Assembly: GCA_045133095.1 (NCBI GenBank)
Contig: JBGUTP010000004.1
Span: forward strand, 67,058-131,057
DNA: 64,000 bases
Direction: 5' to 3'
Source: Candidatus Enterousia sp.
Lineage (GTDB): Bacteria > Pseudomonadota > Alphaproteobacteria > Rs-D84
A program made the position numbers and the translations under genes. The notes under the pieces are model-generated. The model saw only the letters and a list, made by a program, of their open reading frames with translations, made no database searches and was not told the origin of the DNA. This document shows, piece by piece, positions 1 through 64,000 of this stretch (within the stretch, counting starts at the first letter, position 1; each line of letters starts with the position of its first letter).

Positions 1-10
1 CACAGAATTT

Positions 11-331
11 GTGCCAAATCAGGCGGGATTGGATGTGTTCCAAAGCACACAAGCGGTAAGACTGTTCGGGGAAGAATGGCCCGTCGCAATCCGCGCCGCA
101 TTATCAGAACGTCCCTATTTAATCGAAAAATGGAATACCATTCTGCAGACATACAACGCGTTTAGATTGTGGAATACCGCACAAGAAATTATATCACAGC
201 CAGAATCAGAACGTGCGCGCGCACAGGTTCAGGCAGACATGCCAGAATACGAAACCTATTTGCCAATGTTTGGCGATGCGGGAACAGAACTGTTGGGCAA
301 ATTGCGCACGTTCGTCAGTACCGCCAGTTAA
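11..331 (+). CDS. Hypothetical protein, probably 5'-truncated by the window edge
   Basis: Open frame with protein-like composition; its stop overlaps the stop of the convergent terminase-like gene. Confidence 0.6.
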   Translation: MPNQAGLDVFQSTQAVRLFGEEWPVAIRAALSERPYLIEKWNTILQTYNAFRLWNTAQEIISQPESERARAQVQADMPEYETYLPMFGDAGTELLGKLRTFVSTAS

Positions 332-927
332 TCACCGGTTTGATATATCGTGTCATGTGTGTGGGGTGTGCCAATGTAAATCATTGCGCCGTCTGGTGAC
401 AAAATAAAATCTAATTCACGCAGCCTTTCACGAAGATTTTCACGCTTTTGCGCAGTGTTTGATGTGTTTGGTACCTCTACGTCGTCGCAAATAATTAAAT
501 CTGCACGCATGCCGGTAATGTTGCCTTGGATACCCTGACAAATAACAGAAGGTTCGCGAATCCCAATTGGTCTGTTGATGGTTATGCGCCCCGCAGACCA
601 TTCTTTTCTGTTGGATGGAATCAAATCTGCGCACCAGGGATGGTTTTCCAGAATATGACGAATGTGGCTGACCATGCGGGCGGCAAGACCAGAATGTGCC
701 GACAATATCAATATGCGCGTCTGGGGACGTAAATACAATACGCATGCCGCAAATATCCCAACCACCGTGGATTTACCAGAATGACGAAACGCCATCAGTA
801 AACCACGATGGGGCGCATCACATAATATACTGAACAGAAAATCAATAATACGACGGTGATGCGCCGGAGTTTGCAAACCAAGTATTCTGTTCCATTCGTC
901 CAGAAATTTATAAAATTCCGTAATCAT
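328..927 (-). CDS. Phage terminase large subunit, N-terminal ATPase domain only (T7 gp19-like)
   Basis: Walker A AFRHSGKST, motif GNITGMRADLIICDDVE (Walker B), motif III YIGTPH; ends at 199 aa with no nuclease domain. Confidence 0.8.
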   Translation of the reverse strand: MITEFYKFLDEWNRILGLQTPAHHRRIIDFLFSILCDAPHRGLLMAFRHSGKSTVVGIFAACVLYLRPQTRILILSAHSGLAARMVSHIRHILENHPWCADLIPSNRKEWSAGRITINRPIGIREPSVICQGIQGNITGMRADLIICDDVEVPNTSNTAQKRENLRERLRELDFILSPDGAMIYIGTPHTHDTIYQTGD

Positions 928-1462
928 CGCTGTTTTCGTTCGGTGCCGGCTCAGAAATTAAACCATAGTCATTTATTAACTTTGGCAACGCATCTTCCAA
1001 AACTGACAACAGATTGCGATACAAACCTAAAACCGCACCACCTGATAATTTGTCGTTAATTACCTGATGAGTGTAATCAATAAGAGATTTTATGTCGTCA
1101 TGACGATTTGCCCATTCTGATAAATCAATATCGATGGAACGTAAGTCCTGAAAAGCAGAAAGCAAAAAATTGAAATCTGTATTCAGGTCTTCGGCGTCAA
1201 TGGTTTTGGTAGGCTGATAATCAATTGTACGCGACAGTGATATTTGCCTGAAGATATCCAGATGACTGTCTGTGGCGGGCGCAATATCGAAAACTATGTT
1301 TCCGCCGGAAAAATCATCATTGGGCATTACAGAATAGCCGTGCTGTGCTGGCGACAGCAACGCGCCATCAATTGCCACACGAACATCAGCAGTCTGAAAA
1401 AACGGAAAGGTAAATCCAAATTCACAGGTCGTGCCGTCGGCAATATAAGATATTTTATACAT
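908..1462 (-). CDS. Phage tail fibre-like protein (T7 gp17 N-terminal adaptor domain)
   Basis: N-terminus YIADGTTCEFGFTFPFFQTADVRVAIDG...IFRQ...IDAEDLNTDF resembles the T7 tail fibre N-domain; phage gene context. Confidence 0.7.
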   Translation of the reverse strand: MYKISYIADGTTCEFGFTFPFFQTADVRVAIDGALLSPAQHGYSVMPNDDFSGGNIVFDIAPATDSHLDIFRQISLSRTIDYQPTKTIDAEDLNTDFNFLLSAFQDLRSIDIDLSEWANRHDDIKSLIDYTHQVINDKLSGGAVLGLYRNLLSVLEDALPKLINDYGLISEPAPNENSDDYGIL

Positions 1463-1484
1463 TTTAAAAATCCCCCTGCCCCGG

Positions 1485-1832
1485 CTATCCTATGATGTCG
1501 TCAAATCTGGACAGCAATTTCGTTAAAAGATTCGTTTTAGTCGCGCGAACCGATTTTAATTTATCTGTGTTCTTTTTGCGTTTTTCATCATACGGCTGAG
1601 ACGCTTCGGAACGCAGACGACGTAAAACCGCGCCTTCGGTTACGCCCGATGCAGACATGCCAGATGCGCCATATTTTGCGCGCTGTGCTGATAATACCTT
1701 TTTGATTAAATTTGTCTTTTCCTGTTCGTCTGCAGCCATTTGCGCCAGAATTTCTTTGCGCTGAGATTGTGCTGACTTTTTAGAGTCTTTATAATCCAGA
1801 ACAGACGTAACGTCAGATACAAGTTGTGCCAT
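1485..1832 (-). CDS. Basic helical phage protein, possible internal virion/ejection protein
   Basis: ATG 1832 with AAAGGA RBS; QRAKYGASGM motif typical of podophage internal virion proteins; lies after tail tube B. Confidence 0.55.
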   Translation of the reverse strand: MAQLVSDVTSVLDYKDSKKSAQSQRKEILAQMAADEQEKTNLIKKVLSAQRAKYGASGMSASGVTEGAVLRRLRSEASQPYDEKRKKNTDKLKSVRATKTNLLTKLLSRFDDIIG

Positions 1833-1864
1833 ATTATTTTCCTTTGATTTAGTTGTTGTTATTT

Positions 1865-3580
1865 CTATACCGTGTACCAACCGTACAGACAAACCGATAA
1901 AACTGTGACCGGATGTGGGTCAGTGCCATGAATAACCCATGACGGTGCAATGCAATCCGACATGGAACCCAGTAAATTTATCGATACATCACCACTGTGA
2001 CCCGCAGAATCTGCCGAATACGATGCGTTGGGCAGAGTTATTCTGTGCTGATTTATAAACAATGATTTGGTATTCAGTACACGTGCGACAATTTTACGCA
2101 ACTTTAAACGACGGGCGTTATGACCTGATGCGCGTAGCGGTAAACCAGATGCAAAAAATGAAAAATCATAACGACCACAATCGCGAAGCGCAGATGAATC
2201 AAAATATTCAAGACTGAAGCCGTCTTCGCGTGAAACCGCAACATAGGTGCGACCATTGCACACGCAAACAGATGTAAATTTGCCCTGAGTACGGTATAAA
2301 GACCAGGCCGATATACCCAGTGCTGCGTTCTGATTTAATACCGCCATATCACCATCAGACAAAACAACATAAAGCCGACGAGAGTCGGGATTATATGATA
2401 AATCCTGGGGGTCTCGCAAAATATGCTTGGCAAAAACACACAAATCATTGGCATTATAATTTTCACCCAAATCATCCAGACTTAATTCACGGATGTCACA
2501 GCCGTTGCCCGATACAAATACAGTTGCGCCTTCGATTTTTTGGGGCGGCAAGTAGCGACCAGAATATGAACCAACGGTTGTGTGTTGCTTTATATCGACG
2601 ACGGATGGTGTTAGGGGTTTGCTGGATATTGCCCATTCGCCAACATTGGTTAATATTTGCAGGTTATCACTGCTGACGACGGTGCAAATTTGTTGCCGTT
2701 GTTGAGACAACAACGATAAAAATATCGCTTCGTCATCAAGCCCCGTGCCAGGATTAAAATTATTGTGCCGCCCCACACAGGACATCCATACGCCAGATGT
2801 CCAATCGCGCGAACCACCAAAAACAAGTCTGTCTTGGTGAAAAGTAATACTGCAGGGCCAACCGCGGCGTGTACTGAATGCCGCTTCGCGCCAATCTGAT
2901 ACCGCAGCATCCGGCAAGGTATAAGCACCATTGGTATAAGCAATCACTTCTGTGGGACTGATATATTCAGTCACAACCCATTGACGGTCAAGTAATTGCA
3001 AACGACCATCAACATTTTCAGGTGTCCAAAAGTCTTGGTCCGTGACAAATGTTGCATAATTGTTGCCGTTTGATGACGCCTTGACCGTTATCTTTATGCT
3101 GGTCGTGTCATCAAAACGAACGAATGGAATATTTGACGTCATGTCCGCGTCATTGCGCGAAAAGGAAAATTCAAATATGTCAAAGACACCTGAAGATTGC
3201 TGCAGTGTTTGTGGCGGATAATCAGGGTGAACAAATATCATTGTACCAAAACGCTGGGCGTACTGAAGGCGTGATAAGTCCGCATAAGACCAAGGTGTAA
3301 TTAAATCTTGATAATGGGTATCGTTAAAATAAATATCCATGTGAAAGTCTGTTAGGACCAGCACATATTCCTGGTCGTCCGATACAGAAAAAGATATCAA
3401 ACGACATGCGCCAGAAATATTATCCAGATGCACCAAGCCATCGCGACGCGATACGCCACCACCCGGCAACACGTCCATATTTTCCAGTCGTGACAGTCCA
3501 TTTATATTGTCACAAGCATAGAATTGAGGTGCAACAACGCCGTTGGCAAAAGAATTTTGTGTTTTTATAAATTCAGACAT
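1865..3580 (-). CDS. Tail tubular protein B / nozzle (T7 gp12-like)
   Basis: QNSFANG...LENMDVLPGGGVSRRDG start; RGWPCSITFHQDRLVFGG motif; follows tail tube A. Confidence 0.8.
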   Translation of the reverse strand: MSEFIKTQNSFANGVVAPQFYACDNINGLSRLENMDVLPGGGVSRRDGLVHLDNISGACRLISFSVSDDQEYVLVLTDFHMDIYFNDTHYQDLITPWSYADLSRLQYAQRFGTMIFVHPDYPPQTLQQSSGVFDIFEFSFSRNDADMTSNIPFVRFDDTTSIKITVKASSNGNNYATFVTDQDFWTPENVDGRLQLLDRQWVVTEYISPTEVIAYTNGAYTLPDAAVSDWREAAFSTRRGWPCSITFHQDRLVFGGSRDWTSGVWMSCVGRHNNFNPGTGLDDEAIFLSLLSQQRQQICTVVSSDNLQILTNVGEWAISSKPLTPSVVDIKQHTTVGSYSGRYLPPQKIEGATVFVSGNGCDIRELSLDDLGENYNANDLCVFAKHILRDPQDLSYNPDSRRLYVVLSDGDMAVLNQNAALGISAWSLYRTQGKFTSVCVCNGRTYVAVSREDGFSLEYFDSSALRDCGRYDFSFFASGLPLRASGHNARRLKLRKIVARVLNTKSLFINQHRITLPNASYSADSAGHSGDVSINLLGSMSDCIAPSWVIHGTDPHPVTVLSVCLYGWYTV

Positions 3581-3598
3581 CTTATCACCTTTGAACAA

Positions 3599-4117
3599 CT
3601 AAAACCGAGTGTCAATTAATGAAAATTTGCCAATTGCAGACGATGGGCAAATTGTACTGTCGATAAATTTGGATGTTTGCAGTTCTGATTCATATAACGC
3701 CGCTAACATGCGAAATACTGTCTGGTCCCCCAGTAACGGGATGCAAAATTCCATTGCTAAACGTGTCGCAACCAATGATGCAAAATACCCTGGGAACTTT
3801 TCAGGCAAAACACGCACAACCGCAGTGACAGATACAGAATCTGAATCAGAATAAATGCGATTGCCAACAATCGAACCAGAAACGCTGATAACACGCAGAA
3901 CATCCGACGGAATCAAAAAATTTCCATCCGTAGTTTTATTTAAATCTAAAATCTGGGTGGCAAAAGTCCAAGGATGAATCGACAACAACGATTCAACAAC
4001 TGTATCAAACAGAGTGCGTGATAACTTTGCCGCCGCAGAATCATCTGTTAATGACTGAATTGGTTCTTCGCCCAATTTTAACAAAGCCATAGAACATAAA
4101 TCTATTTTCGTAAGCAT
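3599..4117 (-). CDS. Tail tubular protein A / adaptor (T7 gp11-like)
   Basis: TKIDLCSMALLKLGEEPIQSL...LLSIHPWTFAT motif. Confidence 0.8.
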   Translation of the reverse strand: MLTKIDLCSMALLKLGEEPIQSLTDDSAAAKLSRTLFDTVVESLLSIHPWTFATQILDLNKTTDGNFLIPSDVLRVISVSGSIVGNRIYSDSDSVSVTAVVRVLPEKFPGYFASLVATRLAMEFCIPLLGDQTVFRMLAALYESELQTSKFIDSTICPSSAIGKFSLIDTRF

Positions 4118-4193
4118 TTTTGCCCCTTTACAAAAAACAATTGTTTAAACTTTGTTGGGTCAGACATGCCGACCCAACTTATAATAAGATGAC

Positions 4194-4424
4194 CTAGGCC
4201 AAGGCAACTGTTGTTACATTTAATTCTGTGATATTGATTTTCTTAATCGCGGTATTGTCAGATGCGTTGATAATTATAATATCGCCTATGTTCATCAAAC
4301 TTTTGACGTTGTTAAAATACCCATTTGCCGCAATCGTAGCCAATGTTTCAGTCGCACTGTAATGCCATAGGGTAAAGCCATTCGCATACGCAATAACAGA
4401 CAAATTTTTATTCTGAAAAGCCAT
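4194..4424 (-). CDS. Small conserved phage-cluster protein (possible capsid decoration protein)
   Basis: 76 aa MAFQNKNLSVIAYANGFTLWHY...GYFN; directly after the capsid gene, with RBS. Confidence 0.65.
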   Translation of the reverse strand: MAFQNKNLSVIAYANGFTLWHYSATETLATIAANGYFNNVKSLMNIGDIIIINASDNTAIKKINITELNVTTVALA

Positions 4425-4455
4425 TTATTCTTCCTTTGGTTTGTGGTTATTGATA

Positions 4456-5283
4456 TTAAGCCGCCGGTGTGTCAGAACACTTAACGCGAACAATGCCATC
4501 GCCATCAATCAAGACTGCGCCTTGGGACATGCTGTTGCTGATAAAGTGCGCCGCACGTTCGCCATGCCACGAGATATCACTTTTAACGTCTTGACCACTG
4601 GCGTGACCAATGCTGGATGCGTGATAAATAAAGCAATCACGATTTTCATCAGACACTGGCAAACCATTGTGCAATACCCATGTAATACCCAACCATTTGC
4701 GGGCTTCGAAACCATTGACCAATGGCGACGATTGACCGACATAATCCGCCGACACAAATTCATCCATGGACAGCAGTTCGTTCCACTGGCGCACACCGAC
4801 AACTGCAAAGCGACGACCGTCGTCTGGAACATCGTTGGTGTTTAAAATTTCAACTGCCGACAAAATCAAATCTTTGGTCAGACCTGTGGAATAATCACCG
4901 ACACTTGATGTGGCGTCATTCATCGCAGAAATAATCAATTCATCTGTTTTTCGCCCCAGTGCGTATGCGCCCGCAGATGCAACAACCAAACGTTCGTCCA
5001 CGTTGGTCTTTAATTCATCAAGACTGTCAACCCAATCGCCGGCATAATAGTCCTGTAACAGACATTCAACAGGTTCATGATTCAAATTCATAACAGGCAC
5101 AATGCCATGACGTGATTTAGTGCTGGCGGTGCCGCGACCAACCTTTTGGAAAGTGGTAGATGCACCCACAACACCAGATTTACTGCGAACTGTCGAACGC
5201 AGTTTTGTGCCCATTTGCTGATAAGCCAAATGAACATCGGCTTCGAATTGTTTCACGAAGATATTATCTATGGAAACAGACAT
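4456..5283 (-). CDS. Phage major capsid protein (podovirus/T7-like)
   Basis: FVKQFEADVHLAYQQMGTKLR, AYALGRKTDELII, WLGITWVLH; ATG 5283 with AAGGA RBS. Confidence 0.85.
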   Translation of the reverse strand: MSVSIDNIFVKQFEADVHLAYQQMGTKLRSTVRSKSGVVGASTTFQKVGRGTASTKSRHGIVPVMNLNHEPVECLLQDYYAGDWVDSLDELKTNVDERLVVASAGAYALGRKTDELIISAMNDATSSVGDYSTGLTKDLILSAVEILNTNDVPDDGRRFAVVGVRQWNELLSMDEFVSADYVGQSSPLVNGFEARKWLGITWVLHNGLPVSDENRDCFIYHASSIGHASGQDVKSDISWHGERAAHFISNSMSQGAVLIDGDGIVRVKCSDTPAA

Positions 5284-5476
5284 ATAAAAATCCTTTGGTT
5301 TATTAAAAATAGTTCGACACAAACAGGTGTCGATGTTAAATTCTTTTGTCTTTAGGTTATGCAGTAGCGATTGCGCCATAAAACAAAAATTTCACAGGGT
5401 CCGCATAGTACGGATTATCCAAAAAAATATCAGTCATACTGTGGCCACAAAAATCTGACTGATACTTTTTAAAATA

Positions 5477-5500
5477 AAAACCCGTGTGAAACACACGGGT
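5477..5500 (-). terminator. Rho-independent terminator of the histone-like gene
   Basis: ACCCGTGTG/CACACGGGT stem followed by a T-run on the minus strand. Confidence 0.7.
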
Positions 5501-5525
5501 AATAAAAGATAAAATAAATTATTTA

Positions 5526-5945
5526 TTATTTTTTCTTAGCGCATGCTTTTTTTGCACAAGGTTTCTTGGCACATGCTTTTTTTGCAACTGGTTTCGCAGC
5601 AACTTTTTTAACCGCTACTTTTTTTGCAGCAGGTTTCGCAGCAACTTTTTTAACCGCTACTTTTTTTGCAGCAGGTTTCGCAGCAACTCTTTTAACCGCT
5701 ACTTTTTTCGCAGCTGGTTTTGCAGCAACTTTTTTAACTGCTACTTTTTTTGCCGCTGGTTTCGCAGCAGGTTTTTTAACCGCTACTTTTTTTGCCGCTG
5801 GTTTCGCAGCAACTTTTTTAACCGCTACTTTTTTTGCAGCAGGTTTTGCAGCAGGTTTTTTAACCGCTGCTTTTTTTGCAACCGGTTTCGCAGCAGGTTT
5901 TGCAACGACGGCTTTTTTTGCAGGCTTTTTAAACAAGAATCCCAT
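5526..5945 (-). CDS. Histone H1-like Lys/Ala-rich DNA-binding protein (Hc2/AlgP-like)
   Basis: About seven 14-aa repeats AKPAAKKVAVKKVA; C-terminal KKACAKKPCAKKACAKKK; AGGAG RBS before ATG 5945. Confidence 0.8.
   Translation of the reverse strand: MGFLFKKPAKKAVVAKPAAKPVAKKAAVKKPAAKPAAKKVAVKKVAAKPAAKKVAVKKPAAKPAAKKVAVKKVAAKPAAKKVAVKRVAAKPAAKKVAVKKVAAKPAAKKVAVKKVAAKPVAKKACAKKPCAKKACAKKK
5570..5900. repeat. 42-bp coding tandem repeat inside the histone-like gene
   Basis: Repeated GGTTTCGCAGCAACTTTTTTAACCGCTACTTTTTTTGC units. Confidence 0.85.
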
Positions 5946-6052
5946 TCTTCTCTCCTTTTCGTGTTTTGGATAGAACAAATCCGTTTTGTTCTTACTTTGT
6001 ATTTTATCTTAAATACAAAACTTAGTAAAGAAGAAAGTGATTATTTTCTGTG

Positions 6053-6712
6053 TTATGAATATAATTTTTTAAATCCGTTTTCTATTTTACGTATGTATTC
6101 AACGTCACCATCACGCCAATATTTTGGATTGCGCATCATTTCACGCAACTGGGCATCTGTTAAATTTTTTGTTTCATCATTATCTGTTTGAACAGATGGT
6201 TCCATTGATTGCATCATCTTGTAAACGCTTTGAATTCCCTGGGGTGTAGCGCATAATGCATCAAACGCTTCGCGTGGCAAAAAGCGTTCGCCAAAAGAAT
6301 TTATTGCACGTAATGCATCGTGCATTTTTTTATCATCACCAAAAAAACTTTTTAATTCACTGATTGCTTTTGTTTCTTGTGACACAGAAAATAAATCTGA
6401 AATTAATGGTGATAAAAATTCATTCGCAATGTCATATATTTTTTCAACCTGCGTGGAAGTCAGGCCAATATCAAAAAATTTTTGACGCAAATTCTCATCA
6501 TCATACATTTCGTTTTTTGGATATTCTGATGCACTGGTCGGAACACCTATTGCACGATTAAATTTTTCGCGCGCCGCATTATCTGATTCTTCATTTGGTA
6601 CCGACACCATGGAACCCATTTTCTTTTCCAGTTCTTTGTAAGATTTTATTAATGCATCTGTATTTAATGTTCCGTCTGTGTTCAAAAATTTTTCAGGAAT
6701 TTTTGTTTCCAT
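6053..6712 (-). CDS. Capsid assembly scaffolding protein
   Basis: IPEKF...ALIKSYKELEKKMG and C-terminal MMRNPKYWRDGD...IENGFKKLY, typical of podophage scaffolds; upstream of capsid. Confidence 0.7.
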   Translation of the reverse strand: METKIPEKFLNTDGTLNTDALIKSYKELEKKMGSMVSVPNEESDNAAREKFNRAIGVPTSASEYPKNEMYDDENLRQKFFDIGLTSTQVEKIYDIANEFLSPLISDLFSVSQETKAISELKSFFGDDKKMHDALRAINSFGERFLPREAFDALCATPQGIQSVYKMMQSMEPSVQTDNDETKNLTDAQLREMMRNPKYWRDGDVEYIRKIENGFKKLYS

Positions 6713-6902
6713 CTTTTTGTCCTTTGGTTTCGTTAGAGCGACGAAGAAAATATATCCCCGCCAATGTAAAAATTGATTGCAACATTGTAAAGATGTCCGT
6801 GTCACCAACCAGATATGACGCCAGCGCAGATATTATTCCAACGCCCGAGATAATATATGTTCGATGACCAGACAAATAGCCACCTTTGAAAAAGTGTGTC
6901 AT
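6693..6902 (-). CDS. Small two-TM membrane protein, holin-like
   Basis: 69 aa, LSGHRTYI followed by two hydrophobic segments and a basic tail; next to a cell-wall hydrolase. Confidence 0.5.
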   Translation of the reverse strand: MTHFFKGGYLSGHRTYIISGVGIISALASYLVGDTDIFTMLQSIFTLAGIYFLRRSNETKGQKDGNKNS

Positions 6903-6917
6903 GTTATCCTTTGATTC

Positions 6918-7388
6918 TTATAAATAAAACAACATACCCGATATGTCGGCAATGTATCCGCGTGCAACAGCCCATTGTGGCAAACAGTCACAGTGATGAA
7001 AGCATGTCGCACCAAAACAACTGTCGGGCAACACACCAGATAACATACGCTGGGCAACACGGACACACATTTGAAAACTGGGACTTGATGCAGAGGCACC
7101 AAGACTTTTATGACGAGGACTGTCTGATTGCAGACAAGAAAAAATTCTGTAATCAGCGATTACAGAATCTATTGAGCGTCCAGTTTTTTCAGAAATATTT
7201 TTTATCATACTGGTAAGTGCTTCGACCCCGACCAACGTTGCGCCATCTGTTTCGGCATAAACAACGCGTGCAATTTTATGCGCCAATGTTGACATCGGTG
7301 CATCGGTTTGAATGATTTTCAAATGCATGTTCGCCCCCATAAAAAAATACCCCATGCGAAAAAGCATGAGGCAATAAAAAAACCACAA
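6918..7388 (-). CDS. Cell wall hydrolase (SleB/Hydrolase_2-like); start probably nearer 7328
   Basis: IARVVYAET, IFSCL, GATCFHH, PQWA motifs. Confidence 0.7.
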   Translation of the reverse strand: MWFFYCLMLFRMGYFFMGANMHLKIIQTDAPMSTLAHKIARVVYAETDGATLVGVEALTSMIKNISEKTGRSIDSVIADYRIFSCLQSDSPRHKSLGASASSPSFQMCVRVAQRMLSGVLPDSCFGATCFHHCDCLPQWAVARGYIADISGMLFYL

Positions 7389-7481
7389 CGCTGTTGTGGA
7401 TATAATCTGTGCTGTTTATGGTTTGAATTATATCACATTCAGAGCCTAAAGTCAAGAAAAAAATTTGACAAATCAGAATTC

Positions 7482-8162
7482 TTATAGTGAAATCTCGTCA
7501 CCATAAACCAATAGGTAACGTGTGTCACGACGTAAAATCAATGCACCATTCTCGTTTATGCCTATTAATTGTGCAGGTTCACCTTGGTATTTGACCATGC
7601 AGTTTAAACATGCGGCAAGTTCGGTCCAACGCGCACGAACCGCACGAAAATCAGCACGACGCCATTTGTCCAGATTTCGCATTAAACGATTCAATAACTC
7701 TGTCATAGGTATTTCAGAATAATTATCAAGTTTTGTCGTCTGATATCGGTCAACCGTTGGATTTGATAAAACGTTTATACCAATACCAACAATTACAAAA
7801 CGACCAGAATACTCAATCAGTATGCCCGCAACCTTTTTGCCTTGAACCAGAATATCGTTCGGCCACTTAATCGTCGGATGAATGCCAAAGGACGCAATAG
7901 TTTCCGCAACCGCAACCGCCACAGAATACGACAGGCGCGCATCACGTTCGGGTGCATTGTATATAAAACTGGCATACAGATTTCCGTGGTGCGACACCCA
8001 TGTGCGACGATAACGACCGCGACCCGCAGACTGTGCCGCGGCAACAATCGCCGTGGCATCAGATGCACGACCAGACGCAACCAAATCATGCGCATAATCT
8101 TGGGTGCTGGGGATTTTGTCCAAAGATATTAATTTATAGTTTGCCAAGTCTATACACCCCAT
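7482..8162 (-). CDS. birA: Biotin--[acetyl-CoA carboxylase] ligase
   Basis: STQD, QSAGRGR, KWPNDIL, KVAGILIE, GIGIN motifs. Confidence 0.95.
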   Translation of the reverse strand: MGCIDLANYKLISLDKIPSTQDYAHDLVASGRASDATAIVAAAQSAGRGRYRRTWVSHHGNLYASFIYNAPERDARLSYSVAVAVAETIASFGIHPTIKWPNDILVQGKKVAGILIEYSGRFVIVGIGINVLSNPTVDRYQTTKLDNYSEIPMTELLNRLMRNLDKWRRADFRAVRARWTELAACLNCMVKYQGEPAQLIGINENGALILRRDTRYLLVYGDEISL

Positions 8163-8553
8163 TCGAATTTAAAATAAAATCATGACCAAATGTACGCCGC
8201 AATTGATAAATTGCATTATCTACCGTGTGGGTGGCAACATCAGGCGCATACCCCAGCGCAGTTTTTAGTTGCGGTACACTCATCCCGCCGGAACGATATA
8301 ACAAAACAACTATTTGCGCCTGAAGACGCGGCAACGATATTGGTGATGGTAAAATTTTCTTAAGGACGCCGCCATAGTCAGAAGCATTTAAAAGAAGCGT
8401 TTTTAATTCCAGCGGCGACACCGGGGTCGGGATGTCTATGTCATCCAGGTTCAGGTCGGTTGGCGTTGGCGCGTCAAGAACAAATGCGCCTAAGTCCGAC
8501 AAAATACGGCGCCAGGTACAATCAGATGAATAAATACGAAAACCTGTCAACAT
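8134..8553 (-). CDS. Winged-helix (OmpR C-terminal type) DNA-binding protein lacking a canonical receiver domain
   Basis: LGY...THTVDNAIYQLRR...NGVYRL. Confidence 0.7.
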   Translation of the reverse strand: MLTGFRIYSSDCTWRRILSDLGAFVLDAPTPTDLNLDDIDIPTPVSPLELKTLLLNASDYGGVLKKILPSPISLPRLQAQIVVLLYRSGGMSVPQLKTALGYAPDVATHTVDNAIYQLRRTFGHDFILNSNGVYRLGKL

Positions 8554-8651
8554 GTATAAACGATAATAAATATATGCACTGTTGTCCAATAAAAAACCAC
8601 AACAGAATTACAACTATTGTGATTTTTTGGGGTGTCGAAAACAATACCGTG

Positions 8652-8897
8652 TTATTCACGCACCATATCTGGCGGGTCAATAAACTTGGTAAAATCCTGA
8701 ATTTTGGCACCTGTTGATGCAAGTATTTTTGAAATACTGTTGGTCGAAGGCCATCTGGGTTGACCTTCTTTGGACCAACGCTTTGATTTATTAAATGTGG
8801 TCGGGTCTAAACCGCTGCACTTTGCCAGTCCGGAACAAGACATGCCATGCTCTGTTGCAAAGCGTTCGATTGCGCGCCACACATCGTCATGTGTCAT
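8652..8897 (-). CDS. Alphaproteobacterial phage-repressor-like HTH regulator without the S24 peptidase domain
   Basis: THDDVWRAI...SGLAKCSGLDPTTFNKSKR...PRWPST family signature. Confidence 0.8.
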   Translation of the reverse strand: MTHDDVWRAIERFATEHGMSCSGLAKCSGLDPTTFNKSKRWSKEGQPRWPSTNSISKILASTGAKIQDFTKFIDPPDMVRE

Positions 8898-9091
8898 TTT
8901 TTTCTCCCTCTTGTTTAACTAGAATCTTATCCTGATGTTCTAGTGTACGTTGATTTTATTCCAGAAATTCCGGGAAAACAATAAGTCCTATTTCCTAGGT
9001 ATGCCTGCATATTTTAAACAAATAAACACACACAAAAAATTTTTTTTGACAAATCACTTGACAAATCGTTTTTTGTGTATTATATTTCGAA

Positions 9092-9283
9092 TCGTCAAAG
9101 GGAACAAACCCAATGATCAGATGCGAAAGCACCTGTGGGGACCAGAGGTTCAGACTCCCTCCTACATTCTCTCTCCTCTGGACTCTGGACCCCAGAATTA
9201 AGTTTAGAGTGTCCAATTTCTTTTTCTCCTTTCCTTCCTTTCGGGACACTCGGAAATACCGCCGGAAACGGCGGTGTTTTTTT
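9092..9283 (+). ncRNA. Candidate small RNA with CU-rich (anti-Shine-Dalgarno) hairpin loops
   Basis: TTGACA...TATATT promoter at 9058; stems 9136-9148/9183-9194 and 9207-9214/9244-9251; terminator ACCGCCG-GAAA-CGGCGGT-T7. Confidence 0.6.
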
Positions 9284-9296
9284 ATCCGTAAATAAA

Positions 9297-11489
9297 CTAC
9301 ATGAAATTAATTGGATTTACGTCTATCTTGACGCGGATGTTCGCAGGCTGCTTTACGCGCGACAGCCATGCAGACACAATCGGCTGCAGGGACGCCGTGG
9401 GACCACCCGACACCAAAAAGCGCATACGGTACCAATTGCGTATCTGATAAACCTGGGCGGTGATTGGACCCATTATTTTCCCACCATTCAATATCGGCGC
9501 CGATGCGGCAAGGTCCGAACAATACCTGTGTAATACAGATTCCTTTTCGCCTTCGACAATAATCGCAATCAATTGACCATACGGGGGCATTTGCGCCAAA
9601 CGACGCCCCATCATGTCAGATGCCATAAAACTGTCGCGGTCACCGTTACATATGGCGGTTAATACAGGATGGTCTGGTTGATACGTTTGTAATAAAACAC
9701 GACCGGGGTGCGAACCACGCCCCGCACGACCTGCAACCTGAAACAACTGTTGAAAGGTGTGTTCGGCGGCACGAAAATCAGTGCCGAACAACCCCATATC
9801 GCTGTCAACAACCCCGACAAGGGTTAAATTAGGGAAATGATGACCCTTTGCCAAAATCTGGGTACCGATTATGACGTCTATTTCGCCCTGCTCCATCTTA
9901 TCAACAAGTCGTTCTAAGACCTGACGAGAAGTTATAATGTCACTTGATACCAAGGCGGTGCGTGCATTTGGAAAACGCGCCAAAACTTCTTGTTGAACTT
10001 TTTCAAGACCAATGCCACGCATTGATACCTGGGTGTTGCAATCCGGGCAATCGCGCATTAATGGCGCAGTGCGACCGCATATATGACACAATAACTTACC
10101 AAGCCGCTTGTGATACGTCATCCCGACACTGCAATCGGGGCACATCGCCGTCCATCCACATTTTTTGCATTGAATAATAGGCGCAAAACCACGGCGATTA
10201 ATAAACAGCATCACCTGACGACCCGCCGACAAAGTTTCCGTTATTGCTTGGCACATGGGGTCGGATAAAAAACCAGTCTGTTCCGCATCATCTGCCATAT
10301 AGGTGGTTGGTCTGTGTTCACGCAAATCAATTGTTGTAATTTCTGGCAACTGCGCACCACCAAAACGAGATGTCAGACGCAATTGACGATATTTGCCAAC
10401 ATTCACATTTTCCAGCGTTTCTGCCGCAGGGGTGGCAGATGCCAAAACAACGGGGAAACCAGCAATCTTGGCACGCAAAATCGCCATGTCGCGCGCATGG
10501 TAATTACCCATATCTTCTTGCTTGTACGAAGTATCGTGCTCTTCGTCTATGACAACCAAAGATAAATTCTGCCACGGTAAAAATAAGGCACTGCGCGTAC
10601 CGACCACCATTCGAATTTGCCCAGATAACACACCACGCCAAATTTCACGGCGACGTGCGGCGGTTAAATTACTGTGCCAGACCACAGGTGCGGCACCAAA
10701 ACGCGATGCAAAGCGATGCATAAACTGTGCCGTCAGTGCAATTTCTGGCATCATCAACAGAACAGAACCACCCCGACTGTATGCGTGCCACGCAGAATCA
10801 AAATAAACCTGGGTTTTACCACTGCCGGTGATGCCATCCAACAGATGCACCGAAAAACCACCTTGGTCTATTGCAGCACCGATTATATCTGCGGCGGATT
10901 GCTGCTGAGCATTCAAAACGATATCACTGGAATCCTGATAGTCACAGTTAAAACTGTCTGTGTCGCGTGGACGCGTTGCCGCCGGCACAAGAGTACCGTT
11001 CTTTATCATTGTACGAACAACAGCAGAACTGACGCGCGCAATGTTTTGAATGTCAGATAAAGTCATTGGGTCGTTATCATTTGATGCAAACGCATCCATA
11101 ACCGATTGACGATTAGGAGTCATGCGCGCAGTAGTCGAAAAATCAAAATTATATAACTGTTCCAATCTTGGTGGCGAAAAAGCGTCCGGAATATTTACAA
11201 TAAGACGTAAAACCATTCCCATTGGAATCAAGGTCCACTGGGACATTTTTTGTATCCACTGCATATCAGTTACCGCCAGGCGCGCAGGATATACAGACAA
11301 AACATCTTTTATCTTATTTTCAGGCAAACCACTGTCACCAATACCCCATACTATGCCAACGCATGGGCGGTTCATCACCGTAACAGATACGAACGACCCC
11401 AGGTCCGCCGGCGCCGACAGACGATAGTCATATCCAGAATTTGGAACATTAGATACTAAAACCTTTACAATGGTACCTGAATCAAACAT
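9297..11489 (-). CDS. priA: Primosomal protein N'
   Basis: GITGSGKT, DEEH, four CxxC pairs, GTQILAKGHHFP, QVAGRAGR. Confidence 0.97.
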   Translation of the reverse strand: MFDSGTIVKVLVSNVPNSGYDYRLSAPADLGSFVSVTVMNRPCVGIVWGIGDSGLPENKIKDVLSVYPARLAVTDMQWIQKMSQWTLIPMGMVLRLIVNIPDAFSPPRLEQLYNFDFSTTARMTPNRQSVMDAFASNDNDPMTLSDIQNIARVSSAVVRTMIKNGTLVPAATRPRDTDSFNCDYQDSSDIVLNAQQQSAADIIGAAIDQGGFSVHLLDGITGSGKTQVYFDSAWHAYSRGGSVLLMMPEIALTAQFMHRFASRFGAAPVVWHSNLTAARRREIWRGVLSGQIRMVVGTRSALFLPWQNLSLVVIDEEHDTSYKQEDMGNYHARDMAILRAKIAGFPVVLASATPAAETLENVNVGKYRQLRLTSRFGGAQLPEITTIDLREHRPTTYMADDAEQTGFLSDPMCQAITETLSAGRQVMLFINRRGFAPIIQCKKCGWTAMCPDCSVGMTYHKRLGKLLCHICGRTAPLMRDCPDCNTQVSMRGIGLEKVQQEVLARFPNARTALVSSDIITSRQVLERLVDKMEQGEIDVIIGTQILAKGHHFPNLTLVGVVDSDMGLFGTDFRAAEHTFQQLFQVAGRAGRGSHPGRVLLQTYQPDHPVLTAICNGDRDSFMASDMMGRRLAQMPPYGQLIAIIVEGEKESVLHRYCSDLAASAPILNGGKIMGPITAQVYQIRNWYRMRFLVSGGPTASLQPIVSAWLSRVKQPANIRVKIDVNPINFM

Positions 11490-11552
11490 GTTTATAAATT
11501 ACTTGTTTTTTTAGTTTTTTTCAATACCATTTATTGTATATCTTTTTGGGGG

Positions 11553-12293
11553 ATGTGTAATATGTGGCGTTTATTTTTTGAAGTTTGTGATTTCTTGGCT
11601 GGATTTATCCCGAATAAAAATCTGCGCGAAAAAGTTCGCCGTGAAAAATTGTATGATTATCGCAAAAAATTTAATGCGTTGCGACATGCCCTGCCGCATA
11701 CAGAATTTAAGCACGTTAAGGTAATCAAAGGCGGGTGGAATATCGGATTTATCATAGATAACAAGTATGTATGTAAAATCAGAAAATACTTTGATAAGTC
11801 GGTGCCTGTGGAAAAAATTATTCGTGAAAAAAGAATTACAGACGCGTTTAAGGATGTTGTGCCACTGAAAATTCCAAAGATAGAAATCTTAAACGCAGAC
11901 GGGTTCACGTTTTATAAATACAACTTTATCCCAGGTGTAAATATGAACCGGTTCTCGCAAAAAACCATCGAGGCAAACGCATGGGAATGGGGAATACAAT
12001 TGGCGGAATTTATATCCGCAATGCACAACACACAACCCAAGGAAATAGAAGACCTTAAGACTGACAAGGGTGATGGGTGGAACCATAACGATATCTGTAA
12101 CAATGTAATCATAGATAAAAAGTCTATGCGGGTTGTGGGATTGATTGACTGGGAATATTCCGGATGGGGAACGTTAGAGACAGAATTCGAAAACTGTGTC
12201 CATTTTTCAAAGAAAATCAGGGCGTCAGGCATCGGGGTTGCAATACAAATTGCATACCACACCATGCAAAAGAAAGCAAAAGTAAAGAAATAA
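11553..12293 (+). CDS. Aminoglycoside phosphotransferase/choline kinase-like protein
   Basis: HNDICNN and GLIDWE kinase motifs. Confidence 0.8.
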   Translation: MCNMWRLFFEVCDFLAGFIPNKNLREKVRREKLYDYRKKFNALRHALPHTEFKHVKVIKGGWNIGFIIDNKYVCKIRKYFDKSVPVEKIIREKRITDAFKDVVPLKIPKIEILNADGFTFYKYNFIPGVNMNRFSQKTIEANAWEWGIQLAEFISAMHNTQPKEIEDLKTDKGDGWNHNDICNNVIIDKKSMRVVGLIDWEYSGWGTLETEFENCVHFSKKIRASGIGVAIQIAYHTMQKKAKVKK

Positions 12294-12376
12294 TTACAAC
12301 AAAATCGCTTTTAGGCTTGACAAAATGCTTTTTTAGACTATCTTTTGTTTGACAATACGTAAACAAGGGGTCAAAT

Positions 12377-12916
12377 ATGCCACCAAAGCACAAGCGCACA
12401 AGCGCAGTTCAAAAACTGTTCAGCCAATACATCACCTATATTGCGCAACAGATTATTATCAGCGAACACGCTAAATCCTATATGACACCCACAGAATCAC
12501 GAAATAAATGGCGTGTTATGATTGACTATAAACCAGAAGTCGAAGAATTTTTAATTCAAAAGACAAAAGTGTTTATTCGACTGCTGGATTTGCGCGATTC
12601 TAATTCCACAAACCCAGTGTTTTTAAAAAGTTTTGTAAACTTGGTGGCGGACTATTTGTCCGGATACACCGCGCACAACAAAAACGCCACCAGACGCAGT
12701 GAAATTAAAAGACTGACCAAGGTATTATGGGATGAAAACTCTTATATTCAGGGGCTTTTGGCGGCGCAAAGACAAAAGCGTATTGAGCCAAAAACTAAAC
12801 ACCATATAAATCAAAAACGCAAACAAAAGCGCGCCATCCAGGCAAAACACGATTTCGATGTGGCACGCGAAGTCAGCATGATTTTTATTGAAGTCAGTCA
12901 CTATAAAAAGAAATAA
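12377..12916 (+). CDS. Basic hypothetical protein
   Basis: 179-aa ORF with own promoter, AAGGGG RBS and downstream terminator. Confidence 0.7.
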   Translation: MPPKHKRTSAVQKLFSQYITYIAQQIIISEHAKSYMTPTESRNKWRVMIDYKPEVEEFLIQKTKVFIRLLDLRDSNSTNPVFLKSFVNLVADYLSGYTAHNKNATRRSEIKRLTKVLWDENSYIQGLLAAQRQKRIEPKTKHHINQKRKQKRAIQAKHDFDVAREVSMIFIEVSHYKKK

Positions 12917-12944
12917 AAACAACCGCCAAAAAGGCGGTTGTTTT

Positions 12945-13829
12945 TTACAGCAAAGATTCAATATCAGACTGATTCAAAGGACCACAAAAAACCACGTCCG
13001 GGGCATATTGAGTACGAAACCAGGTCCGCTGACGCTTGGCATACTGATTGGTTTTTGTTATCCAATTAGCAACACATTCTTCCATATCAATATCACCACG
13101 AATATACCGGCATAACTGGGACGCGCCAATCGCACGATTTTCATCCCACCCAGATTCAAGGACAAGGCGCGCTTCGTCCAATGCGCCACCAGACAACATC
13201 AATGGAATACGCGCCGCAATGCGCGAACGCAAAACATCCGAATCTGGATTAATCAGAACACGCACCGCATCAGGCGCAACCGCCCCGGTACGTGGCAGAC
13301 TTTGAAATTCAGATAGGTGACGTCCTGTTTGTAAAAATACTTCGACAGCACGGGCAATACGCTGGGGGTCTGTGTGCGGGAATTCAGGTGGCAGCAATGA
13401 ACGCGCCGCGACAATATCAGTCGCAACCATCTGACGGGCGCGACAACGTACAGACTCTTCAATTTCGGGCATAGGCGATATGCCGTTTATCAGTGCATTT
13501 ATATAATAACCAGTGCCGCCCACAAAAATCGGTGTGCGCCCCGCCGACTTCGCGCAATCATATTCACGACGCGCCAACGCCAGGTAGTCTGAAACAGATA
13601 TCTGGTCCGTTAATGGCAAAACGGAAAACAGTTTATATGGAATGCCGTCAATCGTTTCTGAAAGTGGGCGGGTGGCAAAAGGACTGGCGGAAATGTTCTC
13701 GATACCACGATAGATTTGAACGCTGTCGCAATTGATAATGGTGCCGTTTACGCGACGCGCAAGCTCATGGGCAAAATCGGATTTGCCAGATGCCGTCGGC
13801 CCCGCAATAATGTAAGACTTGGTTTTCAT
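12945..13829 (-). CDS. miaA: tRNA dimethylallyltransferase
   Basis: GPTASGKS, DSVQIY, VGGTGYY, TNQYAKRQRTWFR. Confidence 0.95.
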   Translation of the reverse strand: MKTKSYIIAGPTASGKSDFAHELARRVNGTIINCDSVQIYRGIENISASPFATRPLSETIDGIPYKLFSVLPLTDQISVSDYLALARREYDCAKSAGRTPIFVGGTGYYINALINGISPMPEIEESVRCRARQMVATDIVAARSLLPPEFPHTDPQRIARAVEVFLQTGRHLSEFQSLPRTGAVAPDAVRVLINPDSDVLRSRIAARIPLMLSGGALDEARLVLESGWDENRAIGASQLCRYIRGDIDMEECVANWITKTNQYAKRQRTWFRTQYAPDVVFCGPLNQSDIESLL

Positions 13830-13939
13830 ATCAAATTGATTATAGCCGCAAAGTAAAAAATGTAAATAAAATATTGTATTTTTAAAAATTCGGGTGCTAT
13901 GATGAGAAATGTCCAATTAATAAACGAAAGGAAAATAAT

Positions 13940-14941
13940 ATGTCTAAAGTAAGAGTAGCAATTAATGGTTTCGGCCGTATCGGACGCTTGGTTTTGCGTG
14001 CGGCATTGGAATCTAAACGTGACGACATCGAATTTGTTGCAGTTAATGATTTGGCACCAGCAGAACAAAATGCATATTTGTTAAAATACGATTCTGTACA
14101 CGGTAATTTACCAATGGATGTAAAACTGGATGGGGAATACATTATTGTGGGCGACCAAAAAATTAAGTGCATCGCAGAACGCGACCCGGCAAAATTGCCT
14201 TGGGGGGAATTGAATATTGATATCGTTATGGAATGTACCGGTATCTTTACCGCCGCAGATAAGGCGCGTCTTCACCTGGATGCGGGCGCAAAGCGCGTTC
14301 TGGTTTCGGCACCATCGGCGGGCGCAGATAAAACAATCGTATTTGGCGTAAACCAGGATACATTGACATCTGAAGATTTGATTGTTTCAAACGCATCTTG
14401 CACAACTAATTGCCTGGCACCGGTGGTAAAGGTCCTGAATGATAAATTTGGGGTCGTTTCTGGGTGGATGACAACCGTACACGCATACACCGGCGACCAA
14501 CAACTGCTGGACAAAAATCACAAGGATTTCCGTCGCGCACGCGCGGCTAACCTGTCTATGATTCCAACAAGCACAGGCGCAGCAAAGGCGATTGGGTTGG
14601 TGCTGCCGGAACTGGCGGGAAAGTTAGATGGCATGGCAATTCGCGTTCCAACACCTGATGTGTCCGTGGTGGAATTGGTTGCTAATTTGGAAAAGAACGC
14701 AACAGTCGAAGAAGTTAACGCCGCAATGCGCGCCGCAGAATCTAAGACTTTTGGATACAATGATTTACCATTGGTTTCAATTGACTTTACACACGATGCG
14801 CACAGTTCTGTGTTTGACGCAGGACAAACCAAGGTGTTGGGTGACAAACTGGTTCATGTGACGGCATGGTATGATAACGAATGGGGTTTCTCGAACCGCA
14901 TGGGGGATACAGCCGTTGCAATGGGAAAACTGATAAAATAA
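13940..14941 (+). CDS. gap: Type I glyceraldehyde-3-phosphate dehydrogenase
   Basis: [26 protein letters not shown]. Confidence 0.98.
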
Positions 14942-15043
14942 AAAAACAAGCCCGCCAATCGGCGGGTTTTATAATATTTTTACTTTTAATAAAAAAAGTT
15001 CTTGCATTTATTCCAAGTACAGTATATTATGTACAACGCTTTA

Positions 15044-15120
15044 GGGGTTGTAGCTCAGCTGGTTAGAGCGTCTGCCTGTCACGCAGAAGGTCGCGGGTTC
15101 GAGCCCCGTCAATCCCGCCA
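15044..15120 (+). tRNA. tRNA-Asp(GTC)
   Basis: Cloverleaf GGGGTTGTAGCTCAG...CTGTCAC...GGTTCGAG...CCA. Confidence 0.97.
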
Positions 15121-15217
15121 GTATTTACACCGTCATCATGACGGTGTTTTTTCTTGTTTACTGTTAAAAATAATACTTTATAATTACCATTATAGACTAA
15201 TCAAAAAGGAGAAACAC

Positions 15218-15655
15218 ATGAAATTCAAACTGTTAGCAATTGGTGCATGCACATTGGCATTGGCGGCGTGTGGCGACAATGGTCAAAACCCAAACGCACT
15301 TAAGGGAATAAGTTTTGTATCTGCCCAGCCAGGCGTTGATATCACACTGACATTCGACCCACAGGACATGCGTGTATATGGAAAAGTGGTCAATCAATAC
15401 AATGGTGGATATACCGCAGATGGCGACAATATTAAATTTGAAGGTTTTGCATCGACTATGATGATGGGCGCACCAGAAGCCATGGAAACCGAAGCAGAAT
15501 ATTTCCAGTTTATGCCAACCGTCGAAACATACGAACTTAGTGACGGGAAATTAACCCTGGTGGGCGAAAACGGCAAAGAAATTATCTTTACCCAGGTGGA
15601 AGTTACCCCGACAGAAACAGTGACTGCAGAAGAAGCGGAAGTTGTTACGGAATAA
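15218..15655 (+). CDS. META-domain (HslJ-like) lipoprotein
   Basis: Lipobox LAAC, GFASTMMM motif, AAGGAG RBS. Confidence 0.85.
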   Translation: MKFKLLAIGACTLALAACGDNGQNPNALKGISFVSAQPGVDITLTFDPQDMRVYGKVVNQYNGGYTADGDNIKFEGFASTMMMGAPEAMETEAEYFQFMPTVETYELSDGKLTLVGENGKEIIFTQVEVTPTETVTAEEAEVVTE

Positions 15656-15732
15656 ATTCGTTGTTATTTACTTGACAACTAATGTTAATCCAGTTATAAT
15701 TTGCCGGCGTTCACATTGAACACGGCAGTTTT

Positions 15733-15808
15733 GGCCCCATCGTCTAGAGGCCTAGGACACCGCCCTTTCAAGGCGAGAACACCGGTTCGAATCCGGTTGG
15801 GGCTGCCA
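15733..15808 (+). tRNA. tRNA-Glu(TTC)
   Basis: GGCCCCATCGTCTAGAGG...CTTTCAA...GGTTCGAATCC...CCA. Confidence 0.97.
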
Positions 15809-15958
15809 AAATAAACAAATCGGGTTTTATACCCGATTTTTCTTTGTTTTCCAATACTTTCAGCAGTTCGAAGGTTAGGTGTTGAAAATAGAGACCGTTT
15901 CACACATTTACGAACTTTTACAAAGAAAAAGGTTAGAAATCTAACCTTTTTCTTTGTT
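15803..15958 (+). repeat. Right arm, copy 1 (about 155 bp; homologous to 16733-16886)
   Basis: Shared AATACTTTCA, AGTTCG, CACATTTACGAACTTTTA and the AAGAAAAAGGTTAGA-NN-TCTAACCTTTTTCTT hairpin. Confidence 0.85.
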
Positions 15959-15971
15959 TTATCGTGTAATA

Positions 15972-16577
15972 TTAAAATCTGTACCCTGCGCCGATAATCA
16001 AATCAAAGCCAGACATACGCTCGCTTACATTATCAACACTAAGGCCGTTTATTTCTTTTATGTCCAGTTCAGTTGTTATTTTATAACTTAAATTCGCATT
16101 TAAATAGAAATTGTTAGTCATATATTGTCTGCAACCTAATCCAAAACTAAATACCGCACCAGATGTTTTAACTTCTCCATCCATACTTGCATATCCAGCA
16201 GCAAGAGAAACATAAGGTTTAAAATTAGAATTACGCATTAAATAAATATCAAATTCTGCATCAATTTCATTCAGTTTTGATGTAGTTGTGTCAGTACCAG
16301 AAACTTTTGTTTTTGTTTGGCTTAAAGATGGGTTAATAGAGATTGCAACAACATCATCAATTTCTATACCCAATACAAAATCGCCGACATTGTTATCATT
16401 AAAATCAAAACTATCTGACTTAACCACTGTTCCTGTATCATCTTTTAACTTTACATTGTATGAACTGGCTAAACTCAAATTATAACCAACAAATGGTTTA
16501 ATATGATAAGAATCAGATTCAGCAAAAGCACTTACTGGTAAAGCAATCAAAACAGGTAAAGCATATAATAATTTCAT
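15972..16577 (-). CDS. Outer membrane beta-barrel protein (OmpA-like TM/porin family); cassette 1
   Basis: Signal peptide, KPYVSLAAGY, C-terminal IGAGYRF; AT-rich. Confidence 0.85.
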   Translation of the reverse strand: MKLLYALPVLIALPVSAFAESDSYHIKPFVGYNLSLASSYNVKLKDDTGTVVKSDSFDFNDNNVGDFVLGIEIDDVVAISINPSLSQTKTKVSGTDTTTSKLNEIDAEFDIYLMRNSNFKPYVSLAAGYASMDGEVKTSGAVFSFGLGCRQYMTNNFYLNANLSYKITTELDIKEINGLSVDNVSERMSGFDLIIGAGYRF

Positions 16578-16636
16578 TGCATCTCCTTTTTTACACATTA
16601 TGACTATATTCCAATCTATTATTTTTTTCAATGATA

Positions 16637-16886
16637 TTATAAGGTTAAAAACATATTCAGAAACAATTTTATTTCTTTCCCAAACAACAACAAATCACGC
16701 ATATCATTAGCTCGTGAATTGCACAGATGGCCCTGCCAAAATAAATAAAACCGCATTTTTGCGGTTTTTTGATTGGATTTCTAATACTTTCACAAGTTCG
16801 TAAGTTAGATGTCAAAAACAACTACCATTTCCCACATTTACGAACTTTTAAAAAGAAAAAGGTTAGATTTCTAACCTTTTTCTTGA
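16637..16886 (+). repeat. Composite junction: left arm, core, right arm copy 2
   Basis: 16666-16741 aligns without gaps to 18412-18487 (about 62/76 identical by hand count); 16733-16886 aligns to 15803-15958. Confidence 0.85.
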
Positions 16887-16911
16887 TTCGAATTTATTGT
16901 GGGAGCTTGAA

Positions 16912-17457
16912 TTATTTTTCTAATATTTTTTCCAATATATATTCGTGATGCCATTCGCCGTCAATAAATGCAGTGTCATGCAAAATACCGACAATTTCAT
17001 AACCTTGCTTTAACAGATTGCCAAGCGAACGCGTATTTTTATGTCGGATACTAGATTCCAGTTTGTGTACATTATTTTCAATCGCCCACTTTTCTATTAT
17101 TTGCTTGAACTTAGTCCCCAAACCATTCGAAGTGTATTTTTCTAATATGGTTGTTCCTGTGGTGGCCACGCGTCCCGAATATGGATGCCCAACTTGCTTT
17201 TTATTTATGCTGGCGGTGCCAATCAAAGTGTTGCCATCCCATGCACCCAAGAACAAATTGTTTGGATTTTCATAAATCTGGATAGATTTTTCGCGGTCTT
17301 TTTTCGGTTGACCAGCATACTGACATGTCCATTTTGCCCCAGGACCACGAGTGAATTTTTCAAGGTACTTCATCATATCTTCATAATCCTTACCACGAAT
17401 ACGGCGAATAGTAACAACTTTACCGTTTTTTAATTTGAATTTGATGGCACGATTCAT
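16912..17457 (-). CDS. GNAT family N-acetyltransferase; cassette 2
   Basis: ILEKYTSNGLGT acetyl-CoA motif, NTRSLGNLLKQGY, RimJ/L-like C-terminus. Confidence 0.85.
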   Translation of the reverse strand: MNRAIKFKLKNGKVVTIRRIRGKDYEDMMKYLEKFTRGPGAKWTCQYAGQPKKDREKSIQIYENPNNLFLGAWDGNTLIGTASINKKQVGHPYSGRVATTGTTILEKYTSNGLGTKFKQIIEKWAIENNVHKLESSIRHKNTRSLGNLLKQGYEIVGILHDTAFIDGEWHHEYILEKILEK

Positions 17458-17491
17458 GATATTTCCTTTTTATTGGTCAAGAATAATTGTA

Positions 17492-17572
17492 TCATAGTTT
17501 ATTCAAAAACACCTTAACATTTTTCCCAAACTGCAGTAAATCGTACAGGCCATTAGTTCACCCCTGTAAATA
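17492..17572 (+). repeat. Degenerate left arm with internal deletion and worn core
   Basis: TTTTCCCAAACTGCAGTAAATC...CATTAGTTCA-CCCCTGTAAA matches the other left arms minus about 15 nt. Confidence 0.65.
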
Positions 17573-17626
17573 AAAACAGAAAAAGTATTGACAAATATAC
17601 ATATTTGTCTTATTTTTTGTAAAAAA

Positions 17627-18412
17627 ATGAAACTTGCAGAACCTAAAATTTTATATAAAGATATTGTCATCAATAACAACAATATTGATGACTTTTTGAA
17701 TACCCCACATGGCGGTGCATATCATTATGACACAAACACTATAATATTGTATAACTATATTATATCCCAAGATATATTAGATGCCAAAAAAGCCGCAGAG
17801 GCGAAATCTATCACACATACTGCGATTGAACATCGCCCCAGCACAATCGTGCATGAAAAGCGACACTGGCACAACAGAACAATCGTACCACGATTCCAGG
17901 ACTTTTGTTTGATGAATTATTATCAGGAAGTTTCGTTGCAGTGTCTTGACGAAATTTCTGCAATAACCGCCGATATTTTGTACACAACACCAAAGTATAA
18001 AAAACTTGGCATATGCCAGGCAACTGTACTTTGTTCGATGTTAGAAGCAACAGAAAGATTCAAGAATAGTTGTTTGGATGAATATCTAAATCGTTTTATC
18101 GACTGGATATCGGAAAGTTATCATTTGGATGTGGAATTATTAACTGTTGAAAAAGCCTACGTATTTTTGCAACAGCTGCAGGCTACATATAAAGATGCCC
18201 CACAAAAGCTGTTCGACAAACGTTTTCATGATGCTGTCAAAGGCTATTTCACATTTGACGACTATTGTATTTTGAACGATAAGATATCAGATGCTTCAAT
18301 GGATGCATGGGGCCTTATGTTACAAAATTTCGCACAAATAAGGCAAAAAGCCAACGCCAAGACACACAAAATGATAAACACAATAATAAAATCAAAAACC
18401 TTCCAAAAATGA
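17627..18412 (+). CDS. Hypothetical protein with HExxH motif (possible zinc metallopeptidase); cassette 3
   Basis: STIVHEKRH and a downstream Glu (LDEISA). Confidence 0.6.
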   Translation: MKLAEPKILYKDIVINNNNIDDFLNTPHGGAYHYDTNTIILYNYIISQDILDAKKAAEAKSITHTAIEHRPSTIVHEKRHWHNRTIVPRFQDFCLMNYYQEVSLQCLDEISAITADILYTTPKYKKLGICQATVLCSMLEATERFKNSCLDEYLNRFIDWISESYHLDVELLTVEKAYVFLQQLQATYKDAPQKLFDKRFHDAVKGYFTFDDYCILNDKISDASMDAWGLMLQNFAQIRQKANAKTHKMINTIIKSKTFQK

Positions 18413-18487
18413 TTTTATTTCTTTTCCAAACTGCAACAAATCATGAATAAACTCAGTTCGTGAATTGCACAGTATGTCCTGCCAAAA
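18392..18487 (+). repeat. Left arm and core at the distal end of the array
   Basis: TCGTGAATTGCACAG...CCTGCCAAAA followed by the hairpin AAAACACCC-GTTT-GGGTGTTTT. Confidence 0.85.
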
Positions 18488-18702
18488 ATCCAAAACACCC
18501 GTTTGGGTGTTTTTTTATTTTTGTTAAAGCAGACCCAACCGGATGCGCCATAGTGCCGACATTGGTGCGTATGCGCCATACAAGGAGTAAAAATAAAAAA
18601 AATTACAGTATTATCTTGTTTAATAGCACTTAGTGCGTGCGACAGAATAAACTTTTCCAAAAAAAACACCCGGCGCATGCCGGGGAGGGATTTAACGTAA
18701 GA

Positions 18703-19092
18703 CTACCATCTTTTAACGTCAGTCGAAACGTTATGCTTTTCAATAAATACAGTCAAACGTTCCAATACTTCACAGGCATCCTGTTCATGTTCCTGAAGTT
18801 TTTTATCCTGGTGAGTGTAAAGTTTAAGATTATCATAATCCCAATTCGTAGAGATTTCCAAGGCTTGACCATAAGACAATAAACCATAGCCCGGAATAAC
18901 AATCGCGTATTTAATATCATTGCCGTCTTCATCAACCTTTTGTAAGTGCGTCAGTGCCTCTATCTGAGTTATACACTGGTTTATATTATCCGTATCAGAC
19001 AACACCTTGGTGTCACCAACAATGTTATTGTCCGCCACATCTTCACAGGCACATAACGCCAACAACACCGGAAAAATACGCAGCAACCTCAT
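18703..19092 (-). CDS. Hypothetical lipoprotein
   Basis: Lipobox LALCAC, AAGGAG RBS. Confidence 0.75.
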   Translation of the reverse strand: MRLLRIFPVLLALCACEDVADNNIVGDTKVLSDTDNINQCITQIEALTHLQKVDEDGNDIKYAIVIPGYGLLSYGQALEISTNWDYDNLKLYTHQDKKLQEHEQDACEVLERLTVFIEKHNVSTDVKRW

Positions 19093-19260
19093 AATTACTC
19101 CTTTGTTTCATGCATTCAATTATACCATACTAACAAATATCTGCATTGATTTTTTTAGCGTTTTGTGTTATAGTACACAGTGAATCGATGACGACGTTTG
19201 GGTCGTCTTTTTTTATTTCACCCTGCCCCACGGCGGGGATTTTTTATTAAGGACAATTAT

Positions 19261-19797
19261 ATGATTACTGAATTACACGACAGACAAAATAACAGCATTG
19301 AAAAAACAATGAACGAAGAAGCAGGATATGTGGATAATCCACGCCTGATAGACCAACCAACTAATTTCGGAATAACACAACCGACACTGGATAAATACAA
19401 CCAAAAACACCCGACACTAAACTTTCCCAAGAAAGTAATTGATATAAAACGAGAACACGCAAAACAGATATATAAAGAAGACTATTATGACGGGCGCAAA
19501 ATCTGGGAAATTAAAAACCCCAGGATTGCACACGCCGTGTTTGATATGGGCGTAATGAGCAATTTTAACAATGTCGTTAAAACCGTTCAAAAAACACTGA
19601 ACAATTTTCAGCGTGCGAATTTAATAGTCGATGGCAAAATGGGCAACAAAACAATCGGCGCACTGAACAGCGTACCAGATGACAAAATCAACGAATTTAT
19701 GAACCTGTTGAAACGCAACAGGATTAAATATTTGCGCAGTTTATCAGGTTGGGACAAGTTCGGTCGCGGTTGGGTCAGTCGCACAAACAGATATTAA
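19261..19797 (+). CDS. Glycoside hydrolase family 108 lysozyme with peptidoglycan-binding C-terminus
   Basis: EAGYVDNP...TNFGIT, VFDMGV, VDGKMGNKT, FGRGWVSR. Confidence 0.85.
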   Translation: MITELHDRQNNSIEKTMNEEAGYVDNPRLIDQPTNFGITQPTLDKYNQKHPTLNFPKKVIDIKREHAKQIYKEDYYDGRKIWEIKNPRIAHAVFDMGVMSNFNNVVKTVQKTLNNFQRANLIVDGKMGNKTIGALNSVPDDKINEFMNLLKRNRIKYLRSLSGWDKFGRGWVSRTNRY

Positions 19798-19877
19798 AAA
19801 CATGGACAAAAACTTGACAAAACGCCGTATCTGAACTATGTTAATCGCAGCAATACGTCATAACAAGGATTGTAGAT

Positions 19878-20174
19878 ATGGCAACTTTTAAACAAATTAA
19901 ACCACACGAACATCAGCAGATGATGGAAACGATTAACAAAATGAAAGACCGTGCAACAAGTTCATTGGTTGCAGGATGCTCTTGCGTTTCAATGGGTGCG
20001 GTCGCTGTTGTCATAGCAACAATCAACGCATGTCGCGACGAAGCCGGTCTGGCGGCAATTTGTGCATTATCAGGGGTCTTTTCAGCATTTATCGGGGCAT
20101 GGAATATAAAGAATTCATTTGTCTGTAACAAGGAACTGAATTCGATAGAAAAAATGCTGAACAAGCAAAGATAA
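19878..20174 (+). CDS. Two-TM hypothetical protein
   Basis: Own promoter, AAGGA RBS, two hydrophobic helices; ends NKQR. Confidence 0.7.
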   Translation: MATFKQIKPHEHQQMMETINKMKDRATSSLVAGCSCVSMGAVAVVIATINACRDEAGLAAICALSGVFSAFIGAWNIKNSFVCNKELNSIEKMLNKQR

Positions 20175-20185
20175 AAAAACCGCCC

Positions 20186-21430
20186 TTAACTGTGGCGGTT
20201 TTTACTGTTCTGGCGGGGAATAAACAATGTACGACACACCCAACCCCACAGCACCAGCACACACCCTATCAATATCAAATAATAACGCAGCCAATCATAG
20301 CCGCCATAAACACCAACGTATATCAGACCAACAAAGCCAACCCACCGACCCAAAAACAGTGCAAAATCACGCAAGACAAAATATTCTATACGCGTGTCGC
20401 GCGTCACACAACGCGAACGGGAAAGTTTGTACATGCTGATGTTGCTTGATTGTTCAATAAAAATTATGGCGGTCGCATAAACCAAATTATAAATCAAGAA
20501 TGTCACAGGTGTCGCACGCCATACAAAAAACAACATCGATAACAAGACCAGAAAAACACAAATCTGAAGCAAGATGCGAATGGTCTTGTCGCGACTGATA
20601 TAGCGAAACACCCAACACGTCAACACCGAGCATATGGCAAACACCGTCGTCAATATACCAAGATTCAAATCAGAATGAAAAATGTAAACCGTGTACATCG
20701 TTATAACCGTCCCCAACAACCCTAACCCAAAACCACGCAGAACTTCTGATAAAAACAATTTACGAACAACCGGAAAACGACGCATACAACGATAAAAGCC
20801 AATAAAATCTGTACCACGGGAATCACGATGGCGACTGGGGGTCAACATAAAGGACAGTCCAAATTCCACGCACGACAACAATAACAGCGCAAAGGCAACA
20901 TCCGTATAAGAACCAGTGTCAATAAAACACCCCAAAATCACAGGCGCCAGAATTTTAGCCAAATAACCAATCGCATTATTTGTTCCAACAAAATGCCCCA
21001 TAGATTTACCTGACACCTTGTCCGCAGTTATAACATGACGTGGCAGATAGTACATAGCCGCACTTAGCCCATAAAGCAGCCCCAGCGGGACGACATAATT
21101 GACCGCATCCGCACCCAGAAAAATAATCGCCGACAAAACCGCCATTTTAGGCAACACACTTAACCCAAAGACAGTCGCCTTGTTATGACGCTTTACCCAA
21201 CCCGCAAACAAAAAGAAACCCGCACACGTCGCGACATATTCAAATAATTTATAGGTAGATATTGATACTATCTCGTTCACAGAAATGTGCATGACAAATG
21301 AAATAAAGAACGCACCCATAAATAAATCAGAAACCGTGCGCAAGGCACCGAATATTATCAACAACCATAAATCACGTGACAACTTATTCGACGACATGGA
21401 TAAAAATTTCTCTCTGCTGTATTTGAACAT
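20186..21430 (-). CDS. MFS transporter
   Basis: 414 aa with about 12 hydrophobic segments. Confidence 0.85.
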   Translation of the reverse strand: MFKYSREKFLSMSSNKLSRDLWLLIIFGALRTVSDLFMGAFFISFVMHISVNEIVSISTYKLFEYVATCAGFFLFAGWVKRHNKATVFGLSVLPKMAVLSAIIFLGADAVNYVVPLGLLYGLSAAMYYLPRHVITADKVSGKSMGHFVGTNNAIGYLAKILAPVILGCFIDTGSYTDVAFALLLLSCVEFGLSFMLTPSRHRDSRGTDFIGFYRCMRRFPVVRKLFLSEVLRGFGLGLLGTVITMYTVYIFHSDLNLGILTTVFAICSVLTCWVFRYISRDKTIRILLQICVFLVLLSMLFFVWRATPVTFLIYNLVYATAIIFIEQSSNISMYKLSRSRCVTRDTRIEYFVLRDFALFLGRWVGFVGLIYVGVYGGYDWLRYYLILIGCVLVLWGWVCRTLFIPRQNSKNRHS

Positions 21431-21504
21431 GGGGATTATATCATATTTTATCCAGCAAATAAATCAGTTTGACATCAGTGGACACCACAGTCTATAATAT
21501 CGGC

Positions 21505-21624
21505 ATGAAAAAAGCATTTTTATTCTTTCTGGTGTTGTCGGTCTTGGCAATTGGGGGATGCGGGGTAAAATCTGACCTGGCGCACCCTAACCCGGATTAT
21601 CCACGTGACTATCCAGTATATTAA
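21505..21624 (+). CDS. Small lipoprotein (LptM/YifL-like), absent from the ORF track
   Basis: MKKAFLFFLVLSVLAIGGCGVKSDLAHPNPDYPRDYPVY; CGxKxxL.P motif; followed by a terminator. Confidence 0.65.
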   Translation: MKKAFLFFLVLSVLAIGGCGVKSDLAHPNPDYPRDYPVY

Positions 21625-21723
21625 GAAAAGCCCATTGGGCTTTTTTTCAACGCAGTATCAAAACAAAGAACGCCCCAATCGGGGCGCACTTTGCACATAA
21701 CCAAAAAAACTAAACATATACGC

Positions 21724-21903
21724 TTAGTGTGAAACCTTAGCCTCTGTCATAACAACATGCTTGCGCAGTTTTTTGTCATACTTGCGGAATTTCATTTTGC
21801 CCTGAGTATTTTCGGACTTGGTGTTTTTAGTTGTGATATAGAAGACGCCAGTTTCGTTATTTCTTAACTGTACAACTTCTTTGCTACCTTTTTTAGATGC
21901 CAT
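21724..21903 (-). CDS. rpmG: 50S ribosomal protein L33 (cysteine-free form), absent from the ORF track
   Basis: Hand translation MASKKGSKEVVQLRNNETGVFYITTKN...KMKFRKYDKKLRKHVVMTEAKVSH. Confidence 0.92.
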   Translation of the reverse strand: MASKKGSKEVVQLRNNETGVFYITTKNTKSENTQGKMKFRKYDKKLRKHVVMTEAKVSH

Positions 21904-22010
21904 TTTATTTCGCCTTTATATTATTCTGCGTCGGATTGTATGTTAAATTTTACTGGAAATCAAGTTTTTTTTATCATAAAATGGAAAAACTGTTCAAACA
22001 GCCCTTGCAA

Positions 22011-22095
<85 letters not shown>

Positions 22096-22112
22096 TTTTC
22101 CATAGTTTTTGC

Positions 22113-22271
22113 GCGGATAACAATTGAGCCATAGGCGACTACGCAGCAACGCGAAGTGGAACGGAACGCGAAAGCGTGACGGTCAAATTGGTAGACGCGC
22201 TGGATTTAGGTTCCATGCGCAACCCATAGGAGTTCGAGTCTCCTTACCCGCACCATTTTCCATAGTTTTTG
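22113..22271 (+). pseudogene. Tandem degenerate tRNA-Leu copy with a hairpin-rich insertion in the 5' D-arm region
   Basis: 22185-22271 nearly identical to 22023-22111; 5' GCGGATA is separated from it by about 65 nt. Confidence 0.8.
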
Positions 22272-22415
22272 TATAAAATACACTTTTTTATGTGGTTTTG
22301 CATAATTTTTTCGACAAAACACTTGACTTTTGCATAAAAAAACATAAAATTTGCATAAACTTTTCGCCAAATGGCGTAAATAATAATAAACAAATTAAGA
22401 AACAAGAGAAAGAAA

Positions 22416-22715
22416 ATGAGCGATTTTGCAATCTTTCAAACCGGCGGCAAACAATATCGCGTTGCACAAGGCGATATTATCAAGGTTGAAAAACTGAACG
22501 CCGAAGGGAAAGTAGAATTTGACCAGGTTTTAATGGTCGGCGATAAAATCGGTACACCATTCGTAGAAGGTGCAAAGGTTGTCGCAGAAGTAATTGAACA
22601 GAAACGCGCTGACAAGATTTTGGTGTTCAAGAAAAAACGTCGCCAGAATTATCGCCGCACAGCCGGTCATCGTCAGTATATCACTGTTCTGAAAGTAACA
22701 GATATTAAAGCCTAA
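22416..22715 (+). CDS. rplU: 50S ribosomal protein L21
   Basis: [26 protein letters not shown]. Confidence 0.97.
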
Positions 22716-22726
22716 GGAGCGAAAAT

Positions 22727-22996
22727 ATGGCACATAAGAAAGCCGGTTCGGCTTCAATGAACGGACGCGACTCGGCAGGACGCAGATTAGGCGTTAAAAA
22801 AGCCGGCGGCAGCCGCGTTATCCCAGGCAACATCATTATTCGTCAGCGTGGTACATCTGTACACCCAGGACTGAATGTTGGTATGGGTAAAGACCACACA
22901 ATCTTTGCTAAGATTGCGGGTATTGTGAAATTCAAAAAGGGTAACGGCGACCGTAAAACTGTTTCTGTTATCCCAGAAGAAGCAGAAGCAAAATAA
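22727..22996 (+). CDS. rpmA: 50S ribosomal protein L27
   Basis: MAHKKAG...[13 protein letters not shown]. Confidence 0.98.
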
Positions 22997-23074
22997 TAAA
23001 AGCCCCCAATCGGGGGTTTTTATATTTCAGAATAAAACCGCCATTTCGGCGGTCTTTTTGTTTTAGGTTTCTTA

Positions 23075-25306
23075 TTACTTGCCAAACTTTCCACTGCGTG
23101 GAAATCCAACAGGCACCGTACGCCCCTGGGACGCACGACGACCACGCCACGGCGCCCAATCCGACAACTTGGTTGTGCCACGACCGGTTATCCAGCCAAA
23201 ACCGTCAACCTCGGCAAAGAACATGACGTCTAAAACATAGGTACGTTCGGCATTGTATTTTTGCAATATCACACCTTTGCCGCGGGTCATTTCCGGAATT
23301 TCCGCGGTTGGGAATATTAACAATTTATCATTAGAACCAGACATTGCAACCATGTCACCCGACACCGCAACACACATGTGTGCCGGATTCTTGGCATCAA
23401 CATTCATTACCTGCTTGCCATTTTTGGTCTGCGCCAGGCAATTATCACCAGAGATAATAAAACCGTTTCCATGACGTGACACCAACAAATAGCGCGCATT
23501 CGCATCCAATACAAACGCACGGACAATTTCTTCGTCGGCACCAATATCAGCCATCATGCGAACAGATTCGCCAAAACCGCGCGCGGATGGTAACTCATTC
23601 GCAGCCAAGGTGAACATTTTTCCCGCAGAACAAAAGATATTTATCTTGTCCGTGGATTGTGCATGAAACGCAGAATGCAATTCGTCGCCTTCTTTGAACT
23701 TAACATCCAGTGAATTTAAGTCCAGATGTCCCTTGGCGGCACGTATCCAACCCATTGTTGACAAGATAATCGTCAAAGGTTCTTTTTCAATAAATTCGTC
23801 CGCGTTTACAACAATTTCTTCGGTTTGTTCCGCCCATGTTGTGCGACGACGCCCCAAAGCAGTCTTTTTATCGTAACGCTTTTTAATATCCGAGAACCAC
23901 GCCTTTATCTGTGCGTTCTGCAAATCTTCGCTGTCAAGCAAGGCCTGAAGTTGTTCTTGTTCCGCACGCAATGCCGCATCTTCACGCTTTATTTCCATTT
24001 CTTCCAGTTTGCGCAATGAACGCAGGCGCGTATTCAAAATGGCTTCTACCTGAATTTCAGTCAAATTAAATTCGGCAATCAATACCGCCTTGGCATCGTC
24101 TTCGTTTCGGATGATTTCAATAACACGGTCCAGATTCAGGTACACAACCAACAAACCACCCAAAATTTCCAGACGACGCGCAATGTTGCCTAAACGCCAG
24201 TTCGTTCTGCGACGCAACACAACTTTTTGATGCGCGATAAATTCACGCAAAACATCGCCAATCGGCATAACACGTGGCGCACCCTTGGAATCAATAACAT
24301 TGAAATTCATGTTAAAGCGATATTCCAAATCCGTCAGCGCAAATAAATGCGCCATCATTTTGTCCGCAGGTATATTACGCGTTTTTGGTGTAATAACAAT
24401 ACGGACGTCCGTTGTAGATTCATCGATAATGTCGTCAACCAGCGGCAATTTCTTGGCATCAATCAGGGTGGCAATTTGTTCGACCAATTTTGACTTTATA
24501 ATCCCATAAGGAATTTCAGATATAACAACCTGCCAGGCGCCACGTTCCAGTTCTTCTATTTCCCAGCGCGCACGAACACGGAATGCACCCTTGCCCGCTT
24601 CGTAATTTTTAACAATGGTGTCAAAACTGTCAATCAAGATGCCGCCGGTCGGAAAATCAGGACCAACCATTTTCTTTATAATCTGGGCGGTGGTGGCATC
24701 AGGCTTATCAACAACCAGGTTTAAGGCATCGCAAACCTCTGCCACGTTGTGCGTCGGGATGTTAGTCGCCATACCAACCGCAATTCCCATACCACCGTTT
24801 GCCAACAAATTTGGAAATGCGCCAGGCATAACAACAGGTTCAACCGTGGTACCGTCAAAGTTCGGCATCATGTCAACACTGTCTTCGTCCAGCCCTTCCA
24901 TAATCAGCATGGCAGCATCTGTCATCTTGGATTCAGTGTAACGATATGCCGCCTGGGGGTCGCCGTCAATGTTACCAAAGTTACCCTGACCATCAATCAA
25001 GGGATAACGAACAGAAAAATCCTGGGCCAGGCGAACCATGGCATCATAAACAGAACTGTCACCATGGGGATGATAATGACCCAACACGTCACCAACAACC
25101 GTCGCGCATTTGCGAAATGCCGCATTGGGGGACAGTTTCTGCCGCAACATGGAATACAATATGCGACGATGTACAGGCTTTAACCCGTCACGAACGTCGG
25201 GTAATGCACGTGATACAATGGTACTGACCGCATAGGAAAGATAACGTTCCGACAGCGCATCTGATAACTGCTGAGAATCAATGTTTTCTATAATTTCTTT
25301 TGTCAT
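23075..25306 (-). CDS. parC: DNA topoisomerase IV subunit A
   Basis: [31 protein letters not shown]; 743 aa, no GyrA box. Confidence 0.93.
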
Positions 25307-25625
25307 GATGATGAAAATTTAAAACATTTGAAAAAAAATAACAACAGAAAAAAATCAGCCACTTTTGGATAAAAAAATTTTTTCACCCCCTTGACAAAAA
25401 CACTGTTTTTATTATATATTGTACGTACAAACTTTGGTTCCCTGGTAACGGGGCGGGCTGCCGAGAAGATAGTATGGCAAGTCGGGGCATATTGAATTAA
25501 CAATTTGTCTGAATGTACATCGCGAATTTTGCTTTATCGCGGTGAACCAATCAAAAAACACAGTAACAGTAATAAAATTTGACCCATCGTATGATGTGTC
25601 GTTTTGATTGCAAAGAGGTAAAAAA

Positions 25626-26753
25626 ATGAAATTCAAATGGACTGTTCCATATATTATGTTTGGAATTACGCTGATGGGTACCACAAGTGTTTCAATCGCA
25701 CGAAATGATGCCGGCAAAGAACCAAATAAAAAAGCAAATAAAACTTTTACTGACAACAACCTGGCATACAGTATTGTAATGCCGTACGATGTGGCGTTGG
25801 ATAAGAAAGTAAATGACAGTTACCTGGACAACAAGGCAGAAAACCTGACAAACGCGTACATTGAAAATATGGTCGTCGCACAGAAAAAATTAGGACCATT
25901 GCTGGGGAAACACGGATACAATGCCGCCGTACGCAAGGAATTGCCAGGCGCGCCGGTCGGCCAACATTGCATGTACGGTCAATACACTCAATTGACACGC
26001 GCACTGAGCCAAGAAGGCGACACTATCACAATCATTCCAAAAACCGCTAATACGTCATGCGCACAATTCAAGACGCAAATGAAAAGCAAATATAAAAATC
26101 CAGAATACAACAATTGTGTCGCAGAAGGGAAATTGTTCGAAAACAAAGATGCGTACAACAAAGCAATGAAGAATTTCTTGAAACGAAACAAAATTAGCGA
26201 TAAAACACCCGATTCCGTCAAGCAAGCCGCAATCGAAAAGTTTAAGCATAAAAATATCCTGGCGGATTCTTTGAACCCGGGAACTATACTGATTGTGCCA
26301 AGATTCCACGGCAGCAGGACACAATTTCACGCGATAATGATGATGGGACGGGGACGTGTCGAGAAAGGACAATTTGTACCTGATGATGCCGGTAAATATA
26401 TCTATATCGGGCATAACCGCGAACGAATTGGCGACCTGTTCAGGACATACGATACTTCGCACGTTTTTGCCGCAGACACCAAGAAAATCGCACGCGTTAG
26501 TTTTGCCAAGGAATTGAACATCTTGCTGAATATGCCGACAGAAGGACTGATACAATTTTTGCAAAGTCCTGAAATGCCTGCGGAAATCTTAAGATTGTAC
26601 CCAAGATATATCTTGCAGCAGATGGCACGCGATAAATACTTTAAAAAGGACACAAAACTAACAAAGATGGCACCGTTTATCGCAGCAGAAGATACAAAAA
26701 AACCAACGACAACCGATTGGATATTACACTGCTATAATCAGCATATAATGTAA
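25626..26753 (+). CDS. Exported basic hypothetical protein
   Basis: Signal peptide-like N-terminus, long ORF, GAGG RBS. Confidence 0.75.
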   Translation: MKFKWTVPYIMFGITLMGTTSVSIARNDAGKEPNKKANKTFTDNNLAYSIVMPYDVALDKKVNDSYLDNKAENLTNAYIENMVVAQKKLGPLLGKHGYNAAVRKELPGAPVGQHCMYGQYTQLTRALSQEGDTITIIPKTANTSCAQFKTQMKSKYKNPEYNNCVAEGKLFENKDAYNKAMKNFLKRNKISDKTPDSVKQAAIEKFKHKNILADSLNPGTILIVPRFHGSRTQFHAIMMMGRGRVEKGQFVPDDAGKYIYIGHNRERIGDLFRTYDTSHVFAADTKKIARVSFAKELNILLNMPTEGLIQFLQSPEMPAEILRLYPRYILQQMARDKYFKKDTKLTKMAPFIAAEDTKKPTTTDWILHCYNQHIM

Positions 26754-26776
26754 AAAAGCCCCACATTGTGGGGTTT

Positions 26777-27055
26777 TTATTGCGAAATTTTATGTTTTAT
26801 TTCACGAATACGGGCAAGAATTTCCTTTAAATCCGATTCGGTGGCGGCGACGGGTGGTCTGTTATGAACTTCGTCCATTAACACTATACACAGGGTCGCC
26901 AGCAACGAACTTTCGGGTAAAGGTCCAATTTTATTCAAAATTTCACGGGCGCGCATGTCAACCATCTGCCCCAATTCTATCAGGCGTCCCTCTTGACCGT
27001 CTTCGCAGCCCATAGGATAGTTTTTATTTACGATTGGAATTGATACAACACTCAT
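26777..27055 (-). CDS. zapA: Cell division protein ZapA
   Basis: NKNYPMGCEDGQEGRLIELGQMVD. Confidence 0.85.
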   Translation of the reverse strand: MSVVSIPIVNKNYPMGCEDGQEGRLIELGQMVDMRAREILNKIGPLPESSLLATLCIVLMDEVHNRPPVAATESDLKEILARIREIKHKISQ

Positions 27056-27264
27056 TTTTTCAACTTCTTTAGTATGGATATCGATTGGTCAATCATTTCT
27101 GTGGCGCGGGCATTCTTGTCACGCAGTGAACGCACCTGTTCGGTCAAGATAGCCACTTCCAGGTCTGTCTGCTTGCCCGCATGTATCGCGGTACCGCGCA
27201 GGCGTGCCGCAGCCTCTTCCAAATTGGATAATTCTTGAAAAATTTGATGCTTTATATCTGCCAT
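27052..27264 (-). CDS. Small coiled-coil protein upstream of zapA (ZapB/DUF4164-like)
   Basis: Heptad pattern; ATGA overlap with zapA. Confidence 0.6.
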   Translation of the reverse strand: MADIKHQIFQELSNLEEAAARLRGTAIHAGKQTDLEVAILTEQVRSLRDKNARATEMIDQSISILKKLKK

Positions 27265-27346
27265 ATTTGCAGTTTAAGATATTTTTTGTATGCGTTCAAC
27301 CCTAAAATGTGATATACTGTTGCTATCTATTGTGGGGGTTTATGTT

Positions 27347-28453
27347 ATGAATACTAAAATAATCTATATTTCTGGGAATGAAGTCTTTGAAATGGCTGAT
27401 ATTCGTGCCGCATTTGAAACAGTTCGCAAAACATTAGGGCTGTCAAAGGACACTGTGTTATTTGGTGTGCCTGTTGATTGTGATAACGCGTTGGACGTGG
27501 AAAAACATGCCGACGTTACAGAAGAAACGTTTAATATAAGCCAGACTGCCACCAAAGCCACAATAGAAACCAAGGCAGAAGTTGCACCGGCAATAATGCT
27601 AGCAACCGACGATGCAGAAGTTCATGCAATAGAAGAAATAGAACCACTTACAGATATAATCGTTGAACCAGTGATTGATAAAATAGAAGAAGAACCTGTC
27701 GAAGTCCCAGGTGCAATCAACGAAATTGAAGAAGTCGAAGAAGAAGCAAAAGTTATTCCTATTTTGTCTGTACTGGCGGCAAAAGATACACAGCCAACGA
27801 CAGATACAAACGTCGCACCACAAAAGACGGAAAACGAAGAAATCAATGTCATTGACGATGGTATCGACATTCAAACAGTGGAACCAGTAATGCTTGACGA
27901 GGCAGAACAAGGTATTCAGGACGCCGAAATCAAAGAAACAATAACAGATGTGAACATTGATACCGATATCATAGAAATAGACGGTGTTGGTGAAACCGAC
28001 GATAAAACACAAAAAATCAGCATCAGCGACACTTTAACCGAAGACGCCCCAGAAGAACCAATGGAGGCTTCTATTATGCAGTTGCTGGATAGTATGCAGC
28101 CTTTGCGCGAAGATATGCAAAGTGCAAAATTTGATGATGAAAATGAAGATCTGCTGATTGATGTCGAATTTGACAACGAACAGGTAAACACAGGCAACGA
28201 CGACGATGCTACGTTGGCACAGTTGGCAAACGAGTTCGCAGAAAAAGCAGATAAAATCCCCAGCAAGCCAAAGTCTGAATCACAGGGAAAAATTGGTAAA
28301 CTGAAAAGCATACTGCCTTTTTCCAAACAAAAACGCGAAGACACCGGATTGATGGGCGATTTGTTCGGATGGGCAGGCGTTGCCGCCAACGACGAGGATT
28401 TCGCAATCCCTGGATTCTTTACGACAAACGTACAAAAGAAACAAGGCGCATGA
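27347..28453 (+). CDS. Highly acidic, probably largely disordered hypothetical protein
   Basis: E/D-rich centre, folded-looking N-terminus, hydrophobic C-terminal motif. Confidence 0.75.
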   Translation: MNTKIIYISGNEVFEMADIRAAFETVRKTLGLSKDTVLFGVPVDCDNALDVEKHADVTEETFNISQTATKATIETKAEVAPAIMLATDDAEVHAIEEIEPLTDIIVEPVIDKIEEEPVEVPGAINEIEEVEEEAKVIPILSVLAAKDTQPTTDTNVAPQKTENEEINVIDDGIDIQTVEPVMLDEAEQGIQDAEIKETITDVNIDTDIIEIDGVGETDDKTQKISISDTLTEDAPEEPMEASIMQLLDSMQPLREDMQSAKFDDENEDLLIDVEFDNEQVNTGNDDDATLAQLANEFAEKADKIPSKPKSESQGKIGKLKSILPFSKQKREDTGLMGDLFGWAGVAANDEDFAIPGFFTTNVQKKQGA

Positions 28454-28462
28454 TTTAACTAA

Positions 28463-28963
28463 ATGAACAGTGACACAATTATTACACTGCTGACAAATTC
28501 CGGATTCTACGGCGTACGTATGGATGCGGATTTTGTTTATATGGAAGACCCATCGTGCATTCTGCGCGGGTTTGAAACTTTCCTGAACTATGCGTGGTTT
28601 GCAATAGTACTGATTACAGGGGTAATGCTGTTTGGGTGGGCAATATCCATGATTCGCGGGGCAAAAAACGACATATTTTCAAATATGAAAAATTTAATCT
28701 TGATATTTGGTGTGTTGTGCCTGACTAAACCAATGATGAACCTGATTTATGGGGGGGATTTGTTTGCAATAGGATGTGAAACTATTGCCGTGCCAATAGA
28801 AGAAATGAATAAACTGTTGGATGCAAGAAACAGCAATTTAAACCCAGACAATGAATTAAGCGAAACATTGGATATATTTGATTCTGGGGCAAGATTTACG
28901 TCAGATAAACCACATGAAATTCCATATTCACAGGCACCACTTAGCGGCGCGGGCGATATCTGA
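28463..28963 (+). CDS. Two-TM membrane protein
   Basis: Two hydrophobic helices; 9 nt after the upstream gene. Confidence 0.7.
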   Translation: MNSDTIITLLTNSGFYGVRMDADFVYMEDPSCILRGFETFLNYAWFAIVLITGVMLFGWAISMIRGAKNDIFSNMKNLILIFGVLCLTKPMMNLIYGGDLFAIGCETIAVPIEEMNKLLDARNSNLNPDNELSETLDIFDSGARFTSDKPHEIPYSQAPLSGAGDI

Positions 28964-29668
28964 TTAACGACGAAAACTGTCCGTTCCCGCCCATGGACAA
29001 TTACGATAAGAAATGACGTTCCCACTGCCAGTTACAAGGTAATGGTCATGCAGACCAATGTTGAATATACTTAATTGCGCCTCTAGCATCTTGGTCAGGT
29101 TAATATCGTCACGCGAAAATGTATTATCTGATACAGGATGATTGTGCGCTATGATTATGCTGACTGAATTTAACGACAGAGCTTTGCGTGCTATTTCACG
29201 TGGATACGCATCAGAATAATCAATTGTGCCGACACTGTGCGTTTCGTCCAGCAACAAACGCTGATGCGGACCAAGGTATAAGATATGCAATTCTTCGACA
29301 GGTTTGCCAGTTAATATGCGACGACAATATGCATGAATTACCGCAGGGTCAGATAAAATCTTGCCTTCGGTAATCTGTTCAGTATGAGAAACAATAAATA
29401 ATTCATGCATAAGTTTTATTAAAATAGCCGCACTGCGCCCCACACCAGGAACCGACATTAAATCAGGTACAGATGCCGACATAACAAGGTAAACGTTACC
29501 AAACCGGGCAATCAAGGCACGCGCCAGCGGACGAACATCACGCCGTGGAATCGCATAGGTCAATAAAAGTTCAAGTTTTTCATAACTGACCAGTTTGCCG
29601 TCCAGTAATCTTTCCTTTAACCTTTCACGATGCCCGGCATGGAATAATAAATCATCGCTCTTTGTCAT
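28964..29668 (-). CDS. radC: RadC/JAB-domain (UPF0758) protein
   Basis: GHRERLKER, YPREI, AHNHP, DHYLV. Confidence 0.92.
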   Translation of the reverse strand: MTKSDDLLFHAGHRERLKERLLDGKLVSYEKLELLLTYAIPRRDVRPLARALIARFGNVYLVMSASVPDLMSVPGVGRSAAILIKLMHELFIVSHTEQITEGKILSDPAVIHAYCRRILTGKPVEELHILYLGPHQRLLLDETHSVGTIDYSDAYPREIARKALSLNSVSIIIAHNHPVSDNTFSRDDINLTKMLEAQLSIFNIGLHDHYLVTGSGNVISYRNCPWAGTDSFRR

Positions 29669-29674
29669 TGGGGC

Positions 29675-30436
29675 CTAGACCATCTTTTCTGTAAAAATCA
29701 CTGCACCATCTTCGGTAATACCAATGGTATGTTCCCATTGCGCAGACAGACCGCCATCAACCGTGCGGGCGGTCCAACCGTCTGGGTCAATCTTGCATTC
29801 CGCAGAACCGGTGTTAATCATAGGTTCAATGGTAAAAACAAGACCAGGCACCATTTTGACTTTATCCCAACGCTTGTCATAAAAATGATAAATTTGTGGG
29901 TCGTCATGCATAACCTTGCCAATGCCATGACCAACAAAATCGCGCGAGATTGAAAAACCGTGTGGTTTTACAACCGCTTCTATCGTTTTACCAATTTCAG
30001 ACAAAGGAACACCTGGGGCGCACACGGAAATAGCCGCATGCAGTGCATCTTGGCACACCTGGACCAGTTTTCGCGCCTGGGGCGATACGTTGCCTATCAT
30101 AAACATACGCGATGCATCGCCATGAAACCCCTTGTATTCCGCGGTAAGGTCAACATTCACAATGTCACCGTCTTTTAAAATAACATCGTCACTGGGGATG
30201 CCGTGAACAATAACGTCGTTCACAGATGTACAAATATGCTTTGGATAACCCTGATAACCCAAATCAGATGAACGCGCACCATTTTCTTTTAAAAATTGGG
30301 CAACAAGGGCGTCAATATACCCAGTGGATACCCCCGCCTTGATATGCGGCGATATAAAATCAAAACAACGCGCAACAATGTCGCCCGCCGCACGTAAACG
30401 CTTGAAATCCTTGGGTGCATAAACAGATGCTAACAT
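29675..30436 (-). CDS. map: Type I methionine aminopeptidase
   Basis: CTSVNDVIVHGIP, GHGIG, FTIEPMIN, SAQWEHT. Confidence 0.97.
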   Translation of the reverse strand: MLASVYAPKDFKRLRAAGDIVARCFDFISPHIKAGVSTGYIDALVAQFLKENGARSSDLGYQGYPKHICTSVNDVIVHGIPSDDVILKDGDIVNVDLTAEYKGFHGDASRMFMIGNVSPQARKLVQVCQDALHAAISVCAPGVPLSEIGKTIEAVVKPHGFSISRDFVGHGIGKVMHDDPQIYHFYDKRWDKVKMVPGLVFTIEPMINTGSAECKIDPDGWTARTVDGGLSAQWEHTIGITEDGAVIFTEKMV

Positions 30437-30437
30437 A

Positions 30438-31430
30438 TTATTTATTCCTTTGTTTAATTGCCAATTTTGCCGCACGAACCGACAACTTTAATGCAAAGTC
30501 ACGAAGTAAAACCTCGGCCGGCATACCTGTTGTGCGTAACTGACGTTCAAGTTCGTTCAGACGATTTAATACAGCCGTGATTTCTGATTCCGGCCAAATT
30601 CTGATTGCCATTTTAAACTTCTCTTCCACTTTCCAGAAAAGACGTGGCAACTGTCCATTTACAACCGCCGTCTGCAGTTTTTTAAAATGCAAGCCCAACA
30701 TGCGAACCAACATATTCGATTCCTTGTTGTCGTACAGCAATCTGTCAAGAGCCATCATGGTTTGCTGAATATGACCGGCGGTCAAAGAATATAAAAAATC
30801 ATCCAGGTCCGCGGCACCAGTGTCCGGCAAACACTTTTCAACATCAGACAATTCAACAATACGCTTGTCATCAACATACAAGGCTATCTTGGTCAAAAAG
30901 CCACGCGTTATCCCACGGTCCCCACCAAGGTGCGACGTCATGTACGCCATGGCATCTGGGGTAATTTGATGAATCCCCGCCGCCGCCGATAATTCAGTAC
31001 GTATCAAATTCGCAAGCGTGCGTGCATCGTCGGTATAACACGCCAATGCCGCAATGTCTTGCGCGCCTTCGAACAAAGAACGAAGCCCGCCACCAGAACG
31101 TAAATCGCCCCCCGCAACAATAACCGTCGCACATAAACCAGAATGGGCAATAAGTTCGGAAACCTGCTTAGCACAGGCATCACCAGCATTTGATATTAAA
31201 ACCATTTTGCGACCGCCAAACATCGATGGTGTACAGGCTTCGGCAAAAAGCGCGTCCTGCTTTTCACGCAGTTCATCAGAATCAAGCGCAAACAAGTTAT
31301 CTTTTTCAATACCCAATTTGCTGATGGCAAGGTCGCAGTATTCATCAACCTGACCCGCGTCGGGACCATAAATTAATACCGCACGAATTTTATCTATGCC
31401 CGCCTTAAAATCAGAATCACGCCACTTCAT
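30438..31430 (-). CDS. holA: DNA polymerase III delta subunit
   Basis: VLIYGPDAG, SMFGGRK, KIALYV; follows lptE. Confidence 0.88.
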   Translation of the reverse strand: MKWRDSDFKAGIDKIRAVLIYGPDAGQVDEYCDLAISKLGIEKDNLFALDSDELREKQDALFAEACTPSMFGGRKMVLISNAGDACAKQVSELIAHSGLCATVIVAGGDLRSGGGLRSLFEGAQDIAALACYTDDARTLANLIRTELSAAAGIHQITPDAMAYMTSHLGGDRGITRGFLTKIALYVDDKRIVELSDVEKCLPDTGAADLDDFLYSLTAGHIQQTMMALDRLLYDNKESNMLVRMLGLHFKKLQTAVVNGQLPRLFWKVEEKFKMAIRIWPESEITAVLNRLNELERQLRTTGMPAEVLLRDFALKLSVRAAKLAIKQRNK

Positions 31431-31915
31431 TATTTCTTACCGTCTGAATTAGAATTTGAATCATGATAGGTTTCCGCAATTGCACGGGTACTTATCTTTT
31501 CCGATAAAACACGAATGGCATTTTGAACCGCGTTATTATAAGAAGCGTTAGACGCAACCAAATAACGAACAAAAGTATAGGATTCCGATGCGCTTTCGGT
31601 GCCAGATGCAATCTTATCTGTTCCACGCGATAACGTATAGGTTGCGGTTAAATAAACCTCTTGCCAGGTGGCGTCACCAGTGCGTTCCAAGGCCTTGTAA
31701 CGAGTAACCGGGTCATTCAATTTTACAACCAAACTGTATTTCGCAGAATCATCGCGCATGCCACCAAACCGCGCCCACAACGCATTGCGTAAATCTATGC
31801 CGTTAATACCACTGATGGGGGCGACGTAAATGTCCGTATCCTGACCAGAAAACATGGGGGTAAAACCACAGCCCGCAAATAATAAGAAAACAAAAGACAA
31901 TAAAATTTTTTTCAT
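31430..31915 (-). CDS. lptE: LPS assembly lipoprotein LptE
   Basis: FAGCGFTPM lipobox; lptE-holA synteny. Confidence 0.8.
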   Translation of the reverse strand: MKKILLSFVFLLFAGCGFTPMFSGQDTDIYVAPISGINGIDLRNALWARFGGMRDDSAKYSLVVKLNDPVTRYKALERTGDATWQEVYLTATYTLSRGTDKIASGTESASESYTFVRYLVASNASYNNAVQNAIRVLSEKISTRAIAETYHDSNSNSDGKK

Positions 31916-31984
31916 GACTACGCCCGATTTCCTGTTGCATTTTATTTCTATATTACCTAGACTTTTTATAAATCGCAAGGGGGA

Positions 31985-33226
31985 ATGATGAATATTTTTA
32001 TCATGATTTTAGTAACACTGTTTATGGCAGGGTTCTTGATGATAGACAGCCCTAATCAGCAAATTGAAAAACACACAACAGAATATGCGGTCAACCAATC
32101 AGATTTAAAAACTATCGCACAGTGTGCAACCGCCGTGCATAACGCACAAATTAACGGAACACAATTCAACGATGTGTGCATAGAACAATTTGGTATAGAA
32201 AGCCAATTTATATGCATGGATGCAAAACATAAAAAAACAAATTGCGAAATAGTAAGAAATAAAAAACCGGCTTTCAGTTTTATTGTGACTTCGACTGCGC
32301 AACTGAACCCAGAACAATATAACCAGGTTATGGAAGTGCTGGAAAAACACTTTGCTGATTCAGGTACGTTTGGACTGTTCCAGGAAGAAAAAATTATGGC
32401 CGGCGGAACGGCAACCAAAAGGTCTGTGCCAAAAACTATCGTTGAAGAGATGGAATTGCAAGACGGTCAACTGGTGTATATGACACAGTATGAAATACCT
32501 GATGCCGGGACACAATTCGCAACCAGCGCAACCGCAGATATAATATGCCCAATAGGATACGCCAAGGCATACAGATTTGGCAGATGGCAATGCGTGCCAT
32601 ATAACGCACAGACTAATTGCGCAGGGGATATGATTTGGGATTCAGACCTGTATGAATGCGTACCAGACGAATCCAGAAAACCACTGTGTGCGGAAAAACA
32701 AACCGCGGTTATGGTGGAAAGTGTATGGGAATGCATTGACCCCTTTCCAGAAAAAAGTTGCCCTGATAAAATGACCGCGCGGTTAAACTATAATACACTG
32801 GAATGGGAATGCGTTATGGACCCAGGCAGTATCACAAATACAAAAAAATGTGACAATGTGAAAAACGGCGCCGTGTATGGTCCGTTGGGAACAACGCTGC
32901 GCGTTCCACAGTCTTCGTGTACAGACTGCGAGGTTATGGTCACAGATTATGAAACATGCAAAACATTCTGCATACCCGATGCGTCAAAAATAAACAACCC
33001 CAGTTGCTATCCAGGGGCGGCGGGGGAATGCAGCGGGGAAAGTCGCGCATTCTATTTCGGATTCCCCAGCAAAACATACATAAAAAATGTCGAGGCAGTT
33101 GCAGGAACCACGGTGCCGCTGGATAAAAAACATTCACAAAACAGAAAATTTAACTGTCTGGATTGTGGCGACGGGGTGATTGACACCGAAAAATCTAAGC
33201 CACCGTACGTCGCAATATGCAAATAA
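31985..33226 (+). CDS. Cysteine-rich exported or membrane-anchored protein
   Basis: N-terminal hydrophobic helix; repeated C-x(n)-W/Y-x-C modules in the C-terminal half. Confidence 0.75.
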   Translation: MMNIFIMILVTLFMAGFLMIDSPNQQIEKHTTEYAVNQSDLKTIAQCATAVHNAQINGTQFNDVCIEQFGIESQFICMDAKHKKTNCEIVRNKKPAFSFIVTSTAQLNPEQYNQVMEVLEKHFADSGTFGLFQEEKIMAGGTATKRSVPKTIVEEMELQDGQLVYMTQYEIPDAGTQFATSATADIICPIGYAKAYRFGRWQCVPYNAQTNCAGDMIWDSDLYECVPDESRKPLCAEKQTAVMVESVWECIDPFPEKSCPDKMTARLNYNTLEWECVMDPGSITNTKKCDNVKNGAVYGPLGTTLRVPQSSCTDCEVMVTDYETCKTFCIPDASKINNPSCYPGAAGECSGESRAFYFGFPSKTYIKNVEAVAGTTVPLDKKHSQNRKFNCLDCGDGVIDTEKSKPPYVAICK

Positions 33227-33259
33227 AAAAATCCCCCTGATAAATTGGGGGATTATGTT

Positions 33260-33826
33260 TTAACGACCGTTTTGTAATTCGTATAATTGTCTGGAAATGG
33301 AATTTAACCGCTGGGTCAAATCGTTGTATTCTGCACGATATTTTTCCAGGTCTGATTCAGATTGGGCATAAGTTGCCGCATCACGTTCCAACCGGTCCAG
33401 ATTGATTTCACACGCAAAGATATAATCATCAATCAAATCCATTTCTGCTTCGATTTGTTTGGATTCAGCCCTAAGTTCACGAATGCGTGGACCATTTATA
33501 ATACCACGATAGGTCACGTTGAACTTGTCCACAAAAGCCAATTGAGATTGCGCAGATTGTCCCGCCTGAATCTTGGCACGAACAGCCGCTGCCTGTTGTT
33601 CATAGTCCGCCAATTCATATTCGGCTTCGCGCGCAGATACCGCATCATAGCGGTTTGCATCGATATACTGTTGCAAGTTACCAATGTGGTCGTACAATGT
33701 TGGTTCTTCCATTTTGGCACGACGTGCAACCTCTATCTGGGTGCGCAAAGCAGTTGCCTTGGAATCCATAACTGATTTCAAGACATGAAATACACCTAAT
33801 GACACTTTTTTATTTTTCATATACAT
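33260..33826 (-). CDS. Coiled-coil hypothetical protein
   Basis: Heptad-rich; own promoter and AGGGG RBS; ends QNGR. Confidence 0.7.
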   Translation of the reverse strand: MYMKNKKVSLGVFHVLKSVMDSKATALRTQIEVARRAKMEEPTLYDHIGNLQQYIDANRYDAVSAREAEYELADYEQQAAAVRAKIQAGQSAQSQLAFVDKFNVTYRGIINGPRIRELRAESKQIEAEMDLIDDYIFACEINLDRLERDAATYAQSESDLEKYRAEYNDLTQRLNSISRQLYELQNGR

Positions 33827-33942
33827 CCCCCTGGACTTATTTCGTATTTTATATAGTACACAAAAAGCATTTTGTCAAGTATTCATTGGTATAATTTAGG
33901 GCAAGGGTTTTGCCCCCCCTGCCCCATAAGTTTTGGTTTGAT

Positions 33943-35529
33943 TTATTCCGCACGTGTAAATGCGCCACCGTCCAACATGTCACGAACGGCGAAATGCTTT
34001 ACTTTTTTGGCAGATGTTGACGGTAATTCTTCTTCGGTAATGGCAAAGTGTTTTACCCACTTGTACTGCGCAATTGCCAAATTAGACTTCTTTAACAACA
34101 TCGCGGTGCGTTCAACGGTCGTGCCAGGTTTTACCTGAAATACAGCAAAAGGAACCGTTTTATCCTTAATCACGTATTCAAAGACCGCCGCATTCAATAT
34201 TTCATCGTTCTGCATGTACAGGTCTTCCAGTTCGTCAGGATAAACATTTTTACCACTGTCCAATACGATTACTTGTTTTTGCCGACCCTTGACCGTCAGA
34301 CGACCGTATTTGTCCAGGCATCCGATGTCACCTGTTTTAAACCAGCCATTTTCAAACGCTTCGGCGTTGGCACTGTCGTTTTCCAGATAGCCCGGCATTA
34401 CCATATTCCCGCGCACCCAGATTTCACCAATGCCGTGTTTGTCAGGGTTATGAATCTGAATCTCGTTCCCCAGCAGTGGACCTGCATAGTACATGGAACC
34501 ATTCGAACGACGAAACGCAAAGTTAAAGTTCGCAGGTCCTGTGGTTTCTGTTAAACCATAGCAGTCGCCAACAACAAAACCCATGCTTTCATAAAATTTA
34601 CGAATAGATGGTTTTAATGTCGCACCCGCAGATACCAAAACCTTGGTATTGCCACCAAAGGCATCATGAACAGGTTTTGTAACCTTGTTCACCAGACCAC
34701 CCAAACCAATTGCACGAAGTATCTTGCGCATAGATACAATTATACGCATCAATGTCCAAACATGTTTTTCGCGCGCACTGTCCACAATCTTTTTATAAAA
34801 GACTTCCCAAATGCGGGGAACGGCGGGGATAACTTCGGGCTTATACTGTTTAAAGTCTTTGATAAATTCTTGGGGTTTTAATACAGGTTGCAATAACAAT
34901 TTGCCCTGAAGTGAAACAGGAACAATTATATTAATTACAACACCATATATGTGATACAGCGGTAAAAATCCGTAAAATGTATAGCCAGGATGAATCACAT
35001 CTTTATAAAATTGCGCACCATCATGCAACGACAACAAATTTTCATGTGTCAAACCTACAACCTTGGGATTACCGGTGGAACCAGATGTAAAGGACAACTG
35101 GGCAATGTCACCACGTTCAGTGTCCGCCATAACAAATTCTGTTTCATCAGTATCGTCAATATTTTCAATATCAAACATTTCACATGGCGCATTATCTATG
35201 AACATTGATTTTTGCGCCAAAACTAATTTGCAGTCTGTGCGTTTCATCATGTTAATGTGTTCAGTGGTGTTTAAACCAGTGTCCAACATTAACGCACGTG
35301 CGCCTTGGGATGTAATGGCAAAGTACGAACGCAAAAAGTCCGGTGTATTACCAGACAAAATCGCAACAGTGTCGCCCTTTTTAATACCAAAACGTTTCGC
35401 CAACAGCACCGCACGCTGCTTTACCTTCTTTAACAAATCTGCATAGGTTTCATTCTGACGCACAAAGAAAATACTGTCTTTGTTGCGAGAACATACATCT
35501 TGCAGCATATCATATATGTTTTTCATCAT
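33943..35529 (-). CDS. Long-chain fatty acid--CoA ligase / AMP-binding protein
   Basis: FTSGSTGNPK, YGLTET, WFKTGDIG, SGKNVYP. Confidence 0.92.
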   Translation of the reverse strand: MMKNIYDMLQDVCSRNKDSIFFVRQNETYADLLKKVKQRAVLLAKRFGIKKGDTVAILSGNTPDFLRSYFAITSQGARALMLDTGLNTTEHINMMKRTDCKLVLAQKSMFIDNAPCEMFDIENIDDTDETEFVMADTERGDIAQLSFTSGSTGNPKVVGLTHENLLSLHDGAQFYKDVIHPGYTFYGFLPLYHIYGVVINIIVPVSLQGKLLLQPVLKPQEFIKDFKQYKPEVIPAVPRIWEVFYKKIVDSAREKHVWTLMRIIVSMRKILRAIGLGGLVNKVTKPVHDAFGGNTKVLVSAGATLKPSIRKFYESMGFVVGDCYGLTETTGPANFNFAFRRSNGSMYYAGPLLGNEIQIHNPDKHGIGEIWVRGNMVMPGYLENDSANAEAFENGWFKTGDIGCLDKYGRLTVKGRQKQVIVLDSGKNVYPDELEDLYMQNDEILNAAVFEYVIKDKTVPFAVFQVKPGTTVERTAMLLKKSNLAIAQYKWVKHFAITEEELPSTSAKKVKHFAVRDMLDGGAFTRAE

Positions 35530-35696
35530 GATAAATACTCTTTACATTTATTGTTAAAACATGCCCCAGATTATTCTGTGACATATAATAGGAATATAAA
35601 CACTTTATACTATAAATACAATATTTTTTACGTCTTGACTTAATACATCACAAGAATATATATAATAGTATAAGCGACAATAACAAAAGGAACAAC

Positions 35697-35882
35697 ATGT
35701 CAAATAGATTGCAGGTCAGAGGTAGAAAAATGGCGCAAAGACAGTTAATTGGCTCTTTGATGACCGTTGGTGTGTGTGCGGTTGCACTGCTGATTGCGTG
35801 CGGAATTAAATCATGCCAGGATAATGCAAAAGCAAAAACACAGCAGGTCAAAATAGAAAACAATATACAGAAAATAAGATAA
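35697..35882 (+). CDS. Small single-TM hypothetical protein
   Basis: AAGGA RBS, TTGACT promoter; ends QKIR. Confidence 0.55.
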   Translation: MSNRLQVRGRKMAQRQLIGSLMTVGVCAVALLIACGIKSCQDNAKAKTQQVKIENNIQKIR

Positions 35883-36163
35883 AAATTTATCATTTATTGA
35901 CAATATAAAGGCATCCAAAATTGGGATGCCTTTTGTCAATATATAGATTACGAATCGGATTTTTTTATCTATATTTTGTATTTTTGATGTAAAAAACGAA
36001 TCATTAAATCTGCTTTTTTTGTCTTTTCTTTGCACAAAAGAATTGTTGGTATAAAAAGACCGATTCTGTTTTCGCGCTGTAATGGGCAGAAAATCCGCTT
36101 TTCTAAAAGTAAAGCGAAAAATAATTTTTTTTTTGCTTTTTATCGGTTGATACCTTTTAGATA

Positions 36164-36212
36164 AAACTATATATTGTTATCAAATCAAACAAACAACCAC
36201 TATATGTTGTGT
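36164..36212 (+). promoter_or_regulatory. Tandem NrdR boxes
   Basis: AAACTATATATTGTTA (36164) and CCACTATATGTTGTGT (36197) match acaCwAtATaTwGtgt, 33 bp apart, upstream of nrdD. Confidence 0.8.
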
Positions 36213-36236
36213 TTTTACAAAATTGGAGTACTAGAT

Positions 36237-38273
36237 ATGTCAGAAACACAAAATGAAATTAAAATTCAGATTACACCAACATTGACCACACGATTGGTTG
36301 CGGTCCAGAAACGCAGCGGCGAAACTGTGCCGTTTGATGCAAAAAAAATATATGATGCAATTAAAAAAGCAGTGGCGGTTACATTGGAAATTTCTGATGT
36401 AGAAGTCGTGAAGGTCACACAAGATGTGCTGAAAAGACTGGATGAAAAGTTCGCAAATAAAACACCAACAGTCGAAGCAATTCAGGATACTGTTATTCAA
36501 ACCTTGATGGATAACAAAGCATATAAAACAGCCGAGGCTTATATTATCTATCGTCAGAAACGCACGGAAATTCGTGAATCTATGGTTGATGCAGTTGATA
36601 TTATCGAAGGGTATGTTGGCGGTTCTAATTGGCGAATCAAAGAAAATGCAAATGTTGGCTATTCCATCGGTGGCCTTATTTTGCGTACCAGCGAACGCGT
36701 GACCGCGGAATATTGGTTGAACCTGTATCCGCGGGCGGTTGCTGAGGCGCATAAGACAGCCGCAATTCATGTGCATGATTTGGGATGGTTGACCGGATAT
36801 TGCGCAGGTTGGTCGTTGCGCGAATTACTGTACGAAGGATTTAATGGGGTTGACGGTTATCTGCAGTGTGAACCAGCACGTCACATGGCGACCGCTATTT
36901 CCCACATGGTGAATTTCTTGGGGACGCTGCAAAATGAATTTGCAGGGGCGCAGGCGTTCTCGTCCGTGGATACTTATTTAGCACCATACGTCAGAATCGA
37001 TAATCTGACATACGCCGATGTCAAAAATGCAATGCAGACATTAATCTTTAACTGCGCGGTACCTTGCCGTTGGGGAACACAGACGCCATTTATTAACTTT
37101 ACATTCGATTGGACCTGCCCAGAAGATTTAAAGAATCAACGTCCGTTTATCGGAAAACAACACGCAGATTTTACGTATGGCGAACTGCAGGCGGAAATGG
37201 ATTTGATTAACAGGGCATTCTTGGAAGTTATGACCGAAGGTGATGCGTTGGGTCGTCCGTTTACATTCCCTATTCCAACGTACAACATCACACCAGATTT
37301 TCCATGGGAACACCCAAATGTAAAGCCTTTGTTTGAATTGGCGGCAAAATACGGTATTCCAAATTTCCAGAATTTCCTGAATTCTGATTTGAATCCAACA
37401 GATGTTCGTTCTATGTGCTGTCGTTTGCGTTTGGATGTGCGCGAATTGTTAAAGCGCGGTGGTGGTCTGTTTGGGTCTGCGGAAAAGACAGGGTCTATTG
37501 GGGTTATTACAATTAACTTGGCGCGTTTGGGATATATCCACCGTGGCAACCGCGAAGGTTTGTTTACGGAATTAAAACGCCTGTTGGATTTAGGACGAGA
37601 TGCATTGGAAATCAAACGTGACATTATTTCAAAAAATATGGAACGTGGATTATATCCGTTTACTAAGCGGTATTTAGGAAACTGGAATCATCACTTTTCA
37701 ACAATCGGTGTGAATGGTGCGAATGAAATGGTTCGTAACTTTACAGGCGACCGCGAAAATATCGCAACACCACTGGGCAAAAAATTGGTTTTGGACGTGA
37801 TGGATTTCATCCGTGAAAACCTTGCCACATTCCAGGAACAAACAGGAAATCTGTATAACCTGGAGGCAACACCAGCCGAAGGATGTTCATATCGCTTTGC
37901 GAAAACAGACGTCAAAAACTTTCCAGATATTATCACAGCGGGAACAAAAGACGCACCATACTATACAAATTCAACACAGTTGCCTGTGAACTTTACCGAT
38001 GACCCGTTTGTCGCACTGGAACACCAGGAAGAATTACAGCGCAAATACACAGGCGGAACAATGTTGCACCTGTATATGGGCGAACCTGTATCAAGCGGAG
38101 ATGCAGCACAGAAAATTGTGCGGACCATTTTTGAAAACTATAAAGTGCCATATATGACGTTGACACCAACATTTTCAATCTGTCCAAAACATGGCTATTT
38201 GCCAGGCAAACATGAATTCTGTCCAAAATGCGATGCAGAAATGGGCGCGAATCAAGATAAACAAGAACAATAA
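36237..38273 (+). CDS. nrdD: Anaerobic (class III) ribonucleoside-triphosphate reductase, large part with ATP cone
   Basis: VQKRSG ATP cone, RSMCCRL, EATPAEG, C-terminal CPKHG...CPKC. Confidence 0.95.
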   Translation: MSETQNEIKIQITPTLTTRLVAVQKRSGETVPFDAKKIYDAIKKAVAVTLEISDVEVVKVTQDVLKRLDEKFANKTPTVEAIQDTVIQTLMDNKAYKTAEAYIIYRQKRTEIRESMVDAVDIIEGYVGGSNWRIKENANVGYSIGGLILRTSERVTAEYWLNLYPRAVAEAHKTAAIHVHDLGWLTGYCAGWSLRELLYEGFNGVDGYLQCEPARHMATAISHMVNFLGTLQNEFAGAQAFSSVDTYLAPYVRIDNLTYADVKNAMQTLIFNCAVPCRWGTQTPFINFTFDWTCPEDLKNQRPFIGKQHADFTYGELQAEMDLINRAFLEVMTEGDALGRPFTFPIPTYNITPDFPWEHPNVKPLFELAAKYGIPNFQNFLNSDLNPTDVRSMCCRLRLDVRELLKRGGGLFGSAEKTGSIGVITINLARLGYIHRGNREGLFTELKRLLDLGRDALEIKRDIISKNMERGLYPFTKRYLGNWNHHFSTIGVNGANEMVRNFTGDRENIATPLGKKLVLDVMDFIRENLATFQEQTGNLYNLEATPAEGCSYRFAKTDVKNFPDIITAGTKDAPYYTNSTQLPVNFTDDPFVALEHQEELQRKYTGGTMLHLYMGEPVSSGDAAQKIVRTIFENYKVPYMTLTPTFSICPKHGYLPGKHEFCPKCDAEMGANQDKQEQ

Positions 38274-38310
38274 TGAAGTCATAAACAAATCAGAAAGGGA
38301 GGAGATAGAT

Positions 38311-38493
38311 ATGACAACAAACTGTAACAGAACACCATGCGAAATCTTTTCACGTTCAATGGGCTTTATCCGTCCTGTAAAGAATTTCAATATTGGTAAA
38401 TATTCTGAATTTTGCGAACGTAAAACTTTTACAGAAGCAAACAGTTTATCAGCCGGCGCACGCCATTGTGATTTGTTGAAACGTGCGGCATAA
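38311..38493 (+). CDS. Stand-alone NrdD C-terminal glycyl-radical domain
   Basis: CEIFSRSMGFIRPVKNFNIGKYSEF; strong GGAGGAG RBS. Confidence 0.85.
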   Translation: MTTNCNRTPCEIFSRSMGFIRPVKNFNIGKYSEFCERKTFTEANSLSAGARHCDLLKRAA

Positions 38494-38495
38494 AA

Positions 38496-39197
38496 ATGCG
38501 TGAAATACAAATTGGGGGGTTGGTATCGTTCACCACAATCGACTATCCGGGGAAACTTGCGTGTGTGCTGTTTTTAGTCGGATGTCCGTTGCGATGTGCG
38601 TATTGTTCCAACCCCCATTTATTATCCCCGGGCGACGGTGAATATGACCCAGAACGTATAATTGAATGGTTGCGTGGGCGTGTTGGAAAACTGGAAGCGG
38701 TCGTGTTTTCTGGGGGCGAAGCACTGATGCAGGGCGATGCCACAATCGAATATATGCGGCGCGTGCGTGATTTAGGATTTAAAATCGGATTGCATACCAA
38801 TGGATTTTATCCGGACACCCTGGCGCGCGCAGCAGATGTTGTTGATTGGATTGGACTGGATTTCAAAGCAACCTGTGATAGGTATCCAGACCTGACCGGG
38901 CAACAGATTGCGTACAATAACATGATTCGCAGTTTGGACGTGTGGCAAAATACAGGCAAAAATTTTGAAGTGCGTATAACCTGTGACCCACGGTTTATCA
39001 GTAAAAATAATCTGGGGGAAATCGCAGATATTTTGGCGGGGCGCGGTGTGCAAAATATCGCAATTCAAAAATATGTTCCGCACTTTGAAGACGAAGATAA
39101 TAAAACAAGTGCCGCAGAACGAAATCAGTTCTTTGATGATGTGGCTTTGCGTGAACAGATTGACAGTATGTTCAAATCGGTCATTTGGCGCGAATAG
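38496..39197 (+). CDS. nrdG: Anaerobic RNR activating radical SAM enzyme
   Basis: DYPG, GCPLRCAYCSN, FSGGE. Confidence 0.92.
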   Translation: MREIQIGGLVSFTTIDYPGKLACVLFLVGCPLRCAYCSNPHLLSPGDGEYDPERIIEWLRGRVGKLEAVVFSGGEALMQGDATIEYMRRVRDLGFKIGLHTNGFYPDTLARAADVVDWIGLDFKATCDRYPDLTGQQIAYNNMIRSLDVWQNTGKNFEVRITCDPRFISKNNLGEIADILAGRGVQNIAIQKYVPHFEDEDNKTSAAERNQFFDDVALREQIDSMFKSVIWRE

Positions 39198-39226
39198 ATA
39201 ATTTTTTACACAGTGGCTAGTTAATA

Positions 39227-39319
39227 ATGCAGGAGTTAGACCAGCGGTTATTTGATGCGGTATATGATAACGATATAGATATGGTAAAAAAGTATATCGC
39301 AGATGGAGCGGTGGAATAA
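39227..39319 (+). pseudogene. Truncated ankyrin-repeat-like fragment
   Basis: MQELDQRLFDAVYDNDIDMVKKYIADGAVE-stop. Confidence 0.4.
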
Positions 39320-39350
39320 AAAGAAAAACGGTGTCAGATGACACCGTTTT

Positions 39351-41384
39351 TTAAAACCCTATGCGATTGGATGTTTTTAAACGCTTGACCGACATTTCTT
39401 CACGTAACATTTGAATCAAATCGGGCAAAGCGGTAATGTTTAACACCTTGGATTTTCGCAAAACAACCGCAAAATCACCCGGGGTTAAATTCGTTAAATC
39501 GCGAATGTCTGTGTCCGACGGTGTCAAATCAAAAAAGTGCCGGAATGCAGATATAACCTGAGCCGGTGTCAGATAATCATATTTGACCTTGAATAAAAAT
39601 CGGCGCAGCGATGCAGAATCTAGTTCGCGCATCAAATTAGTGGTGCAAACGAACGGTATTTTCGCAGACTCCATCTGGGTCAACATTTCGTTGGTACAGG
39701 ACACTTCCCAATTAGCCGATGCGCGGGTGCGGTCCATCAGAAAACTGTCCGCTTCGTCAAATATTAACATGGCACCTTCTTGTTCCGCCTGGCGAAAGGC
39801 AGCCGCGATGTTTTTTTCTGTTTCGCCAACATATTTGCCTTTCAGGTCACTGGCACGTTTTAAGATATGTGGTATCCCCATCCGCTGCGCCAGATAACGC
39901 GCATACGCAGACTTGCCAGTTCCACTGACACCATACAGGCACAACGAAAAATTACGGTTGTTGGTTGCAATTAACCTGTCCGCCAGATTGGATAAATCCG
40001 TGTCGGTATTCAACAGCGATAAATCAAATTCTGGTCCAGAATCTGCCGGGGCAGAATGGCGCACACCCGTCATGGCAATACTTAATGAATCAATAGTGCG
40101 CGGAATCGAATCAATACGACCCGTCAACTTAGCCGCCCGGACAGCGTTGCTGATTACCCCAGGGGATACATTATAGCGACGCGAATATGACAATAAGTCC
40201 GCTTCTGATAATTTTAGTTTGTGTTGCGCACATATCTTGGACCATAACTTATATGATGCGCCAGGCGCAGGCTTGCCCAATTCCAGGCAATAGGAAAAGC
40301 GACGGATATAGGCATCATCCATACATTCTACGTTGTTGGTTATCCATATCACAGGGCGAATGTTTTGTTCCAACAATGTATTAATGCCAAGTTTAGAGGT
40401 GGCTTCGTTAGAAAATGGATTAAAACGAAAAACATCTTCGGCTTCGTCCAGCAAAATTACAGACTTGTCATCACGCGCAAGGATACGCTGGGCAAATAAA
40501 AGATAGGAATAACTTAGGTGGCGGTCCGTGCGCTTTTTGTTAGATACTGGCATTGTGTATAAATCGCACCCAAGTGATGAAACTATTTGTTTTGCCAGTT
40601 CGGTTTTGCCAGTGCCGGTGGGTCCATGAATTAAAATGTTGATACCACGTATGCCCTTGGTAATGGCAGCAGACAATAAATCACGCAGACAGTCATAATC
40701 CGCACTGATGTGTGAAAAGTCCAAAGACGCATCGCCACGCAGGGGCGCACCCAACAGACGACGCTTTAACTTGTCAACGGAACCTGTGTTGTAAGACAAC
40801 GCCTTTCGAAACATCGAATGCAGATTTATGTCCCCATCAGAATCAATGCGTAATACCCCACTTGTCGCCAAAACGTTGTCTTCTTCAAGACTGTTTTTAA
40901 TTTGCGATTCAGACACACCGCAAAAATATGAAAATACTTCAACATTGCGCAGATTTAAATCACAGGAAAAACGTGATTCTATAATCTCGCTGAAAAGATG
41001 ACGCAAGTCAGGATAGCGCGCAATATTAACCAGAAAATATAAAATTGGGCGCGCATAGGACGGTAATTTTAATAAATTACATAAATGCGACATCGATGAA
41101 TCATATTTTGCACCATAAATATTTGGGAAATTTGCCTTGACTATCAATGATGATAATTGCGACATATTGCGTGTACATGGCGTGTCAGATGCATCTGGGT
41201 TTTCACGTCTGTGACGGAAACGCACAGAATGTTCGCTGATCCCCCAAATGTCACACACGTCATAACCAAACAGCGTTTCTGATGATTCTTCGACGTAGTT
41301 TAGAATACGCTCTTGATACAGTCGTGGCATTTTAGCACGCGACAAATTGAACAAATAAAACAATAATACTTCACGTTGTGTCAT
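39351..41384 (-). CDS. AAA family ATPase with two AAA domains
   Basis: GPTGTGKT/LLDEAED and GVSGTGKS/IFDEADS; second region of homology LDSASLRRF. Confidence 0.9.
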   Translation of the reverse strand: MTQREVLLFYLFNLSRAKMPRLYQERILNYVEESSETLFGYDVCDIWGISEHSVRFRHRRENPDASDTPCTRNMSQLSSLIVKANFPNIYGAKYDSSMSHLCNLLKLPSYARPILYFLVNIARYPDLRHLFSEIIESRFSCDLNLRNVEVFSYFCGVSESQIKNSLEEDNVLATSGVLRIDSDGDINLHSMFRKALSYNTGSVDKLKRRLLGAPLRGDASLDFSHISADYDCLRDLLSAAITKGIRGINILIHGPTGTGKTELAKQIVSSLGCDLYTMPVSNKKRTDRHLSYSYLLFAQRILARDDKSVILLDEAEDVFRFNPFSNEATSKLGINTLLEQNIRPVIWITNNVECMDDAYIRRFSYCLELGKPAPGASYKLWSKICAQHKLKLSEADLLSYSRRYNVSPGVISNAVRAAKLTGRIDSIPRTIDSLSIAMTGVRHSAPADSGPEFDLSLLNTDTDLSNLADRLIATNNRNFSLCLYGVSGTGKSAYARYLAQRMGIPHILKRASDLKGKYVGETEKNIAAAFRQAEQEGAMLIFDEADSFLMDRTRASANWEVSCTNEMLTQMESAKIPFVCTTNLMRELDSASLRRFLFKVKYDYLTPAQVISAFRHFFDLTPSDTDIRDLTNLTPGDFAVVLRKSKVLNITALPDLIQMLREEMSVKRLKTSNRIGF

Positions 41385-41451
41385 GTTTCACATCCCCTTG
41401 TTTTGATTTCAAGGTTAATATAAGGCACCCATCAGACAAAAATGGTCGCAG

Positions 41452-44400
41452 TTACCCCCGGGCGTTTTTGTCGAACCATTCTGAATCCAGAAATTTCTGC
41501 GCGGCATTTCTGTCAAGCAAGCGTTCGGTGAACTTTGTGTCATACTGTAACAGGCACCTGTTACAACATTTGCGACATGTACACTGAAGAAAATCGCGCG
41601 CATTCATCAGTAATATAGGCATGGATTTAATTACGTCAAGTGACGAACAATAACCGGTCGAATTATTATCGAATAATACCAAACTGTACGCAACCGCATC
41701 GTCATCAGAATTTGGACGAACCATCCTGGTAAAGCAGCCGATTTCAGATGTTTCCGCACCGATAAATGCCGCTATGGCAGAACGTAAGGCAACCGCAAGT
41801 GAATACGCAACCGTCTGGTCTGTCAGATATTTTCCTGCGTGGTCGGTCAGCAATAATTCCATGGCATCGGTTGTTGTTTCCATGCCAAGGTGTATGTTCT
41901 GAATAATAGAATAGTCGCCATGATTACAGTCACGCGTACCACGCAGTTTTGTATGAGATGCCTCTATGCCTGGCCCCATGCGACCACACGACAGACACAG
42001 GGTATAACCTTCGGCGGAATGATAAATTATACTGGACGTGGCAGAAAAACGACATTGAACCAAGGCACAACCCGGACACGCAGTAAATTTGCCCGGAACA
42101 TTTACCAGTGGATTAGTATAGGCAACACTGATGCCTTCGGAAACGTTGTTATGGGTGGGCTTGGTAAAGTCAACCGCAAAACCCGCAGGTTGAATGTAAC
42201 GCTTAATATTTGAAATCACAAGAGTTTTACAATTACTGCACCGGACGTTTTTAGGGTTAGAGCATGTGCCGCTGGCACCGCAATTATCACAACGCCACAG
42301 GTAACGTAAATTTTGAATCTCGTTACGCGCATCAAGAGATGATGGGATATGCCAATTCAATGTTATGCCCGCAGATTTATATACCAGACCGTCCAGCACA
42401 ACCGACGCCCCAGGTGCATATTCACGAATAGCAATCGCAATGTCACGTGTTGGTGCCTGGTGACGTTGGTATAAATTATCTTCGCGATCGTTTTCCCTGA
42501 ATGACTTGGTAGATGCAACATTCGCCGTTTCAAATGTAACCAGATTTATCGGAAAACCATGGCGAGGCAAAATACCAAATTCAATAAATTCTTTTAAAAC
42601 GTATTCACGTTGCAGACGTTGCTGGCGATATTCCAGGGCGCGAATGGCGGCACGTTCTTCGTCGTCTTGACGCGCCTGGTCCAGTTGCGACGAAACCGCA
42701 TCGTATTCTGCAAACCACGCGTTCTGCAGTTCGGTCAATTGCGAAATCAGTTTATCAAAGAAAATGTTAATATCAATATCGTGCAGTTGGGTGCCAGATA
42801 CAATCCGAGATATCGCAGTACAAATATCAGAATCAGAACGCGCACGGTCACAAAAACGCTTAAATACGTTTAGTTTGTTGCGCCCCTTGCGTGGCAACAT
42901 CAACCATTCCATATTTAACTTGGACCCGTCTGCAATGTCCTGGTCGGGCGATTTTATAAATGCCGACAGTAAAAGCGCATTGACGTGACGTTGGACAATG
43001 ATTTCACTGTAAACATCAACATAAGGTGCATTGATTTTTGTTTCAAATGCCCACTTCGGATTTTGAAAAACGGCTTCTTCGTGTGAATTATTTTTGCACA
43101 AAGTCATCGCCACGGCCTTGGATTCACCACGACGCCCCGCACGACCAGCACGCTGAAGATAATTGGCAGGATGAGGTGGCACGTTATTCATTGCCACACT
43201 TGCCAGACCACCTATGTCGATACCCATTTCCATGGTTGTTGAACAGTTTAAAATGTTTATCTTGCCATCTTGGAAGTCCTTGGCATATTCGCGTTGTTTG
43301 TCAGAATCCTGTTGGGCAGAGTGTTCCGCAGTGCGATAGTAATTAACCCCCAGGATTATCTGGGACGCTATGTTGCCCCATACGCCAGATGATTTCAGTT
43401 CACAAACATTATCATTCGTTTCCAACCATTCGACACGATTTGCAATAATAGAATCAATATCTGTAAATCTTGTTTCACTGTCGAAATCGTACAAAGGCGC
43501 AGCAAATTCACGACACTTTTTTGTGTTGGCCTTGGTGGTGTATGGCGAATACCCCATCAATGTCACATCAACAGGATGATTGGTTATAGGACAAATGAAC
43601 AAACGTTCCGGACGAGAAAGATAAAAGTTTTCCAAACGCAGACGATATTTTAATTCAGAACCCATGGTTTGCAATATCTTGGTTGTCGCAGTTAAATCAT
43701 TCCATGCGGCATGCATTATGCGATTTAAAATATCTTGGTGGGCGGAATCACTGATATTCAACCCCAGGGCAACAGACAACAGTTTTATCAATCTGTGCTG
43801 GCCAGATGTTGATTTGCCGGTCGTATTAACCGTGGGGAATACAACCACGTTACGGTCATCTGGTTTTGGACTGTTCGGTGCAACCAGCCACTTTATCGGG
43901 CGACGAACCGCACCCCACTGGTACCAACCTTCTGGGTATTCAACACAACCCATATCACGGACAAAATAATCCAATATTATCTTTAGAAAATCTTTCCATT
44001 GCGACAATGAAAAATACTGTGCCAAGCCTTCGGGAATAGATATGACAGAATCAAAATTATAAACTGTACGCAACAGACCCAATGTTTCCATGTTTATGGT
44101 CCATTTTGGACGACGGGCAAATTCGCGACAGAATAAAATATCAACCAATCTGTTTAATCCAACCGCATCGCTGAAAAAGCCCCTGCCCTGGTCCTGATGC
44201 AGATAATAGCCGCGTACCCAACGCAAATCACCTGATGCAACATTCGCAGCCAATGTTTGACGCAAGTCTTCATATTTGACACGACGAGGTGATGATGGAA
44301 ATCTGCTTAAAATCTCTGCACGGGTGCCGTCTGATAAAGTCGCCCATACATCCGGGCTGAAACCCGCAGGTAATCCAGATTGCGATGCCTCTTTTTTGGC

Positions 44401-46335
44401 AACGGTTGTATATAACAAATAACGAAATGTATTCGAATCCGAATTTTGCTGAAGTTGGGTGGCAATGCGTGCAGTTCCCTGACGTGAGTCCGTAAAACAC
44501 AGCATCTTTTTGCCATGCGATGGACATGAATCAGATTTGCAACCATTGTCATTGTGCTTTAACAAGGTAGGTAATATCACACTGAGGAAAAACGTAGAGC
44601 CAAGAAGCGGTTCATGGATTTCTGTTTCGCCACAATGCGGACATTTTGTGCCGTATTCACAAACCCCGATGTTTATGTCTTCCTTAGACGTTGGATTTTC
44701 ATCATACTTGTCCGTGCGTGGGTTTAGCCATATACGATTGTCAGATGTATTATCAATAAAAATACGTCCCTTGATTTCGGTCATCTGGTCGGATTCTGCA
44801 CCTTCGTTCTCGGACAGGACAAAGTCCGAATTATCACGCAAATTCGGTAAAATACGGCTGTTTGCGATATCATTTACACCATTAAGAAAGATACTGCGAC
44901 ATGATGCACACGCACCCATTTTGAAAACAGGCGCACCACATTCACATGTATAACATTCGTTCAGATAAATACGACCGTATTGCCAATCGGGAATGTCTGG
45001 ACGGTGGGGACATTGGGCATTACAACAACACCAAACCCCTGGGAACGTTTTGTGAAACAGATGTATGCGAAGTGGTAAAAAAGTCTTTTGACCCGATGAT
45101 GGAGATGTACTTAATAAATCAAGCCAACTTAACGCATCCGAACGCGATAAATTAAATTCACTGGCAAATTCAGATAAGGAACGAACCTGAATATCTGTTA
45201 ATGAATTTTTGGTAAAATATGAACGCATGCGACACGCCAAAGCATTAGAACACAATGCCGGTATTTTTTCAGAGTCTGGTAAAGATGCCAATTCGGACAA
45301 TGAATAATCGTTAGATGTCGCAGATGATATCTTGTCTATTTGACGCGTTCCAAAAATAACTGTGACTTTCTCTTGGGGAATGCCCGCAATGTCTGATAAA
45401 AAACGCTTTAGTTGCTGTTCGCCGTCCGAACCACCAATAGTTGCAGATGTCGCAATAAACTGAACCTGGTCGGCAGTCACACCAAACGCATGTAAAACAC
45501 GACGTAACAACAGTGCCAGTTCCGCCGCCTGGGAACCAATGTATGTGTGTGCTTCGTCCAGAACAATATATTTTAACTTTCCACGTGACGCATCCAGAAT
45601 ACTTTTGTCTTTTTTTCGAATCAACATGTATTCCAACATGGATGTGTTTGTTATCAACAATGGTGGTGGATTTTTCCATAATGTTTTACGGTCGGACACT
45701 TCCGCAGGGGTCGCAGCGCTTTGAGAGGCACGGACCTCTGTCGGTAATAATCCATTGTACAAGCAATAACGAATGCGACCACCATAGGGTGACGTCCATG
45801 CGTTAAAGCGTTCTTTTTGGTCTTGAATCAGCGCATTTAATGGATACAGAAATAACGCCTGAACACCCGTTAGGGACTGATTAGTTTTTTCAACTTGGTT
45901 TATCAAATCAGAAATAATGGGCAACATAAATGATTCTGTTTTCCCAGAACCAGTACCACTTGCCACGACAAGTGATTGATTGGTGTTAATCAAAGTTTCC
46001 CAAGCCGATAACTGATGAGAATACGGATGCAAATCACGTGAAAAACCATATTTACCGTTCTCGGCGCGTGACGCAGAATCAAGATTGTCCACAAACGATG
46101 CCGGCAACAGTTCAGATGACAAATCATCAAATGTCTTGGACGATGGCATCCAACCAAACATAGGTTCAAAAACAGGGTCAGACAACAATGAATTTCCATC
46201 TGCATCAGTACGTGATAACTGATTACAAATGTATGAACGCAAATTATCCGGTATCGCTGGAATACAACTTAGCACCGCTTCGCGTGGGTACTGTTCCAAT
46301 TCTGATATTAATGTCTTGAACGTGTCATTTTTCAT
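41452..46335 (-). CDS. druE: DEAD/DEAH helicase with C-terminal DUF1998, Druantia type III DruE-like
   Basis: [45 protein letters not shown], terminal CxCx3Cx2C; N-terminal PVFEPMFGW. Confidence 0.8.
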
Positions 46336-46337
46336 TT

Positions 46338-49300
46338 TTATTGCCCCATAGTAGAAACCATTATAATTGTTGTTATTCTGTATGCCTGAATAAAATAAAA
46401 TCTGTCCCAGCGCATATACGCACAAACCGCATTCTTGATTTCAGAATCAGATAAAAAACCATCACCATTGTCACAAAATGCCAACGCAGCACAAAACATC
46501 GGAAAATGAATTATTGATGCATCGCGGGGACTAAGTTTGCAACGCTGGTCATAATCTGAAAACAAACAAGAATCTGTATAGCATGTGCATTCTTGGTAAC
46601 AGCGGTCCGAACAACGCGAAATCAGACGTTCAAACGGCGCGTTGATTCCCGCATAACTGGCGGTGGCAGAAGAATCAAAATGCGAATTAAGCATGTAAAC
46701 CAATGGCGGCGCTTTTTTTACCGTATCAGATTCAGGCATATCGTCGTCATAGTGTCCCGGTCTGATAACCCGGTTGGAAGAATCACCGAACAGCTGCCCC
46801 ATGTATTGTGCCTGGGCAGCCTTGGGCGAATTAGTGGCATTTGACCAAACGCGCAGATTGCTTTGTAAACGCGTAAAGTACGGCAAAGACTGATAAGCCT
46901 GGTTAGTTATGATATCGAACGCCTGGAGGGGCGAAAACATTTCTGTTGCAAGGATAAACTCTATTTCCTGGAACGTGTCGGCAATCGCATCATATCGCAA
47001 TGCCAATAAATGAATTAAATCTGGGGTCTGTCCGATATATGCAAGGTAACGCGCCACAGTATCCCGAAGAACAGCGCGCGAAACCAACGCAACATTCACA
47101 AACAAGGAATCACGCAATTTAACAAAAAACGCTTTGTAATTTTGAATCTTTAGGCGAAATAGAAAACTTGCCAAAGAACGCGAATCATAGGAAACACAAT
47201 CCCACAACATAAAACCATGCATCGGAATCTGATAATGCAAAAACAAGTCCGCTAAATTAGATACAAGTTCCCAATCAGAATGCGACAGGTCACACATGTC
47301 CTTGGACAAATGCGCCATGATTGAATCATAGTTATTGCCAGGCAACAATGTAGCCAATGAGGTCACAGAAGTTTCGGTCGGCAAATTAGACCACAAGGTT
47401 GGCAATAAACTGACATCTGATTCCGGGGCAGAATATATCAGATAAGCCCCAGGTGAATTATCAAGCACCGAAAAGTCAACATGACCATCAGATACAGGTA
47501 AACGCATCGGCACAACAGATGGCAAAAGTACGTTTGCCGCACAAAACACCGTCGCATCAGTGGTTGTGCTTTTTGTCTTGCCGTGCAACGTGCCATCAGA
47601 TTGCAAGGTATAATCGTATGGATAAACATCAACATACTGTTCATTTGCGCCACCACGAACACTGACGCGAACGCGGGACGCATTATGCGCGACAAATAAA
47701 TAACTTATATCACGCAGATAGTCCGCCAACGACAGTTCTATGTAATCGCCCGGCAGATGCAGCGCATAATTAAACTCGTGCAAGCCAACACTAATTTTTA
47801 CAGAAAAGTCATTCCGTTGAGTGCCTTTGGCAAAAATCTTGATACGAACACCACCGTTTGCCGCGCGATGCAGCGACAAAGACTGACCATTAATACAATT
47901 TTGCTGACTATCAAAAAACGCCGCGCCAGAAACAGGAAAAGGAACACGAATATTTACACCGTTCGCCCCATCCGATAACTTAAAACCGACAGAGTCGGGT
48001 GTCTGTTTAGTTGTCGCGCACACCGTTATTTGTGTCCTGTTTACGACGTCACATTCATATAAATTTGATGCACGCGGAACCGTATCTATTTCACCGATAT
48101 TGTTAAAAGATATCAACGCCCTGTTCATGTCCATGGATGTCAATTGCACATTCGCGTCATCAGGCAATACAAATGCAGGCAGGCGACATTTTGTTTTGCC
48201 ATCTTGGACATGACACACATCTATTAATCCGACGCATTCAAACGGCTTTAAATCTTCGTCTGTATTATGACGGCGATACACCGGGCGGGGGCATAACATC
48301 ATGTTTCCTTCGGGGTCCAAATACGACAATGACGGCAGGCCGACATAAACCTCGTACTGGGAAGAACGAATACCACAACCACTGCCAAATAAACGCCCGC
48401 CAAGAACATACTGATATGCAGTACTGTCCGGACGATTTAGGCAAACCTGATATTCACCAAACAAAATATCAGAATCACACTTATACAAATTATACGTCGT
48501 GTCACCTATATCGAACGTTTCAACATGCGATAAAGAGCGCAATTCTTTATTTAAGTCACTGTCTTGGATAACACCGATAAAACATTCTGATTCTTTCAGG
48601 TCCACCGAACCATACGTCTGATAAATGTAATTGGATTCACTGTCACGAATAAAGATTAATGGCGCAGATAAATTAATCGATTCCGCCAGGCGCATAGGCA
48701 CCCCAAAATTACCACCGTCAGGCGAATATAATGTCAACGCAACCGCATCAGAAACATCATAATTATTGTTTGCAACACCAACAATATGATAGCGCGAATC
48801 ACCAATAATATTGGACACAACCTTTGCCACACACAAAGGATTGTCACCCCATGTATTAATAAAAAATTTACGTGGCAATCCCGCCCCACCGGTCACATTA
48901 AAATATTCAATAAAGAAATCACCGTCCGTGGGTTTATCCGGAAACATAAAACGCAGAACCATTTTACCGTCTTGCAAAACCCTTAGAACATAAGGTCTGC
49001 GCGCAAGCGCCTTGTTAGAAGCAGCGGTTTTGATGAAACTTTTAAATAATTCTATGACAGCATCGTCTTCAAGCAATATCGGAAAGTCGTCGCGCCAGGT
49101 TGCGCCTGTTTCATTATCAAGAATTTCAATCGCTTTGTCCGGGGATTCCAGTTTATATCTTTCTTTAAGGGATACAATTACCTGAATCACAGACATTATC
49201 AATTCATAAACCTGGGTGTTACGCAAACTGTCCGGGATGTTCATAGATATCGCGCGGGATTGAATGTTCGCCATCAAAGCCGCAGGCCCCATTACAAACT

Positions 49301-49814
49301 TAATCGCATCAGACAGACATGCGCGTATCATGCGCACAAAAGAAGATTCAACGGTTGACACAACCATGTAATTCGCAGGCAATCCACCATTTGCAACAAT
49401 GGCACCAAAATAAATCTTGCCGTCCGTATCTGTATCAACAGGAACCCCCAATATCTTTAGTCCGCGTGTCACACCATCCGCCAAAACGGTACGCGAAACA
49501 TCTTTGTCCTTGTCGGATATCTTGCCAACAATATTAGCCCAATTCCATGCACCGCCGGAATATTCCCGCTTCCACCATTCGGCAGCATAAATCACAAACA
49601 TTGAAACAAAACCTGGTTCCTGTAATAAATCTTTGATAGGTTCGGATTTACAGCGCGTTGCCAGTATGTTACATAAACTGTGATATTCGTCCGCCGTTAT
49701 ACGATAAGAATAAATCGGTGTCCCAGGCCATGATTTCCAATTACGCGCGTTACGTATGCGCATAATCCAGCCTGCTTCCAGTTCCGACATAGCAAGTTTA
49801 CCGATTATGGACAT
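46338..49814 (-). CDS. druH: STY4851/ECs_5259-family protein, Druantia type III DruH-like
   Basis: [45 protein letters not shown]; 2 nt upstream of druE. Confidence 0.72.
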
Positions 49815-49930
49815 GGCGACTCCTTTGAACAGTATGCCCATTATAAGAAAATATCCCTGTAAAGTCAATCTCTCGACGGTTATACACAGTACAAAAACAA
49901 TGCATATATTTATGTGCGCTTTGTGGGTTA

Positions 49931-50284
49931 TTAATTTTGTTCGGCATATTCGCGTACGTATTGATTAAATAATTCCGATGGGATAAAATCTGATACGGAT
50001 TCAGCGCGCCCTTTACCCGTGTTGATACCTGCACCATAGCATTCCAGGTTCAAATATAATTGCTTTACATCAGGAAATTCGGAACATGACACAGAATCAA
50101 ACCCCGATAACATTTTAGCATTCGACAAAGTATGCATATATTTAAAGTCGGAAACATCACCTAAAAACATGCTGTCCAGGTCGCCCCAAGATTCTTTGTG
50201 AAATTTTTTTATACAACAATCACGCAACCGACCAAAAAAAATACAGATATTTTCATAAGCAAATCTTAAATCTTTTAATGACAT
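49931..50284 (-). CDS. Hypothetical protein
   Basis: ATG 50284 with GGAG RBS; the longer ORF-track call runs through tRNA-Ser. Confidence 0.55.
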   Translation of the reverse strand: MSLKDLRFAYENICIFFGRLRDCCIKKFHKESWGDLDSMFLGDVSDFKYMHTLSNAKMLSGFDSVSCSEFPDVKQLYLNLECYGAGINTGKGRAESVSDFIPSELFNQYVREYAEQN

Positions 50285-50369
50285 AATACACTCCGTTTTG
50301 TTCTTTTCACAACTAAGTATAATACGCACACTGGACAAATTTGGTCGCACAAAAAACGCCCTGTCGGGC

Positions 50370-50544
50370 ATTTGATTTTTATGGCGGAAGCGCGGGATTG
50401 TAATTCCCACCACCTGCGGTGGCGGACCCCTTTCGCCTGCGGCTCGAACCCCACGCAACTGCGTTGCTCTAATGGGGGGGCTCATCCTACCATCGCAACT
50501 TAAAAATAAAATCGGCATTAAGCCGATTTGATTTTTATGGCGGA
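50370..50544 (-). repeat. tRNA-linked repeat: 19-bp duplication of the tRNA-Ser 3' end enclosing a GC-rich hairpin module
   Basis: ATTTGATTTTTATGGCGGA at 50370 and 50526. Confidence 0.8.
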
Positions 50545-50627
50545 TGGTGAGGGATTCGAACCCCCGGAAGGGTTGCCCCTTCAACGGTTTTCAAGACCGC
50601 CGCATTCGACCGCTCTGCCAACCATCC
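50538..50627 (-). tRNA. tRNA-Ser(TGA)
   Basis: GGATGGTTGGCAGAGCGG...CTTGAAA, long variable arm, GGTTCGAATCC...CCA. Confidence 0.96.
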
Positions 50628-50736
50628 TAAACTTTCTTTTTTTCGTCGGTCTTTCAACCTTGGCGTGTTAATTAACCTTCTGTATCATTGCGTTTAACCA
50701 TGACGCCCCCTGTTAGTCAACAGCGATTATTGTACA

Positions 50737-51534
50737 TTATTTTTTTCGGATTGCAATCATAAAAATTATTGCGCCCGCAAAAAACATGACCGATGACAAC
50801 AACTGACCCATCGTCAATCCCCATGACGTCAAAAAACCCAGTTGCGCATCAGGCGCGCGGAAAAGTTCGCAAAACATCCGAAATACCGCATAACACATAC
50901 CCATTATACCGCCCAATGCCCCAGGACGAGATTTCAGGTTCGTATAACGATACAAACAATACATCAGTATAAATAACAAAACACCTTCGGTGGCGGCTTC
51001 GTACAGTGGACTGGCATGACGCGGAATTGGCGCATCACCCGCAAAAACAATACCAAAGGCAGAATCTGTCGGACGCCCCATAACCTCGCGATTAATAAAG
51101 TTTGCAATGCGCCCAAAAAATAAACCTATGGGTGCAACAACCGACATAACATCCAGAATACGCCACGCATTTATTCGTTGACGTCGCGCAAATATAAACA
51201 CCGCCGCCAGGACCCCCAGCAAGCCACCATGAAAACTCATCCCGCCGTGCCAAAGCGCAAATATTTCCAGCGGATGTGACAGATAATAGCCCAAATTGTA
51301 AAATAACACATAGCCAATACGACCGCCCAATATAACCCCCACAATAATAGCGGTCAACAAATCATCCAATTGCTTTTTAGATAATGAAACCATGGCACCT
51401 GGCATTGATATCAGCCGACGAAACAACCAATAACCGACAACAAATGCCGCAATATACGCCAGCGCATACCAGCGTATATCCAAGCCCAATACCGAAAAAG
51501 CAACCGGCGAAATATATGGTACCGTTAGCGACAT
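50737..51534 (-). CDS. lgt: Prolipoprotein diacylglyceryl transferase
   Basis: IRWYALAY, GGRIGY, GGMSFHGG, GRIANFIN, RHASPLYE. Confidence 0.96.
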   Translation of the reverse strand: MSLTVPYISPVAFSVLGLDIRWYALAYIAAFVVGYWLFRRLISMPGAMVSLSKKQLDDLLTAIIVGVILGGRIGYVLFYNLGYYLSHPLEIFALWHGGMSFHGGLLGVLAAVFIFARRQRINAWRILDVMSVVAPIGLFFGRIANFINREVMGRPTDSAFGIVFAGDAPIPRHASPLYEAATEGVLLFILMYCLYRYTNLKSRPGALGGIMGMCYAVFRMFCELFRAPDAQLGFLTSWGLTMGQLLSSVMFFAGAIIFMIAIRKK

Positions 51535-51752
51535 TTACTTAACGTCTGTTCCAAGTTTGCGCGAATTTCCAACAATTTCTTGGCACGTTCCGTGTCTGGC
51601 TTTGCGGTCTTGATTTGACGCTTTATTTCTTCCAGACGCGCTTTCAGGCATTCGATTCCGTTCGAATGTGTCTTGCGTCCTGCAAAATATTCGTCGGTGT
51701 GTTTAGCGTTCGCGATAAGCGCGATTCTGTCGCGTGTTGTAAATTTGTACAT
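51525..51752 (-). CDS. Small basic helical hypothetical protein
   Basis: AAGGA RBS; ends SKCR; overlaps the lgt start. Confidence 0.6.
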   Translation of the reverse strand: MYKFTTRDRIALIANAKHTDEYFAGRKTHSNGIECLKARLEEIKRQIKTAKPDTERAKKLLEIRANLEQTLSKCR

Positions 51753-51769
51753 ATTTTATAATCCTTGTA

Positions 51770-52009
51770 TTATTTTTCCAATGTTTTAAGCGTATGTTGA
51801 ATATTAGTGATAATATCCTGCTCTTTGGCAATTTTTTTCGCATCCTGCGCCTTGATTGCATTTTCCAATCGTTCCTGGGCAACAGCCAGCTTTTCCTTTA
51901 AACTTGCAGCCAATTCGGCTTTGTTTGTATGTCTGTTTAAATCTTCTTTGGCACCATTGCGCAGAACCGCTTTGTGTTGTTGGCGTGCCAGTTTGTTATA
52001 CCCGCTCAT
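51770..52009 (-). CDS. Small basic coiled-coil hypothetical protein
   Basis: AAGGA RBS before ATG 52009. Confidence 0.6.
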   Translation of the reverse strand: MSGYNKLARQQHKAVLRNGAKEDLNRHTNKAELAASLKEKLAVAQERLENAIKAQDAKKIAKEQDIITNIQHTLKTLEK

Positions 52010-52083
52010 AAAAAATCCTTTTTTGGTCTTGAATTCACACTTACATTGTATTATATATTTGGCAAATAACAAGGAGAATATTT

Positions 52084-52791
52084 ATGGCACAATTAAAAGA
52101 ATTTCAGCATGCAAATGGCATTGATTTATACCTGAAACGCATTTTTGCCCTGATGTTTGGGGCGGTTGGCGTGACTGCAATTGCTGCATTTTTAACCTTG
52201 ACGACACCGCTGCTGGGGATGTTATTTTCCCAGACAGGTATGTCACCGCTGTATTATGTATTATTGTTTGGCGGATTAGGTTTATCCATCTGGGCGCAGG
52301 TGCGTGTATTCAGTATGAAACCCGGCACAGCCGCGTTACTTCTGGGGTTGTACGCGGTGTTAATTGGTGTAACAATGACACCACTGATTGCGATTGCACT
52401 GTCAGTTAATCCAGGTTCTATACTGATGGCTTTTGTTGTGGCGGCGGTTATGTTTGCATGCATGGCGTTGTTTGGATACAAGACTGTTAAAGACCTGTCA
52501 TTTATGGGCATCTTTTTAACAATGGGGATGATTGGTTTGATTTTGGTCGGCATCGCATCATTTATCTGGCCGGCAATTATGGGTGGCACATTTGGCACAA
52601 TCGTTTGCTTTATCGGCGTGTTAGTATTTGCACTGTTTACTGCATACGATATGCAAAATCTAAAGCGCGCATACGCCATGATTGGTGACGACAGACAGAA
52701 AAATCAACTGGCGGTGTTGGGCGCGTTGCACCTGTATATATCATTTGTCGCGATGTTCCAATATTTGTTAAGTTTGTTTAACCGCGAATAA
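52084..52791 (+). CDS. Bax inhibitor-1/YccA family membrane protein
   Basis: Seven TM segments, TAYDMQNLK, GALHLYISF. Confidence 0.9.
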   Translation: MAQLKEFQHANGIDLYLKRIFALMFGAVGVTAIAAFLTLTTPLLGMLFSQTGMSPLYYVLLFGGLGLSIWAQVRVFSMKPGTAALLLGLYAVLIGVTMTPLIAIALSVNPGSILMAFVVAAVMFACMALFGYKTVKDLSFMGIFLTMGMIGLILVGIASFIWPAIMGGTFGTIVCFIGVLVFALFTAYDMQNLKRAYAMIGDDRQKNQLAVLGALHLYISFVAMFQYLLSLFNRE

Positions 52792-52822
52792 GAAAAAAAT
52801 AATTAACCTAGGAGTAAAAAAA

Positions 52823-53005
52823 ATGGCTTATAAAATCGACCCTAATAAATGTATTGGTTGTGGAACATGCGCGGGAATGTGTCCTGTGGCAGCAATTTCA
52901 CAAGGCGCAGACGGCAAGTATGTCATCGACCCAAGTAAGTGTATCAGTTGTGGAACATGCGCGTCCGTGTGTCCGATGGGCGCAATTGCACCAGATATGA
53001 ATTAA
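52823..53005 (+). CDS. 2[4Fe-4S] ferredoxin
   Basis: Two CxxCxxCxxxCP motifs. Confidence 0.95.
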   Translation: MAYKIDPNKCIGCGTCAGMCPVAAISQGADGKYVIDPSKCISCGTCASVCPMGAIAPDMN

Positions 53006-53124
53006 AAATCAACCGCCAATTCGGCGGTTTTTTTTCAATATTTTCTGTAAAAACAAAAATTCAATGTTGCAAAAAACTAAAAACAATATAATATATAAAC
53101 CCGAATATAATCTAGGGGTTTAAA

Positions 53125-54486
53125 ATGCCAGCAAAAACAGTTAATGATATTGTCGCACTGTGCAAGCGACGCGGTTTTATTTTCACAGGTTCTGAAATCT
53201 ATGGCGGATTGGGCGGCGCGTACGACTATGGTCCATACGGCGTAGAATTAATGAAAAATATTCGTAACGCATGGTGGAACGCCATGATTTATTCCCGTGA
53301 CGATATCGAGGGTTTGGACGCGGCATTGATTTCTAATCGTCTGTTGTGGAAATATTCTGGACACGAAGCAGGCTTTTCAGACCCACTGGTCGAATGCAAA
53401 AAGTGCGGTGCGCGTATGCGCCAAGATAAAATGCGCGATCAATCAAAATGTGATAACTGCGGTTCAACAGAAATCACAGAACCACGCGCATATCAATTGA
53501 TGATGGGACTGTCGATTGGGGCAACCGCAGACGGCGCAATTAATGCGTACCTGCGTCCTGAAACCGCAACGACAACATATACAAACTTTAAAAACGTTTT
53601 AGATGCGAAACCGCATAAACTGCCGTTTGGAATTGCACAAATTGGCAAGGCGTTCAGAAATGAAATTTCACCACGTGGTTTTGTGTTCCGTATGCGCGAA
53701 TTTGAACAAGCCGAAATGCAATACTTTGTAAACCCGGCAGATGACGAAAAATTCCACAGCATGTGGATGGAAGAACGTATGGCATGGTGGATTAATGTCT
53801 TGGGAATCCCGGCGAATAAGTTGCGCTTTATGCCACACGAAAAATTGGCGCACTATGCCAAGGCCGCGGTTGACATTGAATACGAATTCCCAGATGGATT
53901 TGATGAAGTCGAAGGAATACACAATCGCCAGGATTTCGACCTGGGGTCACATACCAAAGGACAAAAGGACTTTGATATTCAAGCAAACGTCCTGGAAAAC
54001 AAAGACAGCACAACAAAATTATCATATTCCGACCCGCAAAGTGGCGCAAACTTTTTACCATACGTTATTGAAACAGCCATGGGGGTTAATCGCGCAATGT
54101 TGGCTGTAATGGTAGAAGCATATAACGAAGAAGACCTGGGCGATGGAAAAACACGCACAGTGTTAAAGTTAAAACCACAATTGTCACCTGTTAAGGCGGC
54201 GGTTATACCATTGGCACGCAATGTTCCGGAATTGTTGGAAATTTCTAATGACATTGTTGGGGATTTGCGCAAATTGGGAATCGGTCGAATTGAATTGGAA
54301 AATTCTGGGAACATTGGTAAAAACTATCGCCGGCACGATGAAATCGGAACACCGGTTTGTATTACCGTTGACCATCAAACATTAGAAGACCAGACCGTCA
54401 CATTGCGTCATCGCGACACAATGGAACAAGAAAGAATTGCGATTTGTGATGTAAAACAAAGATTACTGGAAATTGTAAACGGTTAA
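53125..54486 (+). CDS. glyQS: Glycine--tRNA ligase, homodimeric alpha2 type
   Basis: LCKRRGF, YLRPETA, GKAFRNEI, FRMREFEQ, IGKNYRRHDEIGTP. Confidence 0.93.
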   Translation: MPAKTVNDIVALCKRRGFIFTGSEIYGGLGGAYDYGPYGVELMKNIRNAWWNAMIYSRDDIEGLDAALISNRLLWKYSGHEAGFSDPLVECKKCGARMRQDKMRDQSKCDNCGSTEITEPRAYQLMMGLSIGATADGAINAYLRPETATTTYTNFKNVLDAKPHKLPFGIAQIGKAFRNEISPRGFVFRMREFEQAEMQYFVNPADDEKFHSMWMEERMAWWINVLGIPANKLRFMPHEKLAHYAKAAVDIEYEFPDGFDEVEGIHNRQDFDLGSHTKGQKDFDIQANVLENKDSTTKLSYSDPQSGANFLPYVIETAMGVNRAMLAVMVEAYNEEDLGDGKTRTVLKLKPQLSPVKAAVIPLARNVPELLEISNDIVGDLRKLGIGRIELENSGNIGKNYRRHDEIGTPVCITVDHQTLEDQTVTLRHRDTMEQERIAICDVKQRLLEIVNG

Positions 54487-54519
54487 AAAAAACGCCCAGT
54501 TGGGCGTTTTTTTGTTTGA

Positions 54520-56193
54520 TTATTTCAGTTCCGGAACCTCTAGCATATCATTATAGAACGACAAGAAACGTCCGCCTGTTGCACAATAAACTTTCTGCAA
54601 AGAATCTTTATAGGCACGAACTTCGGACAGCCAGCGCGTTTCGATATCGCTTTGCGCCCCTTGATAGCCAACGAACGCCCCCATTGCACCACCGATGCCG
54701 GCACCTGTCAGGGTCGCCTTTAGACGCGCCTTGTTCCCCAGGTCAATAATTCCACCGTCTTCGGAATCAACGTACATAGGATAAAATGAGTCGATGCTTT
54801 TATTGATGTTCTCGGCAAGTTCAAAAGCCTTGGCCATAGAATCACGACCATAGATTTTATTTGATTTAATGTTGTTTTTTAACGCCGACCAATCAGAACG
54901 CTTGTACCCGAACGTCTTATCAGAAACACCTGCAATCATCGCAGGATAACGCTTACCAGGGCGGGCGGCAGTGGAAATCTTGGCATAGGTATCCGTACCG
55001 GAAACCGCGCCGTTTGTCATCTGCTTTGTTTCAACATTATAGGAATATAGATTGCCAGGATTACTTTTTACATTAATAAAGTTCTGTTTTGCCAGTTCTT
55101 CTAAACTGGTATTTTCATGCCCCGCTAATTTAATTGATATCAAATCGCCCGACATACAATCTTGATATGTTCCATCCGGTTTATTCTTGCAAACAATAAT
55201 ATTTTCATTGGTAAGGTTATAGAAGGCAGTTTCGTTTTCACTGTCGAATTTTTCTTCTTCTATCAAAAGCCCCCACAAGCAGGTTGAACTTTGACCATCC
55301 GGCAAAGCACAAGGCTCTATGCGTAAAACGGCATCGCCACTTGCCACCATGTTACCCATAACGCCACCCGCCGCGGCGTTCACACCCGTTGACAAGATAA
55401 CGTCACCACCGACCTTGCCCGCATAACTGTTACCCGCCATAATCGCCGCACCAGACAGCGCGCCAATAATCGTTCCCTGAACCTTGCCCTTGTCAGTTCC
55501 CAACAGATTATCCTTGCCTGCATCGTTTTTGCCGGCAACATTACCGCCCAAGCCGCCAATCAGCGCACCCGCAGCAATCTTTAAGCCGGAATTTTGTTTC
55601 TGTTCTTGATTCATAACGGCAACAACGTCGTCCATCGTTGGTTCCGCATCCGCAGGAAACAGAAAATCGCCCGCACTTTCCATAACTGTGGAAAGTGGGA
55701 ATTCGGAAATGTTACACTTAAACGCCTGACCTGCGGCAAGATTTGCGCGCGCCACAACCAGTTCAGAACCGTTCGGACCCGCACCTATGGCACGCATTTC
55801 AATAACAGCCGTACACGTTGGCGCGCCGCCCATTCCCGCACCGATTGTTGGTTTTGCCCATTCAAATTTACCATCTGGATAAATCAATGAACAACGTTCC
55901 AACTGTTCAACACCAACAGGACCGTGACCAGATTTTATCTGCTGTTCAAGGTTCTTGTTAGTAACCGCAATTGGCAATTCCGATGGAGCAACGGCAACCG
56001 CCGCCTGTTGTGCCTGTTGTAACTGTTGCTGATATTCTGGGGATGCCTTGTACCTTGTTTCATTTACCTGTTGATACCCCTGGGCATTAGTGCGCGACAC
56101 GTTACCCACGCGTATTGCACCATAAGATGCGCAAGGCAATGCAACCAAAACAGACAATAATGAATAATAAAAAATTGAATGCGACTTTTTCAT
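54520..56193 (-). CDS. Exported protein with glycine-zipper segments
   Basis: Signal peptide; AAGALIGGLGG, IIGALSGAA and GAGIGGAMGA. Confidence 0.75.
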   Translation of the reverse strand: MKKSHSIFYYSLLSVLVALPCASYGAIRVGNVSRTNAQGYQQVNETRYKASPEYQQQLQQAQQAAVAVAPSELPIAVTNKNLEQQIKSGHGPVGVEQLERCSLIYPDGKFEWAKPTIGAGMGGAPTCTAVIEMRAIGAGPNGSELVVARANLAAGQAFKCNISEFPLSTVMESAGDFLFPADAEPTMDDVVAVMNQEQKQNSGLKIAAGALIGGLGGNVAGKNDAGKDNLLGTDKGKVQGTIIGALSGAAIMAGNSYAGKVGGDVILSTGVNAAAGGVMGNMVASGDAVLRIEPCALPDGQSSTCLWGLLIEEEKFDSENETAFYNLTNENIIVCKNKPDGTYQDCMSGDLISIKLAGHENTSLEELAKQNFINVKSNPGNLYSYNVETKQMTNGAVSGTDTYAKISTAARPGKRYPAMIAGVSDKTFGYKRSDWSALKNNIKSNKIYGRDSMAKAFELAENINKSIDSFYPMYVDSEDGGIIDLGNKARLKATLTGAGIGGAMGAFVGYQGAQSDIETRWLSEVRAYKDSLQKVYCATGGRFLSFYNDMLEVPELK

Positions 56194-56248
56194 TCTCTCT
56201 CTCACACATATAATAAACCAACACAACCGGACAGACGTCCGGCGTGTA

Positions 56249-57355
56249 TCAGAACTGTAATCTTAGGCGAACACCAACGTCAACCATACCAAGGCGACCG
56301 CTTTCATACCAATTTGTATAATGGAATACACTGTCATACGGTGCTTCGTATTCGCCGCCGGCACCATCCCCCAGCCATTCTACCTGGGATAAAACAATAC
56401 TGCCCGATGTTTTTACCTTGCCCAAATTTGCATAGCGAACAAAGAAATCCAGTTTTATGCCGCCTTCCATTTCCGTGGAAAGACCACCTTCAAGCATGAA
56501 TGCAAACTGCTCACTGGTGCCGCCGTTGTGATATGCGGTAATATCGGAAATTCCGGTCAACTGACCCGCACCCGCATATTCAGGTTCTATGATAGAATAA
56601 AATGTGCCATCATAAACAACATAGTCCGCAATCGTATTTAACGATATACCAACGCCCGCACCAACGTATGGACGCAAAGAACCGCCCGCCAGATACCCAG
56701 TAAACGAGTCTATGTTATAATATATATTCAACATAGTCGCATTAGAAGTAATGGCACCACCGTCAACCTGGGCCGGCGCATCGGTCGGATTAAAATATTC
56801 GTCCGCCGCAACCAGGATAGAATTTGGGTAAGACATCCCAGAATAACGCAGATATGAAAAATCAACACGAACATCATTGTTAATCGCCGCACCAACCGAA
56901 ACCTGAAGAGGAATCATTGTGTCCGAGTCAAAATCCGCACCATAAAAAGCCCCAGGAACAGTATATGAATCAACCTCTGCCTTGTAATCTGCAGACATAG
57001 AACCCATCAAAGATGCAGTATAGCCAACAGACAGACCAACGTACAGCCCACTGTCCGCCAGACGGTCATATTCCGCAGGCTGATAATATTGACGACCCGC
57101 CGCAGTCTGAGCCGAACCAACACGCGGCAAAGCACCGGTTACACGCGTAGGCTGCGCCGCAGCAACATTGTTATAAGGCATATTGTATCCACCCGGGCCA
57201 GATACAACACGACTGGACGCCGACGGCAGGTACATCACCTGACCATTTTGGGCAGTTGTCTGATACGTTGGATACGCGGGATAAGCCGCATCAGCCACCG
57301 TAACACCACCAAACAAGGCACCCAAAAAACCGGCAAAAATGCTGAATCTTTTCAT
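56249..57355 (-). CDS. Outer membrane beta-barrel protein with low-complexity N-terminal extension
   Basis: Signal peptide, RPYVGAGVG, C-terminal VGVRLRLQF. Confidence 0.8.
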   Translation of the reverse strand: MKRFSIFAGFLGALFGGVTVADAAYPAYPTYQTTAQNGQVMYLPSASSRVVSGPGGYNMPYNNVAAAQPTRVTGALPRVGSAQTAAGRQYYQPAEYDRLADSGLYVGLSVGYTASLMGSMSADYKAEVDSYTVPGAFYGADFDSDTMIPLQVSVGAAINNDVRVDFSYLRYSGMSYPNSILVAADEYFNPTDAPAQVDGGAITSNATMLNIYYNIDSFTGYLAGGSLRPYVGAGVGISLNTIADYVVYDGTFYSIIEPEYAGAGQLTGISDITAYHNGGTSEQFAFMLEGGLSTEMEGGIKLDFFVRYANLGKVKTSGSIVLSQVEWLGDGAGGEYEAPYDSVFHYTNWYESGRLGMVDVGVRLRLQF

Positions 57356-57434
57356 TCCTTTACCATATTCCTTTTGGAATATTATATCATTTTGTCGGCG
57401 CGCGTGCAAGCACTGATAAGAAAAAGAACAATAA

Positions 57435-58685
57435 CTACTTATGTTTATACGCCAAGACGTATGGAACAAATTTATCTGCGTGCGCATCACCCAGCCACGC
57501 GCGCGGAATCAGAATACTGTTCCCCATGCCGGCTGCCATTTTTTCGACAACTTCACCGTTCTTGGCATTAATCAATTCAGGCAACCGCACCGATACAGAA
57601 TCCATCGTTCCCGGCAAAACAAATGTAATTTCATCTCCTGCCTTGGTTTGATTACGTAATTCAAGTGTAATTTTTTCATCATCTGTGTCTGTAATCACAC
57701 CGGCGGCATGCCAATCAGACGTCGAACGCGTGGTTTCATAATTGTGCGCCGACGGTGGCACCGGACCGTCAAAGAACGCGGTCGTGTACCCACGTGATTC
57801 CAGGCGATTTAAACTTTCCATAAATGGCACTGGGTCAAAGTTTTCGGGGTCGCGTGCATACGCATCCAACGCACAACGATATGCGTGAACCACACTGCCC
57901 ACATAATATTCGGACCGATTGCGGCCTTCGATTTTCAGTGAATCCGGACCCGCCGATACAACCTCTGCCAGGCGCGGCATCAGACACAAATCTTTGGAAT
58001 TCATAATATAGGCACCACGGTCATCTTCTTCAATCGGCATTTCCAGCCCGCTTTCGCGTTCGCGCAAGATTACATCGTATTTCCACCGGCACAGTTGCGC
58101 GCACGCCCCACGGTTTGCAGGCCGCCCTGTTACAAAATTCGACAACAAACACCGCCCAGAATACGACATGCACATCGCCCCGTGAACAAATATTTCAAGC
58201 CCCACATCTGGACATTCTTTTCTGATGTTTTTAAATTCGCTGTGCGACACTTCGCGCGCCAAAACACACAGTTTGGCACCGGCGTTTTGCCAGAACTTAA
58301 CCGTACGCGCCGAACAAATGTTCGCCTGGGTCGAAATGTGAATCGGCATGTCTGGAAAGTTTTCACGCACCCACATAACAATCCCTGGGTCAGATACAAT
58401 CAGCGCATCGGGTCGCAGATATTCTATTACTTCGGCGACGCGCGGCATATTGGCATATTCATAATCATGCGCGAACAGGTTAAACGCCAAATAGACCTTT
58501 TTGCCGGCGGCATGCGCCAGTTCAATACCCTGCTTTACTTCGTCCACAGTAATTTTCGCGCGCGCACGCATCGAAAAACCAGGCAAGCCCGCATAAATTG
58601 CATCAGCACCATATAAAATGGCGGTTTTAAAAGCGTCCAACGTACCCGCCGGCGCCAATAATTCTGGTAATTTTACTTTATTCAT
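57435..58685 (-). CDS. U32 family protein (TrhP-like tRNA hydroxylation)
   Basis: PELLAPAG, HISTQAN, HGAMCMSYSGRC, CAQLCR, SLKIEGR. Confidence 0.92.
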   Translation of the reverse strand: MNKVKLPELLAPAGTLDAFKTAILYGADAIYAGLPGFSMRARAKITVDEVKQGIELAHAAGKKVYLAFNLFAHDYEYANMPRVAEVIEYLRPDALIVSDPGIVMWVRENFPDMPIHISTQANICSARTVKFWQNAGAKLCVLAREVSHSEFKNIRKECPDVGLEIFVHGAMCMSYSGRCLLSNFVTGRPANRGACAQLCRWKYDVILRERESGLEMPIEEDDRGAYIMNSKDLCLMPRLAEVVSAGPDSLKIEGRNRSEYYVGSVVHAYRCALDAYARDPENFDPVPFMESLNRLESRGYTTAFFDGPVPPSAHNYETTRSTSDWHAAGVITDTDDEKITLELRNQTKAGDEITFVLPGTMDSVSVRLPELINAKNGEVVEKMAAGMGNSILIPRAWLGDAHADKFVPYVLAYKHK

Positions 58686-58794
58686 GCCCCTATTTTGCCC
58701 GAAATAAAATCAAAGGCAAGAAAATTGTCGTAAAACTTGAAAATCTGTGATTTTGTGCTAAGTTCACAATAGGATAAAAACATAAGAGGAAAAA

Positions 58795-59082
58795 ATGTCA
58801 TTTACACAGGAAAAAAGAAGAAATACCAATGTGTGCCATGGGTGCGATAAATGTTGTGTATTGAGTAGTGTGTTCGACATGAATGATGGAACGGGGTGGG
58901 TGCGTTATTACCCAACAATTGGCGGCAAACGAATTACAGAGTATATTGATGGGACTGGCAATACAATTAAGATTAAGTTGGCATGTCCAAAAGCAGATCG
59001 TCATGCGTCATACTATATAACAGAGGCCATTAACAAGGCTCATGAAATATCAAAACTCTGTGACCATTACAAGACACGATAA
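58795..59082 (+). CDS. Small Cys-rich protein, paralog 1
   Basis: MSFTQEK...CHGCDKCC...PTIGG...CDHYKTR. Confidence 0.75.
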   Translation: MSFTQEKRRNTNVCHGCDKCCVLSSVFDMNDGTGWVRYYPTIGGKRITEYIDGTGNTIKIKLACPKADRHASYYITEAINKAHEISKLCDHYKTR

Positions 59083-59094
59083 AGGAAAATCAAA

Positions 59095-59412
59095 ATGTCA
59101 TTTACACAGGAAAAAGAAACAAATTTGCATAATGTATCCGATGGAACAAGGTGCGATGGTTGTGATAAACATTGTAAACTTGGCTTTCATCACTTTACAG
59201 CATTGTCTGTAAGCAAGGGAACTGAAACACTGTGTTGTCCAACCATAGACGGTCAGCCAATCAAGCGGTACAAGGGTAAAAACGGCGAAATATATGATGC
59301 AACACGAAAGTATTATGTTTTTTCTTTTATTGATATTGAATGTGCAAAGGAACGGATAAACGAACTGGCACAGAAAATCCTCAAATACTGCGACCATTAC
59401 AAGACACGATAA
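59095..59412 (+). CDS. Small Cys-rich protein, paralog 2
   Basis: MSFTQEK...CDGCDKHC...PTIDG...CDHYKTR. Confidence 0.75.
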   Translation: MSFTQEKETNLHNVSDGTRCDGCDKHCKLGFHHFTALSVSKGTETLCCPTIDGQPIKRYKGKNGEIYDATRKYYVFSFIDIECAKERINELAQKILKYCDHYKTR

Positions 59413-59424
59413 AAGGTAAACAAA

Positions 59425-59805
59425 ATGAAACGATATCTGCATAAATTACCGATTATGGGGTTTGCACTGTTGACGCTGGTGGGGTGCAAGGATATTGACA
59501 ACAAAATCAAAGATGCTCTTCATCCAGATTACTCAGACCCATCTTACACACAGGATACAGTAAAAGTACTAAATATTAGGCATGCTCGTTATGGTTCGCC
59601 TGCGCATTTCTGGGGTGTAAATGGCCAAGGTACTGTTGTACAGGGAGACATATCGTTGCAACCCGATGTGATATTTCCGCACGATGGTGATGAAATTGTT
59701 GTGCGGTATCAAAAACCACAAAATCCAGTAGAGTTTGTGGGTGTGTTTGACAACATAACCCAACGCAAACGTGCCGCAGAATATGTAAAAGAAAAACAAC
59801 GATAA
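59425..59805 (+). CDS. Hypothetical lipoprotein
   Basis: Lipobox LVGC; ends EKQR; terminator at about 59824-59846. Confidence 0.75.
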   Translation: MKRYLHKLPIMGFALLTLVGCKDIDNKIKDALHPDYSDPSYTQDTVKVLNIRHARYGSPAHFWGVNGQGTVVQGDISLQPDVIFPHDGDEIVVRYQKPQNPVEFVGVFDNITQRKRAAEYVKEKQR

Positions 59806-59913
59806 AAACAACAAACGACCATACCGCCCAAATCGGGCGGTTTTTTATTTTTACACCAATTTATGATTTTTTACTTGCGTTGCGCGCACAGATATGTATA
59901 ATTGGGTGGCATT

Positions 59914-59989
59914 GCCGGTTTAGCTCAGCTGGTAGAGCGGCTGATTTGTAATCAGTAGGTCGTTGGTTCAAGTCCGACAACCGGCACCA
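59914..59989 (+). tRNA. tRNA-Thr(TGT)
   Basis: GCCGGTTTAGCTCAG...TTTGTAA...GGTTCAAGTCC...CCA. Confidence 0.97.
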
Positions 59990-60137
59990 GAATAACCCCT
60001 TGTTTCAAGGGGATTTTTCTTTTTTGTACCACTATAATTTTACAACCACAAAAATCTTTTTGCTATGTATTTGCTATGGATGAATTTGATTTTTTTTGAT
60101 TTATAGTGTATAAAATCAATAATAAACGGAATACACT

Positions 60138-60923
60138 ATGATAGAATATGAACTAAATTTTCCAGACGAACAAACAAAAAAAACATTATTTAAGATATGC
60201 GAAGCCAGCGATCTTTATTTCTCGGACCACGAAGCTGTTATGGATATACGAACATTATCTAAAACAAAATACGATATCCCCCTAGAGATATGCGCCCCAC
60301 TATTTGGCCATCAACTGCTTTTTGCGTTAACCAAACTTGGCTATAAAGCCAATAACTACGAAACATTTAATCATTCTCTCGATACGATTTTAAAAAAAGC
60401 AAAAATAAAAAAACGTCATGAACTGTTCAAAAACTGGGACTTTATGTCCAATGAAGAATTTCATACGAGCATCAATCGACTATATTCAAAAACAGAAACA
60501 TATCTTTCGTATTTTATATTATATTTATCCGCATATATCAAAGAATTACAAACGTGTATCTATAAGCAAAAATACCTTTCTATGGAATCCTTCTATAAAT
60601 TATCTATCTATAGTGCTAGATCACTTGAGTTTTTTAATCAATATTTAAAATCAATTCAATACACCAAAGGATCAGATAAAACTCACACAAAGCAACGAAC
60701 AACAAAAGACGATGTAAAACAGATTATACATAATAAAAATCTTATACCTAACTCACAGGCATTAACTAACGAACATATCCCAGAACTTTTAAAAAAGATA
60801 CAAAGCACATACAAACTCCAACACAAAAAAAACCTAAGACTGTCTGAAACAACTTTAGAAAAATGGTTAATAGAATGGTATCCTCATTTCGGTTTGCCAA
60901 AGAAAAACAAACTCTACAATTGA
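60138..60923 (+). CDS. Hypothetical island protein
   Basis: 261-aa AT-rich ORF; possible C-terminal HTH (LSETTLEKWL). Confidence 0.65.
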   Translation: MIEYELNFPDEQTKKTLFKICEASDLYFSDHEAVMDIRTLSKTKYDIPLEICAPLFGHQLLFALTKLGYKANNYETFNHSLDTILKKAKIKKRHELFKNWDFMSNEEFHTSINRLYSKTETYLSYFILYLSAYIKELQTCIYKQKYLSMESFYKLSIYSARSLEFFNQYLKSIQYTKGSDKTHTKQRTTKDDVKQIIHNKNLIPNSQALTNEHIPELLKKIQSTYKLQHKKNLRLSETTLEKWLIEWYPHFGLPKKNKLYN

Positions 60924-61044
60924 AATAGTTGTGCCTTATTTTAAAATCAAGTGTTTAAACCTGGTGCTAGCACTAGGTTTCATTTAATGACTTATTTTCA
61001 AAATACCTTTATTGTGTTTACATAACCCAAATAAAGGTATAATT

Positions 61045-61287
61045 ATGAAAAATGATTTAAAAACAAATAAAAACTACACCATATTGTCCGAACTATGGAC
61101 AACAAAACAGGCTGCTGCCTATCTAAACACAACCCCAAAATCACTAACATCACAACGATATCTTGGATACATAAAAGACCTTAAATGCTATCGCATTGGC
61201 AGAAAAGTTATGTACAAGAAATGCGATTTGGACGCTTGGATCGAAAAACATGCTGAAAACACACAGGAGACAAACCATGCAAGATAA
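61045..61287 (+). CDS. Excisionase/AlpA-like HTH protein
   Basis: LWTTKQAAAYL...YRIGRKVMYKKCDLDAWI. Confidence 0.85.
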   Translation: MKNDLKTNKNYTILSELWTTKQAAAYLNTTPKSLTSQRYLGYIKDLKCYRIGRKVMYKKCDLDAWIEKHAENTQETNHAR

Positions 61288-62503
61288 TAATAAACAAGAA
61301 CAAAACACATTGCTACCCGATATAACACCATGGCCGACACCTGTAGATGGGGTTGCGCTGGCTAATGAACTAACAGATACGTTTAACAAGTATATTTATT
61401 TGCCGGATGGTGGTGCAGAAGTTGCGGCAATCTGGACCCTGCACACCTATATTTCTGACGGATACATGTTTACACCTCGGCTGTTTATACATAGCCCAGA
61501 ACCCCGATGCGGTAAAACAACGTTTTTAGATCTGCTGGAATACTTATGTTACAAACCATTGGCTGTTTCAAGCATCACAGGACCATCGATGGCAAGAATG
61601 ATAACAAGCCAAAGAGGGCAAATAACTCTATTGGCAGATGAGGCAGACAGATATCTAAACAACGATAACGACACCTTGTGCAAAGTCCTAAACTCTGGTT
61701 TTCAACGCGGCAAAAAGATTATGTGCACGGAAACCTCAGGAAAAACAATGACACCTAAGTTATTTGATTGTTTCGCTCCATGTGCAATAGCGGCCATTGG
61801 TAATATTCCATCCACGGTACAAGACAGAAGTTTGACCATAACATTAAAACGTAAAACCCAAAAGGATCATATAGAAAAACTACGATACAGAGATGTTATT
61901 GAAACAACAGAAACTCTTCGCAAGAAATGCAAAAGGTTCATTTTGGATAATGAAAAAGATATTATTAGCCGAACCCCAACAGTCCCCAATGAACTGAATG
62001 ACAGAACTGCAGATGTATCAGAAATCCTTTTTGCCATAGCAGACACAATTTCTATTGAATGGCATAAGAAATTAGAAAAAGCTATTTTAAAACTTGCAAA
62101 AACACAATCTGAAACATCTGAACAGTCGATACGTGTTCAGTTGCTAAGCGATATTCAACAAATATTCGCAACAGTTCCAAAAGGTTGGCTAACTTCTAAT
62201 GACTTGGTGGAAAAGCTTAATGATATAGAAACAAGCCCATGGGTAGAATGGAATCGTGGACACCCCATGTCAACTAATGCACTTGCAAAACAATTAAGGT
62301 TCTTCGGAATATACCCAAGACAAACCAGAGAAGAATACTATAATAGATGCAGAAAATATTATTGGGATGATTTTCTAGATGCTTTTGATAGGTATATACC
62401 CCAACCAAACTGTGACACTGTGACAACCCAGGCTACGCCCAGCAAGGAATGTCACATTGTCACAACCTGTGCTCCATATGACGATACTGACATGTCATTC
62501 TAA
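61277..62503 (+). CDS. DUF3631-type satellite replication protein with P-loop
   Basis: PWPTPVDG, SPEPRCGKTT, LLADEAD, LNSG, DRS, LNDRTAD, SPWVEW. Confidence 0.8.
   Translation: MQDNNKQEQNTLLPDITPWPTPVDGVALANELTDTFNKYIYLPDGGAEVAAIWTLHTYISDGYMFTPRLFIHSPEPRCGKTTFLDLLEYLCYKPLAVSSITGPSMARMITSQRGQITLLADEADRYLNNDNDTLCKVLNSGFQRGKKIMCTETSGKTMTPKLFDCFAPCAIAAIGNIPSTVQDRSLTITLKRKTQKDHIEKLRYRDVIETTETLRKKCKRFILDNEKDIISRTPTVPNELNDRTADVSEILFAIADTISIEWHKKLEKAILKLAKTQSETSEQSIRVQLLSDIQQIFATVPKGWLTSNDLVEKLNDIETSPWVEWNRGHPMSTNALAKQLRFFGIYPRQTREEYYNRCRKYYWDDFLDAFDRYIPQPNCDTVTTQATPSKECHIVTTCAPYDDTDMSF
62411..62464. repeat. Inverted pair of TGTGACA iterons, putative replication origin
   Basis: TGTGACACTGTGACA (62411) ... 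TGTCACATTGTCACA (62450). Confidence 0.65.
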
Positions 62504-62514
62504 AAGGACAAAAC

Positions 62515-62913
62515 ATGGCAAATGAACAAAATTTAAAAATTCTAAGCCCGAACGAAGCCCGAGAATTTGGTAGAATTGGTGGCATAATGTCTGGCCAAGT
62601 CAGAAAAGAACGTAAACAACTACGAGAAATAGCACTAACACTAGCAAACACGCAATTACCATCAAACTACTCTATCGACAGATATAATTCTACCGAAAAT
62701 TACAATCTCGAAAAACCAACCGTAATTGACGGGATAATGATCGCTTTGTTAAGAAAATCCTTAAACGGGAATTTACAAGCAATAAAAATACTATTCAACA
62801 TTATCGGAGACAACCCAACATTACTGAGCGAGCTACAAACAGGACAAACATTAACAGAACAAGAAGTAAAAGTTTCATACAAAACAAAAAAACAATCTCT
62901 AAAACCGATATAA
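62515..62913 (+). CDS. Phage protein, small-terminase-like N-terminus
   Basis: MANEQNLK...EAREFGRIGGIMSGQVRKERKQLREI and GNLQAIK. Confidence 0.6.
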   Translation: MANEQNLKILSPNEAREFGRIGGIMSGQVRKERKQLREIALTLANTQLPSNYSIDRYNSTENYNLEKPTVIDGIMIALLRKSLNGNLQAIKILFNIIGDNPTLLSELQTGQTLTEQEVKVSYKTKKQSLKPI

Positions 62914-62974
62914 TTCATTTCTTGAAATTTATACTTTTTCGTTATACACTACATAATGAATCCATAGGGATATG

Positions 62975-63186
62975 GGTTCGGGGCTATCTCAAGCCTACGT
63001 CATTCGGTGCAAAATTGCTAATGGCATCGTTATCCGATGTCATTCCTGTAGCTTTGTGTCGTTATTTATCCCTGACTGTATATGTCGGGGAGCTGTCTGT
63101 TATACAACAGGGGTAACCCGAAAGCAGCAGAATCAATAATGACGTGATTTGAGAACTCCCCGACCGCTCATATTCTATGGCGGTCT
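62975..63186 (+). ncRNA. c4/CI-like antisense RNA with upstream target site
   Basis: GTCGGGGAG(63084)/CTCCCCGAC(63156) closing stem; 62980-63004 is complementary to 63138-63161. Confidence 0.55.
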
Positions 63187-63213
63187 TATTTTTTTATACA
63201 TGGGAGAATCTAT

Positions 63214-63627
63214 ATGAAATACAAAATCATTGCTTTGACATTTGTTGTGTCAGTATTTTTAAGCTCAACCATCTACACCACATCAGCACAGCCCACCCCT
63301 CAACAAGAGCAGAATTTATTGAGCGACCCTGATTTTGGGATACCGCAAGGCAAGAACGTAGACTACGAAATGAAAGATTACACTATGACATTGAGCCCTG
63401 AATTATCTCGAGAAATGATAAACTATTCTGGACGCCACCCCTCCTTTTCGGAACGTGTTTCCGTTTGGATAGAAAACGCGTTTATTTGGCTTGCCTCTAT
63501 CTCAGATCGTATATCCCTTATATATGCAAAACTAACCAACAATACAGAAATGCAATTAAGAGCAGAAGAAGCGATCCAGGAGTATACAAAATCAATGTAT
63601 TACAACAAAGCAGCTATCGGTTTATAA
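63214..63627 (+). CDS. Exported hypothetical protein (island cargo)
   Basis: Signal peptide, GGGAGA RBS. Confidence 0.7.
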   Translation: MKYKIIALTFVVSVFLSSTIYTTSAQPTPQQEQNLLSDPDFGIPQGKNVDYEMKDYTMTLSPELSREMINYSGRHPSFSERVSVWIENAFIWLASISDRISLIYAKLTNNTEMQLRAEEAIQEYTKSMYYNKAAIGL

Positions 63628-63641
63628 ATTAAGGATAACAG

Positions 63642-64000
63642 ATGTATAAAATCAAATTAGCTTTTTTATTACTTAGTGTGTTCATTTGCTCATCCTGTAT
63701 CAACCAGCAAAGCAAAACAGAAAACATGATCGTACAAGATCTAAAAACACTAACTCCAGAATGTCGAAAAGTTTACTTGGTTGGCAGTGGATTGGTTATG
63801 GCTTTAAAAAGCATGACTTCAAATGACTATATTTTAGGCACAAATCTTCTTTGCATATCCTATACATACTATGAAATGAGCCAGACGGAAATTAACCTTT
63901 TAAGCGAAATATCTGACAATTATTTTCGTAACGCTACCAGAAGAATATCTGATTCTTGCTTGAGTGTTATTGAAAAAGATGGAGACAAGGCCGTATTAGA
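63642..64000 (+). CDS. Hypothetical lipoprotein, runs off the window end
   Basis: MYKIKLAFLLLSVFICSSC...; AAGGA RBS; frame open to the end. Confidence 0.6.
   Translation, partial: MYKIKLAFLLLSVFICSSCINQQSKTENMIVQDLKTLTPECRKVYLVGSGLVMALKSMTSNDYILGTNLLCISYTYYEMSQTEINLLSEISDNYFRNATRRISDSCLSVIEKDGDKAVL

Follow-up and report, generated by a model that had tools for sequence, protein, structure and literature searches.

A string of minus-strand genes at positions 328 to 8897 of a 64,000-nucleotide stretch of a Candidatus Enterousia contig (the window) resembles the head and tail genes of a T7-like podophage, and the question it raises is whether these genes belong to a virus, to the remains of one, or to the bacterium itself. 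The first-pass annotation read them as a host-kept, domesticated T7-like module and a candidate new type of gene transfer agent (GTA), and this reading is strongly supported by distribution, synteny, purifying selection, and co-divergence. The cluster is best explained as one piece of a vertically inherited, host-maintained virus-particle gene set, and the ancestor of the set as a T7-like podophage of the HTVC010P/Hodr type, which encodes no RNA polymerase; our best reading of the set in kind is a GTA-like "viriform" and not a prophage. Because head, short-tail, and DNA-packaging genes are inherited and intact among essential genes, this tiny-genome gut bacterium is likely to produce DNA-carrying particles of its own, in the manner of gene transfer agents. 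The parts of this reading differ in strength: that the host keeps functional particle genes is very probable, that the particles package DNA is likely, and that gene transfer is the selected function stands at about even. Taken whole, a host-kept, DNA-packaging, GTA-like particle system, predicted here from genes, is moderately probable.

The gene set and its parts left of the window

Every minus-strand ORF that the annotation listed between 328 and 8897 is present where it was placed, and its T7-type assignments (scaffold, capsid, tubes A and B, fiber adaptor, and ATPase half of the terminase) held. As it also reported, the cluster of the source genome has no frameshifts and no composition break (GC of 0.36 to 0.46 across positions 1 to 9000, against 0.422 for the contig), but no holin-like ORF is identifiable in 328 to 8897. 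Gene starts used here are likely true starts rather than plain ORF ends, all features lie on the minus strand, and E values of family matches are given in parentheses.

The set is interleaved with essential host genes. One of them is birA (7482..8162; 226 aa; TIGR00121, 4.6e-42), a housekeeping biotin-protein ligase gene inside the gene string, which holds the same place in 7/7 genus loci, is matched in two pieces in locus L027, and has a homologue adjoining the portal in a genome of another Rs-D84 family (G025). It is followed by a cell-wall hydrolase-like protein (6918..7388; 136 aa from the Met at 7328; phrog_938 endolysin, 4e-08), a probable lysis enzyme homologous to the PF07486 Hydrolase_2 proteins that close the compact module in other Alphaproteobacteria. 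The T7 gp9-like scaffolding protein (6053..6808; 219 aa from Met33) matches PF05396 slightly below the Pfam cutoff (9.8e-06), and its homologues in relatives match at 2e-13 to 9e-15. An inserted host-type gene (5526-5978 within 5480..5978) encodes a Lys/Ala-rich, histone-H1-like repeat protein (PF07382 HC2, 3.9e-11; NF038053, 1.8e-08, under its cutoff) and has a terminator-like hairpin with a 9-bp stem (5500-5480); RNA contigs from two metatranscriptomes map to it, and its low-complexity repeat may draw RNA of other organisms.

The major capsid protein (4456..5379; 275 aa from Met33, window position 5283; PF19821, 2.5e-71; phrog_3437, 2.7e-71) has its closest isolated relative in Pelagibacter phage EXVC031P, at 44% identity. 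After it come a conserved 76-aa protein (4194..4424; phrog_18004, 4.2e-14) found at the same place in most class-level loci, tail tubular protein A, or adaptor (3599..4117; 172 aa; phrog_394, 5.6e-31; PF17212, 4.3e-04), and tail tubular protein B, or nozzle (1865..3598; 571 aa from Met; phrog_376, 2.4e-81). The small protein at the gp14 position (1485..1892; 135-aa ORF, 115 aa from Met; no family match) is a possible inner-virion or ejection protein; the ORF is real, and its earlier label "internal-virion-like" comes from one weak match (33% over 85 aa; E = 0.027) to the same-position protein of locus L040, which itself matches PF24072 T7_gp14 at 7e-04. The fiber adaptor (908..1462; 184 aa) consists of the tail-binding N-terminal domain known from T7 gp17-like fibers and a short C-terminal part (PF03906, 0.0016; phrog_30017, 1.1e-09; phrog_1640, 1.4e-08). 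The cluster ends with TerN (328..927; 199 aa), the N-terminal half of a split T7-type large terminase with Walker A, Walker B, and GTPH motifs (NF033889 termin_lrg_T7 positions 2-190 of 500, 8.6e-69; phrog_38, 2.5e-43).

A portal had been reported as absent, which is true inside the window. However, a 407-aa portal (PF12236, 1.2e-78) and the 294-aa terminase nuclease half (TerC) lie 4 to 6 kb to its left (G000:C4:61936-64068), past dnaB, the sole DnaB_C match in this 97%-complete genome. Between TerC/portal and TerN are dnaB, a double-HTH gene, and a 212-aa gene on the opposite strand. No complete prophage continues leftward; the remaining structural genes do, with an essential gene among them. 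The full set comprises scaffold, capsid, portal, tube A, tube B, the gp14-position protein, the fiber adaptor, the two-piece large terminase, the cell-wall hydrolase, and a membrane-anchored coiled-coil protein.

A break at one and the same site divides the large terminase in Enterousia and in all seven non-Enterousia Rs-D84 loci examined (one of the seven gave the TerN half only), whereas the gene is a single ORF of 487 to 504 aa in seven loci checked outside Rs-D84. Neither half shows any variation in its catalytic motifs, those of TerN (FR.SGKS, CDD.E, and GTPH) being constant in 24 sequences. The two halves are predicted to form a complex (ipSAE, 0.86 versus 0.01 for the best control; contact agreement, at least 94%; partner pLDDT, at least 74) at a level that 116 of 157 solved complexes attain, as do 2 of 215 mismatched pairs, a prediction that may reflect memory of solved intact terminases. 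No small terminase was recognized.

The case first made for domestication holds in part: it drew on size comparison with T7 itself, and on a portal that is not in fact missing. Most of the apparent miniaturization arises because T7 was the yardstick. Within the capsid's own family, capsids of 272 to 281 aa, a tube A of 189 aa, and terminases of 487 to 497 aa are normal, and the Enterousia terminase halves sum to that terminase length. Three proteins are truly shorter than in that family: the portal (407 aa versus 488 to 595, counting only loci with a one-ORF portal), tube B (571 aa versus 621 to 639), and the in-cluster fiber (184 aa versus 363 to 675).

Selection, inheritance, and rival explanations

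The comparisons that the annotation had proposed (presence, synteny, and dN/dS across relatives, and module against host trees) came out in favor of a host-kept module. Median NG86 dN/dS is 0.079 for the capsid, 0.087 for the portal, 0.104 for TerN, 0.131 for the 76-aa protein, 0.179 for tube A, 0.187 for the gp14-position protein, 0.194 for TerC, 0.211 for tube B, 0.220 for the scaffold, and 0.283 for the hydrolase; the host genes give 0.084 (DnaB), 0.110 (PriA), and 0.170 (birA), all values being approximate because dS is near saturation (medians, 1.0 to 1.7).

The best-surviving rival holds that the particle genes are kept for a use other than transfer: a particle that kills, controlled lysis that sets free DNA or cell contents, delivery of a cargo to a partner cell on which these reduced bacteria may depend, or an empty protein shell (nanocompartment). 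We regard it as rather unlikely. In its favor, the attachment parts vary: the fiber adaptor is absent from the cluster in 26/84 loci, and Mtd_N-type proteins follow the cluster in 3/9 loci reaching that far and occur, as one to three copies per genome, in 3/5 genus genomes searched. No gp15/gp16-type ejection proteins were found; at that position, a phage-like relative of 35 kb encodes proteins of 748 and 1,036 aa. Rs-D84 bacteria have also been proposed to be partner dependent (PMC12306168). Against it, a fiber homologue is present, at times relocated, in 5/5 genomes checked; in the two adaptor-less clusters searched (G003 and G004), a longer open frame of 302 to 326 aa lies elsewhere, its N-terminal domain 38 to 40% identical. 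The portal and the two terminase halves, whose ATPase and nuclease motifs do not vary, show constraint on a par with dnaB, which is difficult to account for if no DNA is packaged. The nanocompartment version, which the annotation had offered as an alternative, is not supported, given a conserved portal, tail genes, and two terminase halves with invariant motifs; nor was an encapsulin-type cargo-loading feature seen.

A decaying defective prophage that persists by chance or through linkage to essential neighbors is very unlikely. The module is cut up by host genes, its terminase gene is broken, and a few copies in other lineages look damaged: L044 has its portal in two ORFs, L175 has a truncated portal and an inserted host GGDEF-EAL gene, and TerN has an in-frame stop in G030. 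Yet the core genes are full length in 75 to 88 independent species-level loci: capsid in 87/88, tube A in 88/88, tube B in 86/88, TerN in 85/85 (the loci reaching TerN), TerC in 80/80, and portal in 75/78. The shortfalls among these are genes cut at a contig or locus end, save one capsid with an in-frame stop; the two partial tube B matches lie in short loci of 3.6 and 2.9 kb. The gp14-position protein is full length in 86/86 loci and the scaffold in 71/73. Gene order, with dnaB between the terminase halves, is the same in 7/7 genus loci and in further Enterousia-type loci reaching it, and other Rs-D84 families shuffle it differently without losing an ORF. Genomes of about 1 Mb that have shed most biosynthesis (PMC12306168) still keep these genes. 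Neutral decay at such depth would have wrecked the frames, and the full-length loci, with dN/dS of 0.08 to 0.28 although dS is nearly saturated, leave this explanation close to refuted.

The host-kept set is fixed across Candidatus Enterousia and the order Rs-D84, and it descends from a compact module of many Alphaproteobacteria, for which we found no descriptive paper in the literature. Among the genomes compared, all metagenome assembled, the capsid occurs in 38/41 Rs-D84 relatives, 29/30 high-quality genomes, and 24/24 of the genus (64 to 91% identity), with a single match in most genomes. Of 401 Alphaproteobacteria drawn evenly, 69 have it at E ≤ 5e-68 (a row count) and 96 have a match at E ≤ 0.001. 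The compact ancestral form of about 14 kb occurs in 69 of the 401 and often adjoins pyrD, the shared neighbor in 7/20 class-level loci with GC of 38 to 70%; overall, locus GC follows host GC from 38 to 73%. A tree of capsid, tube A, tube B, and TerN, from a quick rather than a finished careful search and with many rows deviant in composition, places Rs-D84 on one side of a branch (SH-aLRT, 99), recovers as monophyletic each of the four families represented more than once (f1, f2, f3, and f92), and mirrors host taxonomy. The annotation's finding of no integrase and no polymerase extends to the ORFs within about 15 kb either side of the cluster, no integration or replication family occurs among the ORFs scanned here or the 92 ORFs of four compact loci, and no tRNA lies in the 20-kb locus L213. 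An active temperate phage or phage satellite, repeatedly infecting and integrating at a preferred site, is extremely improbable, even though many stretches of this kind are entered in IMG/VR as viral contigs (580 relatives), a prophage-calling study (PMC10460002) lists an "HTVC010P-like prophage" in Sinorhizobium, and the 35-kb phage-like relative (L158) shares 62% capsid identity. No integrase, small terminase, replication genes, or att-like tRNA site was detected with these genes, which enclose the sole dnaB and birA, track their hosts in phylogeny and GC, and give a single capsid match in most genomes.

Proposed operon control and particle pathway

Directly before the hydrolase start codon lies a leader (7348..7455) with a near-consensus promoter (TTGACT-17-TATAAT, preceded by TG) and then two tandem hairpin + T7 terminators. 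Among the first 45 of 64 distinct Enterousia leaders examined, 33 have the promoter pattern and 44 at least one hairpin with a T-run; a pattern search of the region ahead of the hydrolase did not find the leader in three further families of Rs-D84. It may act in operon control, or it could instead be a small-RNA gene.

Farther upstream, a genus-conserved 151-aa protein (8134..8589; no family match; dN/dS, 0.302) is possibly a DNA-binding regulator, judging from the look of its C terminus alone. Beside it is the HTH-only remnant of the module's CI/LexA-type repressor (8652..8897; 81 aa; dN/dS, 0.054), with 45 to 61% identity to the first ~70 residues of the ~210-aa HTH + Peptidase_S24 proteins that flank the compact module elsewhere. 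In Enterousia it has no S24 self-cleavage domain, and none was found anywhere in the 97%-complete genome. A 285-nt RNA contig maps on it at a depth of 43 (L213 16910-17194; gene, 16910-17155).

Two regulator-like genes, A2 and A3, are relocated more than 100 kb away, a trait of Rs-D84. They occur in 37/41 and 34/41 relatives, always side by side, and genus g10 has neither them nor the capsid. In the compact locus L040 a strong terminator separates A2-A3 from the portal. In structure, the A2 model comes closest to two antiterminators, Q21 (Z, 5.5; rmsd, 3.9; 90 aligned) and then AlpA (Z, 5.3; rmsd, 4.1; 85 aligned), with sigma region 4 domains next; the fold matches of A2 and A3 have Z below 8, a range where chance arrangements are common, and Foldseek returned nothing for either at E ≤ 0.001.

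We propose that a constitutive promoter upstream of the hydrolase-scaffold genes would be held by the two leader terminators until the Q21/AlpA-like A2 protein, encoded beside the papain-like hydrolase A3, lets RNA polymerase read through. Scaffold, capsid, and portal would then form a procapsid, TerN and TerC would come together again as a functional ATPase-nuclease motor packing host DNA into the heads, a short tail with variable fiber or Mtd-like tips would be added, and the hydrolase would free the particles. Because the particles lack gp15/gp16-type ejection proteins, delivery may reach only the periplasm, and the retained ComEC, DprA, and RecA could complete DNA entry, as in RcGTA. ComEC and DprA are common in bacteria and were matched in 10 and 11 of 14 control genomes, respectively.

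Particle genes interleaved with host genes

The minus strand of the window between positions 328 and 8897 holds a tight run of intact ORFs. The first of these in map order (328 to 927) encodes the N-terminal 199 aa of a T7-type large terminase, its ATPase half (TerN; NF033889 positions 2 to 190 of 500, 8.6e-69). It is followed on the same strand by genes for a T7 fibre N-domain protein (908 to 1462; PF03906, 0.0016; phrog_30017, 1.1e-09), a 135-aa ORF without a family match (1485 to 1892), tail tubular protein B (tube B, 1865 to 3598; phrog_376, 2.4e-81), tail tubular protein A (tube A, 3599 to 4117; phrog_394, 5.6e-31), a small 76-aa protein (4194 to 4424; phrog_18004, 4.2e-14), the major capsid protein (4456 to 5379; PF19821, 2.5e-71), a Lys/Ala-rich histone-H1-like repeat protein (5526 to 5978; PF07382, 3.9e-11), a gp9-like scaffold (6053 to 6808; PF05396, 9.8e-06), and a hydrolase-like protein (6918 to 7388; phrog_938, 4e-08). 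The run ends with birA (7482 to 8162; TIGR00121, 4.6e-42), a 151-aa protein without a family match (8134 to 8589), and an 81-aa Cro/CI-type HTH protein (8652 to 8897; PF13443, 0.0012). The lengths reported in the first-pass annotation for the capsid (275 aa) and tube B (571 aa) are reproduced when the genes are read from likely start codons, and the module GC matches the contig average, in agreement with the reported lack of a compositional break. The capsid family assumed there differs from the actual Pfam family, PF19821, and the holin-like protein listed was not upheld among the ORFs of this interval.

Directly left of the window, the plus strand carries a 212-aa gene, a double-HTH gene, and dnaB, the sole DnaB_C match in the source genome (a 1.08-Mb, 97%-complete assembly). 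Beyond dnaB the minus strand resumes with five genes: the nuclease half of the terminase (TerC, 294 aa; positions 331 to 500, the C-terminal part of the same NF033889 model), a 407-aa portal (PF12236, 1.2e-78), a Bbp19-like protein, a 78-aa protein whose sequence reads as an N-terminal hydrophobic helix with a coiled-coil-like tail, and a 163-aa protein with an Mtd_N tail-fibre domain, past which lie ordinary glycosyltransferase genes. A portal and a terminase nuclease half therefore exist, and the portal reported as missing sits on the far side of dnaB. Save for the portal and the holin-like protein, the first-pass observation is upheld. The gene string includes the host genes birA, the histone-like gene, and the dnaB block. 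Profile searches found no integrase, polymerase, or replication families among the ORFs within ∼15 kb on either side, as had been stated for integrase and polymerase; there was no tRNA in the 20 kb around the module (stretch L213), and no small terminase was recognised in the chromosomal module.

On opposite strands, TerC and the essential dnaB begin back to back with overlapping start regions (L001:11127-12011 on the minus strand and L001:11995-13560 on the plus strand, within G000:C4:63184-65617 of the source genome), so that each promoter must fall within the coding sequence of the other gene. The histone-H1/HC2-like protein encoded at 5526 to 5978 (minus strand; 139 to 150 aa), between the scaffold and capsid genes, consists nearly entirely of AAKPAAKKVAVKK-type repeats, and a terminator-like hairpin lies behind its gene. 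The same slot holds other inserts in other lineages: an opposite-strand PilZ gene in the locus L044 and a GGDEF-EAL gene in the IMG/VR contig L175. Rfam searches over window positions 1 to 9400 gave two microRNA matches only, both at chance level and under the gathering score.

Conservation and ancestry of the module

The capsid gene is present in 38 of 41 related genomes, including 29 of the 30 high-quality ones, all 24 members of the genus, and 14 of 17 genomes from five further families of order Rs-D84. Gene order is the same in all seven genus loci fetched, with dnaB lying between the terminase halves in each. Intactness was scored in 88 Enterousia-type loci (the source genome, the seven genus loci, and the best 80 of 575 relatives in named metagenome-assembled genomes). 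Where the contig reaches, the core genes are full length: capsid in 87/88, tube A in 88/88, tube B in 86/88, the 135-aa ORF in 86/86, TerN in 85/85, TerC in 80/80, portal in 75/78, and scaffold in 71/73. The shortfalls are matches cut at contig or locus ends, save one capsid with an in-frame stop.

Median pairwise dN/dS (NG86) was 0.079 for the capsid, 0.087 for the portal, 0.104 for TerN, 0.119 for the 78-aa protein, 0.131 for the 76-aa protein, 0.169 for the fibre adaptor, 0.179 for tube A, 0.187 for the 135-aa ORF, 0.194 for TerC, 0.211 for tube B, 0.219 for Bbp19, 0.220 for the scaffold, and 0.283 for the hydrolase. The neighbouring host genes gave 0.084 (dnaB), 0.100 (the double-HTH gene), 0.110 (priA), and 0.170 (birA). 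These ratios are approximate because synonymous divergence is near saturation (medians, 1.0 to 1.7); even so, neutral decay of the particle genes over such depth is excluded. The first-pass annotation had proposed host co-option of a T7-like module and named presence, synteny, and dN/dS in relatives as ways to judge it. With the capsid in 38/41 relatives, fixed synteny in the genus, and ratios of 0.079 to 0.283, co-option of a module now kept by the host is strongly supported. The trimming from which it argued largely reflects the choice of T7 as yardstick; the protein sizes agree with those of the capsid's own family, and miniaturisation was dropped as the main evidence for domestication.

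According to the main text of the 2025 Rs-D84 genome paper, these gut bacteria have genomes of ∼1 Mb or under that lack most biosynthesis, and they may depend on partners (PMC12306168). Genomes this small, with most biosynthesis discarded, nonetheless devote over 1% of their DNA to a full set of particle genes, and the retention of particle genes as constrained as dnaB in such reduced genomes implies a strong benefit. The particle genes also offer an entry point to how such possibly partner-dependent gut bacteria exchange or repair DNA. Family f2 may be losing the particle system: A3, one of two small gene families discussed below, is found in 0/4 of its genomes, and its genus g10 is without capsid, A2, and A3. 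TerN of the f2 genome G030 (L025:10978-11556) carries one in-frame stop near the N terminus.

An even draw of 401 Alphaproteobacteria gave a capsid match in 96, 69 of them at E ≤ 5e-68 and 41 to 86% identity. Nearly all positive genomes, which range from 0.9 to 6.6 Mb, have a single match. A compact order recurs in 20 class-level loci with GC contents of 38 to 73%: portal, Bbp19, scaffold, capsid, small protein, tube A, tube B, fibre, terminase, and hydrolase, with TerN and TerC matches side by side in 18 of them. Pfam scans of 92 ORFs from four such compact loci identified no integrase or replication families. They did reveal a divergently transcribed repressor of ∼210 aa with HTH and Peptidase_S24 domains, the conserved small genes A2 and A3 ahead of the portal, a gp14-like protein, fibres of 363 to 675 aa, a terminase in a single ORF of 487 to 497 aa, and a Hydrolase_2 cell-wall hydrolase; one of the loci also encodes a lysozyme and a "GTA_holin_3TM" protein. 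Housekeeping genes adjoin the compact module directly, and pyrD stands at the hydrolase end in 7 of the 20 class-level loci, across GC contents of 38 to 70%.

A tree of capsid, tube A, tube B, and TerN, from a quick rather than a careful search, put all of Rs-D84 to one side of a branch with an SH-aLRT of 99 and recovered every family with at least two members (f1, f2, f3, and f92). The module tree follows host taxonomy; the first-pass annotation had suggested a comparison of capsid and species trees.

A terminase encoded in two parts

The large terminase is encoded by two ORFs in Enterousia and in all seven non-Enterousia Rs-D84 loci examined (L018 to L021 and L023 to L025), with the break right after a conserved IGTPHT..(D/N).IY stretch; L023 yielded the TerN half alone, and TerN of L025 has an in-frame stop. 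Outside Rs-D84 the terminase is one ORF of 487 to 504 aa in 7/7 loci checked. Since the split is order-wide and the gene is single outside the order, the split is most simply read as a trait that would be ancestral to Rs-D84. The halves were separated later and in differing ways: the dnaB block lies between TerN and TerC in Enterousia, several kilobases and the portal lie between them in family f3, and the order is scrambled in the related genome G029.

Both halves retain invariant motifs: Walker A FR.SGKS, Walker B CDD.E, and GTPH in TerN, and W-D-P, E.NG, and DD..D in TerC. Complex prediction for the pair reached an ipSAE of 0.86 against 0.01 for the best control, with contact agreement of at least 94% and partner pLDDT of at least 74, a mark reached by 116/157 solved complexes and 2/215 mismatched pairs. 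In the predicted complex, the N-terminal strand of TerC pairs with the TerN strand preceding Walker A. The model supports reassembly of the two products; the predicted contact may also be the model's memory of solved intact terminases. Lying at one site throughout the order, the split is a ready-made dissection of a viral packaging motor.

The split recalls the ribonucleotide reductase of Aeromonas phage Aeh1, whose gene is in pieces, split at a conserved motif. In both cases an enzyme gene is cut at a conserved motif and both halves are kept, presumably reassembling. Unlike in Aeh1, no homing endonuclease is visible at the Rs-D84 terminase break, and the split is a fixed trait of an entire bacterial order, with the halves up to several kilobases apart.

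Control, attachment, and relation to known gene transfer agents

In the source genome the repressor has lost its cleavage domain and survives only as the 81-aa HTH protein (8652 to 8897), beside which there are two more HTH-only paralogues; the three make up a small family of repressor-head proteins. The paralogues, at G000:C4:164140-164358 and G000:C7:42238-42462, are 55% and 73% identical to it; the neighbours of one are a NUDIX gene and an autotransporter, and the second is flanked by a LysR regulator and by efflux genes. No S24 domain was found in this 97%-complete genome, hence no LexA; RecA is present. A2 and A3 lie together outside the cluster at 212.9 to 213.7 kb of the same contig, beside virB9/virB10-like genes and more than 100 kb from the presumed target. 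A2 occurs in 37 and A3 in 34 of the 41 relatives, always adjacent and far from the capsid, and capsid, A2, and A3 are all absent together in genus g10. VirB9/CagX-like and VirB10/TrbI-like type IV secretion genes stand directly upstream of the relocated pair (L210:645-4676, or G000:C4:208644-212675), and a Stealth-family gene stands downstream.

Ahead of the hydrolase gene lies a leader (7348 to 7455, minus strand). It comprises a near-consensus promoter between birA and the hydrolase gene and, ∼25 nt past it, two tandem hairpins, each followed by seven T, right before the hydrolase start codon. Enterousia loci gave 64 distinct leaders; of the first 45, 33 match the promoter pattern and 44 have one or more hairpins with a T-run. 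Searching by promoter pattern found no leader upstream of the hydrolase gene in the non-Enterousia loci L018, L019, and L023, while in L024 a promoter-like sequence and one terminator were seen by eye. The compact locus L040 has a terminator with a 16-bp stem between A2-A3 and the portal.

The idea of antitermination was formed before the fold searches. A model of A2 (pLDDT, 79.7), compared with 48,161 chains, came closest to two antiterminator complexes, those of Q21 (Z 5.5, rmsd 3.9, 90 aligned) and of AlpA (Z 5.3, rmsd 4.1, 85 aligned), with many sigma region 4 domains next, at scores in a range where chance resemblance is common. The A3 model (pLDDT, 81.0) resembles permuted papain-like hydrolases, with TseH (Z 6.9, rmsd 3.5, 104 aligned), YiiX (Z 5.7, rmsd 4.0, 109 aligned), and the cysteine peptidase PDB 3kw0 (Z 5.5, rmsd 4.3, 110 aligned) as neighbours, likewise within that range; one His and one Cys are invariant in the A3 alignment. 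For neither model did Foldseek find a PDB entry at E ≤ 0.001, and PDB sequence-profile searches with A2 and A3 gave nothing below E 0.15.

We hypothesize that the operon is terminator gated and would be opened in trans by A2 as a Q-like factor. Control of lambdoid late genes by Q of lambda and P21 is by antitermination, and the likeness to such control and to that of BaGTA by BrrG lies in a promoter followed by terminators ahead of particle genes and in a small protein whose model is nearest Q21 and AlpA at weak scores (Z 5.3 to 5.5). According to the available text of the sources, BrrG resembles Q21 and reads through a terminator ahead of bgtA-K (preprint 10.1101/2024.11.20.624540), and GafYZ provides antitermination control of the gene transfer agent (GTA) of Caulobacter (PMC11150451). 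The likeness of A2 to Q21 and AlpA is one of predicted fold, and the presumed regulator gene in Rs-D84 is, in contrast to these systems, more than 100 kb from its presumed target. Alternatively, the promoter and hairpins may form a small-RNA gene.

Parts that would contact other cells are less regular. The in-cluster fibre adaptor is absent in 26/84 loci; the two genomes with adaptor-less clusters that were searched (G003 and G004) have a longer open frame of 302 to 326 aa elsewhere, with an N-terminal domain 38 to 40% identical, and a fibre homologue occurs in all five genomes searched. Mtd_N-type proteins occur in three of those five genomes, in one to three dispersed copies each, and behind the cluster in only 3 of the 9 loci reaching that far, and the Mtd_N protein was rejected as a universal receptor binder. 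A second Mtd_N-type gene of the source genome (G000:C4:36786-37097) is 38% identical in its N-terminal part to the one at the cluster end. From these patterns, the receptor-binding parts vary and move about the genome, as would suit proteins that must track cell surfaces, yet they are not uniformly present. ComEC, DprA, and RecA are present in the source genome; their retention is weak evidence because they are common in bacteria.

RNA contigs from two bovine-gut metatranscriptomes hint that parts of the region are transcribed. One 2.8-kb piece covers dnaB, the double-HTH gene, and the 212-aa gene and ends at the TerN junction; others cover 359 nt of TerN, the histone-like gene, birA with the 151-aa ORF, and priA, and the HTH remnant is covered by a 285-nt contig at a depth of 43. 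Capsid, tube, portal, and scaffold genes are covered by none, and gaps in such contig data say nothing about repression.

Two general features of a GTA (viriform) were found. The particle genes are chromosomal and vertically inherited (capsid in 38/41, genus synteny, tree, pyrD in 7/20), and no capacity for self-replication, integration, or excision was seen (ORFs within ∼15 kb, 92 compact-locus ORFs, tRNA, essential dnaB inside the string). GTA particles further package host DNA without favouring their own genes, on which the intact terminase motifs and the lack of a recognised small terminase bear only indirectly, and deliver it to recipients that recombine it, for which there are the genes ComEC, DprA, and RecA. 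GTA production is also under host control; the observations that bear on this are the conserved leader, the HTH-only repressor remnant in a genome where no S24 domain was found, and the weakly Q21/AlpA-like fold of A2. As judged from its genes, the module appears to be GTA-like in kind, with a viral ancestry unlike that of RcGTA. In RcGTA (Rhodobacter capsulatus and Caulobacter; Rhodogtaviriformidae), the capsid is of the HK97 type (PF05065), the tail is long and siphovirus-like, and uptake depends on ComEC and DprA. Shared with it are a gene content of phage-derived head, tail, packaging, and lysis genes only, vertical inheritance in Alphaproteobacteria with purifying selection, partial dispersal of the genes on the chromosome, and the recipient uptake genes ComEC and DprA in the host genome. 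The PF19821 capsid, gp9-like scaffold, and T7-type tubular proteins A and B here are of different virus ancestry. The RcGTA hallmark GTA_TIM (g15) was not found in the 97%-complete source genome, while the positive control was found in Caulobacter; with this capsid and a T7-type tail, the module does not belong to the RcGTA family. Two HK97-type capsid genes (PF05065; G000:C31:7288-8076, 6e-37, and G000:C22:4540-5328, 5e-36) lie apart from the module; their contigs, only 12.6 and 6.7 kb long, are probably ordinary (pro)phage sequences that were placed in the same bin.

From the late region of T7 (genes 8, 9, 10, 11, 12, 14, 17, and 19), the models matched are those for portal, scaffold, tubular proteins, the fibre N-domain, and the T7-type terminase, and in its compact ancestral form the module keeps the gene order of T7. 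In contrast to T7, the locus is chromosomal and immobile and is without gp15/16 homologues; broken by host genes and with its terminase split, it is not the one-block structural set of T7-like phages (Autographiviridae). The single-subunit RNA polymerase PF00940 had no match in the source genome, nor in 14 control genomes, so that this search had no positive control. FpGTA of Faecalibacterium prausnitzii, likened by description only, is also a GTA-like element of a gut bacterium, but its host belongs to a different phylum. It was judged podovirus-like and encoded at two loci in a January 2026 paper whose available text calls it the first podovirus-like GTA (PMC12946183). Full-text literature searches listed no paper on a domesticated module of T7-like or HTVC010P-like type, whether in Rs-D84 or in Alphaproteobacteria at large, and the main text of the Rs-D84 genome paper has no mention of phage, capsid, prophage, virus, or gene transfer agent (PMC12306168). 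An integrated prophage is at odds with the lack of integrase, replication genes, and tRNA in the stretches searched, the capsid in 38/41 relatives, and the fixed genus synteny. The nanocompartment offered as an alternative in the first-pass annotation was rejected: an encapsulin-type compartment is an HK97-fold shell loaded with cargo enzymes and lacking portal, packaging motor, and tail, whereas here portal, terminase, and tail genes are conserved with the capsid.

A fuller account seems possible to us, if on the whole slightly improbable. The module would be a second, independently domesticated GTA lineage in Alphaproteobacteria, derived from a T7-like podovirus and old enough to share the pyrD-side site across families (GC, 38 to 70%). 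In Rs-D84 its genes would have been scattered among essential genes, with a two-subunit motor since the common ancestor of the order; in Enterousia a Q-like antiterminator, working in trans on an operon gated by terminators, would apparently have taken the place of the SOS-type switch. Particles would carry host DNA and, because the ejection proteins were discarded, would rely on ComEC and DprA of the recipient for entry. What is new in the Rs-D84 form is a terminase split throughout the order, particle genes dispersed among essential ones, an SOS-type switch that has been lost, and a leader whose terminators would gate the operon. Should the particles transfer DNA, a second, podovirus-derived GTA lineage would stand beside RcGTA in Alphaproteobacteria, and the timing and steps of domestication would be readable from compact module through split motor and dispersed genes to loss of the SOS switch.

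The nearest isolated phage by capsid is Pelagibacter phage EXVC031P (44% identity), and HTVC010P/Hodr-type pelagiphages share the capsid family. The 35-kb IMG/VR contig L158, which looks like a true phage, has a capsid 62% identical and the same order of portal, scaffold, capsid, small protein, tube A, and tube B. It differs in encoding an Sf6-type small terminase and, downstream of tube B in the position of T7 gp15/gp16, two proteins of 748 and 1036 aa, none of which are in the chromosomal modules examined. IMG/VR "viral contigs" with the same capsid number 580 relatives, and most of the best 80 (L130 to L209) are 4 to 19 kb long; many of these contigs, two of which were annotated (L158 and L175), are probably module fragments. 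Hundreds of such probable chromosomal stretches in virus databases would inflate gut and environmental phage counts. A 5-kb "Bacteriophage sp." record from human faecal samples (GenBank MT838907.1), with a capsid 64% identical, may be a piece of a chromosomal module instead of a virus.

Follow-up and report, generated by a model that had tools for sequence, protein, structure and literature searches.

Results

A tRNA-Glu gene followed by three single-gene units

The window, that is, the whole stretch of 64,000 nt from a genome of Candidatus Enterousia sp. that was analysed, contains at positions 15733-18520 a gene for tRNA-Glu(UUC) and, behind it, three units that measure 930, 829, and 917 bp. 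Within each unit, the order is core, R arm, cargo gene, L arm, and core. The features of this region and of its distal flank are as follows:

15672-15700, perfect sigma-70-like promoter
15733..15808, plus strand, tRNA-Glu(UUC), the anchor (attB); ARAGORN and Rfam (tRNA-Glu(ttc))
15803..15811, plus strand, core 1: final 6 nt of the tRNA (CTGCCA) and an A run; left boundary of cassette 1
15809..15960, plus strand, R arm of cassette 1 (repeat search, arm alignment), which also holds a conserved box
15817-15839, terminator hairpin T1 of this arm
about 15865-15916, inverted repeat AGTTCG...CGAACT of this arm
15920-15957, bidirectional terminator T2 of this arm
15972..16577, minus strand, cargo 1: outer-membrane beta-barrel protein (OMP; PF13505)
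16654..16741, plus strand, L arm of cassette 1, ending in core 2 (16733-16741)
16739..16890, plus strand, R arm of cassette 2
16747-16768, T1 of this arm
16796-16845, 50-nt inverted repeat with a 10-bp perfect stem in this arm
16853-16884, T2 of this arm
16912..17457, minus strand, cargo 2: GNAT acetyltransferase
17500..17570, plus strand, worn L arm with a worn core (CCCTGTAAA at 17562)
17627..18412, plus strand, cargo 3: 261-aa protein with an HExxH motif
18400..18487, plus strand, L arm of cassette 3, ending in core 3 (18479-18487)
18488..18600, plus strand, distal module
18492-18513, terminator of the distal module
18520-18547, inverted partial copy of the tRNA-Glu 3' end in the distal module
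18703..20174, probable older cassettes without recognisable arms, with a 129-aa protein (minus strand) and a 98-aa membrane protein
19258-19797, plus strand, GH108 and PG_binding_3 lysozyme, also in the probable older cassettes
from 20186, conserved flank: 414-aa membrane protein, putatively MFS-like (label only)

An intact target gene and direct repeats of its 3' end at each unit boundary are both present. The sequence CTGCCAAAA occurs on the plus strand at 15803, 16733, and 18479; one further copy, on the minus strand at 34005, is unrelated to the array. These four matches compare with 0.97 expected, and 3 of 100 shuffles reached four. A terminator-like hairpin follows each of the three intact cores, and the region contains nine terminator-like sites vs. 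2.0 expected. With Rfam at gathering thresholds, tRNAs alone were found in the window and the arms matched no family, and a permissive Rfam scan of the loci of four relatives yielded sub-threshold chance matches alone over the non-coding modules.

The R arms form a repeat of 157 nt with 78% identity (15798-15954 vs. 16728-16884), and the L arm, core, and terminator together form a repeat of 113 nt with 73% identity (16658-16770 vs. 18404-18516). A 60-nt L family has three copies, at 16654, 17500, and 18400 (70-73% identity). The original prediction, which had placed the cores at these three positions with a worn copy at about 17562, and had given about 155 bp for R, about 75-100 bp for L, and about 80% identity, was confirmed in these respects by sequence and repeat searches. 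The worn L arm at 17500 has lost about 17 nt of the L end, and in one relative (G004) a junction upstream of a cargo homologous to cargo 3 is worn in much the same way. The 11-pair stem of the R arm is conserved in sequence, with almost no compensatory change within the tRNA-Glu arms, and stem variants at other tRNAs retain the pairing. The motif AGTTCGTRA occurs three times in L-core-R, in direct orientation in L and in direct and inverted orientation in R.

Across the whole 1.08-Mb genome, an L profile matched these three places only (E 2e-27 to 4e-16; next match E 0.19). An R profile matched four places, two in the array and two at a locus with a tRNA-Asn 3' fragment, where both arms immediately follow a copy of the tRNA-Asn end. 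All L and R arms of this genome thus sit behind a tRNA 3' end or a copy thereof, and a genome-wide scatter of the arms, which would have spoken against the original prediction, was not observed. The idea that L is an outward promoter for minus-strand cargo was dropped, because promoter-like sites were not in excess (13 vs. 14.0 in shuffles) and the promoter scan found none in the conserved part of L.

The OMP family of cargo 1 is also found in cassettes of two relatives (G007 and L122), and the GNAT family of cargo 2 is cassette cargo in three (G019, G001, and G015). Cargo 3, upstream of which there is no R arm and a promoter-like site at 17588-17616, matched no Pfam or NCBIfam family; the ESM Atlas returned unnamed clusters and a faint Peptidase_M78 lead, and nothing else. 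In the relative G023, the post-array sequence, that is, the distal module, stands directly behind tRNA-Glu, and the three cassettes therefore represent a clean insertion. The family of the 129-aa protein lies inside an R...L cassette in G019, and the variable region probably reaches to about 20180.

Cassette boundaries and strain-level exchange

When the same cassette was compared across contexts, the shared part started and stopped at the core. One cassette, with 95.9% identity over 1148 bp, is shared by three genomes, with three left neighbours: tRNA-Glu(CUC), a standard L arm, and a left arm of another kind. To quantify boundaries, the internal ends of alignments of at least 88% identity between loci were scored (n = 130). 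The positions at most 15 nt from a core amount to 1% of the sequence; 28 of the 130 ends fell in this range in both partners and 45 in at least one partner, and the other 85 lay away from the core in both partners. Replacement of a single unit is seen between strains of one species: on a 35.8-kb contig of a near-identical conspecific strain from another study, in which the flanks differ at 1 of 913 nt and 11 of 3168 nt, 171 other nt replace 15812-16733, that is, cassette 1, exactly between the cores. We consider site-specific exchange at the core to be very probable.

The hexamer that precedes CTGCCA is mosaic. Among about 11 pairs, five differ in this hexamer: three pairs of cassette copies with 92-97% identity have ATGGCC vs. 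TATGTC, and two further pairs have ATGGCC/ATGGGG and ATAGCC/ATGCCC. From the sequences, this pattern would be better explained by two exchange points at a distance of 6 nt, resembling the overlap region of tyrosine-type enzymes, than by the 2-nt crossover of a serine recombinase.

A search for circle junctions in the assembled contigs of public runs, which cannot show rare forms, gave sequence-skipping joints and no back-joints. Two such joints were seen on short X4 contigs: one from 15802 to 16733, with 21 letters on the shorter side, suggests loss of cassette 1, and one from 15811 to 18502, with 28 letters, suggests loss of all three cassettes. Because these flanks are too short, the losses are not counted as evidence.

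Distribution and diversity of the cassettes across the genus

Candidatus Enterousia is an alphaproteobacterium of the gut, and its genome measures about 1 Mb. Genome sizes of about 0.8-1.1 Mb and animal guts as habitat are given for it in the literature (PMC12306168). Among 107 genomes that represent other species of the genus, 48 carry the L arm; it was absent from all 43 genomes sampled in 21 further genera of the order. An exact L-end pattern matched 84 stretches in contigs of public MAGs, whose titles read Candidatus Enterousia, Alphaproteobacteria, or proteobacterium, and in one case only 'uncultured bacterium'; the isolate names that give a source refer to rumen, gut, or faeces. One public contig carries eight L arms behind a single tRNA-Glu. 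Exact matches to the L-end pattern and to the R pattern were both absent from viral contigs, so that there is no sign, at the level of exact matches, of a phage-borne form.

Altogether, 99 unique cassettes were delimited from core to core; they measure 507-2797 bp (median 1001), and 72 contain a single ORF of at least 60 aa. The 132 ORFs of these cassettes group into 86 families, of which 64 are singletons, and include GNATs, nucleotidyltransferases, hydrolases, a kinase, and nucleases. The orientation of the ORFs is biased, not fixed (84 on the minus strand, 48 on the plus strand). At the fetched tRNA-Glu loci of 19 genomes of the same genus, the number of L/R-bounded units ranged from none detected to at least three, and cargo families reappeared at different positions and beside different neighbours. 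The relatives are thus not fixed to the same three genes in the same order, the outcome that the original prediction had named as contrary to it; number, cargo, and position all vary. Its anchor, tRNA-Glu, held as well, but not in the sense of a restriction to tRNA-Glu(UUC): tRNA-Glu(CUC) is also used, and related arms stand behind tRNA-Asn, tRNA-Gln, tRNA-Tyr, and tRNA-Val. The core varies with the tRNA, being CCGAGCCA at tRNA-Asn, and the tRNA-Gln end is found behind an L-like arm.

R-type arms beside large serine recombinase genes

No recombinase gene was found inside the arrays. In other genomes of the genus, there are autonomous elements with a gene for a large serine recombinase (LSR), and their tRNA-proximal end is formed by the same terminator and 50-nt inverted repeat as in the R arm. 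The LSR gene abuts the tRNA 3' end at 24 of 29 loci of the G022 type and at 26 of 30 loci of the G078 type; at 21 of the latter 30, the 50-nt GTTCG...CGAAC inverted repeat lies between tRNA and LSR gene, and at six of them the R profile matched. In G078, tRNA-Glu is followed in turn by core, terminator, inverted repeat, and LSR gene. A recombinase gene next to R-type arms, as anticipated by the original prediction, thus exists in other genomes. The proteins of G022 and G078, which occur in relatives and not in this window, have Resolvase, Recombinase, and zinc-ribbon domains, and the best NCBIfam matches of the Enterousia LSRs are XisF and CcrB, both below cut-off. One array of G085 has LSR elements in alternation with an L/R cassette, and the same core separates all of them. 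At tRNA-Tyr, an LSR element of 13.3 kb is bounded by a 10-nt repeat of the tRNA-Tyr end.

The far ends of the LSR elements (G078, G150, and six elements at tRNA-Gln) did not reveal a standard L arm. The G078 element runs past the contig edge, the far end of G150 has no L-profile match, and the six tRNA-Gln elements have no second core within 13-17 kb. Another G078 contig has a standard L arm at its start, and a single, weak L-like match (E 0.002) was found near an LSR. Only about 8 of 107 sampled genomes of the genus have an LSR adjoining tRNA-Glu, and four of these (G072, G109, G105, and G135) have no L arm; enzyme and arrays therefore do not co-occur. LSR gene remnants inside arrays were found at one of 101 loci, besides G022. 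The genome studied here gave no match to the G078-type LSR at E 1e-30, and its sole LSR adjoins a tRNA-Thr fragment.

Origin and mobility of the array

The interpretation that we favour, with a probability of roughly 55%, is that the locus is a stack of non-autonomous cassettes at tRNA-Glu that are moved in trans by an LSR. The general form of this reading, one-gene mini-elements with a recombinase encoded elsewhere, had been put forward in the original prediction and is supported by the core boundaries, the one-unit exchange, and the LSR beside R-type arms in other genomes. Three small cassettes would have been inserted successively at the extreme 3' end of tRNA-Glu. Each would bring its own attachment site, which integration would divide into two arms, R and L; R would supply the tRNA with a new terminator, together with the 50-nt inverted repeat and a second terminator, and the L arm of about 90 nt would end in a copy of the final bases of the tRNA. 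In the putative free circle, L, core, and R would be joined into an attP-like site of about 240 bp. Recombination of L-core-R with the tRNA end or with an existing junction would add, remove, or swap one unit, and every such event would leave the tRNA intact. The enzyme, for which we see about even chances, would be a tRNA-end-targeting LSR supplied in trans by larger sister elements, which in other Enterousia species have the same core and the same tRNA-proximal arm; its activity is predicted. Since this genome has no such enzyme at tRNA-Glu, the array would at present be a passive store that changes by exchange with other strains, by whichever route of cell-to-cell transfer such an exchange would take.

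The same cassettes and the same site-specific exchange could instead depend on a tyrosine recombinase acting in trans, either a P4-like integrase or a heterology-tolerant enzyme. This genome encodes four P4-like integrases (Arm-DNA-bind_3 and Phage_integrase) as well as XerC and XerD, the AGTTCGTRA layout in L-core-R resembles arm-type sites, and the mosaic hexamer beside CTGCCA resembles an overlap or coupling region. Size points the same way: the attP of an LSR is typically much shorter than L and R together (about 240 bp), which counts against an LSR, whereas a lambda-type attP fits the 240-bp L-core-R. However, a search of the 2832 ORFs at 101 array loci revealed no homologue of a tyrosine recombinase except for a XerC-like core gene upstream of tRNA-Asp, which appears at two overlapping loci of a single genome (G016/L102). 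In the genome studied here, the islands that carry an integrase have tRNA repeats of 45-49 nt, the arm repeats of the tRNA-Asn island (the one read) differ from the cassette arms, and AGTTCGTRA does not cluster near any integrase gene. Xer/dif modules were rejected, as the best dif-like site (contig C5, 2 mismatches to the generic motif) is unlike the core. The eight tyrosine recombinases encoded here all fall short of the integron-integrase models (best 117 bits vs. a cut-off of 265, for XerD), in agreement with the predicted absence of intI. We regard a tyrosine recombinase as an unlikely mover of the cassettes. We assign a similarly low probability to the view that no dedicated recombinase is involved and that the junctions serve as portable homology for RecA-dependent swaps after DNA uptake by transformation, vesicles, or transducing particles. 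The junctions, 70-90% identical over about 240 bp and up to eight per array, would suit such swaps, as would the many alignment ends off the core, the reshuffling of T1 alleles and pre-core hexamers between arms, and arrays in nearly half of the species despite the rarity of LSRs at tRNA-Glu. But the same cassette stands behind three unrelated left flanks with a common stretch of only about 6-12 nt, the post-array sequence of G023 lies directly behind the tRNA, and the core follows the identity of the tRNA at the Asn, Gln, and Tyr sites; moreover, homologous exchange leaves unexplained how a new gene first gained both arms.

An immobile region, produced by local tandem duplication of an intergenic region or consisting of conserved regulatory or small-RNA modules beside resident genes, is already contradicted by the comparative data and is extremely improbable. 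The arms hold terminators, and part of their conservation could therefore be functional, but cargo and order vary among species and strains, the arms match no Rfam family, and they are missing from the 21 other genera sampled.

Discussion

We found no published description of an Enterousia cassette array. The closest described systems are the ssrA islands of Dehalococcoides, the composite islands of SCC, tycheposons, and integrons. As described by McMurdie et al. (2011, PMC3146451), the ssrA-specific genomic islands of Dehalococcoides target the tmRNA gene with the serine recombinase DsiB and are multi-kb elements, 16 of them with their own six-gene integration module; some islands are without it and were proposed by these authors to be cis-mobilizable. 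Compared with this description, the Enterousia arrays share a tandem stack behind an essential small-RNA gene with short direct repeats of the 3' end of the gene, and the LSR gene at attL that runs into the target 3' end is as in the Enterousia LSR elements. They differ in having tRNA targets, mostly one-gene units of about 1 kb without a recombinase, long, conserved arms (about 90 and 155 nt), and a presence in about half of the species of the genus. The SCC elements likewise are tandem cassettes at the 3' end of one conserved gene, rlmH, with units of 3-60 kb; units without a recombinase have the same flanking repeats and can be mobilised by the enzyme of a neighbouring element, but, unlike the Enterousia cassettes, SCC has no long conserved arms with terminators. 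The sub-cut-off match of the Enterousia LSRs to CcrB is a further likeness, given the Ccr large serine recombinases of the SCC/SCCmec composite islands and pseudo-SCC elements of staphylococci (PMC11470126).

The tycheposons and tRNA islands of Prochlorococcus, as presented by Hackl et al. (bioRxiv 10.1101/2020.12.28.424599), use tyrosine or large serine recombinases and attachment sites of about 40 nt; in tycheposons, the cargo is accompanied by modules of 1 to 4 kb for integration and replication. Similarities to this account are the integration at tRNA genes, where newer integrations push older elements outward, the partial tRNAs and degenerate remnants, and the streamlined genomes of hosts with few other routes of gene transfer. 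In contrast, the Enterousia units are integrase-free, about 1 kb long, and have a core of 6-12 nt and conserved arms; among the about 45 of 132 cassette ORFs that were scanned, only cargo-type families were found and the hallmark integration and replication modules were absent. Integrons, including sedentary chromosomal ones and CALINs (attC clusters that lack an integrase), are arrays of mostly one-gene cassettes of about 0.5-1.5 kb with diverse accessory or unknown cargo, in which each cassette has its own recombination site and arrays may stand without an integrase. The Enterousia arrays match them in function and scale, as integrase-less arrays of single genes with their own sites, and differ in having neither IntI nor attI, a tRNA gene as anchor, and terminators in each cassette. 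Furthermore, attC is a structure-defined site of 60-140 nt, whereas the Enterousia junction is, by inspection, a fixed, conserved sequence of 240 bp with a tRNA-derived core. Cis-mobilizable elements (CIMEs; ICEberg 2.0, PMC6323972; IME review, PMC5704250) arise by accretion at ICE attachment sites. Like CIMEs, the Enterousia units are flanked by att sites, have no recombination or transfer genes, and lie beside or between autonomous relatives at the same site; CIMEs, however, are decayed ICEs that occur singly or in pairs, unlike a lineage-wide stock of dozens of different one-gene units.

A single tRNA end is thus a filing site for dozens of one-gene units in about half of the sampled species, and the array turns over even inside a species. 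Tentatively, and with odds somewhat below even, the system may be a functional analogue of the integron with another enzyme and another anchor, a platform dedicated to gene capture in which an LSR specific for tRNA ends, transiently present on larger elements, files self-terminating one-gene cassettes behind tRNA-Glu. With the same reservation, the cassette sites may co-evolve with the last ten bases of the tRNA, and, judging from related arms, such systems might also occur in other bacteria with small genomes. If an LSR is indeed the enzyme, many small attP-like cassettes would naturally be paired with one short attB. Such a system could supply new serine integrases that are specific for tRNA ends and have defined sites, and, as a second, independent invention of the integron principle, it would be relevant to genome evolution. 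How reduced genomes maintain a flexible gene pool is an open question, and because sites, candidate enzymes, and polymorphic natural populations can now be named, it is directly testable. If the proposal is true, tiny genomes without plasmids or conjugation would in this way keep a shared, exchangeable pool of accessory genes.

A tRNA-Glu-anchored array of cassettes

The repeated 3' end of tRNA-Glu and the two arms around it, as described in the original prediction, were confirmed by a repeat search and tRNA calls. The core consists of the last bases of the tRNA gene (CTGCCA) and an A run, and each unit comprises a core, an R arm of about 155 nt (terminator, 50-nt inverted repeat, terminator), a cargo gene, an L arm of about 90 nt and the next core.

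Features of the array in the window
15733-15808, tRNA-Glu(UUC), from tRNA calls
16733 and 18479, further copies of CTGCCA plus A run; 17562, a worn copy
15798-15954 and 16728-16884, R arm pair, 157 nt, 78% identity (repeat search)
16654, 17500 and 18400, three L arm copies, 70-73% identity over 60 nt (repeat search)
16658-16770 and 18404-18516, L arm, core and terminator, 113 nt, 73% identity
Cargo of the three units: an OMP beta-barrel gene; a GNAT gene; a gene for a HExxH protein without known family

From core to core, the units measure 930, 829 and 917 bp. A terminator hairpin directly follows each of the three intact cores, and a second, bidirectional terminator stands at the end of the R arm. 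The array's last terminator is immediately followed by part of the tRNA-Glu 3' end in inverted orientation (18520-18547, 28 nt, 79% complementary). A GH108 + PG_binding_3 lysozyme gene followed by a gene for a 98-aa membrane protein (19258-20174) also lies within the variable region; this pair resembles an endolysin with a holin-like protein.

A search of the whole assembly of this genome (1.08 Mb, 33 contigs, 97% complete) found the L arm at no place other than this array. The R arm is present in the array and twice more at a locus with a tRNA-Asn 3' fragment, where a copy of the tRNA-Asn end stands immediately before each of the two. Because all L and R copies in the genome sit behind tRNA ends, the arms are bound to such ends and not scattered genome-wide; arms independent of tRNA genes were not seen in this genome, which supports the cassette reading. 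The tRNA-Asn island (positions 1-10700 of contig C4, locus L021, and the end of contig C19, locus L022) is bounded by a 48-nt tRNA fragment and contains a P4-like integrase, a type I restriction-modification system and repeated TATTCTAT motifs on both sides. Just outside it, a non-discriminating aspartyl-tRNA(Asn) synthetase is the sole gene between two copies of the tRNA-Asn end with an R-like arm.

Cassette content and turnover

The tRNA-Glu locus was compared in 19 genomes of the same genus. The number of L/R-bounded units ranged from none detected to three or more, and the same three genes in a fixed order were not seen in the relatives; unit number, cargo and neighbours all varied. With the L and R profiles, no bounded unit was detected at this locus in G003, G006, G009, G013, G014 and G017, although diverged R-like arms were present in G006 and G013. 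Cargo families reappear across these loci at other positions and with other neighbours: besides the window's own genome (G000), the OMP family was found in G007, the GNAT family in G001, G015 and G019, and the HExxH family in G004. The 99 unique core-to-core cassettes from 101 loci are 507-2797 bp long (median 1001), and 72 of them have one ORF of at least 60 aa. Their 132 ORFs fall into 86 families, 64 of which are singletons. The scanned cargo is accessory in type, with several GNAT families, nucleotidyltransferases, HAD, GDSL and alpha-beta hydrolases, a histidine phosphatase, an adenine deaminase, S51 and M15 peptidases, a protein kinase, NERD and EEP nucleases and an ABC-F ATPase; many scanned proteins had no family.

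For cassettes common to two genomes (88-97% identity), the alignments begin 4-12 nt upstream of the last A in CTGCCA and stop 0-8 nt past it. Of 130 internal alignment ends, 28 fall no more than 15 nt from a core in both partners and 45 in at least one partner, and such positions make up 1% of the sequence. A single cassette (95.9% identity over 1148 bp) was found in three contexts: behind tRNA-Glu(CUC) (L142), next to an unrelated left arm (L070) and next to a standard L arm (L094). In G023, tRNA-Glu is directly followed by the sequence that stands after the last core of the window.

Contigs of public sequencing runs from four studies were compared with the window from 14900 to 19900. The flanks of a 35.8-kb contig from run X6 differ from the window at 1 of 913 nt and 11 of 3168 nt, and between 15812 and 16733 it carries 171 other letters. 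In loose contig ends of run X7 (fourth study), the replacement at the first slot is a small non-coding module known from G004; the module replacing the OMP cassette in X7, and apparently also in X6, belongs to the type A family found behind several tRNAs. The content of the first slot is thus exchanged even among strains of one species, with the cores as exact limits. Taken together, we consider site-specific cassette exchange at the tRNA end highly likely (probability about 0.85).

Candidate recombinases

No recombinase gene lies within the arrays. When the 13 recombinases of the genome were used as phmmer queries against the 2832 ORFs of the 101 loci, the matches were one large serine recombinase (LSR) adjoining tRNA-Glu in G022 and one XerC-like core gene, together with small resolvase-like genes in four loci (G002, G007, G009 and L073), which were taken for resident genes near the distal flank. 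The G022 LSR has Resolvase, Recombinase and zinc-ribbon domains; its 7.5-kb element has an 11-nt tRNA-end repeat on both flanks and is followed by an R arm and a cassette. Orthologues (59-93% identity) were found at tRNA-Glu in five further genomes, and paralogues at tRNAs for Arg, Thr, Gln, Tyr and Glu(CUC). The LSR gene meets a tRNA gene at its 3' end in 24 of 29 loci, with the ORF running into the tRNA. The DsiB gene of the Dehalococcoides ssrA islands likewise runs into its target RNA gene (PMC3146451).

A second LSR family, 23-26% identical to the first, is present in 45 of 151 genomes and 11 of 22 genera and adjoins a tRNA in the same way in 26 of 30 loci. In 21 of the 30, tRNA and LSR have between them a 49-50-nt GTTCG...CGAAC inverted repeat, which is the central part of the R arm, and six of the 30 matched the R profile. 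Recombinases next to R-type arms were thus found in other genomes: in G078, tRNA-Glu is followed by core, terminator, inverted repeat and LSR, in this order. The tRNA-proximal end of the autonomous LSR elements is therefore the R arm. In G150, a second-family element at tRNA-Tyr (13.3 kb) has a 10-nt repeat of the tRNA end at its borders, and a single array in G085 alternates LSR elements with an L/R cassette, with an identical core between all of them. G103 has, close to an LSR, an L-like arm that ends in the tRNA-Gln end. At positions 1-2100 of contig C3 of G103 (L202/L229), an LSR gene is flanked by inverted copies of the tRNA-Gln end with terminator and R-like arm, one joined to the tRNA and the other to an L-like arm; this arrangement may be the product of inversion by the LSR. 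The cassettes look like non-autonomous relatives of the LSR elements, and we put the chances that an LSR is the agent of cassette exchange at about even.

Several points do not fit an LSR. The second family is absent from the window's genome, and the single LSR of this genome lies at a tRNA-Thr fragment just beyond the window end. Only about 8 of 107 genomes have an LSR at tRNA-Glu, its presence does not follow that of the L arm, and a standard L arm was not found at the far end of the LSR elements examined. The core is lacking in 35 of 170 unique L ends, and the six bases before CTGCCA form a mosaic (ATGGCC in 86 of the 170, TATGTC in 16); among about 11 pairs of near-identical cassette copies, 5 differ in this hexamer. 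The mosaic would be better explained by a pair of exchange points spaced six bases apart than by the 2-nt crossover of a serine recombinase; another possibility is a pair of enzymes, one cutting on each side of the hexamer. Because of the mosaic and the other misfits, two rivals were kept, homologous exchange between junctions and a tyrosine recombinase acting in trans. Such a spacing of exchange points would speak for the latter, but no tyrosine integrase was found among the 2832 ORFs of the array loci with the recombinase queries described above. A Xer-dependent system was rejected by comparison with dif; the genome's best dif candidate, on the minus strand of contig C5 at about 3208, is a palindromic 28-nt site of the XerC/XerD type that has two mismatches to a generic motif.

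Near the window end, a 49-nt exact repeat of the 3' part of tRNA-Thr(UGU) (59914-59989) lies 6.8 kb downstream, at C4:133789-133837. A P4-like integrase (C4:132461-133639) stands between tRNA and repeat, and the LSR gene (C4:133800-135371) lies past the integrase and overlaps the repeat. Because of this layout of tRNA-Thr, integrase and repeat, the last 4 kb of the window are part of another island.

Other modules behind tRNA ends

In this genome, an exact 17-20-nt copy of the tRNA's own 3' end lies about 100-170 nt downstream of many tRNA genes (His, Leu(UAG), Glu(CUC), Arg(ACG), Pro(GGG), Leu(CAA) and Gly(CCC)); at Leu(UAG) the copy is 37 nt long. Where compared (His, Leu(CAA), Pro), the copies begin just after the GGTTCGA of the T-loop.

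Further modules in the window
50375-50529, module behind tRNA-Ser(UGA) (50538-50627, minus strand)
22219-22255, 37-nt repeat behind tRNA-Leu(UAG) (22011-22095)

Other tRNA-end repeat modules lie on contigs C4, C7, C21 and C26. These modules look like mini-elements with another crossover point, in the T-loop, at several tRNAs. Type A modules (about 150-190 nt) stand behind His, Leu(CAA), Pro(GGG), Lys(CUU) and Ser(UGA) tRNAs, and in relatives also behind Glu and Asp; by eye, those at tRNA-His and tRNA-Leu(CAA) open with a degenerate version of the local tRNA end in inverted orientation. Several junctions have a two-hairpin insert of about 65-70 nt, starting with CTATGAG and ending with GCGAAAC or GTGAAAC, that separates CTGCCA from the A run. 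It directly follows the L arm and core in L046 (G001), L047 (G011), L045 (G024), L136, L120 and others, and a related piece lies behind tRNA-Glu in G003. Neither the type A module nor the insert had an Rfam match.

Distribution and relation to known systems

A permuted tmRNA is a mark of Alphaproteobacteria, and because the genome has one, the organism is an alphaproteobacterium. Enterousia belongs to the order Rs-D84, whose member genomes are about 1 Mb or less (PMC12306168). The exact L-end pattern occurs in 84 stretches of public contigs titled Candidatus Enterousia, Alphaproteobacteria or proteobacterium, one only as 'uncultured bacterium'; where an isolate name indicates a source, this is the rumen, gut or faeces of farm animals. 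Among 150 species genomes drawn from the order (E 1e-6, at most six candidates scored per genome), 48 of the 107 other Enterousia-genus genomes had the L arm, as did none of the 43 from 21 other genera. Anchors of the arrays are tRNA-Glu(UUC) and, in some genomes, tRNA-Glu(CUC) (L087, L130, L142), and eight L arms stand behind one tRNA-Glu on a single contig (covered by L136 and L090).

Among the nearest described systems in mechanism are the SCC composite islands, with an LSR at the 3' end of a conserved gene and recombinase-free units tolerated; nearest in scale and function are integrons and integrase-less attC clusters. An integron was rejected, as no IntI reached the threshold among the recombinases of the genome. 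The tandem ssrA islands of Dehalococcoides (PMC3146451) are likewise among the nearest in mechanism, again with an LSR where a single conserved gene has its 3' end and with recombinase-free units tolerated, and tycheposon islands are nearest in ecology (bioRxiv 10.1101/2020.12.28.424599). The literature searched on Enterousia, tycheposons, accretion, integron-like cassettes and LSR stacks held no description of such a tRNA-anchored cassette array. The novelty lies in five features occurring together: the tRNA-end anchor, units miniaturised to one gene, conserved arms of 90 and 155 nt that carry terminators of their own, as many as eight units per array, and occurrence in roughly half of the sampled species of the genus.

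Follow-up and report, generated by a model that had tools for sequence, protein, structure and literature searches.

Why do the cassettes stacked behind a tRNA-Glu gene of Candidatus Enterousia sp. (Table 1) conserve, in their left (L) arms, a minus-strand reading frame without a start? In the 64,000 nucleotides analysed here, further called the window, translation of 16753-16637(-) yields RFYLFWQGHLCNSRANDMRDLLLFGKEIKLFLNMFLTL* and that of 18499-18392(-) yields GVLDFWQDILCNSRTEFIHDLLQFGKEIKSFLEGF*, an asterisk indicating a stop codon. A third, truncated arm (17569-17492(-)), without core and with a stop just upstream, reads LQG*TNGLYDLLQFGKNVKVFLNKL*. The same three peptides had been obtained in a previous, sequence-only reading of this DNA, and between-arm synonymous differences (TTG/TTA/CTG, GGG/GGA, AAA/AAG), including those listed in that reading, are visible in the window sequence. 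In the 32 copies that a motif search yielded, the frame is closed 5-68 codons ahead of the Asp codon and the upstream parts are dissimilar, in agreement with the previous observation that no open reading frame (ORF) feeds into it. The window holds only the last ~31 codons of a frame resembling that of a large serine recombinase (LSR), and no catalytic part. The most probable explanation, with a probability of approximately 0.87, is that the L arms represent the final ~30 codons, cut off from an LSR gene that runs across its own insertion point, whereby the tail of the enzyme changes upon insertion or exit. This would account for a conserved frame that an annotation would normally miss or list as a spurious small ORF.

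Table 1. Features of the cassette array behind tRNA-Glu; positions are counted from the first nucleotide of the window.
Feature	Position	Strand	Basis
tRNA-Glu(ttc)	15733..15808	+	ARAGORN; Rfam tRNA
Core 1, CTGCCAAAA	15803..15811		Sequence; common to the other two junctions
R arm 1: terminator hairpin, inverted repeat, palindromic terminator	15812..15957	+	Repeat D1, 78% identical to R arm 2
Cargo 1: outer-membrane beta-barrel protein	15972..16631	-	ORF; Pfam OMP_b-brl
L arm 1: orphaned attP-side tail FWQGHLCNSRANDMRDLLLFGKEIKLFLNMFLTL*, core 2 at 16733-16741	16637..16741	-	Homology to P0005 tail
R arm 2: hairpin 16752-16772, inverted repeat AGTTCGTAAGT (16795-16805)/ATTTACGAACT (16836-16846), palindrome 16852-16884	16742..16884	+	Repeat I17
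Cargo 2: GNAT acetyltransferase	16912..17457	-	ORF; Pfam
L arm 2, truncated: ...TNGLYDLLQFGKNVKVFLNKL*; without core and LCNSR part	17492..17557	-	Sequence
Cargo 3: 274-aa ORF, no Pfam match	17588..18412	+	ORF; Pfam scan
L arm 3: FWQDILCNSRTEFIHDLLQFGKEIKSFLEGF*, core 3 at 18479-18487	18392..18487	-	Sequence
Inverted fragment like tRNA-Glu 3' end, just past the array	18520..18547	-	Inverted repeat I2, 79% complementary to 15788-15815

The probable origin of the frame became apparent when a profile of the arm peptides retrieved a protein, P0005 (E 1.2e-14), of 234 residues. Its first 201 residues constitute the C-terminal part of an LSR and its last 33 residues an arm peptide, which is connected in frame behind WQ (...SWQ, then GHLCNSRADFIHELLQFGKEVKMFLNTYLQ*). 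Over residues 1-206, P0005 shares 98% identity with an LSR encoded on a metagenome contig (L162). In that LSR and in those of two genomes of the genus (G183 and G267), the sequence behind this WQ is instead tRNA-Glu antisense (...WQ, then PHSDLNRDSRLERAVS*). A Pfam scan of P0005 itself returned no family; the protein was assigned to the LSRs because it matches the full-length LSRs of G183 and G267 at 55-60% and that of L162 at 98%. The start of P0005 is an internal Met, and the protein could be a remnant, too. Scanned for the three LSR Pfam domains, the G183 protein matched PF00239 Resolvase (6.8e-17), PF07508 Recombinase (3.2e-13), and PF13408 Zn_ribbon_recom (8e-05; at 23.4 bits slightly below the 25.3-bit cut-off), and the same domains are found, precomputed, in the database relatives P0009-P0016.

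P0005-like LSRs (546-547 aa) adjoin tRNA-Glu(ttc) in G183, G267, and L162, where they are full length, and in a second metagenome contig, L163, where the gene is cut at the start of the locus. The intact genes of G183 and G267 (546 and 544 codons for amino acids, respectively) overlap the tRNA gene by ~19 codons. The last codons of the P0005-like LSRs are the antisense of the tRNA, in the same frame that had been read through the tRNA of the window as FWQPQPDSNRCSRLERAVS*. Core 1 includes the CCA of tRNA-Glu, the antisense of which, TGG, is the invariant Trp codon of the LSR alignment. The tRNA-Glu gene of the window is the attB-type left half-site, and its antisense is the integrated-state LSR tail in the relatives. 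A layout in which the LSR gene ends in a tRNA gene is general in the genus: 16 of the 20 LSR frames printed from 32 loci end inside a tRNA gene (Gln, Pro, or Glu), all at the invariant W. One and the same WQ is followed either by tRNA antisense (G183, G267, and L162) or by an arm (P0005), i.e., the recombinase gene spans attP, and the profile match to P0005 together with the aligned tails establishes the homology between the arm and the LSR C-terminal end. These tails support both earlier proposals, namely an origin of the arms from the 3' end of a recombinase gene crossing an att site of its own, and a C-terminus switching between integrated and excised states. Also the suggested use of the peptide as a search handle was successful, as it led to an LSR C-terminal part whose relatives adjoin tRNA-Glu(ttc); the peptide is a practical means of finding such arrays and their recombinases. 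The earlier remark that such an arrangement had been seen for some tRNA-targeting LSRs holds for the related genomes studied here, but was not traced in print in a literature search at the level of titles.

A full-length LSR of the tRNA-Glu type with an arm tail was not found, the sole arm-tailed copy being the partial P0005. The full-length database relatives, i.e., the 8 that passed of 15 candidates scored, all have the tRNA tail, and their match to P0005 ends at about residue 206. No relative of P0005 was present in viral_contigs, and a single-protein scan of genome_contigs returned only G183's own contig. A non-tRNA tail does occur in an intact LSR paralogue of 543 aa in genome G188, which is 28% identical to the G183 LSR; it ends with the W plus 31 residues, LGCISFSRTRDVLDLLSLGSNIQKILSRIQA, which can be aligned to the P0005 tail without gaps. 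This type of tail was found orphaned in 58 of 257 genomes. An AlphaFold2 model of the G188 LSR (mean pLDDT 75, pTM 0.35, from an 11-row alignment) predicted two short helices in the tail (residues 508-543, pLDDT 31-40), which were not docked, and is uninformative on function.

In the mechanism that we propose, the L arms would be the attP-side (P) halves of the att site of an LSR family whose target is the CCA end of tRNA-Glu. The LSR gene would be located at the other edge of the element, pointing toward the crossover and without any stop codon before it, and its invariant TGG codon would coincide with the antisense of the CCA. When located beside the tRNA gene, it would obtain its last ~17 codons from the tRNA-Glu antisense (...WQPHSDLNRDSRLERAVS*); in the circular form, or when located right of another cassette, its tail would be provided by the L arm (...WQGHLCNSRxDFIxDLLxFGKEIKxFLxxx*). 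The three cassettes of the window would be LSR-less derivatives, with the R arms as the rest of the last ~50 codons and the L arms as orphaned tails. The core-proximal 30 nt of the arm would form a P-type half-site, in which TTCG is 5 nt more distant from the core than it is in the tRNA. Presumably, the enzyme made from the circular form needs the arm tail, and the arms may be kept open as any LSR gene landing or circularising beside them reads into them. Such an arrangement suggests a simple physical means for LSRs, which are in wide use, to sense whether the element is inserted or free.

Further evidence comes from the coding signature of the arms. Column entropies, determined in up to 47 copies and subsequently in 123 distinct arm copies from related genomes, are low-low-high along D-L-L-x-F-G-K-E-I-K-x-F-L, i.e., variation occurs mainly at third codon positions; the codon-position bias, whose absence from a larger alignment would have spoken against the sequence-only reading, is present also here. 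Within the distal 18 codons, stops were found in the arm frame of a single copy out of 123 and in the other two frames of 93 and 121 copies, respectively. Differences between nearest neighbours were distributed over codon positions 1/2/3 as 180/143/291, and one of 101 gap-free arms contained a stop, with 22.5 ± 4.0 expected from neutral simulation (minimum 10 in 2000 runs). The codon-like pattern of the arms exceeds chance. In close pairs, selection on the arm frame is weak, with a pN/pS of 0.65 compared to 0.83-1.02 in the control frames. Gaps were present in 43 of the 123 copies, about a third. In the core-proximal segment CTG TGC AAT TCA CGA (16726-16712), all three codon positions are conserved, which points to constraint at the DNA level too.

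The R arms, in antisense, resemble a decayed form of the final ~50 codons of the LSR gene. They share with the LSR 3' end a layout of core, terminator hairpin, and an 11-12-bp inverted repeat with paired changes, and an R-arm profile matches most of 33 LSR loci at ~80-140 nt from the tRNA end (E 4e-4 to above 1). A derived stop inside AGTTCGTAA is common to most R arms (106 + 13 of 196 instances of the repeat, with palindromic sites counted on both strands), which indicates that the cassettes spread as LSR-less units with the arms staying open. The first ~25 nt right of the core differ between cassettes, which is odd for an LSR half-site. Short LSR 3' remnants are located directly right of some arms (G215, G135, and G115). 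No element was found complete at both ends: nhmmer and a TGGCA[GA] scan of L135, L162, and L136 detected no far-end L arm within 6-13 kb, the stretch covered in L135 and L162 being that upstream of the intact LSR. The intact elements encode a helicase and a Rep-like protein, the latter by a match of 23.9 bits, below the 27.8 cut-off. We also considered the R arm as native DNA that follows tRNA-Glu, and dropped this possibility, since 7 of 9 arm-less genomes of the same genus are also without R arms. In G022 and G029, arm DNA is absent, yet R-arm matches are present.

A search of 256 other genomes of this gut genus revealed the arm frame in 158 of them, at the joints between cassettes stacked behind tRNA-Glu. 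A cognate LSR was found in just 2 of 257 genomes. The genome of the window has none: its two P0005 matches (best E 2.8e-9) are in the range of arm-only matches, and its own 523-aa LSR showed no significant match with P0005 in BLASTP and is unrelated in the tail region.

These observations have to be weighed against the possibility that the arms are pure relics cut from working LSR genes, in which case the codon-like pattern would merely reflect divergence of the parent genes and the frame would not be under selection in the cassettes. The LSR remnants beside some arms, the weaker constraint in closely related pairs, the truncation of arm 2 in the window, and the gaps in many copies are all consistent with such decay. 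However, the recent changes between nearest neighbours avoid stops (in all but 1 of 101 arms), the derived R-arm stop is so widespread that the cassettes appear to have spread LSR-less with their arms open, and arms are far more widely distributed than the cognate LSR; all in all, we consider a purely relic nature of the arms rather unlikely, albeit a serious option.

Far less probable are two explanations in which the frame is unrelated to a recombinase tail. The arm might encode an independent small protein or leader peptide, e.g., as an upstream ORF coupled to the minus-strand cargo gene. The peptide ends 5-35 nt before a same-strand cargo ORF in cassettes 1 and 2, and, by our own reading, the TGA stop in one arm class is located inside a promoter-like TGnTATAAT motif. 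This idea is very hard to reconcile with the absence of a conserved start codon and ribosome-binding site (an ATG at the I/M codon is present in only some copies), with the location of cargo 3 on the other strand, where it overlaps the arm, and with the homology of the peptide to LSR protein ends. It is equally improbable that the arm is only a DNA or RNA element, such as a binding site for the recombinase or an accessory protein or a structured RNA, with the open frame as a by-product. Conservation of the 15 core-proximal nt at all three codon positions and the presence of a GTTCG motif in the tRNA T-loop, the arm, and the R-arm repeat would fit such an element, but a binding site would not be expected to show three-base periodicity or to avoid stops, as the distal 18 codons do. 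Moreover, an Rfam scan of 14800-22600 revealed only three tRNAs above threshold, six other matches all being below the gathering scores.

If the arms indeed originate from the end of an LSR gene, the LSR-less cassettes could conceivably stay mobile by lending the last ~31 residues from their L arm to a stop-less LSR gene that lands right of, or circularises with, the cassette. Propagation would then be limited to cassettes whose tail works, and the helical arm tail vs. the tRNA-antisense tail would constitute a switch of recombinase activity or direction. This extension is speculative, and we judge it doubtful; if true, it would explain why the start-less frame is open in hundreds of arms, and selection of the arms to complete a borrowed recombinase would represent a new dependence between autonomous and non-autonomous mobile elements.

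The closest precedent is the IntP/IntX system of myxophage Mx8, whose Int is a tyrosine recombinase. There, attP is located inside the integrase coding sequence, and integration creates a new 3' end and, consequently, a different C-terminus, according to the part of the review available (PMC6070905). Likewise, the crossover reported here lies inside the recombinase coding sequence and results in two alternative C-termini, but the enzyme is a serine recombinase and does not use tyrosine chemistry, which extends the principle that integration rewrites the integrase tail to LSRs at tRNA genes. Stacks of integrase-less cassettes with orphaned tails, as found here, are not described for Mx8 in the available part of PMC6070905. 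The set of Resolvase, Recombinase, and Zn-ribbon domains is shared with the integrases of LI/A118, Bxb1, phiC31, and SPbeta. To our knowledge, these phage-type LSR genes do not run across attP. In contrast, the gene discussed here does so, at the CCA of the tRNA, and the right half-site is poorly conserved in the cassettes. In attP half-sites of LSRs, the outer motif is located 4-5 bp further from the centre than in attB, as stated in the accessible portion of bioRxiv 10.1101/2025.01.03.631226. The distance between TTCG and CTGCCA on the left side, 22 nt in the arm and 17 nt in the tRNA, would correspond to such a shift, if TTCG is assumed to be the recognised motif.

Tycheposons of Prochlorococcus also insert site-specifically at tRNA genes and stack, with newer elements pushing older ones inward, and leave degenerate remnants and carry cargo; 910 of 937 use tyrosine recombinases, some have an LSR and replication genes, and their joints are partial tRNAs (bioRxiv 10.1101/2020.12.28.424599, as far as consulted). 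A tRNA target, stacking, a helicase, and, by a weak match, a Rep-like protein are present here. However, the cassettes are joined by halves of the end of the recombinase gene itself instead of by partial tRNAs, mostly contain a single gene, and occur in a gut alphaproteobacterium whose genome measures ~1 Mb. With integron arrays, the locus shares tandem, mostly single-gene cassettes, a conserved junction module, and strain-variable content, but not an IntI-type tyrosine integrase or attC-like sites, the junctions consisting of L arm, core, and R arm. Among 14 + 79 ORFs scanned around the arrays with Pfam, a Phage_integrase domain was absent, and the eight Phage_integrase matches in the genome are all outside the array.

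Cassette content varies at the cores among natural strains. In a 35.8-kb contig of run X6, 171 other letters replace cassette 1 between 15812 and 16733, and run X3 contains the joints 15802>16733 and 15811>18502, with short sides of 21 and 28 letters; uncovered parts of the window in runs X2, X3, X6, and X7 were excluded from the evidence. Within the array, cargo 1 probably has its ATG start further inside the ORF and appears to possess a promoter-like sequence of its own (TTGAAA-17-TATAGT), and cargo 3 is on the strand opposite to the arms, with its 3' end overlapping L arm 3. In other genomes, the arrays are also trailed by tRNA-Glu-like fragments similar to that at 18520..18547.

The left (L) arms of the cassettes, i.e., the repeat pieces to the left of the core, look like coding sequence. 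When re-translated on the minus strand, the three arms of the window gave exactly the start-less peptides listed in a sequence-only reading of this DNA; the synonymous codon differences noted there are present, and no ORF leads into the frame. An nhmmer profile gave 187 hits, 185 of them extractable, and from these a larger set of 123 distinct arm copies was gathered. Along the motif D-L-L-x-F-G-K-E-I-K-x-F-L, codon-wise entropy is low, low, high, in up to 47 copies and again in the 123 distinct ones. Of the 123 copies, 1 has a stop within the distal 18 codons in frame, whereas 93 and 121 have one in the two alternative frames. Pooled pN/pS is 0.48 in frame and, with the frame shifted, 0.76 and 1.18; in 322 close pairs (84-nt distance ≤ 0.12) it is 0.65 vs. 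0.83 and 1.02. The codon-position bias that the earlier reading had proposed to look for in a larger alignment was found as a third-position excess: when 101 gap-free arms were each compared with their nearest neighbor, 180, 143, and 291 changes were counted at codon positions 1, 2, and 3, respectively. In these arms, the synonymous share is 0.332 vs. 0.256 ± 0.017 under neutrality (maximum 0.313 in 2000 simulations), and 1 of 101 contains a stop, whereas the neutral simulation predicts 22.5 ± 4.0 (minimum 10). In the core-proximal codons L-C-N-S-R, every codon position is conserved, which points to a DNA-level site in this part.

The suggestion that the peptide could serve as a handle for the recombinase proved fruitful. 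Profile A2, built from longer open frames through arms, was run against longer proteins and gave six hits (P0003-P0008). Three of them (P0003, P0004, and P0008) can be read as translations that run on across junctions of arms or of tRNAs; a deaminase, P0007, continues into an arm, and P0006 has the arm peptide mid-way through an otherwise unexplained frame. P0005, however, is the C-terminal part of a large serine recombinase (LSR) with the arm attached. This 234-aa protein starts at an internal Met and reads ...NRFLKILHSNCVYDGKKLQISVKKPFDLFISKVLNQSWQGHLCNSRADFIHELLQFGKEVKMFLNTYLQ up to its stop. Its residues 1-211 match open frames of 549 aa (60% identity) and 547 aa (55%) in the genus genomes G267 and G183, respectively, the latter protein containing Resolvase, Recombinase, and Zn_ribbon_recom domains. 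Residues 1-206 are 98% identical to metagenome contig L162, and residues 39-206 are 94% identical to contig L163, where the gene's 3' part alone is present, cut at the locus start. In all four loci, the LSR gene overlaps an opposite-strand tRNA-Glu(ttc), and the three full-length copies (G183, G267, and L162) end in ...WQPHSDLNRDSRLERAVS and a stop. WQ is encoded by TGG CAG, the antisense of CTGCCA. Since P0005 and L162 are 98% identical and their ends differ, they represent one enzyme with two tails, which part exactly behind WQ. Thus, the earlier claim that the arms descend from the 3' end of a recombinase gene crossing its own att site was right in its main point. Within the genus, two of 257 genomes have the cognate LSR type, which was not found in the window's genome; neither was a full-length tRNA-Glu-type LSR with the arm tail found among database relatives, nor a far-end arm within 6-13 kb of the intact elements. 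In a structure model, the LSR tail is predicted without a confident fold.

It is typical of this family that the LSR gene runs into a tRNA: from 32 loci, the filter used yielded 20 LSR frames and missed the others, and 16 of the 20 end inside an annotated tRNA, i.e., Gln(ctg), Gln(ttg), Pro(tgg/ggg), or Glu(ctc). In an alignment of 11 LSR sequences, the Trp is invariant and divergence starts behind it. An intact 543-aa paralogue (G188:C17:43-1674; 28% identity to the G183 LSR) has a 31-residue non-tRNA tail, LGCISFSRTRDVLDLLSLGSNIQKILSRIQA, which aligns without gaps to the P0005 tail, QGHLCNSRADFIHELLQFGKEVKMFLNTYLQ. Tails of this type (...SFSRTRDVLDLLSLGSNIQKIL...; L142:46-165 in G188) also occur as orphans within the genus, in 58 of 257 genomes, with none in the window's genome; among the matches listed, save G188's own, open frames reach at most 139 aa. 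Therefore, the arm tail did not arise by accident in one element but is an ancient C-terminus that this LSR clade has conserved. The window's genome has a 523-aa LSR of its own (L055:412-1983, minus strand), ending in ...MVPVVGLEPTTY and a stop. This end is read from the antisense of a partial 3' copy of tRNA-Thr(tgt) (47-49 nt; L055:400-449), located on C4 ~2.7 kb past the window's right end. The full tRNA-Thr(tgt) lies at 59914-59989, ~6.8 kb upstream of this LSR end, with a tyrosine integrase in between.

In some mycobacteriophages, attP is located within the repressor gene, and archaeal SSV1-type int genes are split by integration, both following the same principle. The arms are a serine-recombinase variant of this known principle of an integrase gene spanning attP, with the added twist that, across hundreds of cassettes lacking a recombinase, the orphaned tails stay open and codon-constrained. 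Among documented cases, that of myxophage Mx8 comes closest: as a passage in a review describes, int contains attP, and the gene acquires a new 3' end upon integration (PMC6070905). Tycheposons, according to part of their description, share tRNA targets, stacking, and remnants with the arrays found here (bioRxiv 10.1101/2020.12.28.424599). A full-text literature search yielded no pertinent account of an LSR gene spanning attP at a tRNA, which does not prove that none has been published.

The repeat pieces to the right of the core, the R arms, accompany the L arms: of nine same-genus genomes without arm DNA, seven also lack R arms, the exceptions with R-arm matches being G022 and G029. In window orientation, the 3' ends of intact LSR genes consist of the core, a terminator-like hairpin (codons K-K-P-F-D-L-F-I-S), ~25 nt, and a 12-bp inverted repeat coding for S-S-x-V...L-L-x-N. 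This repeat is AGTTCCCAAGTA...TACTTGGGAACT in G183, AGTTCAAAAGTA...TACTTTTGAACT in G267, and AGTTCGAAAGTA...TACTTTCGAACT in the Gln and Pro types. In R arms, these parts follow one another in this order and at equal distances; the repeat there is AGTTCGTAAGT...A(T/C)TTACGAACT, whose TAA is a stop in the LSR frame. Its middle triplets covary (GTA/TAC 106, GAA/TTC 36, and mixed 26 of 196 instances, palindromic sites being counted on both strands). In most of 33 LSR loci searched, the R-arm profile matches ~80-140 nt from the tRNA end; with E-values of 4e-4 to >1, single matches are weak, so that the weight lies only in their consistent position. Judged by sequence, the R arm may be read as what remains, after decay, of the last ~50 codons of the LSR gene, retained in a role at the DNA or RNA level. 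The inverted repeat, 11-12 bp long and built on GTTCG(A/T)AA, is kept both in R arms (16795-16846 and 15865-15918) and, within coding sequence, at the 3' end of the LSR clade (L105-L134). Changes in its middle bases are paired, and the motif is similar to the tRNA T-loop as well. In G215, G135, and G115, some arms have a short LSR remnant (about residues 480-532) immediately on their right. The LSR may or may not move single cassettes, given that the first sequence right of the core differs between them.

In the window (C4:67058-131057 of a 1.08-Mb assembly in 33 contigs), three units are located behind tRNA-Glu(ttc), each ending in or adjoining the core CTGCCAAAA, and a search with arm profile A1 confined the arms of the assembly to this one locus.

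Features of the cassette array behind tRNA-Glu(ttc) (window positions)
Feature	Position	Strand
tRNA-Glu(ttc)	15733-15808	
Core, 9 bases, CTGCCAAAA	15803-15811, 16733-16741, 18479-18487	
Unit 1, R arm 1	15812-15957	
Unit 1, outer-membrane beta-barrel gene	15972-16631	minus
Unit 1, L arm 1	16637-16741	
Unit 2, R arm 2	16742-16884	
Unit 2, GNAT gene	16912-17457	minus
Unit 2, L arm 2, truncated, without core	17492-17557	
Unit 3, 274-aa ORF without Pfam match, 3' end overlapping L arm 3	17588-18412	plus
Unit 3, L arm 3	18392-18487	

Just past the last core, an inverted fragment at 18520-18547 is similar to the 3' end of tRNA-Glu (79% complementary to 15788-15815), and comparable fragments follow arrays in other genomes. 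Both R arms end in a perfect palindrome, AAGAAAAAGGTTAGA..TCTAACCTTTTTCTT (15923-15955 and 16852-16884), which is found again elsewhere in the genome (G000:C4:8727-8755) and in relatives. Further along, ~160 nt after tRNA-Leu(tag) (22011-22095) and within 22011-22271, comes a second copy of it that is almost complete (22185-22215 and 22219-22271, each 100% identical to the first) and has no ARAGORN call.

The core-proximal part of the arm resembles the tRNA 3' end (TTCGTGAATTGCACAGATGGCC-CTGCCA vs. TTCGAATCCGGTTGGGG-CTGCCA), and the distance between TTCG and the core is 22 nt in the arm vs. 17 nt in the tRNA. In large serine integrases, the outer motif of an attP half-site lies 4-5 bp further out than that of attB, as stated in part of a recent preprint (bioRxiv 10.1101/2025.01.03.631226). 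Assuming that TTCG is the recognized motif, the arm would fit a P half and the tRNA a B half. The window stretch is present in animal-gut metagenome runs from 16 studies. In a 35.8-kb contig of run X6, cassette 1 (between 15812 and 16733) is replaced by 171 other nucleotides. Contigs of run X3 join 15802 to 16733, with a short side of 21 nt, and 15811 to 18502, an almost empty site with 13 nt in between and a short side of 28 nt, and contigs of run X7 depart from the window sequence at 15812 and 16733. Therefore, close strains differ in cassette content exactly at the cores.

Arm DNA was found in 27 of 36 other sampled genomes of the genus. Across 328 genomes of the order, profile A1, built from 31 arm peptides, produced 419 matches, which fall in 161 genomes: 158 of the 256 other genomes of the genus had matches, two further genera of the same family contributed a single match apiece, and none came from the remaining five families (29 genomes). 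Among 150 matches listed, the surrounding open frame is at most 123 aa. The arms are stacked regularly, in the order tRNA-Glu, R arm, cargo, L arm, with at most eight or nine units per stack. This core and R arm are also found behind left arms of further classes (e.g., L083, L069, L074, L090, and L061), one class ending in ...ATTATTG.GTATCGAGG.GCGATGTTGGGGCTGCCAAAA and another with a tRNA-fragment-like end, ...AATCCGAGTGGGGCTGCCAAAA. The cargo comprises GNAT proteins, HAD and histidine phosphatases, MFS proteins, ABC-F-like ATPases, lysozymes, deaminases, and many family-less ORFs. ORFs of 460-472 aa recur as cargo in several genomes; a domain scan identified those at L056:4728-6110, L070:31-1449, L072:8250-9668, and L073:2779-4161 as ABC-F-like ATPases with two ABC_tran domains and ABC_tran_Xtn, and the 472-aa ORF at L137:2152-3570 matches them in size. 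A small resolvase (198 aa; Resolvase and HTH_7) is located at the far end of two arrays (L057:5032-6308 and L072:5433-6029), adjoining a core-less arm and a gene for a YadA-anchor protein and, in L057, also a deaminase gene.
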